DNA of 64,000 nucleotides from Chlorokybus atmophyticus (Eukaryota > Plantae > Mesostigma and Chlorokybus algae): the NCBI GenBank assembly GCA_009103225.1, contig RHPI01000003.1, positions 404,900 to 468,899 of the forward strand, in the 5' to 3' direction. Under the pieces are notes generated by a model. That model searched no databases, was not told where the DNA came from, and worked only from the letters and a program-made list of their open reading frames with translations. How positions within the stretch are numbered: the stretch's first letter is position 1; each line of letters starts with the position of its first letter. The translations under genes were made by a program, and so were the position numbers. Below, piece after piece: positions 1 to 64,000 of this stretch.

Positions 1-2366
1 CGCACAACGCGATTTATGGTGCCACCCGCTGCAGCAGGGTTGGTTCCACTTGAGCTCTGCTCCAGCGCATCAATGGAGCCGGCGGCGGCCATGCGCGAAG
101 CGTGGCGTGCACTGCCAGGCTGGGAATCACAGTCTTGCCGCTGGGGCAAGCTGACACCATTTTGCTCAGCCCATTCTTCAATGGAGTGTCGCAGCGCCAG
201 GTTTGGCAGCAACTCAAAGCTGTGCAGCTTCGCACCCTGTTGGAAGTATGATATGAGACCAAGGCCGCTAAGAATGAACATACAACCCATGGGTTGTATG
301 TGCATGCAACACAGCGCTTACCGTAATGGGGCAAGTAGTATTATTCTGCAGGAACCATGCTTGGGCACTGCGCCGGTCGCATGTCTGCAGCGTGTCTGTT
401 ATTATTACAGGGTCCACCATGATCTCCATTGTGATTGGGCACAGGAATGATCGAGGAGGCTCCGTGTTACGTTTGAAGGATGACAAGCCTGCAGCATACG
501 AGGTCAGTCTGCAGCCACAATCTCAGGCAGCTTGCACTTATAAACTATATGCGCCCAAACCTCCAGGAATGCTACTGGGAGACATGTACCTGATGGCATC
601 CTCTTCGGTGTCTTCGGATTTCTCTTCTTGACAGGTGTGCTCGCAGCGCTTGTGCTAGCGCCGTTATTGTCTTCAGCACCGCTAGCATCCATGTCATCGT
701 CATCATCTTGCATATCGCTGTCGGAGTCACTCGCTGCAGTGCTCAGAACATCTGCGGACGACTCGTCTTCGCGAGCTGGAAGCTTCTCGAGCGCTTTATT
801 ATCTTCGGCTGTCAGTTCACTGCGCCATATGATGTTGTGAGCATACTGCCAACTAGTCATGCTTTTCACTATGCTCTCAACAATAACGAACATCTATGTA
901 CCAGCCATCGTCGGCGCTGCGGACAATGGAGCTCTGCACTGTCATAGCTGTCGCCTTCGCCTTCCCCTTCCTGTAAGCTTGGATAGTGGTGGGAGATAGG
1001 GCACCATAACGGGTTTTCTTCTCATAGTCCTTTAGCATGCTGGAGATCTGCTTCATATACTCATCCTCCTGCAGCAATACAACATGGAGACTCAGCTATT
1101 GTCAACGCACACTGAGGCATACATTGCTTAACCAATCGGTCCAAAACTCCTGCCAGCACATCTTGTCACCAACCTGTGCCTCATTTTCTTCACGCAGTCT
1201 TGGCAGGTCCCGCTCAAGTCCAGCAACCTCGGTGCGCAGGTCGTCCTCCTCTGCTTGAGGAGCTTGCGCATCCTCAGCGCTGCGCGTCAACACTGCTTCG
1301 GATGACACTGCTGCAGACTGTGTGGCAATGCAGGCTGTGAGCTACTATGAACGGCAGCTGCTTGATGAGTGGTACTCGCGACAATGGTGTTGGTCAGGCG
1401 GCTTTACCTCGTGTGACTGAGGGCGGAGAAGCATTGCCCGCCTTTGGCTTGTTGCTACGCGTTCATCGTGCACAGCGAACTGCAGGCACAGCGACAGGTC
1501 AGCCACACAAGCCAATGAAAGTTTGGCTTCGAGACTACACGCGTGGAAGCACAGCACAGGCGATGAAATCAGTTTGTATGTCAGACCTGTGCGTCCCGCA
1601 GTTGTGAGCGCACGAGCTCAATCAGCTGCGCGGCGCCAGGGCTGAGGTTTAGCTCAGCCACAGGCAACAATGCCAAGGCACGATCAATCTCTGCTGCATG
1701 AGAACGCAGCCGCTGCGTGACCTGATATTTATAAAAGAGAAATGTTCAGCACACTGCTGCTTGCACTTACAATGCAATCATCTCATGCAATGGTAGCACA
1801 CCTTGCGCCCATGCAGCAACAAGTACATGCGCGACCCCTCAGCGCACTCTGCAATGGTGTCACGAGCCTGCAACGACAATCAGCTTGTCAGCTTGTGCAC
1901 TACCAATAAATTGAAATTCCCCCTTGCAGTGGAAGTTGCAAGCAGTGGCTAAAACTCTTGATTACCTGCTCAGCTGCACTCAGCAAGGCATCTAGAGCTG
2001 CACTCAAGCCTCGCGCGGACGTCCCGGTGCGCGGTGCTGATAGAAGCAACAGCAGCTCATGAAGAACAGGCCTCACCAAGCCAAGACGTAGAGCAAGTGA
2101 CGCGCAGGCTTCGCGGTGCGACCGTGCCTGCACGTGCAATGATAGTGAGACAATCTACAACACAGTTTCAACTCAACAACGCTTGCTTGCGTGCCAACAA
2201 GTTCCAACTGGACACGCTGTACATGGTCAAATTGCAATAGTGCAGAAGTCGGACAACCCACCTTGTTGACACCCTCCACAGCACCATCAAGAAGCTTGAT
2301 TGCAGCACGTACACGCTGCTGCTGGCTGGCGCCTGTCGGCGACAGAGCTGTGGGGCTGCTCGGCAT
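1..2366 (-). CDS. Plant U-box (PUB)-type E3 ligase: UND (HeLo/MLKL-like helical) domain + coiled coil + U-box; spliced, runs off the window start (3'-partial)
   Basis: GT-AG exons give ...HREACASLALRLGLVRPVLHELL..., ARDTIAECAEGSRMYLLLHGRK and VTQRLRSHAAEIDRALALLPVAELNLSPGAAQLIELVRSQL. These resemble the PUB13-type UND pattern (C..L.RRL.LL.PL.EE / GSKIYL / LEQAL..IPY..LDISDEV.EQVELV..Q). U-box PPRSFLCPITMEIMVDPVIITDTLQTCDRRSAQAWFLQNNTTCPIT|GAKLHSFELLPNLALRHSIEEW lies at ~190-480. ATG 2366 is inferred. Confidence 0.8.
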
Positions 2367-3829
2367 GGTTGGGTTGGGAAGGCACGCTGTGGTGGAGCCC
2401 GCTGTCCTTATTAGTCTTTATATTTGCGATCGCACAACCTAAGCAAAACCACGTAAGCTTCAGTCGGACTACAAGGCTTTGCTATGCTGATCGCTCAAGC
2501 AATATTGTGCGTTGCCCAAGCTTGCACAGGCATGTCCTGCATTTCAGTGCTGAAAACCAAGGCCTAGAACACTGTACCAACAAAGTGCATTATCAGAACG
2601 CAGTTCACAGGCCCGAGGACACTCCTACAGAGCAAATTACTCTGGCACTGCCTGCGTGTGTTTCGTTGCTAAAGTGCATTGGTCTAAATGCTGCGCACCT
2701 GCTGTTATTGCGTCATCCGTCAGACGTCTCCCCCTCGGAATACGCGCGATTTAGCTGTCAATCGCAAGCTGTAACACTGCAGTGTGAGAAACTCTTCTCG
2801 CCCCCTGTTTCGACGAGAACGAGGACGACACCACCGAGGCCACCGCCGCCGCCGCCGCTTTGCCACAGTCAACGCTGCCGCTCAATGCTTCAAGCTGCTG
2901 CCGCAGAGCGAGTGAGAGGAGTGTTCCCCAACACAACATCAAAGGCAACGACCGATGGCTACCGGTCAACAAGACTCCGTAACCGCAGCCACGCCGTTTT
3001 TACAGCAGCCAAATAACCACGTTCAAGCTCTCGTTCTGAGTGACAAGTCTCTCAAGCAAAGCAGTTTAGAAGGTATCTCCTGCTTGGCAGGTAACAGAAA
3101 TGTTGACAATTGTCATGTCGCTGATAGTAGCTAACTAAGGGTTCGTTGTTAACCGAGCCGGTTGACAATGCTACTTTTGCCCTGGCCGTTTTTCAGTTAC
3201 CAGTTACCGGCGCCAACGCTCGAAACCGGTCTGATCCACAGTGGACGCCCACCAAAACCCATAAAAAGTTTCAACAGACTCTTTGCCGCCAAAAACTGAT
3301 CGAAGCCGTCAATCCAAAATTCCTCCTCAGGCCGCCAAGACCGTCAGGCATGTCACCACATCACCGGCTCGAAGTGGAAAAGTGCCACGCGAGTCTCCGT
3401 TAATTAAGCAGCTAAGCTTGGCCTCGGTCGGACTCATGCAGTCAGGTAACGGCGATGACCGCGGCGCCAAGTGCGAATCGCCGCGCGGGGCAGGTCTATA
3501 CATCTGCCGCGGAATGCTGTCAGCTCTGACTGATCAGGCTTCCGGAGCTACTCTCGACATCTGGGATCTGACGGTCAGGAAGCGCTGCAGCCACACACAA
3601 AAGGAGAGACCTAATCTTAGTGACAGGCGGGAGACCGGTGCAGCCTCTGGATATTTGCGTGTGATGGACATTATCGCCCGGCCAGGATTAAGTCTAAATC
3701 GGTCCTGTTTGAAGCAGGCATGCTTACTGCGCTCAATTGAAGCGGCTTGGGCCTGCGAGCACCGGTTGCGTCTTGTGCAATGGCCGATGACTGTCCTCGG
3801 TGATGCTCGCTGTGACAAAGTACGGTAAA

Positions 3830-6800
3830 GATCACCTTGTCAACGAGATAGCCTGACATTTGCAGACCAGGTGGCAAGTTGATCAACAATGTACAAATGG
3901 TTGAGCACAATTGTAATTGTTCAAAGTTTGGGCATCCATTATTATATATTTATCTAACAGGCTATGCAGCTGGAAGATGTAGGTGTGTTACACCCATACT
4001 TATGCAGCTATGAACATGATGCATCACAGTTGCATGTGTGAGGTGGTAGATATGTAATGTTGCAAAAGTTTATTGATGCATGCATATTGCTTCATAATGC
4101 TTATAACTCATAACTTCAAGAATGCGGCTTATATATTAAGCGGCTTATATATTAAGATTGATGAATCAACGTATACTTTGACTTGTGCGCAACATTAAGT
4201 GGCCAATGTGTTGTTGTAACCTTCCAATGTAGTATATGAGTCAACGATTATATAAACTTACCTTCAAAGATGATCACGTCACGTCCGAAGGCCTGGCTTA
4301 ACTCACCTTTAGTTTCTTGCTTATATGGTAGGAAAAAAGGACAAAGTGAGGATCCTGTATGTGTGTGTAGCACTTGGCATATGTGCTCATGAAGTCGATT
4401 CTTATGAACTAAGTGTACGAGACATAGTAGCTACACATGTAATGTCTACGAGTATGTAAATAACGATTCAGTGTAAAGCGCAGAGTTGCTAAAACAGCAT
4501 ACGTGCTGTATATGTTCATATGCTGGAGGATGAATAAGGTCAGCATTGGCGGTGAGGCCTTGTTGGTCTCGGCCATCTGATGTGTCAGGTTGGAGAGCAG
4601 CGGGTAGTATAAGGCATGGCTACCACCTTGTGGTGTTAAAGAGTTGTTGGCCTTGCAAGACCACTTGTGTGTGGGGTGCCTGGCTAAAGCTGTTGAAGGG
4701 TGCCTCTCCCCATCTACTCCCTTGTGGGTTGTTGCATGTTGCAAGGTATGTTGTAAAGTTCAGCTGCTTGTGCAGAAAGTGTTCGAACCTCATCAGCAGG
4801 TAAGTCACTTACATTTTATCTGTCACGTTGACCTCTCACATAGAGGTCAACGTGACAGATCGCATGTTTACCATTTTCCTTCATATCAATAGTACTCATT
4901 TTATTGTAATTGGCAATTGCCAATTGTAATCATTGCAATGAGCAATTGATGGTAATACATATACGTACGTTACATGTTACTGTACCAACATCATCGATAG
5001 GGTACCGATCATGCCAAAGAGACATGTAAATGGATTAAACCATCACCGGTAGATATGGGTTTCGGTAAGTCTGGCTGGATCCCTAACTTAATTAACTACA
5101 GATCCAGGAGAAGCTTAAAATGTTTATGGCGAGATCCCTAATTATGTTTATACTTGTCACAAGTGGTTATCGACCAATCGCATCAAATTGTACCAAATCG
5201 CTAACAAAGTTGGGGAGCGAGTTGTCACGATTTTCAACAAGTATAGTCGGGATAAAGATCTGTACGAATGTGCATTAAAATGTAGACCAACTCCCGTCAT
5301 TACGTGTCTCCCTCTTTGACGCCGTTGGGGACATGGCAATTACATTTCTGATGCATTAAGGTTGGAAAACAACCGCTACGAATCACTATAGCGATCGTGG
5401 TTGGTTCGGTTAATGAGGCATGGTTTCAGCCGTCACAATATTGTAATGTCGATCGCTACACCGTAATGATACGACTGCCTATATATGTGCAACCTGATCA
5501 TCAGTGTATCGCCAGTTCAAGAACCTGCAAGCCTACTTAGCACTTACTTTAATGGTAATCACGCAGCACACTGTGACCAATCCATCAAGTTTATGCAGCT
5601 TGCCGGTAGATGACACATGGAGTTTATGGCAACAGCCTGCCTTACAAGTAACGCTGTGGTTGGATGCTTGGAGCCGCTAAGCGAGGTTCAAGACCCCACG
5701 TCACCAGCACATCACAACTTAGGTTAAAACACCTACCGATGCCTAGTTGATTATCTAGCTATTTATTATTATGTGCAATTATTGGTGTAAAAGTTGTATG
5801 CAGGTCTACATATAGATACCTTGTGTCTAGGTACAAGGACATGTTTTGATCATATTATGCTGATATTAATGTATACCGGTATGTGCTGTTGATGCATGTT
5901 GCGTGCCATATGCATTGCATAAGCATGCATCTGGCCATACATGTGGCATTCAAGCATTGCAGCACGTGAGACTATTGAGGCAGCTGCCATAAAACTTATG
6001 GATATATATGTTATAACCATCTTGCTGCTTGTCTCGTGTTGTCGTAGTGTAGTTGGTCAGTGCCCAGGTCGTAGGTTGTCGTTTGCTGATCCGACAGGTT
6101 TGTTTGTGCTGGTTTATTATTTAGCGATGGCGTCGCGAACCCCTTTGCATTGCGATTGTTTGGTTTTTTGCCGCGAACAGTGGCCATAACATATTTGGTT
6201 AAGTCAATGCATTCAATCACATCCTCTTGATACATAATCTAACAAAAAATGAACACAGGATGTGGCCATTATTGTTAAGTTCAAGAAAAGACGGATACCG
6301 AACTCAATGCACATCAACCACTTGATCTTAATGGCAGCTGCATACAAAACCAAGTTGTCGCTGCAGCGGGAAAAAGTGCAAAAATCGATACGTTGCTTAC
6401 ATGTAGACAGCTAACTTAGTTATAGCTGAATCTCCATCCAAATTGTGGGCAAGGCTGAACTATTGGGGGGTCCATTTCTACCGGTGCATGATTGTATGAA
6501 ATCGAATATGATGTAAGTATGCATGTAGCTTGTGATGATGTTAACATAGTCGTTGCTTATGCAGGAATGGGTAAATTGGCATACGCACGCAACCACTAAG
6601 CAAGTTTTATTAAATGTTAGTTATAGCATGATTGCGTTAACGGAATGTATCAATTTCTTCAAACCAGCTCAATCAAATTCGACGTGTACCCAATACAGCT
6701 TTATGTAATGTCCACCCTGTGTGTGTAACGAGTGAGATTATAGGTCCACCGCTGTTGCACTACTGTAGTTGCTTATATTACAAGCGACAGTAGTGACGGT

Positions 6801-7200
6801 TCACGCTATATAGATTAAATTTGCTTGAACTGTATTAATTAAATGGCAAGATGGATGTTTACATAAAGAGTTGCTGTAATTACGAGCGCACAATCTATAC
6901 AAGTTTGTTGCAATAGACACATGCTTCCGCCGTGAAAACATGATGAGGCTGGGAGCGTGGGGCGGGCGGCATATAGCTTGGGCGGCAGAGCATGCGGCAC
7001 ATGACTGACTCTTGCCGTTTGTTTCGTCCTTCCTCTGCGCCACTACCGCTTCTCACCTTCGCATATTGCCTGTGCTGCACAGGTTGGTTAAATCGTAGAT
7101 TGTTCGCTGTTGCCTCCTGCTGCACGACACTTGCATCGCATTGCACATCGCATTGCACAAGGCACTTAATGTGTTGTAGGATAGGTGGTGAAGGCCCTGG
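3830..7200 (-). mobile_element. AT-rich decayed element, probably a transposon relic, with broken coding fragments including a possible Ulp1/C48 peptidase remnant
   Basis: Composition shifts to AT-rich and no intact long ORF is present. Minus-strand fragments read ILTLSFFPTIYKQETKGELSQAFGRDVIIFEGKFI*SLTHILHW (4354-4224), AQTLNNYNCAQPF (~3935-3897) and exon-like pieces at 4490-4800 and 6011-6235. A 16-bp tandem duplication sits at 4125-4156. Termini were not found. Confidence 0.4.
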
Positions 7201-7711
7201 GTTTGATAATTCTATGGGTGGTTTATTCTTGTGTGTTTACTACTTGCACAAGAGCATGTTTGTGGGATGACCATGAAGCATACCCTATGCTTGCCTTGCA
7301 AATGTACAGGATAAACAAAGCAGTGGTGCATGCATGCAAGTGTGTATACTCTTGCGCGCAGGATGTGTAGGATAGAACGAAGGAGCCATGTATTTTGGCA
7401 AAAGTACAAGAGCGCCAGCAATAAACAACCAACAATCAAGTTCACATAAGCACGTCGCAAGCAAGACCACCACAAAGCTAGCTTAAACTAGGGAGGTTGG
7501 ACCTATGCATGCAAGAGTCTTGATACACGCAAGTGTATAAAGAACCAAGGGCTGCTGTTAGCATGCAAATGGCTAATTGCATGGCACGTGGTAGGCAATA
7601 TGCCGTGCCTTACAGGCATGCTCGTATTTGCTTCTTTGCGAGATGGCATTGTTTAATGTTTTAGCCACACACCAATTGGGGGGTGTGGGTGTGGGTGTGT
7701 GTGGGGAGGGN

Positions 7712-7786
7712 TGTGTGTGGTCTTCACTTGCCTCCCGCCTCTGTCCGCCTTAGACTCCGCCCTTTGCCGCCCAATTGGCCTGGTCT
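7712..7786 (+). repeat. 75-bp exact copy of 12849-12923
   Basis: TGTGTGTGGTCTTCACTTGCCTCCCGCC...CCAATTGGCCTGGTCT is identical at both sites. This copy has an N at 7711 on its left and a poly-G run on its right. Confidence 0.9.
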
Positions 7787-7813
7787 GGGGGGGGGGGGAC
7801 CGTGCTATTATTA

Positions 7814-8620
7814 GGGTAAAACGCCCTAATTTCGGAGGTTACCCTACCTTCCGACAGGGGTACTTGGGGTGAGCTGGACGGCGCATGCAACGTCCGCTTA
7901 TAATGAAATTTATAGAGACAATAGAGCTCATTAGCAGCTATTCAACAAACAAAAACCGGCTTCAACGACCATATGCTGCGTGAGTACTATATTATTAAAT
8001 ATACGTCAACTTTTACCATTTGTAGCCCTAATTTGTACAACTCTTAGTTTGGTAGTAACTTTTACAATTCTTCACCAACTTGGGTGGCATTGAGCGCTAC
8101 GCAATGCTCGATTTAAATATTTACAAAAGTAAGTTCGGAGCAAGTTTCACATTATTCGCAGCAATACACCCAAAGTTATTCTGCTTCAAGTTATTTTCTC
8201 TTTAAGTACCCTTGCACAGGGTTATGAGCACCACGATGGTATGATCGTTATGTCACGGCGGGGCCGTCCAAAAGGTTGGTAGCAATTATATCAGTAATGT
8301 ATAAGGCCACCACTGGTGTTAACCACAAAGAACTATCCATTTACCCTAGGAAAGCTTTCAAATAGCTTAGAAAGCTATGAGGTACTTCCGAAATTAGGGT
8401 CAACTCCGTTTTTGCAGAAACCCCCAAACCGCCCTACTTTGACGATCCGCCGACGGCGCGTCACTTGTCTAAAAATAAAAATAAAAATAAAAATACCGAT
8501 GTGTACATACCTCAACTTCAAGAAACATATATACATATAAACACAGCCGCCGAATAAGCAACGTAGAAAAAGTTATTAGCTTAAAACTTAAAGACCCTCC
8601 GAAGTTAGGGCGTTTTACCC
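7814..8620. mobile_element. MITE / non-autonomous TIR DNA transposon (807 bp)
   Basis: The left end GGGTAAAACGCCCTAATTTCGGAGG (7814-7838) matches the reverse complement of 8596-8620 at 24/25. TA flanks both ends (7812-7813, 8621-8622). The interior is AT-rich and non-coding, with a TIR-like internal segment (CCGAAATTAGGG, ~8388-8399). Confidence 0.85.
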
Positions 8621-8871
8621 TATACAACCAAATCCATGGTGAACAAGGCCTCCATGGCGCCAATAATGCCAACTTGCTTGTCGGTGGTGTTATTTGCAAC
8701 GGCATCTGCACATGTGGTTACATTGACAGCTCATGCGCGCCTTGATGGCCGCATGCCTTTATTGCGGCCCCACAAGTTCTACTTCCACTTGCAGCGAATC
8801 AATCGGTCACAAATGTCCGTATGCACAAGTCAAGAACCCCATCCAATGTGGGGGCATTGACTAACACTCTC

Positions 8872-11800
8872 TCAGTTCAGCACGGACGAGAGGCTCACGA
8901 GGCTTGCTGCTCCCCCGCACACAAGCTGCGCCTCCGCCAACACAACCGAAGCTTGCCTGTACAGAACCTGCACACGAACACAGTATGACGAGTCGCAACT
9001 ACCACTTCAATAATGCGTAACTCAGAAGGACACTTTGGCAATATGCTCACCTCTAAGGGAGCTGCCGCGTGCTTGCCTTGTTGCTCTGTGGCAACAACAC
9101 GCTCATCAGTTAGGAAGTAAACACACACGTATTCAACTTCAATCAAGGGCATACATGACAAGAAAAGCTGGCCTTTTATCAACTCACTTAGCAGCGCGCT
9201 GTTTAAAGATGCGGCCACTTGCGCTCTTCGTGCCGGTTCCATCAAATAACCCATTGGACTTGTAGACGGGTCGCGATATGCTAACAGTGAGAACACATCC
9301 TAATGTCGACACAACACATAGATTAATCAACAACTTCTGTAACCTCATGCCTGACAGTATCACGTTGCTGCACTTGCATAGGCAATTCAATTGTCACACG
9401 CCAACCATGTGATATTGTATTGTACCTGTAGCATGTTTTGCCTGTCTGGAGAACTGGCGTCAGCTGCTGTGATGAGTTCTGTCCGCCCATACGACATTGT
9501 GGCCTCATCATCTCCTATCCGCACCTGTGATACAACCACAACACAACAACCTCACCATCAGGTGTGCTTGGTGCATGCAAGCTTGTACATGATACAGCGT
9601 AACAGGCTGGGCCGGGGATGTAACAACTATGTGATGTGAATGTGCCCCTGACCCACTTACCATCTCAATGAACTTTTGGCACCTCATCTCAAAAGCCAAC
9701 GCCGGGTTGGCCTCAAACACCTGCTTACGCAATGCCAACACGTTGTGCAAATACTCAATGAATAGGGGACAAGTAACACATATATTACATCAACAATGGT
9801 TATGAGTTGAGCGAACGAGGGTGTTACTTGAGGTGCCGTTGACACGGAGAGCGACATGGCGTCGTCTATTCTACCATCCAACACTGCATCTGTGATAACT
9901 GAAGAGACAAAAACGAGACAATATCAGTAACCAATCCCCACCCAACACTACAAGCAGCAACATGTCATGTTGCTGCCTTGAGAGTTGTTTAACCGTATGC
10001 AGCTTTCCATGTTTCATGTTTTATGTCACCTTTGCGCTGCTGCATGCCGTTGATGTCGGCTTCGGGCAGCGTGCACGCGTCCGCGAGGCACTCTCGCGCG
10101 ACGGCGGTGGCGGTCTTGCAGTACCCGTGATGGCTCAGGTACGACACAATCTGCGGCCGATCAACGTCGCGTGTGATACACAATAGCTGTGGTTGTCTAT
10201 GTCTGTGCGTGCATAGCTGTCTGTGCGACTACGTGTAGACTGATGGGAATGGCGCGTGCATGCGGTGGCATGGACATGTGATATGTGCGCACATGTCCAG
10301 ACATGGGGTCTCGCGCACACACACACATGCGAAAATTGCACACGCATGAAAAAGCTGCTCACGCGTGCATGCACAGACACAACTGCACACATGCACATGG
10401 AGGCACACGCTTACCAACGTGTTGAGTAGGGCTTCCTGATTGGGCAGTTGTATTGCAGCTATCCGTTGCAGCACTTTCCTTTTCGCTTCCTTATGGTGTA
10501 CCAAAGATTAAACAATATTAATACAATAGTCTCATGCGGAGATGACGTACTAGCAACAATGACATGGAATGCATGCTCACCTTCTGATAACCGTCATAAT
10601 CAAATACAAACGGCTCCGCACCAAAGTTGGCTTCAATCTCTTCCCCTGTACATACACAAAAGCGAGTCCAAAAGCTAAGGTCAGGTGAGGCCATCATGCA
10701 TGCAACCAACACTCAATGCACAACATCGCATGATGCATAGCGCGTCACAACTCACCTGGAGCTCGCATACCCACAGTAGGATACAACACACCTGCAGGGA
10801 GTGCAAGTTTACCAGCTCAACAGGAGAGAGTACATGCCTACATACACACTTGGTCATGAACACACGTGAATGTGTGTTCATGACTATGTGTACATCACTA
10901 TGAACATACTTGAATGTGTGTTCACGTGTGTTCATGACTACACATGAACACACAATGATCAGACATCGCACTGCAACGCACCTTTCACGCTCGTGAAGGC
11001 CACGCCGAGATGAATGCCGTTCTTCGTGTACGAAATAGTCGACTCGATCTGCGCAAGATGATGTGGGGTTAGTTATTGGGATGTGTGTCTGATGTTTGTT
11101 ACACCCACATTGACAACGTCACCTGGTCGAATATGCAACCGATGACGTCTCCGGTCCCGAAAGTGGGCCCGTAAGCAACGCCCGTCCCACTGGAATGCAC
11201 ATAGTGAGACATGAGAGCACAACACACATTGTGGAAACAACATAACGGGCACATACACACATCATGTAAGACGCGCATGTGCAATGCAGCCAGTAGTACC
11301 TGCTGCTGAAAGCTTTGCCGTCGTCACCGTGATAACCGTACGACTGCTTTTCCCAACCTGCACGATATCCATAGTTTTGAGTGACAGAGCGAGCATTGAC
11401 AACTAACATGCGCGCACGTACATACATTCATACATGCGCATGCACACAAACGTGCATGCCAAGATTTAGCATAAGATCATGGTGAACAACCTGGCAATCG
11501 CTTTAGTGAGACGTTGCCCGCTGAGAGCCCGATGCCAATATACCTGCAGCAACACCACATCAAGACGACAGCGTTATAGGGACACCAGACTTTCAGCAAT
11601 ATGTTGGCTAACGTGCAATGCCATGATGTTGTTGTGTCCCCCCTACCCTTGATGGCCCTTGTTTACGATCTTGACTTCAAAGTAGAACGTCCCTGAAGTC
11701 TCGGGCACGGGATGGTTGGCTCTTACGGCCGCCGCATCCGAATCCCCGTTCTTCCCCTGACCTGGACACACGTTTTGTTGTTGTTTGTACGTGTACTTGT

Positions 11801-12730
11801 GCCGCGCATGCGCTCACGCTCACGCACACGCGCGCGCATGCACGCCCCCGCCCACATATGCGCGCACTCGCATGCACGCGTGCACGCACATTGCTCGGCT
11901 TCTTGATGGGACAAGTTGTGGTTCAGTGCTCATGCAATGCAAGCACGGCGGTGCACGCACGCGCAAGCACGCACCTTTGTATGCGACGCGGAGTGAGCCG
12001 TCGGATATGTCGAGGAGTCCGAGCGTGCGTATGTCGCGGTTGCTCCACGCCGTCGGAAGCGGGGGCTGAAGCAGCCTCTGCCCTGCTCACTCACTGTTTG
12101 TATGCGCATGTACGCGCGTGTGCGTGCACATGAGCACTTGCGTACGTGCGTACAGACCACCAGCGACAACCGCCACAATCACAGTGACATACATTTGTGG
12201 GAATGTGTGCTTGGCTGTCTCGTGATTTATTAGAGTACAAAGTGACCTGCAAGAGAGATGCGTACGCTTGTCTGCGTGCATCCGCGCGGTGGTGGTGGTG
12301 GTGGCGGCGTGGGGCCACTCGACGCAACATTTACGTAGGCCATGCAAGGGCATTACAAAAACCGAAATTACATGCATTGGCAACCTCATCTTCCCTCTCT
12401 CTCAAAGACATGATAAGAAAGCCCAGCCCTTCGTATCACAACAAACCTTTTTGCTTGCGTGGTTATGATGGTTGCAACAATACTGGCCGATCTACCGGTA
12501 TGCATGCGCATGCCATGGAACCAACACACACACACACAGGCGTACTCGGCAGCTGTGCCAGATCTACTCAAACCACAGCACAATCCCCTGTGCCATGCCA
12601 TTCAGATCTTCCACTTGCAACTTTCTGACGTGTAATTGAGCTGCTCAAAGCTGCTGAGTTGCAAGTGATCAGGCATCAACCAAAGTTGCTGACCTGATGG
12701 TGACCTGCGTGCTGCGAGGGCGGCGGCCAT
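8872..12730 (-). CDS. RANBPM: RanBPM/RanBP9-10 (GID1/Vid30) CTLH-complex subunit: SPRY-LisH-CTLH-CRA
   Basis: SPRY exons: [93 protein letters not shown]. LisH: [18 protein letters not shown]: [17 protein letters not shown]: [35 protein letters not shown]. Stop TGA at 8872-8874; the first exon [13 protein letters not shown] is phase-compatible. Confidence 0.92.
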
Positions 12731-12848
12731 ATGTGCGTTCCTCCGCTGCCTCCTCTTGGCAGCGGCGGCGGCGAGCAGGACGGCAGCCACCACCAGCACA
12801 GCCAGGCGCTTTAGCGGCCCCAGATCTCCCTCTGTGTGTGCGTGTATG

Positions 12849-12923
12849 TGTGTGTGGTCTTCACTTGCCTCCCGCCTCTGTCCGCCTTAGACTCCGCCCT
12901 TTGCCGCCCAATTGGCCTGGTCT
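12849..12923 (+). repeat. 75-bp segment upstream of the RanBPM start, duplicated at 7712-7786
   Basis: Direct string identity. It follows a TG-rich tract and contains four CCGCC units. Confidence 0.9.
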
Positions 12924-12959
12924 TGGCCTGGTGGGCAATTGGTATGCGCATAGGCAGGG

Positions 12960-13790
12960 CGGCCCTAACGACAAAGGTCGCCGTCTACCTTGCTATAGGC
13001 ATGTGATCGTTCCTGCTGTTGGCCTCCCTCGGTGTAAGACCAACATGGCTGGTATTATTTTGTAATGCAGAATGAAACCTAATTGATCAACTTGAAATTG
13101 GTTGATGTTCATGGGTACTTATACTATTGGTACATACCAATTGTCATACGAATGGTCGGTGTGTGACAAGCATCTACAAGAAGTACGTGGCAGATGCAAC
13201 ACATTTGGAGTCAAAATAAACATTGCAGTAATAAGCACAATAATACATTATCGATGTGTAATATACGAGATTGACATGTTTTATGATTTGAAACTGCAAA
13301 TGAACATGAACGCCAACATGATGATACTTGCTAGTAAATAAATAATATGATATTCGAACAAACTATACTAATACGTTGATCTTAATGTAAATACAAAGCA
13401 GTGCATGAACGACGATATTTTGCACTCAACCATTACACACTCGCATGGTAATCACAGTGTTTACAACGTATATCCATCAAGAACATTATACATGTCGCGC
13501 ATTTTCAGTACCCTCTCATGTTAAGGCCATTTCTCCATGATACAGCTCTGGTTGTATGCAAAATCTTACAGTGCCAATGAAGCATGCGATGTGGTGCAAT
13601 AAATCTCACTGTCGTTACTCATAGCATTATCAAAGTCTGCGAACTATACAATTGTCTTTACTCGTCTTTAAGAAAGAAGGAGAGCTAAGGCTTGACGGGT
13701 CAAAAGGCTATTCAGCTTTACATACTAACAGTAGCCGATGGTTGTTCAAGTGCATGGGGTGTGTCCGTATTCGTTTTTCCATCTTGATCA
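12960..13790. other. AT-rich non-coding island, possibly a repeat relic; unassigned
   Basis: Lower GC than the flanking genes, no assignable ORF and no termini identified. Confidence 0.3.
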
Positions 13791-14053
13791 GGATTTCATA
13801 GCGTTGACACGTTGGGTTGGCAACAAGTGTGCTGACCGATGCAGTTGTGTGGCAATTGTGTCACAACATGGACCATAGTGCCAAACATGCACAAGCACCA
13901 TTGAACAACAAGAGGTTGCGCTGCATAAACTAATGGCAGCGCTCGAGCACGATGTGCAAATGGCTCAGGATTGCACACAACTGTGGAAAGGCCTCCCCTT
14001 TTGACAGCGAGGAACGTGCCAAGATGCTGTCCATCACAACTCGTGTTATGCAC

Positions 14054-17000
14054 TCAGTATCTACGCGCTGTGGCAATGGTAAACAGAGTAGTTTTCTTCC
14101 CCTTCTTGCCCGAACTCGTGCTGCCAGCCTGCTGCGGATGGGACTGCGCCGGTGAGGTGCCGCTCATGCTACCGCCCCCGCTGCTGCCTATGCTGCTGGG
14201 ATTGACGGGTTGAGCCCACACACCCTGCATAGCACAACTCAATACAATGTGCCCTTCCAATGGTGCATGTCATAGTGAGGGCATGCCATTGAATTAGCGG
14301 CAGTGCAAAAGATGAAGCACCTGTAATGATGGTGGGCTCGCTGCTTGCGTGGCGGGGATGAGCACGGGCGCACTTGCGCCAGAAGCGTATCCCATCCGCG
14401 CCACACGTGAGAAGGACGGCATGCCTGGTGTTGCTGGAGATGAACCCGCAACGGCCTCGTGAGGCGCTACACACGCACAAGTTGTCAATGCAATGAAGAC
14501 AAAATCTTGCATGCATGAGGCTGAGACAAGCACAGGGAACTACTCCCTCGCTTGAGCGACATGGTGACTCACTAGAAATGTTGCTAAGCACTGTTTGCCT
14601 GAGCAAAACAATGAGTACTCCAACGATGTAGGCATGTACCTGCTTCAGGGAATGCATCAGGCGGCATCTGTTCTTGCTCAAGCTGCAATGCGCGCGTCGC
14701 TGCCATGGCAGCCACAAAGTCCGACGGGCTAGGCGGTGCCCGAGCCAGCCTCTCTTGCAACTCCATGTGCAGTGCATGTTCTTCTCGTTGCCTTTCCTGT
14801 GTACAACCCGTGTGTTATAACATTTGCTCAACACCATCAAGCATAACTGCCGCATACCCTTTGTGCATGGCGCCTACGTCGCTGGTCTCTACTTCTTATC
14901 TCTGTCTTGAATGACTGCAGCGCTGTGTCTGGGAGCACTCCAGACAAGTCCACCTCGCAGAGCTGCGGCAACAGAATTTCAGTTGTTGGTGTAATGCACA
15001 AAGAATGTAACTTGGCAGTACCACACTGTTTTCCACAACGTGCTTGACATGGTTGTAGGGAGTATCCAATATCCACTACAACAGGTTGTGGGCAAGCAGT
15101 GTTCGCGCAAGATCTTCAGGCTTGTTGACTGAATGGTTGTGACTGATCACCAACGAACCTGGAAGGATGAGGTGAGGGGCAAATGGGATAAGTACCGGTA
15201 ACGCCTGCGGGTGGCTTCCGACTGCACCTGAGGCTCCATTTCCAAGATGGTAGCCTCAAGTGTTGGTGGAAACTTTGCATAAGAAGAGTAGTGCTCCAAC
15301 AAGCACTTCACGTTGAGGGGATGCAGCACAAGGCGCTGCCCATCAGCAGCCTGGTAGAAGCGGAACTGATCCTGCAACTCTGGCTGCGGCTCTGCTGGTT
15401 TGGGCGTAAATGGCTTTGCTGCAGGATTTAGCGAAACACCGGCGGCCTCTACTTCACTTGGAGTTGCAAGGTCGTCTGCAAGCATATGTAACCATGAAGC
15501 AGTGCTGACAATCGACCGCTCACGCGCAGCCATAGAAACCCATCAACAACTACTATGGTCACTTGCCTGGTAGGTGTCCGCTGTCTTCATCTGACATTCC
15601 TTCCGTTTCAAAGGCCACCTCATTCAACCGACCGCTAAGACCATCAACAGGATCCTCCCTGCTGGCCAGGTCATTGTCATTGTCAAGGAGACCCTCATCG
15701 CCGGAAGCATCAAGGTATACACCCTCCCAATCGTCGGGTGTGCCCACTTGCTCAGGTATAGCATCTGCCATAGACAGCGTTGCTGGAGCACATTGATGCA
15801 GCCAAGCATGCAAGAGCATGATTGCACTTGAGCATCACCATGAGGGCAATAACAGTATGATACCTGGAATATCAGCGGCTGCAGAAGGCTGGGCATTTGG
15901 CTTTATGGGCACGGTCACAATGTGTGCGGATGTGCGTACAGGGATGCCTGTTGGGTATTCCAGGGTTCCCTGCATGTGCATCGTCCGCCGCTCTGACCAC
16001 CACCGTGACCGGCTCTAAGAGCAGCAGCATTCAGAAACGCACATATGCGTGCTTGTATTGCAGTCATGCAATGCATAACTAGCACAACAGTAAGGCATCA
16101 CCTTCAATGCGTCCACTGCCGCATGCAGATATGGCACATTAGACACATCCTCTCGCCCGGAGTACACTGCAGCTTGTGCATACTGCAGTACATGCTCATG
16201 GTCAGCTTGATGAGCAGTACTGTGCTTGGACAGCTACACTTCCTCAAACAGCAAGATGGTACACTGAGATGGGGGCACCAGTCGCTGAACTGACCTTCTC
16301 AAGGCGCTCTGCCTCTGTAGAGAACAACTGCGCTTCTGAATCTGTCACAGTCAACTTGGAGAACAGAGCGCACTGCCCGTCCACTGTGCGAGGACAGGTC
16401 AAGGTCTCTCTGCTGCCGTTCTTACTCGACTGTGCAGCACGCTCCACGTGTTCTTCAAGCTCGTCAACCGGAAAGGGTATGGCTAAGCCCTTCTTCCTAA
16501 CTAGCAACTGAAATCGCACTTTGCTACCAACTGTGAACCCCTGTACAGAAGTGATGCTCATAGAGCGCAAATCCTGGAGCGCAACTTAGCAGTCAGGCAA
16601 CAGATGCAACCACATGAGGGATGAACGACAATGTGTCCATCATCATCATCATCAACAACTACCTTGGATGATATTAAGGTAAAGCATAGAGGACACTTAT
16701 TCCAATCGCCTCCACCCATCCTGAGGTGCCGCAAGATGCATGCAAGGCAGAACACATGACCACAAGGCGTGATCTGCACAAACAGTAGCCACATGAGCTG
16801 CAATAACAGTGTCCAAAGGAAGAGGTCGCGCCTTTCAAGCCGATGCAGGTAGTGGTGTCAACTGCACTTGCCTGTTCAAAGGCTGGAGGGTTCAGGCAGA
16901 TAGGACACTGCACGGGTGCCGGCGCAAGCATGTGCACCTCAACAATGTCGTCCCAATCAGGCATACGATCAGCATTCAGCAAGCAATCGGCGTAGTCAGC

Positions 17001-17860
17001 GATGTCTGATACCAGAAACCTGAAGTTGGCCTGTTTAAAAGCAGATATTCAACAGGCCAGACACGCAACGTGACATCAACTAGTCAACCTTCACCGCATA
17101 TAGCATATAGCTGTTAGTGCAGGCAGCAGCTTCAAACAGTGCAGGGCTGACCTGCAAGAAGAGGTCCTTATCATAAGCACGGCGTACTTGACGCACAGGA
17201 CGACGTGCTGCGGGGCGCTGCTGAGGGCGCTCATACTGGAAGTTGAGCAGGTGATTTGCATTGCGCTCCGTAGAAGTCCGTCGCCTTCCTCGATCTGCAC
17301 AGCACACATGCGTATGTGTGCTGTGCAATGCAGTTTCAATTTTCATCAAGACACACTGGCTGTTTTCTTACGCATGGTCTTCTACGACAAACGATATACA
17401 ACACTACTGTGTCATGTCATGCACCAGACCTTAATGATGACATAGTGGGTGCAACGACAAATTGACTGTTACGCATGCCAGTACACCCATCTATGTAGTG
17501 TCAATATGCATACATGCACACGCCCACGTCTGCACTGAAGGCACTATGGTGCAGACCATGGCCGCACATGTGCATGGATTTGCGCACACACATGCGCTTG
17601 AGAGACTTCTGGTCCCAAGCACCTTGTTCTTGACGCACATCACGACCGCGGGCACTCTGCCGACGCCCTGCACCATTCAGTGGCTGTTGGGAGTTGGTGT
17701 ATATGCCGGACTGTCCTCCATTGTTATTACGCATCCCCTCGCTGCCCCGGTCTTGCCTGCCATCATGTTCGCCGGCTGCCCGTGATGTCGTTGGCTGGCT
17801 GCCTCTGTTTCCCGCCTCTGCAGAATGACCACTACTACTTGCAGCCTCTGCAAAGACCAT
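14054..17860 (-). CDS. RNF10: RING finger E3 ligase, RNF10/MAG2 family
   Basis: NANHLLNFQYER, YDKDLFLQ|ANFRFLV, PDWDDIVEV, RING CPICLNPP..ITPCGHVFCLACILRHL..WNKCPLC, FYQAADGQRLVLHPLNVKCLLEHY, RRRYRYLSHLPL, and the C-terminus KKGKKTTLFTIATARRY* at 14054. Confidence 0.9.
15476..15566 (-). other. GC-AG intron in RNF10 (91 nt)
   Basis: Donor CCAG|GCAAGT and acceptor TTGCAG|AC keep the frame (HLP-D-DLATP). Unspliced, the frame hits a stop, and the nearby GT gives the wrong frame. Confidence 0.75.
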
Positions 17861-18601
17861 AAGTGAGCATTAACAACTTCTGACCAGTGTCGTGTGGCAC
17901 ACTCACTGTGATACGGCTTACATGCCACTTGTGTAAGAGCACTATCCAGAGCAGAAGTAACTGTCAGGCTACTGCAATTGGCAGCGTGACTTGCAACTCA
18001 CACGGCAAGCAACTGGTGGCGTTTGGCTACTGCTGAGGCCAACTGGTCGGATATGGTCACATCTACTTCGCGAGTACACGCACTGAAGTCGCATATGCTG
18101 TTGAAACCACAATGGCGGATCTACAAGGTAAACCTAGCGAGGGTACCAAGTTGCTGCTAACACCGTTCATACTGAAAGGATGAAAGAAAGAAAACCCCAG
18201 AGAGACGGTGGAACTGGTTGTTGCATGCACTGCATTGGCACGACTACTATGCATCAGATTTTCAAGCTTGACGTAACGCTGGAAGCTTCCCAACTATTTG
18301 CAGGCTACAAGCAGCAGGCAACTGGCAAAGCAGAAGCCACATGCCAATCAGAAAAGAAGCCTTTCATACCTGCAGGGCTCAATGCAGCAGCCATGCCCGC
18401 CCCTATCCGCTCATGCAGTTTTGCAAAGAGGGAGCAAGCAGCTGTCGGGTCGTCAGCTGCTTGCAATCGGATCTAGCAATCAGCTATACCTAGCTCCTCC
18501 TTCTCCGCAGAAGCCTTCTCATCGTCCTGGTCGTCCTCCCGCCGCCGCCCCACAAGCAGCTAGCCCTCTCACTAAGACAATTTCAGCTAGCTTCAGCTTC
18601 G

Positions 18602-18611
18602 TTTAGGGTTT
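18602..18611 (+). promoter_or_regulatory. Telo-box-like motif TTTAGGGTTT in the CSN5 leader
   Basis: About 75 nt upstream of ATG 18686. The same 10-mer lies upstream of TOC34. Confidence 0.5.
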
Positions 18612-18685
18612 CAAACGCTGAAAGCAATGCAAAGCATGCCGAGGACAATGCTGCTGTGCTCTGCAAAAAGCAGCTTGGCGACAAC

Positions 18686-20752
18686 ATGGAGGCGGCGGGT
18701 AAGGGCATGGCGAGCTCTGGGCGCACGGCTCAGCAGCGGTGGGAGCTGGAGAACAACGTCGCCATCGACACTGACCTTTCAGAGGCGGACACCATCTTCA
18801 GGTATGACGAGGCGCAGCAGCTGGCGATCCAGCAGCACAAACCATGGAGCAAGGTGTGTACCAGTGTGTGGCAACGTTAATTTGGAAGGAAACAACCTGC
18901 ATGCATGACTTGGACTTCACCAAGCAGCTTACAGAGCATAACAGATGAATCCATCAGGTTGGGTGCGCTCATGGTGGTGCGCACCAAGCCTGTGACTGGT
19001 GTATGAGCTGCATTTGGAGGAGCTGCTGCATGCATTCTGTGTTCTCAGCAAACAAATTAAATATGCATATCACTGCCTGCTGTAGCATGGACGTCGCTGA
19101 GGTTTTGTGTCGTGCATGCGCTGCAATAGAGTCTGAGTGATGAGCGCAAGTGCTATTCACAAGTGCTATTCACAAGTGTGTTGTCTTCTTTGAGCAACGC
19201 AAGGTGCAGTAGTACTCAGCTAATCTGCAACTGCACATGCTGTGTCAACTTTTGTATGTGGATGCGTGTCTTGCCTGCGCATTACACTCTCCATGTTGCA
19301 TTCTGAATCGGTGTTATTTTCGAAGCCGTGTTGTTTGCCAGTGCCTCGTGATAGCGTTAGACCCCTGTGCATAGCTCATCTTCCTCTTTCACATCCTGCT
19401 ATGTGCCTTTTTAGGATCCGCACTACTTCAAGAAAGTAAGGATATCCGCGCTTGCGCTGTTGAAAATGACGATGCATGCGCGGTCTGGCGGCACGATAGA
19501 GGTAATGGGTATCATGCAAGGCAAAACCGACGGTGACACCATCATTGTGATGGACGCATTCGCCCTTCCTGTTGAAGGCACAGAAACCCGAGTGAATGCA
19601 GCGGTGCGTGACAGAGCGTTGTCTTTGCGTGGAAAACAAGCAAATGCAATGAAGCTTTGGCTCTCAGAGGTTGTGTTGTTGACTGTAATGGTGTAGGCAG
19701 ATGCGAACGAGTACATGGTTGACTACTCGACGACCAACAAGTTGGTTGGAAGGCTGGAGAACGTGATCGGTTGGTACCACTCCCATCCCGGCTACGGCTG
19801 CTGGCTCTCCGGCATTGACGTCAGCACGCAGATGCTGAACCAGCAATTCCAAGTACGACTAAGAGCCTTGCTGGTTTGCTGCTTGCAAGCGCATAGATAC
19901 ATGCACACATGCCGGTTGCTATGCGCTGGCTTGGGCAAGTTGGTTGCGACGATTACAACTATTGACGCACAGTGTTGTGTTACGATGGTGTTTGCAAAGA
20001 AGCTGTGAGGTGGCTGACTCCTCCATTGCAGGAACCATTTCTAGCGGTCGTCATCGATCCTACGCGAACAGCAGCGGCAGGCAAGGTTGAGATTGGTGTG
20101 TTCCGTACATACCCGCAAGGCTACAAACCGCCTGATGAGCCACCTTCCGAGTACCAGACCATCCCGCTGAACAAGATTGAGGACTTTGGAGTCCACTGCA
20201 AGCAGTACTACTCCCTTGACATTTCATACTTCAAGTCAAGCCTAGACTCCCACTTGCTGGACCTGCTATGGAACAAGTATTGGGTGAATACACTGTCCTC
20301 TTCGCCGCTGCTTTCCAATCGTGACTACGTTGCCGGCCAGATTTCAGACTTGGGTATGCTGTCCCACCTCAGTGAGAGCTTCTGTGTTTACATCAATGCA
20401 TGACACAGCTGTCTGTTATGGTACTGTTGTACTCATGTAACTGTCGTGCAGCGGAGAAGCTGGAGCAGGCTGAGAGCCATTTAGCACACAGCGGGCGAAT
20501 TGGGGGATTCTTCTTGCCACCACAAAGGAAGAAAGAGGTGACTTTTCACTCTCATACACTGTGGCTCGTAGTGTCTGTCACGGAGCATGACGATATCTTG
20601 TGCAGGAGGAGTCGCAGTTGGCAAAGATAAGCAGAGACAGCAGCAAGACCACTGTCGAGCAGCTTTGCGGGCTGATGTCACAGGTTATCAAGGATGCTCT
20701 GTTCAACACGAGACCGCCCGCTGTCGCTGGCCCCACTCCCATGGAGGGATAA
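18686..20752 (+). CDS. CSN5: COP9 signalosome subunit 5 (JAMM/MPN+ deneddylase)
   Basis: KPWSK|[47 protein letters not shown] motif [52 protein letters not shown]; stop at 20750-20752. Confidence 0.97.
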
Positions 20753-22124
20753 ACAGATTGCCCGCAAGACCACGCGTTGTTGTAGGGGAGCCGTTGTTTT
20801 GTTGATTGTGCAGGTTACATGCTGGGACATGGTCAGATGATGCATTGTACAGGAATATTGTGGACTAGCCACAGACAGGGACATCACAGGGCAACGTGCT
20901 GTTGCTGTGTGTCTCATTGTGCCAAGGCGTTGATTGTCTGTTGGTAGTTGCAGCAGTATCAATCACGTGCACAGCAAACAGCACACGTGAAGGGGGAGTG
21001 CAGTAGTGCCACGTCCATGTGCAGTCCTTATCAACCAATTGAGGGTTTGTTCAGAATCTCGAGTAATACCATTTCTGGGTGCAGTGGTGTCATCGCGCAT
21101 CAGGCGCAAAACAGACACCTTATCGCGCATTGCGTGCGGTCAATCTGCTGCAACTCTGTACTGCAAACGACTCAACCTGTCATGTGCTGTGTTGGTTCTA
21201 AAGTTTGTGAACACAGAGCCCGTGTGGGCAGGTAATACGCTACTAATACGCATGTATGCATGTCTAACGGGGAGGTCTAGACTAGTGTAGTGTAGTAAGG
21301 AACAAACAGTGTGTATAGCCCGGTGGTGGTGTTGTAATGTTCTTGCATGTTGCTGTTTGGCATGCTGTCAGTGAGGTCATGCATGTCTCCAACTACTGCC
21401 AGCATATCCTGTACACTACTGCCAGCATACCATGTACAGTTATTGCACAATTCAAGCTTCCAACCTGGCAGCTCTTCAGCCCTTGATCAGCTCCATCAAG
21501 CGCACGTTCCCATTATCATATTGGTCATTGCAATGGTTATAACGTATTGGCAACAAGAACAATCTACCACCAAGGGCCTTGTACCCAAAGGTAACAATGG
21601 TCATTGCAATGCCAAGGTACTAAAATGCTATGCAGCATGCTCACGCACGCGCTCACGCACACGCGCATGCACCAACGCACGTGCGCACACATGCTACCAT
21701 ATACTGCAGCGCCTCTCAACAAAGGTACCTGGCTGCAACACTGCCCTTTGCTGCAACAATGCCAAGTGAAAGGCATCACATTGGCAGAAAAGAACATCAA
21801 AGTTTCAGTGAAGACAACTTGACAGCCCATTGCATTGGTGACTGCGTTGTAGCTGTGTGCCATGTTTAGTATAGTTACGCAGCGCTACTGCATCCGGGTC
21901 CATGCTGCCGCATGCCACGACGACGAGTTTGCAAACAGTAAGTTGTCTGCATCTTTTCTGAATGCACTTACCGACCTTCAACTCCCAAGTCATGTTGCAA
22001 CGCATGGCGGCGCACGCAAGTAACATGTGCAAATATGATTAGTAGTGAGAACCAATGCGAGCAACGCCGACAGTTGCCTGCGTGGTGAAAGTCGAATGAA
22101 GCGCTGCTGCAAAAAGCGTGCAGG

Positions 22125-25100
22125 TCAACGAAGTTTATCCAAAGACTGTCTTCCTTCCCGCACAGCTGCAGCCGCCGCCCGTAGTGCAGCCACATCTACA
22201 GACTTATGCAGAGAAGTGACACTGTCGATGCTGTTCTGCCGCTTTGTTACCCTCTCCGCACTCTCACCTTGTTGCTGTTGCTGTCGATCATCAGGCACTT
22301 GTGTACTGCTTTGCTCAAGCGACTGCGACGGACTTGGGTAATCTTCAGGCACTTGTGTGTTGCTTTGCCAGCGTGTGCGGTGGGACTGTCGCGGCGATGG
22401 TGAAGCATTGAACGCAGAGTCTGTGCTCATGCTTGGCTGGAATGCATTCGCATCGAGCGACGACGGATTGCTGGACCAGACTTGACCTCGCTTTCGCTTG
22501 CTGCGTGCCAAGGGCCAATGTCGCCCGGACCCGTTGCGGGCCAGAGAGCCCTTGATGTCTGGGCTTGTGTCCCACTGGACACTGGACTCGTAGCTGGCGT
22601 ATACGCTGTGCGGGCGCCCTTTCTCTTCATCTGCGGGCTCGCTATCTCCATAATCGTCTGACTGTAAGACACAAATGCATGTCAACAGGCACATTCTCAA
22701 CAAGCATGGTGCAAGACTTCCAACAAAGCTGCGGAAGGCACGGAGTCGAAGGCATGCGCACAAAGAGCTTGTAGCCAGGCATTGGCTGTGTTGATCACTT
22801 ATGCACATAACGGGCTGCAAGCACAAACAACACTCATGCACATATTTACCTTGTAGCGTGAGAGCCCCGTGCTGTAATGTAATGACGGCGAGCCCACCTG
22901 CTGTGCACAATGCCAGCCAACACTTCAACAACGTGATAGTGCACACATCAAGACTCAGACCGTACAGCATTCTGATCTTGGTATACAGCATCAGTAGCAA
23001 GCAGTGTACTACCAGTAGCACCAACCTGTACGGGAACATCATAAAGACTATTCTTCATGCAGTCTGGGACATAAGCAGCGATGGCGTCATCGAGCCAATA
23101 CATGTCCTCTTCGCGCCGGGCCCACTCTCTTAGGTCTGCCTTCCGAGCCCGATCCACAGATAGATAAGTTGAAGCGTCAAGGAACCTCCTCCGGGTGATG
23201 TAATAAAAGGCGATTGTCATGACTGGGAGCGGAAGGAGGAATGGCGTCTGCTCAGCAAACATAGCAGCGTTGGTAATAGTTCAAATGCTTTGCTAAGAAC
23301 ATGTTGTCGAATGTCCACTTGTCATCAGCACGACAACATGTCATCTCTGAGCTCTGTATCAAGCACGAGTTGCAAAGCTGCGCAAGCCCAATAGCAGAGC
23401 ATGCTGTTTGCACCTGTCGTATGGATAACTTCAACGCGAATATCCCGATGATGGTAATCTGCATCACCAGAAGTGCGGCGATGATGCGATTGTGTATGAC
23501 TGGCCACATGCGCCCGCCAGACTCGAACTTGGTGACATGCGCATGCATGATCTGCGCATGTGTCAAGGTCAACAAAGCGCTTTCATGCCATGCTAATGAC
23601 GTTCGCCACCCCAACAGCAAGCAGGAGTACTTTGTCATTCACCTGGTTGCGCCAGATGAGATACCCCAACGCAAAATATCCCAGGACAAAGGGCAGCATC
23701 AGCGGGGCGATGATGCAAAAGTTGAGGCCAAGCACAAGGATGTTCAGGTGGTTGGGTGTGTGTCGATGATAGTCGATGTGCACGGCCTCAGGCTGCGGGT
23801 GACTTGGGACGCCAGGCACCTGAGATAAGTAAGATGCTATCAATCAACAATAGACATCCTCAGAACACTGAGCACTTGTTTCCGCAGTATGCAGACACAT
23901 GTTACCAACCATTCCACAAGACAAGAGTGAGCATAGACATGCATACACATGTTCATACAACGTGGCATACCGGCCGTTGGAATACATAGCGCAACGATAT
24001 CAAGGGGTGCAGCAGGAGCGGCGTGTATTGGATCAGCTCCAGTGGCATGAAGGAGAAGGAGCGCGTCACAACAAAGGTGATGAAGAACGACGATGCCGTA
24101 GGAATGGACGCTCCGAGTATGGTTACCAACTCTGCCGGATGATCAATAATGTACTGCAACTGAGAGAAAAGAGTGCCTGATAAGGTGTACCTGCCAGCCA
24201 ACATGCAGCATTAGCAGAAGTCCATTCATGCCAAGATCAAGTCTGTGGAGTTAGCCATGCCATACGCTGTGCATCATGCTTTCGTCAGCTCAGGTGACGT
24301 ACCCAATAAAGACATTGAACAGCAATATGTAAAAGAACTTGCTGAACGCCTGTCTTTGCAGTTGAGACAAGGAAATCCCCAGTTGAATCTTTGATACCCA
24401 AAGGGCGAATATGGGCACGAGCTTCAGAAACAACAGCAGAACCCAGGTGGCGAAAATCGCTCTCAGCACTGTCCCAACCACTGGCAGGGTGAGCAAGTTT
24501 CTCCATTGTTGGGACTGACCCTGCAATCATCAAGTGTTACGCCATTGACAGTTTAGCACATGCACGTCCACATTGCATGCTTAGGCCAACTGAGCATAGA
24601 CTACGACCAAGGCAGTCTTACCTTCAAAGTCTCTGTCAAGGCGGAGATGAGGGAAACACAACAGAGAAGAAAGAAGGGTTAGTGTCAGCACAAAGGCAGT
24701 GCAACACTGCCTGACAGTGCTTTTCTCAAGACATCAAAGGTTATGCTAGCCATCAGTTCAGTGTCCACTGATGTATGTACAGGAAACTTTGTCTGAATCA
24801 TGTAATGGCAAGTGCTAATGTGTGTCGAATGTCCTGTTGAAACTTTGGTGCTGACTTATACCTGGGTTTGTAAAGCCGGCGATGAACACTACTGGCACCA
24901 TGAAAAAGACAACAATAAAGAACATTGCTGTTCCGACCACTGCTCTGCGCAGCCCCAGCTCCCATTCCCGTTTCCTGCATGTGCAATGCCATGAGATACA
25001 GCAATGTACAACAGATCCTGTAGAACATACTGGGGTTAGCAGCTTGTACTGCCTTCCTGACTGTACCTGAGCCGTCGCCAGTACACATCACGCGGCTCCG

Positions 25101-26991
25101 GCGCTAACTGGACCCGCCAAGCATATCCATCACTAGTGTGAACAGCCTGTCAAGCGACAATAAGTGGTGTGCCTTCATATACTAACCACAGAGACAAGAC
25201 TACAGTCAGGATAGTGCACCTGAGCTGCAAGGGTGGCGGTGGTGCGGCTGCGAAACGTTATGACGGCACTCGGCATTCGAAGACACAGGATTGCATATGT
25301 CTGCTCAGCTTGCAGCTCGATCGTTGCCGTTTTCAGCTGTTGCGTGTAGCAATGTATAGAATCCACCTGCCATGTAAGTGATAGAATGGTAAGCTACACC
25401 TGTGCGAAAGCAGCATGCACCCCACCATGTTGAAAGGCATGGTGGTGAAGCACACAGGAATGGCAAGGCGCTTACCCTCGGGCCAAACCACCCAAGAAAG
25501 CCGGTCTTATGTGTTGGTCGACCAGATTGCTGATTGTCGTCATCATTGTGGCCAACTTGGTAACTCTTTTTCCGCGGTTGTCGAGGTGGAGTGCTTGTCA
25601 CCGGATGCTCAATCTCAAAGCGAGTGTATGCACTGCTTTGCCGTGCTGATCCTCCATCTTCAGGCAACTGCAATACAGCGACACACCTTGAGTACATCCA
25701 ACTCAGACCTTCTGACAGCAAGTAAATCTCATTGTTAACAATGATAGTGCAAACTGTGTAGCAAGAAGTAGGCTTTGGAGTACAGCCCCTGCATGCAAGC
25801 CAGACCTGGGCACTTTCGGCGACTTGCGCTGCTAGTATAGCCTCTGCACGATCGAGCTTCTTAAGCAATGCTTCTCGCCTTGCATAGGCGCTCTCTACCT
25901 GACACATGTGCACACATACAGTATGAGCACTGCATCGTGGTAACTTGCAGCTGACCACATCAATAACTGAACAGGTCAGGTAGTGTCAGAAAGAATTCCT
26001 TACAGAGCGCATGTCGACGACCCCACGATGCGCAACAAAGTCTCTTGGATACAATCTCCCAAAAAACTCCCGCGCGCCTTCAACGGCCCTCTGCTGATTG
26101 GTTATTGGTCTTGGAGGTATGTCAGTCACAATGATGGTGTGCTCCTGGGCACGTGTGTCTGCGCTTGCAAGGAAGCTGTTGCGGAGTTCTGTGAAATCCC
26201 TGTAGTACTGTCAACCATCGACAAACAGTTAATATGGGCAAGCAGCTGATCATGCAGTGCAGTGCAAGCAGCAGAAAGGCTGGCTTACTTGATACAGAAG
26301 TACAAATGTGTACAATGAAACCAGCCACGTCCCTAGACAATGCGCCCAGAGCTTGGAGCTTTTGGGGGGTATGTTTGACATGGTGAACTGTTCTAGAGCT
26401 GATTTTGCTTCTCCGGCTGAAAAATTGCCTGTTGCATTGATTGGAAGCAGCACTGGCAAGCAGTACAAGCTGTAGGCAACAATGCTTGATCAATTGACAA
26501 GGTTACAAACTGATAGCTATGACAGATGTACAAATAGAATGCGAATATAGTTAATTGGTGATTGCAACTGAGCGAACATACCTGCAACCAATGAATAGTC
26601 GCAGAGCGAAACTAAACAGTCGCATGTACATGACCGTGTCCAGGCCATCCCGTTGAAGTATGTCAGCTTCTGTTGGCTTCATTGAACAACTGCACACTAA
26701 CGCCAATCAGGAAGGCAGGCATACTCATCGTGCGCAGCGATGTACTCAGCTGCTGAGTACAAAAACGTCATCATAGACTACTTGTTAGTGAGGAAAAGTA
26801 TGAGCAGTAGGCACGTACCGAATCCAGCCAAACCAGGAATGAGAGCACGTTTCATCATGGTCGGGCCGCTTCAAGTAGATGTATGACGTTGACTTCCATC
26901 TTCTCAAGCCCATGAATGCCAACACAATGACCAAAAACACCGCCACATTGATGCCCACAGCTGCAAAGAACTGTGCCAACGTTTGTGCCAT
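22125..26991 (-). CDS. CSC1/ERD4 (OSCA/TMEM63) calcium-permeable mechanosensitive channel
   Basis: N-terminal TM FFAAVGINVAVFLVIVLAF, FTMSNIPPKSSKLWAH, HKTGFLGWFGP, AFSKFFYILLFNVFIG, LGASIPTASSFFITFVV, LGLNFCIIAPLMLPFVLGYFALGYLIWRNQ, FESGGRMWPVIHNRII; long disordered C-tail ending at 22125. Confidence 0.92.
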
Positions 26992-27781
26992 TGCACAGCA
27001 GCCCTGCTAGTGACTGCTCAGGTACTCTCTGAGGGACATCTCAGCGGCTCCGGACTGATAGGCTGTCGTCTTTGCCAAGCCTGTTCATGTCATTCTTCGT
27101 TTATGAAGGCTTTACCACGCCACAGGACTTGTAATGCATGCTTGGTACAGCTGCGATCAATATTCAGGTCCTGCAAAAGTGTGCAACATATCCTTATTGC
27201 TGAGTGGTTGTAGTTGAGCAACCAGCTCTTTGCATGACATGCACACTTTCTGAAGTCAATGTCGCTCCTACAGACTGACTGCTCGTGCAATGTTGACATT
27301 GTTGACATAAGTGAAATTGCTTAGCTTCCAATGTAACTGCTGCAAGCCAGTTCCTATCAAATTCGCCACAGCAAACAGCACGTACCGTTGACAAATATCT
27401 CAACATGCTCCAGCCCCGCTTGTTGTCCTCCGTCTCACTTGCAACTACGCAAAGCCTCTCTGTCTGTTTGTGCAACTGTTCCCTCACTTGCACAGCTGCA
27501 CAGCTTCCAACTTGCTACCAGCGTCAACACTGGGCCAGTGTCACTGGCTAGCCTTCTCCAGTTGCTCCACCATCAAGCACGAAACAACCAGCAAACAATT
27601 CAATCTACATCTACACGCTTGCAATGATGCTTCTGAGCATGATTATGAAAGCTGTCAAACGTACAACGACACACACAAGCAGATTGTTTGAAACTGCTGC
27701 GTCCAATTTGCTGCCAGCTGGCAGGCCGCAAGGAATTGCACGATCCGGATTGACGAACCCGGGTCAGAGATTTGCGATCGG

Positions 27782-27791
27782 TTTAGGGTTT
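27782..27791 (+). promoter_or_regulatory. Telo-box-like motif TTTAGGGTTT in the TOC34 leader
   Basis: About 80 nt upstream of ATG 27871. Confidence 0.5.
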
Positions 27792-27870
27792 TGCAGAACT
27801 CTAACCCTGCTTGTGTGGCACAGGCAGGCGGCGGCGGCGGGAGGAGAGTGGTCGGGGGGTTGGTGCAGCT

Positions 27871-30800
27871 ATGGCGCAGGCGCGTGCTGAGTATGCTGAG
27901 GAGGAGCTGCACGAGGGAGAGGAGTACGACGACGAGGAGGAGTACGATGAGGACGAGCTGGAGGAGGGTGAGGAGTACGACGAGGAGGACGCAGAAGGTT
28001 TGAGCGGAAGGGCTGTCTTGTGGCTTGCATGCTAAACGCTTTTGCTTGTGCGTGTCTGAGAAGCAACGTGCTGGCAAAGGGGCACCACTGTGGCTGTCGA
28101 GCCCTGCAATGCACAGCCCCGCGCATATCCTGTACGCAGGCCAGTCGGCTTCTTGCCCAGCAGTCTCTGCTGCAGCAACTTCTTCTTGCGGCCGCGCTCT
28201 GCTGTGCATTGCAAGCAAAACAATTTGTACATGCCCATCTCTGCCACTGCGCTTAGATACTGTATGCGAGACGGCTGGTTTCTGTACTGCAGTATCATTT
28301 GCAGAATGTCATGGTCCCATGGTCATTGCGACAGCGCTGGTTGACTTGGTGCATGAGGTTGCATAACACCGTATGGACTTGGGTTGCAACAAGCTGGCTA
28401 TGCCTTATGGCTTCATGCCACCTTGCTGCGCTGGTTGCCACAGTCACCTACATTGTAGATTTCCTTGCTGGTAGGATTTCTGTTTTACTGCATGCAAAAG
28501 CTGGCTGTGCTCAGAGCCAGCTTTCGCATGTTGCCAGGGGGCTTGCAGCTGGCTAGAACCTCCACGGCGTGTCTGTCAATGCTTGCAAGCGTCGTATGCT
28601 TGACAGGCACGCGGTGCAAATGGCTTCCTTGATTGGACAGCTTGTCGTCATGAAGTAGTCCCATTACCGATCTTTATTGGTGTAATTGATTTGACCAATT
28701 CATTGGTTATTGGATAAGGCAGGATTACCCAAACTCAGTGGTCCGTCATGCATGGCTATCATCCACAGGCTGCCAGTCACATCAACAGGGGACCATTGAT
28801 CAGTTCTCATTGGCAGGCGTTGCAGGCGAGGCTGGTCAGCCGGGAGCAACCACGCAGCGTGCGCCTGCCACGGGTGTTTACATTCGGGGCTTGGAGCCGG
28901 AAGGCACGACCGCCAGCGCCTTTGGAGGTCAGCCCGCGTAGTTGGCTATTCTTTTTACTACGTCTTAGCCTCCGGTGATAGCTGCATATCCAAATTGGCC
29001 TTCCGCAGCTTGGTGGTCTGCTTATTAACAGCAGTCTGGTCAAGGTTCCTGCATGCTTGTGTTGCGCTTGCATACTGTGTCGGTGTCCATGTGCGCAAGT
29101 AGTTGGTCAAGTGGTAGGTAGGACTTGATCGCACGAAGCATGGCTGTTGAGCAGTTCAGCACCATCTGCCTTGCATCGCGTGTGGATCAGGACGTGGCGG
29201 ACTGAGTAGTAGTAGTAGTCCGTAGACTGTATATATGCCACACAGTTATGCCATGTCTGCTGCTGTCTTGCTTAGCGGTCGTCCCGTATTCACACCATGA
29301 GGTCTGCTTGAACATGCGGACTTTCACGAAAAGCAGTTGTCTCCTTGCTGAGTCGGGAGTTGATTGCAGCAAGCTTCTTGAATGCGAGGCGAAATACTGG
29401 CACTGCCAACTGGGAGGGCCTTATGCAACTCCCTGCCCCAACGCAAGCAGTGCTGCATGAGCTTTTGGAGCGGCTAAGAGCACAGGTGTGATTCTTCTTC
29501 CAGGTCGCCTGTCCTTGGTTACATGGTGGTTTGTTCTGCGACACTAACGTTGGATGGGACTGCAGGGCAAGAATCAGCTCACGATTTTGCTGCTTGGAAA
29601 GACGGGTGTTGGGAAAAGCTCGCTGGCGAATTCTATTTTGGGTGAACATGCGTGCAATGTTAGCGGCTTTGGGGTGAGCTACATGTTGAACAGCAATAAG
29701 CGCATGACTTTTCCCATTGCTGCTCATGCATTCAAGCAACAGATGCTGCTTGGTCTTGAGACATTGCCCATCATGGTGTTGTTGTGCTGCGCAAGCTTGG
29801 AACATCTACCTTGAAGAGAAGGCATTACCGCATTCTGGTGCCCTACCAGTAACAATGCACACAGCTGATGCAACATATGACGTTTGTATGGCAGGCTGGA
29901 ACACAGCGCACACAGATGTTCTCAAGAGCTAAGGCAGGGTTTACCATCAACCTCATTGATACGCCTGGATTGCTGGAAGGCGACTCTGTGGATGAGAGCT
30001 CCATTGCAAACATCCGCAAGTTCATCAGTGACAAGGAGGTGCATGCTGTCCTGTATGTCGACCGACTGGACATGTATCGTGTTGAAACGTCTGACCGGCA
30101 AGCGGCCAAGGCTCTGACCCGCACATTTGGTCGCAAGCTCTGGAAGCTGTGTACAATTGTGCTCACGCATGGGTATGTGCTTGTTCACATTGAACTGTGC
30201 ATCATGACTATATGTGGCAGTATGTGATCTGTTTGGCACCTGTTGTTTCTTCTTCGACAAGCATTGTTTGTCCCTAATTGTCTTCAGGCAAGTCTCCCCG
30301 CCAGACAACCTGAGCTACGCAGAGTTGGTATCAAGGCGGTCGAAGGTGAATGGCGCTGAGGCTTGTGCAAGGATTCTTTGTTTCAGCAGCTAACCTGCTT
30401 TTTGCTCTGCAGATAATGCAAGATATCATTCGCAGTACTGTCAAACTACCTGAAAGTGAGGTGAGTATAGCTTGCAGCGTTTTGCCTCCGTCGATGCTAC
30501 GGCATGTGGTGCGCCCAAACTGACCTACCACTGCGATGGCTTCCACTGCACAGGCTCCTCTTTCAGTTGCCATTGTTGAAAACTCCAGCCGTTGCGCAAC
30601 CAACGGCTCAGGCGAAAAGGTGAAGTTCATTTGAGGGGTTGCATTCCCATGCCAACGCAACTAGTCGACTGACACACGAGTCTGCCCTGTGTGCAGGTGT
30701 TGCCAAGCGGCGAAGTATGGTTGCCGGCATTGATCACCAGAATAGTAGAGCGCGTTGAGCTTGCTGATGGCCCCTTCGCTGCTGGTGATGCTGTGGACCC

Positions 30801-31003
30801 AGGTGTGGCCGCCAACAGCCGCTTCAAGGCGTACATTCTGCCTATCGCATTGGTTGAGGTGAGGTTGATTGCCAGTACTACTGCATGCTGCATTCATGTG
30901 CATTGTTGCTTATCAACCTCGCATGTGTCAGGTGGTGGTGTTCAAGTTCATGATGGGCATCATCCGGCGAGATGCAAAGCGCGAGGCAGCTTATATGCAG
31001 TAG
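27871..31003 (+). CDS. TOC34: Chloroplast outer-envelope import GTPase Toc34/33 with an acidic N-terminal extension
   Basis: NWEGLMQLPAPTQAVLHELL, G1 LLGKTGVGKSSLANSILGE, G3 IDTPGL, VLYVDRLDMYRV, IVLTHG, VENSSRC, VLPSGEVWLP and a C-terminal TM segment. Exon phases were checked; stop at 31001-31003. Confidence 0.92.
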
Positions 31004-32757
31004 GCAGCAGCAGGAGAGAGAAGCCTGCAGAAATCAGTTTTGTGGTAGGACGTTTGTGTTTGCCTAATATTCACTGCTCGCAAGAGTTGTGGCATAACAT
31101 TTGTGCTGCCAGTGTGCGGTGACTAGCTGTCGGTTCAGCAGGCTGCAACTCTCAAAGCCAACAATACCTCTCCGTTCAGCAGCTTTTCAAATGAGACCGC
31201 ACTTGTTTCATTTGCTTACTCCCTTCACTGCCCCGCAGTTGCAGCTGCCTTGCGGAAGGCAGCATTAATGTCAGAAATGCTTCACAGCTAATACTTTAGC
31301 GGAGCTGCTAGAGTGTTAGCTGCTAGAGCTATAATACTCCAGCAACTGGCAAGCCACCAACCCTGCAACCGGGTTAGGTGCTTGCCAGTTGCTGCGAACT
31401 GCTTACCTGCCTTTGTGCAATGAAAGACGATTGACAGATGCGTAGGCTTTAGGTCTGTCCTCCTGCTGTCTGCAGAAACTGTCACACAATCTGTTGAGCA
31501 ATGTTGTGTTGAGAGTGTCTGTGCACATGCGTGCAGACTATTTTTGAGTGCATATGGCTTACTGCTGTTACCCAACTCTGGTAGCCAATAGTCTAGCAGT
31601 CTCACCTGCTGCTGTGCTGGTGCATATTTCCTCAAGGTGGTGGCATTGCTTGCCATTGTGCGCGCTGCTCGTCTGAATGCTGTGTCACAACCCCGCATTG
31701 CATACTTTGTGCGGTGATGGTGATGACATTGTGATGCATGCATAACTTGACCAACGGGGTGGTGTAGGTAGTAATGTACATAGTGTACAGAATATGCACG
31801 TGATGTATGCAACATGCACGACACATGCATGGACACTTAACCACAACCATACTCACCTCTATCACGTAGTAGTATAGCCTGGTGGTGGACTATCTGTAAG
31901 GGTGAGTGCGGACTGCATGCTGTGCTGATGCATGCGTGTGATGAACGACACTATGCGTGAGCAATGACGTAGCGCATTGTGTGTACACACCAGTGTCTTG
32001 CTGTCTTTAACACGAGGTTTGAAAACCACTCATCATCTGGGCAACTGCTCAGGTTGTCCTTTGGCAGCATCTGTGCACAAGGTGTCAAATTGGTCGTGCT
32101 CAGCCCAGATGACAATAACAGAGGACAGCACAGATGATGATATCACACATACCGATATTGTACACACACGCAATTGCCCTCACACGTGCGCATGCACGCA
32201 CGCACGCACGCAAGCAAGCAAGTGCACGGGGCACACACGTGCGTTCACACATACAGACACATACATAACGGGGGCTGCCGGGATCATGTGTAGTGTGAAC
32301 TTGACGACAGATTACTAGCAACGTCAGCAACAACTCCATCAAGAGGACACACTTGTGTTGCACATTGATGCATCTCACACACTACAACATCTGCTGTGCA
32401 TGCTGAGAATAAGCGGACCCACACATGTTAGCCTCTTGTATATTGGACACGCAGCATCTGCCCAGCTGCTGCACGCATTTGCACATACTTGGCATAGCAG
32501 CCCCGTGGCCTAGTGCGGTGGTAAACCTAGTCATGGTGTAGTTTGTGTGAGGATTATGCCATTTGCCATGTTGGATCCACACCGTAATACAATTGTATGC
32601 AACGTACACTCTTTCAACAATTCCGTGAGTTCACGTCATTCATGTACACTCGTTTGCCAGCGATCAGCTGGACGGCACGATCAATCTCTACAGCTAATAA
32701 ATTGTTTTGCGCGGTTTGCACACCTCTTACTGCTGGGTGGGAGGGAGGGAGCGGAGC

Positions 32758-34956
32758 TCATGCTAGAGGCGAGTTGAGGATAGGCTCGGATTGAAGCCCG
32801 TTGTCGAGACCGGGAGCGTCATCGAGGCTTATAAGGTTCTGCTCTGTCTCCTGAAACTCGACCTCCTCTTGCTGCAAGGAGAACTCTCCCTGTTGCGAAG
32901 CCTCTCGGGAAGGTCTCTGCGATGACGGGGTTGCTGTCGACGAGATCAGCGCCTGCGCTTCGGCCATCACATCTGGCGAGTCCTCTGTGGCGTAGAGGAT
33001 CTTTTGGATGGCTTGCACCACCTGCACAAGCAACAGCTCACTGTTGGCACAGACTTTCCGATGCAAGTACTCAAAGTACGGTGAGTGATGGAAGTTACCG
33101 GCAGGTCCTGCAGCTCTGGTGTCTGGCAGAGTATTTCCACGTCGCGCAGCTTCGCAAAATAAAAGTCCCGTTCCTTCTCTAGACCGTCTACCGCCAGCTT
33201 GAGCTCAGTCACCTAGTTTGTGAAAGAGTTCACCAACCAATCCATACAACCATTTCACAAGTATCCGATGATGCATGCATGATCGACACCCACACCTGAT
33301 TCTCAACAGCCAACCAGAATGTGCACATATCAATGCCAAAGGCAGCTCAAACCTGTTCTTGAGCATCCGTGCCGTTCTCTGGCTGTGACGCATCACCAGC
33401 ATCAGACGAAGCTGCAGGTGCCGCTACAGGGCGCGCGGATGAAGATGCAGTGCGTGCGGGCATTGCTGCAAACAACAATAAGATCGCTGGATTTAGTATG
33501 CTTGCAGACTGTTGACGAATTCAACATGTTCTTCCCAGCAACTGTCATGCAACCCAGCACAGACCAGCACCAGCTTATAACCGCATGCGTAAACTACTCA
33601 CACAAACTCGTGCTAATTGTGTCTCGTACTTATGCTGGTGGCACATGATTGAGGGCAAGTGCAATCATCAATGCCAGATCAATTGCAAGAGGTGTTGGGT
33701 TGTCAACTACTGAGCAGACGCATGTAGCAACAAGCCAAACTAACCTGATGATGCTGACACCGAGCGGGGACGTGCTGTGGCTGGCGCGGCAGGCTTGTTC
33801 GGTCGGTTGGTGGCGGAGGGCGCATTCTCCTTATTCGCGCGCTTGGGTGCAGCTGCAGCGGGAGCGCTGGCCTGCGCCATGCTTGAAGACGGGTCCCCTT
33901 TGCTCTGCTTCCTCCTGTCCACGGGATTGTAACTGCGCCCAACCCTTGCGTCAGCCTGGATCTTGACATGCTAAGTGACATGCTCGTAACATCAACAAAC
34001 AATTGCACTTCTCTATGCATGTGACATGTACGGAGAGTTCTGTTTGTTCTTGGTGTTGCGGGGTCAGAACCACAACACAGCAACAAGTGTAAGCATAAAG
34101 GAACAAGGTAATGACACTTATAACTGGTAACATCGGATAGATAACCGAACAACACCCCAAGACCAAAGTCAACAAATGAGACAAACTAGCAACATGCATG
34201 CCCATGAGGACAGGACATGTAAAGTGACTGCTAACTCTCGCAGCTTGACTGCATGAAGCTTCATGGTGCGACAAACGGACACTGCCAAGCAAGAGGCAGG
34301 CAGCTCACGCAACAATTGCATGACGGACACTCACTCAACAGGAGTGCCCACTGAGTCGCAGTAGCGTTTCATCCATTGTATAAACTCCAGGTTGTCCAGC
34401 GGCCTTGCTTTGATGAGCTTGTTGACCTCAATGTGCTGTAGCAACGTAAGTCAATCACCGTTGGCGGCTGGCGGGAGGTTAGTCAAAGCATGCAACGCAC
34501 ATCACCTTCGCAATCTTCAGCTTGTCAAACACCGCCTGGAGCACCTTGTAGTTGTTCACCATGTCGTACTCCGTCTTGGCATCAAAGTTCACCTAACGCC
34601 CCAATGCAAAGTTTGATGAGCTCATTTATTAACATCAACCTGGATGCCGACACAATGCACAGTCTACAAGCTCAAACCTTGTGCATGGGCACTTGGCCTG
34701 GATGCACGCTGTCCATCAGCTGGCAAGCCACTGCTCCATTGGCGGTCTGGACGATAGAAGATGACACCAAACGTCAATCAGATATGCCGCAGCTCGGTAG
34801 CAGCATCAAATGCAAACAGACGAGTTACACTGCTTTGCTCACCTGCTCTACTCGATTGACGTTGAGGTTCAGCGTCGAGTTAATCCATGACAACAGCTCG
34901 GCCCGCCCCACAAAGTACGCCCCGTCCATCATCCCAATGCCCGAAACGTTCGCCAT
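32758..34956 (-). CDS. EB1: Microtubule end-binding protein EB1
   Basis: [89 protein letters not shown]. Confidence 0.96.
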
Positions 34957-35449
34957 TGCACAGACGCTGCACAAGCCTTAACCAAGCAGCAGCGCCGTGC
35001 CTGGGCAGAGAAAGAAACCCCACACTCAACAACAGCAGCCACGCGATACTAAAAGGCAGTTGACTTTGAGCAGCATGTGACGGCGGAGAACGACGTTCAA
35101 TCCAATAGCAATAGCAGCAGCAGCAGCAGCAGTGGCAGTAAGCTTAGCACAAGCAGCAGCACTGAAACCAAACCAAGCAAGCCGCGCGCGCATATAATAC
35201 ACCTGTATTAAAACAATGAAAGTCGTCAAGACGCAACCACACCACAGCGGCGACGACGAGAACGACGGCGAGAACCCCAGCGGCGGCGGCCTTCACGAGC
35301 TTTACCTGCACTTTAAGGCGCCAGCGTCAGTGACGGTTTAAATTACGAATTTTCCCACAGTCGCGTTACCCGAGTTAAACTAACAGTGCTAAAAAGTTTT
35401 AACCCAGGCTGTCAGCGCCATCGGCCGGTCAGCATGCTCGTTTAGTTAA

Positions 35450-36650
35450 TTGTCGCAGCTAGCTGACACGCCGGGAGCACAGTTGAGTGCCAGTAGCCGG
35501 GCTACTGTAGCCCACTGTACAGGCACGGGCATTTTGGCCCAATTGGGGGCATGTGCTTGGATGTATCCCATGATAACCTGCACTATGGCAATTAGAGTCT
35601 GATTCATAGTGTTCAAAGTGCTATTCATGTACTTGGGATGTACATGCGAGGCACTTTGCACTCTCAACATGCTTGCACGCCTAGCTTATGCAATTGATGT
35701 AGTGTGTATCACGAGTTGGAAATATACAATTACATACATCGCGTTCGTGAAATCGTGCAACATTACTTGATACATAAAGTTATGTTATGTGCACCCTCTT
35801 GTTGTGCATATCATACACATAATTGCACGTTGCTCAATTTCACGGTGCTAAATCATTGCCGGTTTGCCCTCATGATGACGGCGAAAAGGCTGTGCGCATG
35901 TGACTTTGCAACGCAGGTTAACAATTTACCCCGGTTGCCTTCTATTTCATCAATATCTTGCATGTGTTTGCATGGTCACATTATATGTACCGGGGTAAGC
36001 AATCTTTTGTATGTTACGCAATGTGTACCGTACTACTTGCTGGTCCGAGGCAGAAACTCTAAGCTTGCAATCATAATACCTATGGTAATAGCATATTTGC
36101 TTGCCCGCTTATTCTCGCACCTTCGCTTCATGCGCAGCACATCACGCAATACAAAAATTCTTGTTTACAAAACATATGCAAGCTGCGTGCACTAATGCGT
36201 GCTCTCTGCTGCTTTGCCAATGGACGTGAAAGCCAAGCATCTTCACCGATTGCCTAATGCATTTGCCACGACCGATAGCATAATATCATATGACCTCGTT
36301 TCAAAGGATATGTTTATTTTAACATTTTATCTCTTACAAGAAGGATCTCTTTCTTTATTGTAAGACAATGCTTTCACATCAACATTGGGTTACAAATATC
36401 ATGCACTTTTCCCTGTGTGATGCTATATGTTGTGAAATGTTATACATGTAAAATACTTGCTTATGTTCATAAAGTACAACCTTATAAAGCATGCCTATTT
36501 ATGCATTCCATAATGCACCTTTTGTGTAAGAGACTGTCGATGATGTGAAGGTCTCCTACTGCGGGGTCTCTTGCTCTTACAATGCTAAAGAAGCGATTTT
36601 GGGTGGTAGAGATCCGTTTGCACAAAAAGTCTCCTACAAGGCTCAAAGGT
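35450..36650. other. AT-rich island in the EB1/PDS divergent interval, possibly a repeat relic
   Basis: Lower GC, short repeated (A/G)GTCTC(C/T) units at ~36547-36655 and an unassignable 163-codon ORF. Confidence 0.3.
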
Positions 36651-37194
36651 CTCTGATAGAGAGGTTATACTGTAGCGAGATCCAAGTGCAGGTTGTTGTG
36701 GCGCCTCGTTGTGGGGCGCCACAAATGTTTGCTTTGGCCACAAATGGCGTCACGCTCTACGGCTCCCACGGCGTGAGTCACGCTGCGTGACGCAAAAAAC
36801 AGGGCACAAAAGCGCTTGCAGCGGGCTTGCGGCTTGCAGATTGCCACGGTGGCGTCACATGGTCGCACGGCGCCAACGTCATCCACAATGGTTGCCTTGT
36901 AGGCGTCCGATCTGCGGGTGTATCGACCACTCAAGCTCGTGATTGCCTCGATATCTGTCGCTTGCAGTCGTGACATCCTACATACTGCGATATCTACCTT
37001 CCAGGCTGCCAGCCAGTAAAGCGCAAAGGCAGCAGCAGTATAGCTGTAGGGCATTGGAGGCGGAGGCGGCGGCAGTGTTGGCGGCGGCGACGTGGTCTGG
37101 CGCTGTGCTGTGTCGTGGGGTTTAAATTGGACATCGGCTGGGAGGTGCTTGCTTGGTGCGTTTTGAGGGTTTGAGCAGGTTGAGGGCTGCTCCA

Positions 37195-40221
<3,027 letters not shown>

Positions 40222-41292
40222 GTAGATAGATAGGTCACGCACATCCCATTGTTTTTGGAGTACAGACTTATTTTGAGTAACTGTATGTATGATATATGGA
40301 TTACCAGTAGCACGGTATTGTCCATCTTTGCACCTGGTGTTCCCATGGTCAACATCCTTTCTGCTGCTTGTCCATGCAGCAACAGTATGCCAGAGATTTC
40401 CTGTTTGACAGGCCGAGAACAGGGCGTTTGACCACAGCCATCGTCATGCAGAGGCGGTTCATTTCCAGGTACACTGCTATTGCTAGCTCCAGTGTACTTT
40501 AAACCGCAGTTGTATTGTCTGTGCTCAGGGAACAGTGATGGTAACATGTCCAGTAGCACAGTTGCTTCGCTTGCAGAAACTTGTTGACAGCATTTCGCGC
40601 ATTAGCTAGCTTACCAGTAGTAAACCAGGTCTCCTGCACCACTGCGAGTATATACCTCCAGCACATGGTTGACAAAGGGATGTGCGTTGCATTTTGTGCC
40701 TCTGGTTGTCTGCTCCAGTCACTGATCTGCATTGGAACATAACTGCGTTGCACCCACATGATTGCGCATGGGCACGTATATGGCATGTATGTGACATTTG
40801 TGGCATATATGTGGCATGTGTGGCATAGCTCATCAGATAGATGCATAGAATTATTGCATACTTCATGATCTCGCAAGGCAGCTAAAAGCTATAGCTGGTG
40901 CACTGTTGCACACTGTCCTTGTGCCAAGATAAACTCTTGGCGTATGCAACGCACTTGATGCGTACGCTGCTTACAAGCCGCATTATCGCATTAGTTGATG
41001 GTTCTGACACATTCATCATTGCTACCCCAACACTCTCTTGATTACCTCACAGGTCCTACTCTAGTGGTGCCATCCACCCGTCTTGGACAAGTCAGCATGG
41101 CTGTGTGCTGACATATCACCGCAACCAATGTGTCGGCCAGCTTCATTCATAGCGGCATTTGCGAGTAGACGCACAAACACTGCTACTAGGCAGCCACTAC
41201 AATGTGCAATATATGAACACACAAAACTGAGACTCTTCGTTTTACAAGTAAGACGGTATCACACTCTAGTAATGAGTCTCACACGGGGCTCA

Positions 41293-42515
41293 CTATTTCT
41301 TTTCGCCCAACCCGAGGTACTTGAACAAACCGTAGGCGACTGACCCAGTGAAGAACGCACCGATCGTTGGCGTGAACCGGTTGTACACATTCGCTAGGAT
41401 CCAGTCATCAACCGACTCTGGCAAAAACCCTGCGCACACCACCAGTCTGGTGCCAACTACTGGCTTGCAGTGGCAATGCATAGTTTCAAGCACCTCTTGC
41501 AGATGGCGTGCACAAACCAGCACTTACCTGCAGTTGCAAGCGCGAGCCCTTCGGCAATGATCAGGAAGAACAAGAAACCCAGGAACAAAACGAGCCCTTG
41601 TTCAACCTGTGAACGCGTGACAGGCACCAAAGCCAGTCAGTAAGGCTGACTTTGTTGGCTTACTGGTGTCATGCATATGTAATGCAACTCACCTTGGCAG
41701 CAATGGAGTTTGGATCCTCTGTGGCCAACAAGGGCGCTTCTGGTCGAACCCGCCTGCTGCTGCTACTATCCGGTGAACTACTGCTAGCGCCTGCTGCCTG
41801 TCCGAAGCACACGTGCGTGTTAAGTCTTGATGCAATGACTATAGTGGGTTTTGTTCTCATGACACTCCGCGCGTGTAGACACCACCATTGCGTGCACTAT
41901 GTGGGCTGCATCTCAGTACTGATTCACATTGCTGCGCATGACAGTGAGTAACAATATGGCAAGCCTTGCATGCATGTGCCTTGACTGCAACGTACAATTG
42001 AAGGTGAAATTAAGGCTGGAGCAAAATTTTCAGACGGAGAAGAGGCAATGTTGCCTTAAGGGGTGAGGGCAACCGCGCCAAACAGCAAGCTAGCGACATG
42101 TACGCCTCTGACAATGCACTACAACAAGCGGGCGGAAAGAGCAAACATGCAGGCAAGCAAGCATGGTCACGATCCTGAAACAACTGACCTTCTTGGGCGG
42201 TGACGGAGTCTTTACAGGGCCGAAGCCTTTGGGCCTGTCGGCGCCAGAGGCAGCGTCCGCAGCAGCGTCCTCCTCCGCTGAAGCTGAAATAACCAGCAGC
42301 AGCCGCCCCCTCCCGCTTCTCCTTGATCTCTCCCCTCTGCCTCCAAGCCCCGCCCTAATGCCGCTCCCACCGGCAAGCACCCCCGCCCCCCTTGCCACTG
42401 GCCTCCTGCTCAAGCAACTCGGCGACGGCGACGGCGACGGCGACGGCGAAGGCGACGAGCAAGCGGATGGGACCGCCACCGCCACCGCCACCGCCACCGC
42501 CACCGCCGCCGCCAT
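41293..42515 (-). CDS. LPA2: LPA2-like thylakoid PSII assembly factor
   Basis: Transit peptide, KGFG motif, TM LFLGFLFFLIIAEGLALA, and C-terminus GFLPESVDDWILANVYNRFTPTIGAFFTGSVAYGLFKYL, which resembles the LPA2 GFLPE.WD...Y..FTP....F..G..AYG..KY pattern. Confidence 0.75.
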
Positions 42516-42572
42516 GACCACAGTGTCCACAGTGTCCACACTGCTGTTGTCGGCGTCATTGTGCAGCAGCCT

Positions 42573-42581
42573 AAACCCTAG
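42573..42581 (+). promoter_or_regulatory. Telo-box AAACCCTAG in the 170-bp LPA2/LSM6 divergent interval
   Basis: Exact plant telo-box core (AAACCCTA) between the two ATGs. Confidence 0.55.
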
Positions 42582-42685
42582 GCGGCGGTGGCGGAGCTGG
42601 AGGAGGAGGTGGTGGTGTAGGAGGAGGAGTAGAAGGAAGTGGTGGTGGTGGTGCTGCTGCTGGGGGACGGTGTAGATTGACGTCC

Positions 42686-43390
42686 ATGTCGTCCGGGGCG
42701 ACCGGGTCGGCTAAGACCCCGGCGGAGTTTCTGAAAGCCATCAGAGGCAACCCTGTGGTGGTGAAGCTGAATTCTGGAGTTGACTACAGGGGTGAGTGCT
42801 TGTAGTCCTCGTTTCTCCTTGCTTTCCTTCCACTTCAACTTAAGCAAGGCTGCACGTTTTTGGAGTGTTGGAGTGGTCGTGAGCACCTCATAAAGCGGAT
42901 TACATGCTTGTGTCTACAGCCGCTAACGAAGTGCCAATGTATAGCGTACCCTAGCATAGCAAGTGCTGTGGTCATTGCTGAATGCAATGCCTTGCAATGC
43001 ACAGGCGTGCTGGCGTGTTTAGACGGGTACATGAACATAGCGATGGAGCAGACAGAGGAGTATGTCGACGGGCAGCTGAAGAACAAGTACGGCGACGCCT
43101 TCATCCGTGGCAACAACGGTGCGCACACGTGGTCTCATTCAGTATAAAGCATGCTTTCACATCTTGCTTCTGCTCTGCTAAGTTGTGCTTTGTTTTGCTT
43201 TGCTTTGCTTGGCTGTGCTTGCTGGCTAATCATGTCTCAGCTGATGCTATTGATGTGTATCGGTTGACAACATGGTGTGCATAGCGAGTGATCATTGGGT
43301 GTTGTTCCCACATCATTGAAGCTTACAGCAACTCCTGCGTGCTTGTGCGCAGTGTTGTACATCAGCACAGTGAAGCATCAAAGGAGCTAA
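42686..43390 (+). CDS. LSM6: Sm-like protein LSm6 (3 exons)
   Basis: KTPAEFLKAIRGNPVVVKLNSGVDYRG|VLACLDGYMNIAMEQTEEYVDGQLKNKYGDAFIRGNN|VLYISTVKHQRS*. Confidence 0.96.
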
Positions 43391-44708
43391 GCTTTCTGGA
43401 ACGAGTAGCGATATGATAAACTGGAGGCCGCCACCGCAAGTACGCGCAAATTGACACGTAACTTCAGGAAATGTGTGGCTTGCTGTGTCATCAAACTCAA
43501 AAGCAACAAACTATATAATGCAACATGACGCAGTAGAACGGGCTTCATGCAGTTGTGCTCTGATATTTGATGTCATAATGTTACCCAGAGCGCCCACTCT
43601 TCCGAAGTGTTAGGGTGAACAATGGATATCCAGGTACCAAGCGTAACTTGATGCGAGCTGGAAGCAAACAGAGAGGAGAAGATTAAGAGAGACACAGCCA
43701 AAGACTGCACATCATGTGACGCTGTAATGTGATGAAACGCCAGCTGTTGCCAGGTCCGTGGTGAGCAATGTCATTGCACAAGGAGACGACGACACAACCA
43801 TGACACATGCGATAACAACATTATTATGTGCTGTTGCAAGTTTGGGTATAAATCGTTTTCCACATGCAACATTCGTCATTGCCATTAGAGTATGATGAGC
43901 CACAAGCATGCAATGCACTCGTGTTTGACGGACATGGAAACTCCCCTTCTTTCAATAATGTTGTACAAAAGTCAGGTACAACCGCAGGATAGGCTTGTTC
44001 TTCTTGCCCGTCATTATGCACAAGGACAGAAACAGTAACTGTCGTTGCACACGCAGAGCAGTCAGGACATGTATTGCCACATTACCAGTGGAAATCAGAG
44101 CAGCTTCTGACCTTGTCCCTTGCAAGCAGGCTTGGTGGCCTTGTCGGACAATTCAAAAGCTCTCTAGACCCTGATGCACTACTTGTCCTTTATTTCAACG
44201 AAGGGCGCCTGGCCATTGTGACAAGTCTTACCACAATAACAGCACACCAATTTATCCAGACACCACATTCTATTTTGCAGCATATCCACAAAATGAATTT
44301 TAAAAGTGCGGGTTATGACAGCATCAGTGCCACTCATGACTGGGTGTGTCATGCACTTACTGACAACCTGATCCTTGTTACTCAGACCAGCATGCATGTT
44401 GAGTGTCAAACCTCCTTCTGGAGCACTGTACGCAAACAGCAATGTCTGCCTGGCACCCACTCAGCGGCAGCAAACCGCAACAATGGTTTGAAAAACTCTA
44501 CCTAACAGTACCATAAGCTGCTCCATAAAACAAGCTACACCTACGAACCATAACAATCACTACACATCCACGTTTGCATCGCCTGGCGTGTCGACAGGCT
44601 TTTTCACTCAGCACCCACGCAGGCTTCCGTTAGCAGGGGGCCAAGCAAGCAGAGCAACATGTTTCTGCCTCAAATGCTTGGTTGATGAGTGGACACACCA
44701 TGCGCGCC

Positions 44709-47700
44709 CTACCACATCTCGTCATCACCGACCTTCTTCCAACCGCCGGAGCCACTCCTCGACTTGGGAGGCGTCCGGTCGGGGTACCCGCGGTCTTGTC
44801 TGCCTGCGATGCGGGTGGTGTCTCTGGGCTGAATTGAGGCGCTGTAGCCTCTCCTGTCGCCTGCCCCACCGCCGCCACCATAACCAAACCGCTCACCGTA
44901 GCCGCCGCTGCGCTCCCTTGAGGGGGCAGGAGAGTACGCGCGGTCTGAGTAGCCACCACCACCGCCCCGACCGCCCCCGCGGCCTCCCCCATAACCCCTG
45001 TCCCTGCCGCCGTCCCTGCGGCCGCCATCCCTGTCGCCCGTGCGGATGCGCATTCGTGAGCTGCTTCCCGGCTCGTCCAGCAGGCGCGGCAGCGTCTTAG
45101 GGACGTCAAACTGATGCTTCTCGTTGCTGCTAGCGAGGATCTGCAAGAAACAGGCAATGTGTGAGCCATGTGCCTCACGCGCTGCACCCAACATTGCACA
45201 CCGTGTGCTGACAGGTTGTCGTCCAACAACAGCACACACTCACCTGATCCACATATATTTTGGGCACGTCAAAGACTGCGCCCTCAGGCTCCCTCTCGCC
45301 AAACAACTTGATCTTGCCTATCCGCTCAGCGCCGTCGGGAACATACCTTGCAACCATGAGCATGACAGACCTGCAAGGGAACGCCAATCAGTAACCAACA
45401 CACCATAACATGTTACTGAGTGCATCCTGTAGACATGCTGGCACAGACTTTACCTGGGTGTCAACGCCAGTCCACCGAAGCTACGACCGGTCTTGCTTGC
45501 ACGCTCCACTACCCTGATGGTAACCATGCCTTCCTCGCATGAGAGCAACGACCGAGGCTGCGGCGGCTCCTTGAAACCGCTAAGGTATGCCAAGGCCGCA
45601 GCGAGCGCAGTCTCTGCACCCTGCTGCTCCACCAACCGAGCAGCAGCGGGCAGGAAATACTCATGCAAAGATGGATTCACCTGCCCAAGTGGTTGCCAAG
45701 CTTAGCATCATCTGTAGCATGTTTGAACATCAACCATGTGTTGTAAGCCCATCAACTCAACTGACCTTGCCAAGCATATCCACAGCCTGATCCGCAGCAG
45801 CTGCCAGCACATCTGAAGGCTGCGGCGCTGAGAGCCTCTCAAACTTGACACCTGCTGCCTTTTCAAGCTCCCTGATGGTACCCGCCTGGCAAAGACAATC
45901 ATTGACATTATTCACAACAAACTAACGACAGACCGCTGTTGCCGACAAGAACAAACCAAAGACACGACACTCTAGACACCGCAAAGAATTACCTCCTTAT
46001 CTGAGTGAAGTGCGATGGCAATGCCCTGCTTGCCAGCGCGGCCTGTGCGGCCTGACCGATGCAAGAAGCTCTCTGTCTGGTCCGGCAATTCGTAATGCAC
46101 CACCAAGTCTACATCAGAGATATCCAACCCGCGAGACGCAACATCCGTGGCAACCAGGACACTGAACCGGTTCTGCACCCCAACACAAAAGCAATGAGGA
46201 GATTGGCCACATAGATGATATGTGCCTCAAAGGTTAATGTTTGCAGGTCAACTAAAACAATGGTTAAGCAGGTCAACGTCATCATTCGCACCAAACCATA
46301 CCTGAACCATGCCAGTGCCGCGCATATGGGTTATGCGCTTGATGCAACACAAACACACTTGCTACACAAACATAGTGCGTGCATACCTCACGGAATCCGG
46401 CAAGAGTTTTTTCTCGTTGCGTCTGCGTGATATCTCCATGAAGTGCTTCGCAGCCCACAGACTTGGACAAAGCGACTGAAAGGTCATCAACCTCGCGCTT
46501 GGTCTGGGCAAAAACAATGGTCTTCGCACCGCGGCCATACACAGTAATCAGGTCCAGGAGCAATGACCGGCGTCCTTGCCACGTACTTTTGATGGCAATC
46601 AACCTGACACCCTCTGCAACCTTGATTTCCTGGTTGCCAACCTACAAACCAGTCCACATGTAAACAACACATGCAATGTGAGCCAGATGCAAGTGCAACT
46701 TGTGAGCTTGCATCGCATGCCCATCAGAGCTGATCTGGGCATACAACAGAGCTGAAGCAGAAAACACATACCAGGTCAATGTTCACAGGTTTCTTTAAGT
46801 ACTTGCGAGCCAATCTTTGCACCCATGTAGGCATGGTTGCAGAGAACAACATGGTCTGCCTTTCATTGGGGACAGACTCAAGAATCTTTTCAACATCTTC
46901 TTCAAAGCCGACTGCGAGCATCTGATCTGCCTCATCCAGGATGACGAAGCCAATCTGCATGCATGCAGTATAAGCAAGCAGCCTTTGGTGTTCATGTCAA
47001 GACCATACAACTGAATTGCTCACCTCACTAAGATCTAACCACTTGCGCTCCATCAGATCCATGATACGTCCAGGGGTGCCGACCACAACATCAACACCTT
47101 TGTTGAGTTGTTGTTCCTGTCAGAGCAGCAGGTAAGCACAGCAGATAGAACGCACAGCTGTGACTAAAAACAGTTGGGTGGCAGTTTACAGGAATGTCCA
47201 CTAGCTAACAGGAATGTGCGCAGCGTACCTGCCCACGGATGGACACACCGCCATATACACAAGCAGTAGATAGAGATGGCGCTGTCTCATTCAGCTCTCG
47301 CTCTACTTGCTTGGCAAGCTCGCGAGTTGGAGCAAGCACCAAGCATTTCGGATTCCTTCCTCTGAAGCCACGCCCAGTCAATACGTAATGCAATTGCCAA
47401 TGCGGATAGAGCACACATAACGGCATGTTCACCGTACCTGCCACCCAGTGTTCCCTCATCCTTCATGTGCATGAGTTGCTGTATGACAGGAATGCCAAAA
47501 GCAAGTGTCTTCCCTGTGCCCGTGCGAGCACGAGCTATCAAGTCGTTCCCAGCAAGTGCAGGCTGCATGACAGCTACCTGCAGGGGCAATTGACTTGTCA
47601 GGCGCTGAAATTTTTGAGACAAGCAAGTGGCAAGTACTGCATGATAACTGAGCTCATGCAGCACATACTTGCACTGGGAACAGTGATTGAATCCCGCGCT

Positions 47701-48254
47701 TTCTCAAGGCAGTAGTAATGGCTGAATGGAGCCCAAAATTGGAAACGTCGTGCTCATGTGGAGCGTCGGCGGCATCCTCAGCTTCGGAGGACTGTCAACA
47801 AACGAGCCGAAGCCTTGAGCACACCGATATCAATTGCATTGCATTGAAAATACAAAAACTCGAGTGTTTGTAAGGAGCATGTGATTGGTAATTGAAGCAA
47901 GCTGCAAGCCACTGAGTACGAAAGCAATTGTACCTGAGGAGAGTCTTCGCTGTCATCCAAACTCATGGCAGCAGCTTGCTCAAGGCGGTAGCGGAGCTCC
48001 TCAGGGTCTTCAATGGCAGCGGCAGCATCCGCGTGCACAGAGCGGGCGAGGACGGCAGCTGGTCCCTTGAAGCTGAGGCGGTGGGAGACCGACACGCCAT
48101 GGGCGGCAGAGCGACGGGCGAGAGGGAGGGGCAGGGGACGACCAGCAATAGAGCCTCGAAGAACACTCGCGACACCTCGGGGAGCCACCACCTCTGCCGC
48201 AACAGCGGCGGAGGCTACCGCCCTGGCTGCCGCTGTCGCCGCCATTGACGCCAT
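44709..48254 (-). CDS. Organelle-targeted DEAD-box RNA helicase, RH3/RH9/RH53 (DDX21-like) with GUCT domain and RGG tail
   Basis: [114 protein letters not shown]-rich C-tail and an N-terminal transit-like peptide. Confidence 0.93.
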
Positions 48255-49516
48255 GACGGTGACCACACGGCGCCCTGAACTCCCGGCGACTGACGACGCC
48301 ACGATTGACAACCACCCACCGCACCCCTACCTCAACAATCACAACCCCGCCGCCGCTCACAACGCCGCCGCCGTGCAACCTGAACCCGCCGCCGCCGCCG
48401 CCGCCGCCGCTTGCACTAACGTTAGCACGTTGCTGTTGATGCATGCCCCTTGGCTACGTCAGGCTTCCAGCTGCCAACTCGGCTGGGAAGCCAAAGCTAG
48501 CCACCTCGCCTCAGAAGCGGCCTTACCAGCCTCCGTCACTCAAACCGTCAACGTGTTAACCGCCGACCTGGTTTCAAGAGCTGCATTGCAGTTCAGACTG
48601 TCTTTCCCAGGCCTGAACCAGGTTTTGTGTCGCATTCTGCTTGACGTTCAACAGTTAAACTTCAAATGGCGTCCCTGGTTAGGTATTGACTGTTACTAAC
48701 CGGGTAGCCGGGTCTTAGCGCGAGCCGCGGTGTACCGGCGCGGCAAAAAGGTGTGTAAAGGGGGCCAAAACGGCTGGCGCTGGCCGGCGCTCGTCGCGTG
48801 ACAAGCAGCTGAAACGTAAGTATCTAACCGGACAAGTCCGTCGAAATTAAATCACGAGCGTAGGCAGCCACGTCGGCAGCCGAGTGACGGTCTGTAAAGG
48901 GTGGGCACAACAAGTGCCCACCCTGCGCACAGGCGCACAAGAGCAAAAGAGCACAAGCGTCAAATTAGGGTTCCCAACCAACTCATGCGTCATGTGACTT
49001 GTATGTGTATGCTTACACGCGTGGAAGCTTGGAGCTCTGAGCTTGCGTCAAACCAGGGGCTTGTTGACGCAAAGCTGCTTGCTGCTGCTGAAACTGGATG
49101 AAGCATTTGCAGTGTCGAATTTGAAGGCAGGGGCCAACCTGTGCAGTGCCGCCCTGTGCTGCTTTTTGGAACTGTAAGCTTTGCACTGTAAGCTTCAACT
49201 TGAATTTGCAGCTTGCGCTGTTGATAGTAGGCTTGTAAGATATAAGCTGGAATGTACGCTCCCCAAACTTGTGTCACCACTCGCTTGCTTGCTTGCTTTA
49301 CAGAATCCAAATCATCATGCGAGCCTTAGCTGGTCACATTCTGGTTCACACTGCGTTGGTCATAAACTAGCTGTTGCCTGGCTAGTGCGAATTGTGGTGC
49401 CAGAGGTGGGCTGTTGATTGGCACTAGCACAGTCTTTTGGATACGCTGAGTGACACGCGCAATGTACGCGCAGGTGCTGTTGTTGTGAGCTGGTGTGAGC
49501 TTCCAGCAAGCTGCAA

Positions 49517-51590
49517 ATGAGGGACGGTGACTCGGACTTCGAGTTTGGAGATGAGGTGTACTGTGCAGTTGCACATTGATTGATTGTATATTGTCTTACA
49601 TTCAACAGTATAGGTGGTTGGTATTTTGCTTGACACAGTAGTGAGATGGGAAGTCGCTGACAGCTCATTCTTGGCAGTACTCTGATGGCGACAGCCTTAG
49701 CCCACCGCCGCACTCAGGGCCCTCTGCAACTCAGGTAACTTACTATGTGACCCGCAATGCATTGCTTCGCTGGTTTCATCGGGTGTTCTGACGTTTGCAC
49801 TGCACAATTATCGCGATTGAGCTAGCACATGGGTCCTTACAGCAAACTGACATTTTCCTCTTTCCTGCTATATTGCTGTTGCATGTGCAAATCTGCATTG
49901 CCAAGTCATACACTCACTCATGGATGGATCAAGTGGGTGGATATCAACATTCATGCTGATACGGTTTGTCGCATTAGGCCCGAGTTGTGAAGAACCAGCC
50001 ACATGATGAGGAGATTCCCCTCACCGATGATGATGATGACGACGTGGACGATGACCACCTCGGCGCAGCAGCAGACCGCAGGCACAGAGGTATGCTTATC
50101 GACCCTCATGACAGGAACCCTGCTGCAGTGTGGACTCATCCCAGACCACAACACCACGAAATGGTTGACAGGCGACTCGCCTCCTCCTCATCACGGAATG
50201 TCTGATCCGGACGACACAGACTATGATGACAACAGCATGGAGATACCTGGACCACCACAGGTATTGTAATGGGCAGAACTCATGTTCGCTGCACATCGAC
50301 CTTACCATTGCGTTTGCACAACACTGCTTTCCACAATATTTTTCCAAGTACTGAAATGACATGCTTGTCTTTGTAGCCTGCAGTGCAAACGTATAGCAGA
50401 GAACCTCCAAAGCGGCCTCCCAGGTACTCTTGGCAAGTTTCTGTTGATTGCAATGCTTCTGTGCCATGGCACGAATAGCGTCTATAAGGTTTTGTTTGCT
50501 TTGTAGCAGCGCAGGGGCTGCTGGTGGAGGTGTTGCCCGGGAGCCCAGCGCTGTCAGCATGCAGCTTCAACAGCAAGCCAAGGGTGGCAGTGGCGGAAGC
50601 AGTGACGATGGCAGAGGGGATGCCGGCGGCAGCGGCAGTGGGGCCAGAAGTTACAATGCTGCAGATTTTGAGCATCTGCAGGTAATGACTGTTTGCTGAT
50701 GCTAAGTGCTTCCGCACAAGCCTTCACAAGCTGTTATACATACGCAGAGACACACACACGCATATGCAGGCGTACTCACGCGCATACACACATGCTGTGC
50801 CTTGCAAACAGGTGTCTGATGAGGTTCGGGAGGTATTTGCTCTCATAGGACGGTACCGGCCCCGGCCGCTGGAGCTGGAACCCCGACTGAAGCCGTTCAT
50901 CCCAGACTATGTGCCAGCTGTCGGGGACGTAGACCCGTTTCTGAAGCCCCCCAGGCCAGATGGCAAGCAGGACTTCCTTGGCCTTAAGGTGTTGGACGAG
51001 CCCGCTGCACGACAAAGCGATCCCGCAGTTCTGCAGCTCCAACTGAGGGCCGTCTCAAAGCAATCCAACATGCAGCCAGTCACAGTAAGTGCAGCTGAGA
51101 CACATATGTACTGGTGCTTCTTCGCTTCACTCTCACACTTGTGTTCATTGTATAGGTACCGTCCATTGAAAATGCTGAGCGCAACCCGCGCAAGATTGCT
51201 GATTGGATAGCCAGCATTGGAGAGCTGCACCGGTCTCACCCGCCACCTCAAGCGCGATACAAGAAGCCGTTTCCAGATATTGAGCAGCTCATGCAGGTGC
51301 AAGCCATGTGAAAACAGGCTGTTTTGTGGATGGAATGGGTATGTAGCTATGTCACTCATGAGCGCGTATTCCATTGGTAGGAATGGCCACCAGAAATGGA
51401 GGACCTTCTATCCACAGTGCGGTTGCCAACTGCCGACTTGAGCTTAGACACCGAAGCATTTGCCAAAATTGTTTGTACTATACTCGACATCCCCGTGTAC
51501 AGCAACCTGGTGGACTCGCTGCACGTGCTCTTCTCCCTGTACGTAGAGTTCAAAAGCAACCCACACTTTGCCATGGCAGGCGGCTTTTGA
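49517..51590 (+). CDS. IFT46: Intraflagellar transport complex B protein 46
   Basis: VVKNQPHDEEI, YNAADFEHLQ|VSDEVREVF, LKPFIPDYVPAVGDVDPFLKPPRPDG, LGLKVLDEPAARQSDPAVLQLQLR, PDIEQLMQ|EWPPEME, LDIPVY..LVDSLHVLFSLYVEFKSNPHF; stop at 51590. Confidence 0.95.
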
Positions 51591-53227
51591 ATGTTACGAG
51601 TAACGAGAAGCCCACAAGGCTGCTCCAAGTGCATGAACACACATCAAGTGACTGGCAGGGCAGCAGCATAATTGCTAGACCTTCACTCTAGGGTTCTGGC
51701 GACCTGTCAGGCGGCACTGTTCTTGGCAATACAGCACACCTTCACCTCTTGTGTAATCACGAACTTCATGCAGACCAGGTAGGCAACCTCGTGTGTGACG
51801 CACAGCAGGCGCAGGTGATGGGGCTGCATCTCAACAGTACTTGATCCAAAGCGACAAAGGCGAATCACAAACCGTTGGAAGTGTACATACAATGTGGTGT
51901 ATGAAGGCACATGCAATGGCGAGGCGCTGTGCTTTGGCGTTTCATTACAAGTGGCGCGTGTTGCTGAGGGGCCCACACTACAGACGTTGATTGCTAACTG
52001 CTATGAACAACACTAACTTGCCCGTGCTGCCCCACCGAGCCCCAACCTAGCCTCCACCCCGCTCTCGTCCCATTCACTGCTCTATGCTACTGCTCTCTGT
52101 CATGGTTTGCGTCAGTCAATTGCCAGTGTAGAAAATATGCAATGCTGTGCATGTGACTCACCATTGCACGGCCCTTGCAACATTCGCCAGCACAAGCACA
52201 GTCCAACATGGCAGCGACTTATTTCACCACCGGGCTGCCTATACAACCTAGGTAGCTAGCTTCGCTATTGCCCTTACCCCGTTGGTCAACATGCATGCAT
52301 CATCAACTGCGACACCGCCAGTAGCATCAGCCTTGCACCCACGGATGTCAACGATCACCACGACCAGCAGACCAGGCTCCCCTCGCCACCGCTCTCCCAC
52401 ACCGCCACCACCGCCAGTGCTGCTGTTGCGGCTGCCGACTGAATGCTTAGGGTTTCGTCAGTTGTACCACTCACACGCACGGTGGCATGCACGGCTCAAA
52501 CTCCCTGCATGGATGCGTTCATGTGTCCCTGACTGGTAGTGGTCATAAGTATACAGGATATGTGAAGTGCTGTGTGGCGCACGCATGCAAATCAATGCAC
52601 ACAACCGCACTACATCATCATCTCTATGCAAGGGTCCTTGCCTATGCAATGATCATGCAAGCAGTATGATTAGCACACAGCATGCATGCAATCGCTGTCA
52701 TCAAGTAGTTCACCACCGGGCTGACCTACTCTACCTTCACTACCGCTGCTACTAAAACCACCACGCCATTAGACATGCAAGCATACGGTATCATAGGCAT
52801 GCATAGAAAACATACGTAGCGGGCAAACCAACTAAGGCAAGTCAAGCAAATAAGACACAAACTAGCCAGGGGTTATAGCTCACCAACGGTACTATACAAC
52901 CCTTCTACCTCCGTGAATGCGTAGCATGCGTATACTCAAAAACTACCTGCACCACGTGCAGCTGTACTGGGTAGCAGATGGGCATGCTTGCTTGGACATC
53001 TTACGCTAGCAGTCCAGCCATTAAGAGCAAGCAGTCGCAAGCAACTACTGTACAAAAGAAGCGATATCTACAACATCGTCTGGATACCTGGCATTGTTTT
53101 GTTCCCCTTGTTGTGCAACTTGCAGTTAGTCTCGCTTAATGATAAATGATGCCTGGCCTGTACAGTGTAGTCTAGCAAAAACGCGAACCTGCGCAAACCA
53201 TGCAGACACCAACCTATGACTGCCAGT

Positions 53228-55756
53228 CTACGACAGCTCCTTCAGGAAATCCTCGTTGTCAACAAACACCTGGTGCATGACATATGTCAGAGATGTTGCT
53301 TGTAAAGACCACTTGTATACGTAAAGACAGCCAAAATTCTGTGACAGTGACCAGCTATGCACTCACAACTGCTGTGCTGCTACGCACTCTGGATCGCTGT
53401 CTTTACTGAATCAATATGTGAGTGAACCATCTGATACGCTAATGCAAATTTGACTTGAGATTGACATACCAAGCCCCCCCTCCCCCCCAACCCCACCTCA
53501 CCCACCCACCCACCACCACCCCACACACATCGCCAAAGACATGCAAGCACACAACTTGTCCCAGACACTCACCGTCTTCCAGCCATCGGGGTCAACGACA
53601 GCGGTGATCTTGGTGCCGAGCCCGGGCAATGGTCCGGCCTCTCGGATGACTTTGCCCATTCCGGACGCCTTCACTGCCTCCGCTGTCTTGTACACGTCCT
53701 GAGTCGACAATGCTATCTGCACCCACACACAGCATGTAAAGATGAGTCTTTGAAGAGGCGCAACCCACGGGCAAACACACACGTCTGAAATGTAGCTTTG
53801 CATATGCACTTTAGTATGCAAGTTGGACTGCTATATTCAGCACTTTGCTCAGACAAATAACGACTATATGCGTATGGCAGTCAGCCATATGAGTGGCAGG
53901 CAAGGCAAGTGACTGTTGTACTCACCTGCGCATAAGCCGTGCCCTTGGTGTACTCAGTTACACCGTAGTTGTATGTGAGTTCGAGCACGGTGTTCTCCTT
54001 TTCGGGACCGTATCCCAGCATGGCTATGGTGTACTGTACCACGCCACAAACAGAGTTACACAACCTGTATGAGGCCAAGCCACAGGGGAGGCAATGACCA
54101 ACACACCTTGTACTCAGGCACATCCCTCGTGCGCAAGAGCTGCATACCAAAAACCTGTGCACAACAATTCACGACACCCACAATAGTCAGTTGCTTGTAA
54201 AGGAAGGAATAGCAGAGATGTGTCTAAAGACTGAGGACAACAACAACGTAGCGTCAGCGTAGCCACCTTTGTGTAAAAGTCGATTGACCGCTCCAAGTCC
54301 CCAACCCTCAGCATGACTTGGCAAAGGGGTTCGGGAGTTGATGGCCTTTGGAGCAGCTCAAACTGGTAGCCGGTTGGATCCTGACTCAACAACACAAGAA
54401 GCTCAGTGCCCATGTAATGCATGCATGCATGCATGCGCTAAGGCTGGGGATACTCAAAGCTACTCGAACCCAACCTCTACGAATGCGATGACTGTCTGGC
54501 CGCCCTTCACGGGTCCCGGCTCGCGCTTCACTTTGCCAATGCCGGTTGCTCGAACCTTCTCGACAAGGGCAGCAACCTGAAAACATCCAGTATGCCTTGG
54601 GTTGACACTGTCTCACATGCGTACATACATGCATGCTCCCGGAAACAACTTCTGGGAGAGGAATTTGCACACACGTCATCCATAACTTGATGTGTATACA
54701 TGTATGCCACACTCGACCAGATATCCCGCACAGTTACCATACACATACACCAAAACCACTTGTGGGGTGCAGCGTACCACTCACTAGGCGAAATGCAAGC
54801 AAAGGCCTTACGTCAGGGGTGGCGATGCCGAAGTGACCGAATCCGGTGCCAATGTCGTACGAGTCCACATCATAGTTTTTGGTCAACTCGACCGCAAAGT
54901 TTTCCCGCTCGTCTCCGTATGCATAGAAGGCATTGCTGCATGCGGCGGGGATAACTCCATGCATACATGCAAGAGGCACTGGGCTGAGAGTCACATGCTG
55001 TGCACTTCTACTTACATGTACTTCTCGTCGGCGATGTCGCGGTACCGCGTCTGCTTCATGCCCAGCGCTTCATAGAACTTGCCAGTCTTCTCCAAGTCAC
55101 CAACCTGCGACAGTCACGAGCGTGCAACCCAGAGATGTGCAGTAAGCACACTTATAACCAATCAGCCAAAGCACGCTACAATGCACGCATGCATGCTTGA
55201 CTGCAAGCCTCAATGCTATGCACTGAAGACATGTACTGACAAAGAACAATGACAAAGAACAATTGCCAGGGCGTGTGTGCAACAAGCATGCATGCGTGCA
55301 TGTTTGACTGAATGAAGCTGATAGTGTGCTCTCAACCTGCAATGCACTTGACAAAACTACGCTTCTCTTGTTATCTTGTTAGCTTACAAGTCTGCTGTTG
55401 TTGCACGCAATGCTTCAAACAAGGCACATTGCGCAACCAACACCTCCATGATCACCCGACCGCATAATGTTGCTCACCCTGTACACAACGTGCAGGAACC
55501 GGCGCGTGTCCTGCTTCGGCCAGTCGGCGATGGCAGTGTCCATGTCGCTGGCGCTGGAGGCCAGGACCACCTGCTGCTGGCCGGCCCTGATCACGGCGGG
55601 CGGCAGGCGCGCGGCGGCGAAGCCACGGGCGGCGCTGCGTGGCAGGCTACGGCGGGGGCCGAGCGCAAGGCCTCCGCAGGCCCTCTGAGATGACGATGAC
55701 AGCCGCAACGGCGACGCTGCCGACCACACCGCCGACGCTACCAACGCCGCTGCCAT
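53228..55756 (-). CDS. GLX1: Glyoxalase I (lactoylglutathione lyase), plant two-domain Ni2+-type, plastid transit peptide
   Basis: RRFLHVVYR|VGDLEKT, IGTGFGHFGIA, FVE|DPTGYQFELLQR..PEPLCQVMLRVGDLERSI, YTIAMLGYGPEKENTVLELTYNYGVTEYTKG, KITAVVDPDGWKT|VFVDNEDFLKELS*. Confidence 0.96.
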
Positions 55757-56250
55757 TACTGCTGCCGTCAACGCAACCCTTAATACAAGGCAATGCAAGG
55801 AGCACTCCACCTCTGAGCAAGCAGCAACGAATAATGCCACTGAGCAACACCAAGGCGTTAGAAGACAGCCTTACCAACTTGGCAGCAATGCACACACCCC
55901 CTCCTCCTGCTCCTCCTGCTCCGCTGCCTCCGCCGCTTGCAGGACGGGCGCAGACTGTGCCACGTGGAAAGGTGGGATTTGTCCTGTGTTCGTTAGCAGC
56001 AGCTGTGACAGAGATCTGGCGGGAATGCTTGTAGGCAGCCTAGAGGAAGATTCCTCCCGCGCTTTACAGTCTACCCTCGCTATAAAAGTACACTGCTTTT
56101 GAATCTGATCATTCTTACAATTCATAAAGGCATATACAGTATAGCGAGGTAATGCGTCATGATGTATCGTATTCTAACTCAGCATACCGTCAACTTTTAT
56201 AAGCAATTGCCATCACTGTAACTCATTTGCTGCGTAGTCATTACGTATAC

Positions 56251-56270
56251 ATATATATATATATATATAT
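56251..56270. repeat. (AT)10 microsatellite
   Basis: Direct read. Confidence 0.9.
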
Positions 56271-56459
56271 TACAAACACCGTATCCACTAAATTCGCTAA
56301 ATTGAAACTAAGCTGGTTTATTCAACCTATATGCGTACACTCAACTTCATCTATATCTTCATACATACATCACGTGAATATTCTGTACACTATGGCATCA
56401 TTGAATGTACTACCAAAAAACCTTTTTGCAGGGAAAGGGAGGGGGGGGGGGGGGGGGGG

Positions 56460-56870
56460 NNNNNNNNNNNNNNNNNNNNNNNNNNNNNNNNNNNNNNNNN
56501 NNNNNNNNNNNNNNNNNNNNNNNNNNNNNNNNNNNNNNNNNNNNNNNNNNNNNNNNNNNNNNNNNNNNNNNNNNNNNNNNNNNNNNNNNNNNNNNNNNNN
56601 NNNNNNNNNNNNNNNNNNNNNNNNNNNNNNNNNNNNNNNNNNNNNNNNNNNNNNNNNNNNNNNNNNNNNNNNNNNNNNNNNNNNNNNNNNNNNNNNNNNN
56701 NNNNNNNNNNNNNNNNNNNNNNNNNNNNNNNNNNNNNNNNNNNNNNNNNNNNNNNNNNNNNNNNNNNNNNNNNNNNNNNNNNNNNNNNNNNNNNNNNNNN
56801 NNNNNNNNNNNNNNNNNNNNNNNNNNNNNNNNNNNNNNNNNNNNNNNNNNNNNNNNNNNNNNNNNNNNNN
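56460..56870. other. Assembly gap (N run) flanked by poly-G
   Basis: 411 N with G runs on both sides. Confidence 0.99.
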
Positions 56871-57326
56871 NGGGAGGGGGGGGGGGGGGTCGACTTGTTG
56901 GAAAGCTACTTGAAAAAGCAGCAACCGTTTTGCAACATAAATACCTGTAGAGGCATCTCAATGACCCAAGAACGATTTTGTGCATTGCAGAGTTTTGCAC
57001 GAACTCAGCGAGCGATCTGGGGCAAAGGACACAACAGTACATAGGTAGGAGGGGTCATAATACTTCAGGGTTGACTACTACAAAGTCCCAAAACCAAGTG
57101 GGATACACATACGGGATAATAGATAGGCAGTTATAGCTAGGTAGGGTTTGCTTTTTGTAACCGGCCAAGCTAGTGTGCCCCACGAGAAAACCACGTATGG
57201 TGCAGATCAGACCTTTGTTGCGGGCTGTGCTGCACCAGACTCCAACATATTCCTACAGCATCAAACTGTACAGCACTGCACTCAGTACAATAAGCCCCGT
57301 TGCCCCCCACAACCACAAAATCAATG

Positions 57327-60300
57327 TTAACTGTCGACCATCTCATCTTGCAGCTCTGATGGCGCCATCATTCCCGGGATACTGCGCATGCGTTGTCTCT
57401 CCGCTTCCGCCTTTGCTGCCGCCTCTTCCGCGTACAACTCCGCATTGTCCTGTTGATCAAACATTAGTTGCAAACCACCATGCCTGTGCCAAAGGCAAGC
57501 ATGGCCTTTCTACTGATGACAACTATAGACGCACCTGAGACGCAAAAACTTTGGTATTGACAAGGAAGTCTCGTAGATGGTTCTTGAAGGCAGCAAGATC
57601 TGCTTTAAGCTCAAACAACCCGTCTACGAATGTTGTCACCTGCCATGATGTTAATGAGTGAATTGTGTTTGCATGTTGACCGGCGGAAAGCAAACATCCA
57701 ATCATGCACAGGGCAGATACCTGCACAGGCGTCATGTTTGGGAAGGATGTTGCCAGCAACTGTTTGGTCCTCTCGCTGATGAAGGCAGAATTGCTGGGGT
57801 AAGCCGTCGGGCCCAGAGTAGCAACATCCCACAACGGAGCTGTGATGGCACCAGAGTCAACCTGGATGCACACAGCAGAATCGCATTAGCACGAGACAAG
57901 TGCAGGATGCGTTCAACAGTAGTCTAAAGGATGTCGTGTGAGACCAAAGAGAGCATCAACACGAGGCATTTATTCCTACCACTGTGAAAAGATGCTGCAG
58001 AATGAGCGCATGCAGCTTGAAACCGGGTTTATGGAAAGTATCGGTAAGCACTGCAAATATCTCCTGCTCTAGGGTGAGAAAGTAGGTTTGGTAAAACTGC
58101 GTGCCCATGTTGGAGTTCTGGAAAGAGCCCAACATTTCCAACAGCAAATTCAACCCTGTTTCCGCAACATTGCGCTCTGTGTGGCGGACAGCCCAGATGA
58201 TGGAGTCGATAACAAGCTGCGACACGACGAGGTAAGTACTGCAGTAAAGCAAGAGCTGCAGTCAAAAAGACACAGGACTGTCGGGTATAGGTGGGTCTGA
58301 TTTTTGGGGGTTGTTTGTGTGTGTGTTGTGGAAGAGGCGGGGGTAAAAACTTGCTATTGACCTTCAAGTGTGCAGGCGGCAGCTGGAATAGGCATTGAAA
58401 GCAGTGGTTGGTAATCGCACGCAGAAGTGAGAAAAACCGCAGCCGATGTTCAGGGTAGTCCTCGAAATTAACCGTGATCATCTGCAGCGTGCATTCAAAC
58501 ACCGCCTCAAAAATCCTTGGCACCTCATCCACCATTGCCGCCTTCAACCTAAACACGTATCATATGGTCACAAAGGTGGATGCACCACACCACATTTGCA
58601 AGGAAAACAACAAATCTGACCTGTTGATGATGGTGGCAAATAATGATAGCACTTCTGCGTCGCGAGCATCAGGCACATTGCGCGCATAATCCCCAAGAAT
58701 GGGGTCCAGCATAGCAGGAACAAACTGTTTGGCGACCATATCTGTATCTTCACATTTATCTACGAAGTTCTCAACAAGCCGGAGCACCTGCACAGGCTCA
58801 GTCAGTCCCTCGATCATATGTGCTGTCGCATGCCCCTGCAGCGTCACGTACGTGCTTCTTGACAGACCGCAACAGCTTTACGAGGGCCGTCCGACTGGCG
58901 TATGGGCCGCCAGTGGCAATCTGTGAAGATATCAACTCGCTGTACACGCGGTAAATATTGAGCATGTCCAAGAAGATCAGAGATATCTGGGTGACGAAGG
59001 GCTGTCCTAATGAGGTGCACACGGACACGTTTTGCTGCAGGATGTTGGCAACATTACGGATGACATCTGGGGTTTTCAGCACTTCCAGATTGGTCCTGGC
59101 TTGTGCAATGACCTGTTGCCATTGCGAGTTGGGCAACTCCATCAACTTGGTCAGATACTCGTCTCGACGCTGGGGGTCTCCTTCGGCCTGCATAAGGAAA
59201 CACAATGCACAAGAGTCTCCTCACAGTGTGATGTGTGATTGTACGCAATTTGTTTTTTTTAATTTTAACCCGCTAAAACAAGAAGGAATAAGCTGACCTG
59301 CACCATCATTGCAACAGCTTCATAGAAGACGTGTATTTGATGCGACTCCAGATCAGCTATAATAGCTGGCAGAATTCGCAGTAGCTCACAGACAAACGGC
59401 TCACTTTCCTGCACCTGACCGAGGACAGTGTTCTTAAGACTGCCATTTGACACAGCAATAATGCACCCCATGCATTGCACAAAGGGCACGTGCCTGCGGT
59501 ATGACAAACTTCCTTTTGCACTTCTGCGCAATCTTCAGGAAGGTGTCACATGCCATGTCTTGCACTCCAGGGTGCAGCTCGTGCATAAACTCGAACAGCT
59601 TGTTCACCACCGTCTTCAAGAACTTCCAATGTGCACGCAGGAATCGCGGGTACTGACCAACAACATACCTGCACAAAAGAAGCTGAATGTTGTAGCGCAC
59701 TTGTACGATGCGCACAGAACGCGAGACTTTGATCAGGTCATTACGTACATGATGTTTGAAGCTATCACTGCTTTATGGTCTTTGCCACGGGTGATCTCGC
59801 AAAGGTTGAGCAGATCTCGGATAACAGTAACCAGAAAGCGGTTCTCCTGGTCCTCAGCCATAGAGCCGGATATAGAGCCGATGGCCCAACAAAGGGTGTT
59901 CAGGTTGTTCCAGCTCCACTCTCGCCCATTGAGCTGCATGGCTAACTTTTCAAGCATTTGACTCTCTGTGTCCTCGTGATCCAAGTGAGAGAGATAAATC
60001 AGAGTCTCCCTCATGACTTTATAACGCATCAGCTCATCGGTATCCTTCATGGTTTCACGCACGATATTTCCATTCTCATCTTCCACAATGAGGACCTCTT
60101 CAGGCTTTGCCATGCGACTGATCTGCACATTCACAAGTTGCAATGAACAAACAATTAAGCAAGAAGTCAGCGCAAGCTAGTAAACACCAGGTGCCAATAT
60201 ACCATTAGCAGTCGAAGCTTGGACATTGGTGCAGCGTATAGCTGCTTGCGAGCAGAGGCAGCTGATTGAACAGCTGAGGTGACTGCTCCAAATGCGAACG

Positions 60301-63300
60301 GAGTCACCGGTAAAGGCTCAAGGGCGCACTCAGACTGGAATAGGTCGCAAACAAGCGAATTCCAGTAGTCGAGGCATACCTGAAGTGTCAAGCCAAATCC
60401 ATGTCTGTACATACATACAACTGTAGCATTGCTGCGAGCCGTCTCAGGCACAGGCTCACCTTGAAGACTTCAGTGTCTTCAATATACGATAAGCCAAGCA
60501 GGTACTCAAGGCCAGCAAGTAATGCCTGCTGGTTTTCTGAGGTGACCTCCAGCAAACCAATGTGAACCTGCAAGAAACGGATGCACTAAGGATACCAAAT
60601 CAAGGATAGTCGCATGCGTTACCAACAAAAGCTCAAGATCCAGTACCTTGAAGTAACTTGTAAAAAAGAGAGCCAAGTTTTGCAGGAAAGCCTGCCAAAA
60701 TATACCCACACTGTCAACCACAACTCAGTGTGCCCTTCTGTTAGCTACTATGCCCGAAAGCATTGCACAAAGTGTACCCAGACATGAATACAACCTACTG
60801 GATGATTTCGTGATAAGTGAAAAACCGACTGTACAACATGTTAGTCGCATGCTCCCATCATACCGGCACATAGCTGAAGTGACATGACCCTTGACCTAAT
60901 TCAGCCATCAGTCGAACTATGCCTTGAGAAACCACCACATGCAGCAAAGGCTGCTCTGGGTCTCATGAAAAATATCATCACATGGCTGATGTGAAATGAC
61001 CCTACACATAATACACGTGGCCCATCAGTCGAACTATGCCTTGAGAAACCACCACATGCAGCAAAGGCTGCTCTGGACCTCATGTAAAGTATCGTCACAT
61101 GGCTCATGTGATATGACCCTACACATAACACACGTGGCCCATCAGTCGAACTATGCCTTGAGAAACCACCACATGCAGCAAAGGCTGCTCTGGAACTCGT
61201 GAAAAGCATCATCACATGGCTCAAGTGACATGACCCTACACCTATGCGTGGCCCATCAGTCGAACTATGCCTTGAGAAACCACCACATGCAGCAAAGCTG
61301 CTCTGGATCTCGTGAAAAGCATCATCATGGGGCTCACTACTCATCAGCAGTAATTATCAAAAGCACTGGAAATGCAACTGCTAATGCATGCTATGGTGAA
61401 ATATGCTCACATATGTCACAAAAGCCGACTGAAAAACTTGCCTGTTCCTCATTGGTGCCATTCTGGTACGCTTCCGGAATGTTGACACCTGGAGGCAAGA
61501 TGACCTACACAACCAAGAGACAAGTGGTGTTTATACAACGCGTGTTCACACTTTGACAGCAAAGACACCTGCCGATGATGCACGCAACACAGAAACACCC
61601 CATCTTTACAACACTCGTACCTGCAGCTGGCTCACAGTCACAGTATATAATTTTACAAAATGCACATCATAATACTGTCCAACACTGAGTGCAGCAATCT
61701 GCACAAAACAAAATGTCACCTTGTCTGGCCAGCAGAGCATCCCTCACGCACAATGCAAAACAGTTGTTGACGTTAACCTGTAGAAGAATCACGCATCAAC
61801 ACCTCACCTCCGTCAGGCACTGCAATGTAACGTTGCGAAATGACGGATTTGGGAACAGCTTCAACAGCGTGTCCAGCTGCAGTACAATCACAATTGAGCC
61901 CACATGCAAAGCAGAAAACCAAGTCAAGCTGTCATCTGGAGCACTTACCAGATTTCGCTCAAAGATATACCCCAAAGGTATCCATGACAAAAAGGCGTGC
62001 AGTGTTGTGAGTGTAGTTCGCACAAGCTCAGCTCGTGTGGAGTGCGCCAAAACAAACTCACACAGCTCATGAATGTTCATGAACTCACTGCCAAGACACA
62101 ATGCTCAGCCACTTGAGCTCCCACATTGACAGTGGCAGTCAATTGCGAACTTACTTGTTGAGAGTATTTTTCAACTCTTTGATTTTGGCCTGCGTCATTT
62201 CTCCTCTTGAGAAATCAAAGACCTCTTCACTCAACAACTGGCATGCACGTCCACAGTCAGATTATGTCGACACAATGCTGATGTGAGGTTATGACAATGC
62301 AAAGCTTTGCGCCCAACCTTGAGGATAATCATGCAGTTTTCGCAGAGCGTTTCACTGCTCTTTGCTGCCCCAACAAGATCGGGAATGAAGCTTTGCCATC
62401 GTGCTGGCCACTCATGTTTCAAAACCTGTTTCAACAAAACAACGTCTGAGCCTGTGCAAATGGACATGTACAAGACTGCCTGGTGTTTTTGATGACTGAC
62501 CTGCACCAAGATCACATTGAGTTTGTTGATGAACACGCGTTCCCTCCTGAATGTCGCCTCATCTGAAGAGAGCTGGAGAAAAGCAGCATTGGTGTGTTGC
62601 TTACAGCAGTTCCTCAAAGCGCATACCACCAAATCACAAGCATGCAGGTACCTTGATAATTAGGTTTGATATGTAGTTTTTGATGCCATCGCGCTGTTCT
62701 ACTGGGAGAGCGTTCCATCGATATTTTATGGCACCTTCCAAGATCTGTGCATAGTTGATTGGCATGTACACAACCGGTTTGTATTGTTAAAGCAAGGAGC
62801 TACGAGCTGTGCGACATTTAGTCCAACTCACCTGCAGCGCAAAGTACTTCGAGTTTTGACTGTGAGAGCCCTCAAGAATGGCATCAACTCGTGTCCATGC
62901 ATCTGGGTGCTCTTGTAGCTGGCGAAGAACCTTTTCTGCAGCTACCCTCTGCGGAAACATGACAAACGCTAAGTCTTGCATGGCAGGCTAGGATTACTAA
63001 AGGTTTGCAACAAAACCAACGAGCAGGATGAGAACCCTGGCATGCGGATATGCCGCGGTACCAGCACAAAATGGTGCTGTTGCCAAATGCTGCTCTTCAA
63101 GCACATGTTACCAGGTGTAGTGCTCGATGCACTCCGTCATTAGTTACATGAAAGCGCCTCATGACCAATGCGCAAAACCACTCTCAAAACCCTGCTCGGT
63201 AAGACTTGGTAAGACTGCTACAGAGCTTGTTACGACATGTGTAGCGCACAAATCGCACCAGTGGGCAGCCCAGCTACAGATTTACAACGCTAACATGCAG

Positions 63301-63835
63301 AAAGCAACTACACTGCAACTACCTACAGCTACTTAAGCTCAATCATCCAAACAACATGGAAGCCCGTTCCGTTTAGCTGATAGTCAATAAGCATACCAAC
63401 AAAGAGACTGACTGTCCTGACATGCATGCACAGCAGCAAACTGAGCATTCCGATTGAGCAAAGCACGATTAGAGCAAAACCAGCGGCAACCAAGCACCTC
63501 AGAGATCACTCAGTCGACACCGGTATCACATCTTACCCAAGCTGAGCATGACATGCTCATCAAGATCAAACTGCGCTCGCATGCAAAGTCATACTTCAGT
63601 GTAAGGCAGACGCTGCCCAAAATTTACTTCTGCATTATGTTCTGAGGCTCGTCACAAGACATGCACAATGATGAACAGCATGAGCGCTAACCTCCTGAGG
63701 AGAGCCAGCGCCGTAGAATGCGTTTACGGTGGCGTCCAGGAGCGGCACATCAAAAGCGCTGCTGAAATTCAGCAGCTTCTCTGCAACAGGAGCCATGGCG
63801 CCATTGCCGTTAGCAACCGCCATGCCCATTGCCAT
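57327..63835 (-). CDS. XPO1: Exportin-1 / CRM1
   Basis: [78 protein letters not shown] (leptomycin-B Cys retained), [45 protein letters not shown], and the end [17 protein letters not shown]. Confidence 0.98.
60901..60989 (-). ncRNA. Box C/D snoRNA, copy A (putative LSU rRNA Am817-equivalent guide; U80/U77/snR60-like target)
   Basis: C box GUGAUGA (UGAUGA at 60980-60975) and D box CUGA (60911-60908). A 7-bp terminal stem UCAGCCA/UGGCUGA has canonical k-turn spacing. D' CAGA is followed by a GCAGC-CUUU-GCUGC hairpin and C'-like GUGGUGG. The guide AGGCAUAGUUC sits before the D box. Confidence 0.8.
61020..61104 (-). ncRNA. Box C/D snoRNA, copy B (variant C box UGACGA)
   Basis: D box 61028-61025, C box 61097-61092; identical guide block; CCA/UGG stem only. 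Confidence 0.65.
61137..61221 (-). ncRNA. Box C/D snoRNA, copy C
   Basis: D box 61145-61142, C box UGAUGA 61214-61209; identical guide block. Confidence 0.72.
61251..61333 (-). ncRNA. Box C/D snoRNA, copy D
   Basis: D box 61259-61256, C box AUGAUGA 61328-61322; identical guide block; hairpin loop 1 nt shorter. Confidence 0.7.
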
Positions 63836-64000
63836 ATAAAACAAAGCCCTACTGGTACAATAACACTACCCTACAAGCTAATCCAGCTTAGTCGAGCGCT
63901 GCAACAAGCAAGCAGAGCTGCTGTTGCGGAGCCAACCGCCCTACAACTGCAAGCACCAATCCATTCGGTAACGCATGGAAAACTGCTGTTGAGTGTCACC

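Follow-up and report, generated by a model that had tools for sequence, protein, structure and literature searches.

The window, which is the whole 64-kb stretch of DNA analysed, contains a single large tandem repeat, a 117-bp unit present in 3.6 copies at 60905-61327 with 92% matches (Tandem Repeats Finder score 699). The repeat lies between open reading frame pieces of the minus strand that match the Pfam families Xpo1, CRM1_repeat_2, CRM1_repeat_3 and CRM1_C, identifying the host gene as CRM1/exportin-1 (XPO1). Run X1, which is RNA, yields a 3768-nt contig of depth 125 that joins XPO1 exons and skips three introns within 1151 nt, their borders being read with a permitted shift of 2 nt. The intron that houses the repeat occupies 60692..61441 of the minus strand. 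It is 750 nt long, in phase 0 and of GC-AG type (GCAAGU...GGCAG), and separates an upstream exon (61442..61504), ending ...NEEQ at the junction, from a downstream micro-exon of 45 nt (60647..60691) that starts at the EEQ|AF junction. The two other introns absent from the spliced contig, at 60568-60646 (79 nt) and 61505-61620 (116 nt) of the same strand, are both GT-AG. The exon junctions of X1 and the minus-strand orientation of the host place the whole array in sense orientation inside one spliced XPO1 intron, as the initial annotation had proposed. XPO1 transcripts made by RNA polymerase II thus carry the array in sense, and the GC-AG intron is removed from them; four sense units in one spliced intron of a pol II host constitute an intronic polycistronic cluster. 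A 147-codon open frame crosses the repeat as a by-product and should not be annotated as a gene.

The repeat is made of four units with the anatomy of box C/D snoRNAs. Read on the minus strand, copy A spans 61252..61337 (C box at 61327-61322, AUGAUGA; D box at 61259-61256; predicted 3' end at 61252), copy B 61138..61220 (C box UGAUGA at 61214-61209; D box at 61145-61142), copy C 61021..61103 (variant C box UGACGA at 61097-61092; D box at 61028-61025) and copy D 60901..60989 (C box UGAUGA at 60980-60975; D box at 60911-60908). All D boxes are CUGA. They are spaced by 114, 117 and 117 nt along the array, with C-to-D spans of 72 nt in copy A and 73 nt in copies B, C and D. The internal order is the same in all four units: a variable segment of 16 nt, a D'-like CAGA, a GCAGC/GCUGC hairpin, a C'-like GUGGUGG, 20 nt ending in AGGCAUAGUUCGA, and CUGA. 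The guide followed by its D box, AGGCAUAGUUCGA-CUGA, lies at 61256..61272 in copy A and is identical at 61142-61158, 61025-61041 and 60908-60924, four exact occurrences where shuffled sequences predict 0.10. Each element, span and spacing that had been described from inspection of the letters was recovered in this way. The array terminates at a partial fifth unit (60860..60903, minus strand), consisting of spacer and a destroyed C-box region 68-77% identical to its counterpart in the other units (repeat family D4).

By their C and D boxes, the pair expected to form a kink-turn, the units fit the box C/D class, with a canonical C box in three of the four. The terminal stems are uneven. Copy D has a perfect stem of 7 bp (UCAGCCA/UGGCUGA; -11.7 kcal/mol), equalled by 1 of 1000 shuffles, and copy A has the 7-bp stem already reported, with one bulge (-11.9 kcal/mol; 26 of 1000 shuffles equally good). 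The stems of copies B and C reach only about 3-5 bp (-5.8 and -5.7 kcal/mol) and are matched by about 30% of shuffled flanks. The UGACGA of copy C presumably also converts the U.U pair of kink-turn stem II to C.U. The copies therefore do not look equally fit, with A and D seemingly fully fit, B and C perhaps weaker, and C possibly impaired. The earlier reading of a single-guide snoRNA amplified four-fold holds for the number of units and for their one identical guide; it is qualified by the stems of B and C and by the C box of C.

Divergence between copies and the predicted rRNA target

Substitutions are distributed very unevenly along the unit. In the four-unit alignment 1 of the 55 columns from D' to D+3 is variable, against 31 of 62 elsewhere (Fisher p 6e-10). 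The exception is a one-base indel in the hairpin loop, leaving 54 nt free of substitution. The contrast persists when only copies A to C, whose flanks are clearly homologous, are compared (1/55 against 16/62 variable columns, p 1.5e-4). The longest run invariant in all four copies measures 45 columns, exactly the block noticed by the initial annotation, and was reached in none of 100000 shuffles of the variable columns. This pattern and this run reject the even divergence expected of a neutral satellite. Selection on the D'-to-D block, possibly aided by gene conversion, is the simplest reading of the alignment. Recent gene conversion could add to the invariance, a contribution made conceivable by the inclusion in the invariant block of the hairpin and the C'-like box, parts that snoRNAs usually let drift.

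The guide fits a conserved segment of large subunit rRNA. In Arabidopsis, 25S positions 821-837 read GGUGAACUAUGCCUGAG in the per-nucleotide RiboMeth-seq table (PMC8053127 supplement), and A826 is methylated with a MethScore of 0.96, attributed to U80/SnoR19.1 (PMC8053127). The guide forms 11 Watson-Crick pairs with G824-U834 and a G.U pair at U823. The duplex with 821-837 has a predicted energy of -21.4 kcal/mol, and three more pairs are possible past a one-base bulge. Counted upstream from box D, the fifth base of the guide lies opposite A826, as it should in the antisense element of a methylation guide. Both the target and the 11-nt pairing given in the initial annotation are thus found in a documented rRNA sequence. 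The same site is listed for Neurospora CD48, yeast snR60, Arabidopsis U80 and human U80/U77 (PMC2780460). The target residue corresponds to A826 in Arabidopsis, A817 in yeast, A1521 in human and A704 in Ostreococcus. The assignment draws on conservation of the site in Arabidopsis and Ostreococcus, and the target stretch predicted for Chlorokybus 25S rDNA is GGUGAACUAUGCCUGA.

On the yeast 25S sequence as we take it to be, Gm805, Am807, Am817, Gm867, Am876, Um898 and Gm908 all fall on the right bases, with A817 as the equivalent residue. No second guide for the G908/G917-equivalent residue was found on this RNA. The 16-nt segment upstream of D', where such a guide would be sought, differs among the copies at 5-6 positions and for this reason probably guides nothing; by eye it is also not complementary to the sequence that we assume for yeast around G908. 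A literature search for a RiboMeth-seq map of Chlamydomonas found none. Taking boxes, guide and divergence together, we consider it very probable that at least some of the units are working box C/D snoRNAs for methylation of the A826/A817-equivalent residue.

RNA from the intron and a model for its processing

Three small runs of one study cover the stretch, all of them as contigs, which show neither levels nor 5' ends; two yielded nothing and X1 alone is informative. In one X1 contig of 56 nt (depth 3.6), 26 A are appended to the 3'-terminal 30 nt of the snoRNA, whose final letters are CUGA-UGGG. These 30 nt match copies A, B and C but not copy D, so that the end lies at 61252 or at the B or C equivalent. 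All three matching copies continue with C in the genome, and the A run is therefore untemplated. The tail begins exactly 4 nt past box D (D+4), where a box C/D particle would halt 3'-to-5' trimming. A 31-mer common to copies A, B and C (depth 14.5) ends at the same G as the snoRNA part of the A-tailed contig. A third intronic contig, 195 nt long (60740-60934; depth 7.4, about 6% of exon depth), begins within copy D and extends to 60740, a suspected lariat end.

A canonical cleavage and polyadenylation site is an unlikely source of the A tail. UGUAA, the usual poly(A) signal of green algae, is absent from the 750-nt intron, and D+4 is precisely the point where the tail begins. In Arabidopsis (PMC4140647) and in yeast (PMC2593888, PMC11115967) the exosome is known to act on polyadenylated precursors of snoRNAs. 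The A-tailed 3' end at D+4 gives real but thin support for processed units.

In the reading that we propose, four paralogous genes for single-guide box C/D snoRNAs, each about 82-90 nt long, form a polycistronic cluster within the intron; they would have originated when a 117-bp unit, comprising the snoRNA and a spacer of about 35 nt, was duplicated locally in tandem. The C/D kink-turn of each unit would be the assembly site of Snu13/15.5K, Nop56, Nop58 and fibrillarin. The units would be freed by endonucleolytic cuts in the spacers and then trimmed by exonucleases, the A-tailed end at D+4, which is the part of this pathway visible in the RNA, being the expected intermediate of exosome-linked trimming or decay. 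By pairing with GAACUAUGCCU of 25S rRNA, the invariant guide would direct fibrillarin to the second A of GGUGAAC for 2'-O-methylation, and four copies would provide more snoRNA per host transcript.

Relatives and alternative readings

The Rfam search suggested in the initial annotation brought no family. The whole 64-kb window has no match at gathering score, and permissive searches of the region and of the window, with E up to 10, returned only the archaeal sR42, at E 1-5 and 12-14 bits against a threshold of 38. By sequence, the RNA belongs to no curated Rfam family, including snR60/Z15 and SNORD77. Scanning metagenome contigs for the succession of C box, gap, guide and D box yielded 13 loci, which lack terminal stems and were rejected as chance-like. 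These loci apparently lie in coding DNA and some are copies of one another. A word search of the protein collection with one XPO1 exon gave no match above 92% identity, so that both this species and any close relative are seemingly absent from it.

The same snoRNA was not found in the other XPO1 genes compared (L014, L016, L018 and the Miscanthus gene L020), nor in the metagenome scan. The environmental relatives L014 and L016 have neither an intron at EEQ|AF nor the guide motif. The guide motif was not found in L018, whose EEQ|AF region was not located by motif search, and contigs L015, L017 and L019 end short of this part of the gene. In Miscanthus, an XPO1A-like gene shares both the phase-0 intron position and the 45-nt micro-exon; the intron there measures 103 nt, is of GT-AG type and carries no snoRNA. 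The intron position is thus old and the array a lineage-specific addition. There is a slight possibility that the whole segment of about 580 nt, flanked by an imperfect 21-nt direct repeat, arrived in a single insertion into an ancestral intron of about 150 nt; if so, mobile snoRNA clusters would be implied.

The empty Rfam search, the lack of an orthologous array in the other XPO1 genes examined and the open 147-codon frame through the repeat can be put forward for a neutral satellite derived from, or resembling, a snoRNA without giving a functional RNA. Such a satellite would nevertheless have had to keep 54 nt free of substitution, with one 1-nt indel, and yet vary in half of the columns outside them. 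It would also have to satisfy the fifth-base rule at a site known to be methylated in Arabidopsis, assigned as a predicted target in Ostreococcus and recorded for the fungal and human homologues, and to give an RNA whose 3' end falls at D+4. We find this very improbable. The identification as snoRNA made initially has instead gained from the A-tailed contig, the uneven divergence and a 14-nt element shared with an Ostreococcus snoRNA (see below). A subtler question is whether the array is decaying, with only one or two copies (A and/or D) yielding stable snoRNPs and B and C being pseudogenes. B and C still share an identical D'-to-D block with A and D, and the A-tailed contig and the shared 31-mer match A, B and C only, not D. 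These observations speak against decay, even if the stems of B and C (-5.8 and -5.7 kcal/mol) are equalled by about 30% of shuffled flanks, the UGACGA of copy C alters the U.U pair of kink-turn stem II and a destroyed partial unit stands at 60860-60903. Short or absent terminal stems are, moreover, tolerated in many intronic snoRNAs. Decay of part of the array is a possible account, and in our judgement an unlikely one.

The array might also act in cis or as a long RNA, either through sno-lncRNA-like molecules with snoRNPs at both ends or through snoRNP assembly that tunes splicing of the weak GC-AG intron; in the latter case exportin-1 would be coupled in cis to the capacity for rRNA modification. 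Several snoRNAs within one GC-AG intron would allow either role, as would the 195-nt intronic contig 60740-60934 at about 6% of exon depth. The spacers are, however, only about 35 nt long, the spliced mRNA dominates at depth 125 and no contig spans an inter-unit spacer, although gaps between contigs prove nothing. Nothing except the layout favours such a role, to which we give hardly any credence. 

The favoured reading as a cluster of guide snoRNAs would add to the genome four unannotated guide-RNA genes with a likely target, which is among the 2'-O-methylations common to yeast, plants, human and a green alga. It would also illustrate neatly how tandem duplication can amplify a snoRNA inside an old intron.

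Known guide RNAs and snoRNA clusters

The closest known counterpart is Ot-CDsno106 of Ostreococcus tauri, assigned to 25S.A704 and considered a homologue of SNORD77/snR60 (PMC7671301 supplement). It shares with the array units the 14-nt antisense element UCAAGGCAUAGUUC and the rRNA target residue, a comparison limited to the guide. The element follows box C, upstream of D', in Ot-CDsno106, whereas it is found upstream of the terminal D box in the array. Ostreococcus snoRNAs are almost all single-copy, in contrast to the four tandem copies described here. Ot-CDsno106 has the snR60-type guide alone, the G908-type guide of Ostreococcus residing on a separate RNA, Ot-CDsno8 (25S.G794; PMC7671301). 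The green lineage thus has a previously described single-guide snoRNA for the A817-type site. Arabidopsis U80/SnoR19.1, yeast snR60 and human SNORD80/SNORD77 target the same conserved A as the array guide. Among them, snR60 and U80 are dual guides that also direct G908/G917, whereas a single conserved guide, at D, is present in the array RNA; the Neurospora homologue serves the A site with its D' guide (PMC2780460). Judging from its guide, the array RNA is the predicted functional counterpart of SNORD77, of Ot-CDsno106 and of the A817 half of snR60/U80.

The layout had been considered striking at the outset, a view that does not survive comparison with other green organisms. Arabidopsis has intronic clusters of three isoforms, among them snoR155a/b/c in an RPL23A intron, snoR79a/b/c and snoR100a/b/c (PMC2875012), and in Chlamydomonas and plants most snoRNAs belong to multigene families, arranged in polycistronic clusters of duplicative origin (PMC7671301). 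Like these clusters, the array consists of locally duplicated isoforms in one intron, in sense orientation and with a polycistronic precursor. It differs from them in its host, exportin-1 instead of a ribosomal-protein or translation gene, in its four identical guides and in its GC-AG intron. The choice of host is a small curiosity, exportin-1 being an exporter of ribosomal subunits. Beside these clusters, the layout of the array is ordinary for the green lineage and introduces no new principle: it leaves general snoRNA biology unchanged and stands as a sound new annotation that brings no surprise.

Splice type and RNA of the host intron

The intron of the CRM1/exportin-1 (XPO1) gene carrying the four box C/D snoRNA units (60692-61441, minus strand) is of the GC-AG type, with the 5' border CAG|GCAAGU, and the introns on either side of it are both GT-AG. 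GC-AG introns form a small minority class frequently linked to regulated splicing. RNA from within the intron is represented in a public RNA run by an assembled 195-nt contig (60740-60934) whose depth of 7.4 is ~6% of that of the spliced exon contig. It starts inside copy D, the last snoRNA unit in transcript order, and ends at 60740, where a CUAAC motif resembling a branch point (60744-60740) has its final base, 48 nt upstream of the 3' splice site. The contig could be lariat-derived or be a 3'-extended precursor of copy D, two origins between which its form does not discriminate.

Repeats, spacers and reading frame of the array

The array lies between the two copies of an imperfect 21-nt direct repeat (61420-61440 and 60820-60840; 17/21 identical, 600 nt apart), one of which is placed at the extreme 5' end of the intron. 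Without the segment bracketed by this repeat the intron would measure ~150 nt, similar to its neighbours (79 and 116 nt) and to the Miscanthus counterpart (103 nt). The repeat is either an insertion footprint or a product of chance, the latter being distinctly improbable by a rough estimate.

The spacers 3' of copies B (61131-61136) and C (61014-61019) have a CACGUG palindrome, and the matching position after copy A reads CACGCA. Short precursor hairpins such as AUCACAUG/CAUGUGAU can sequester the beginning of the following C box. An additional UGAUGA (61341-61346, minus strand), overlapped by a CUGA at 61347-61344, is found 13 nt upstream of the copy A C box; it could be the remnant of an older unit or have arisen by chance.

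Because the length of the repeat unit is divisible by three and one frame has no stops, a 147-codon open frame spans the entire repeat (60901-61344, minus strand). An ORF-based gene caller would list it, but this frame, located in a spliced-out intron, is not a gene. Elsewhere in the window, homopolymer tracts of G and C border a 412-N assembly gap (56460-56871).

Intron position in other XPO1 genes

The intron, which sits at the EEQ|AF junction of the protein, is wholly absent from two environmental relatives, L014 (~8690-8790) and L016 (~2700-2800), whose exons are 83-92% identical. Its position, together with the 45-nt micro-exon that follows, is common to a grass, being found in the XPO1A-like gene of Miscanthus (contig L020, 9580-9682).
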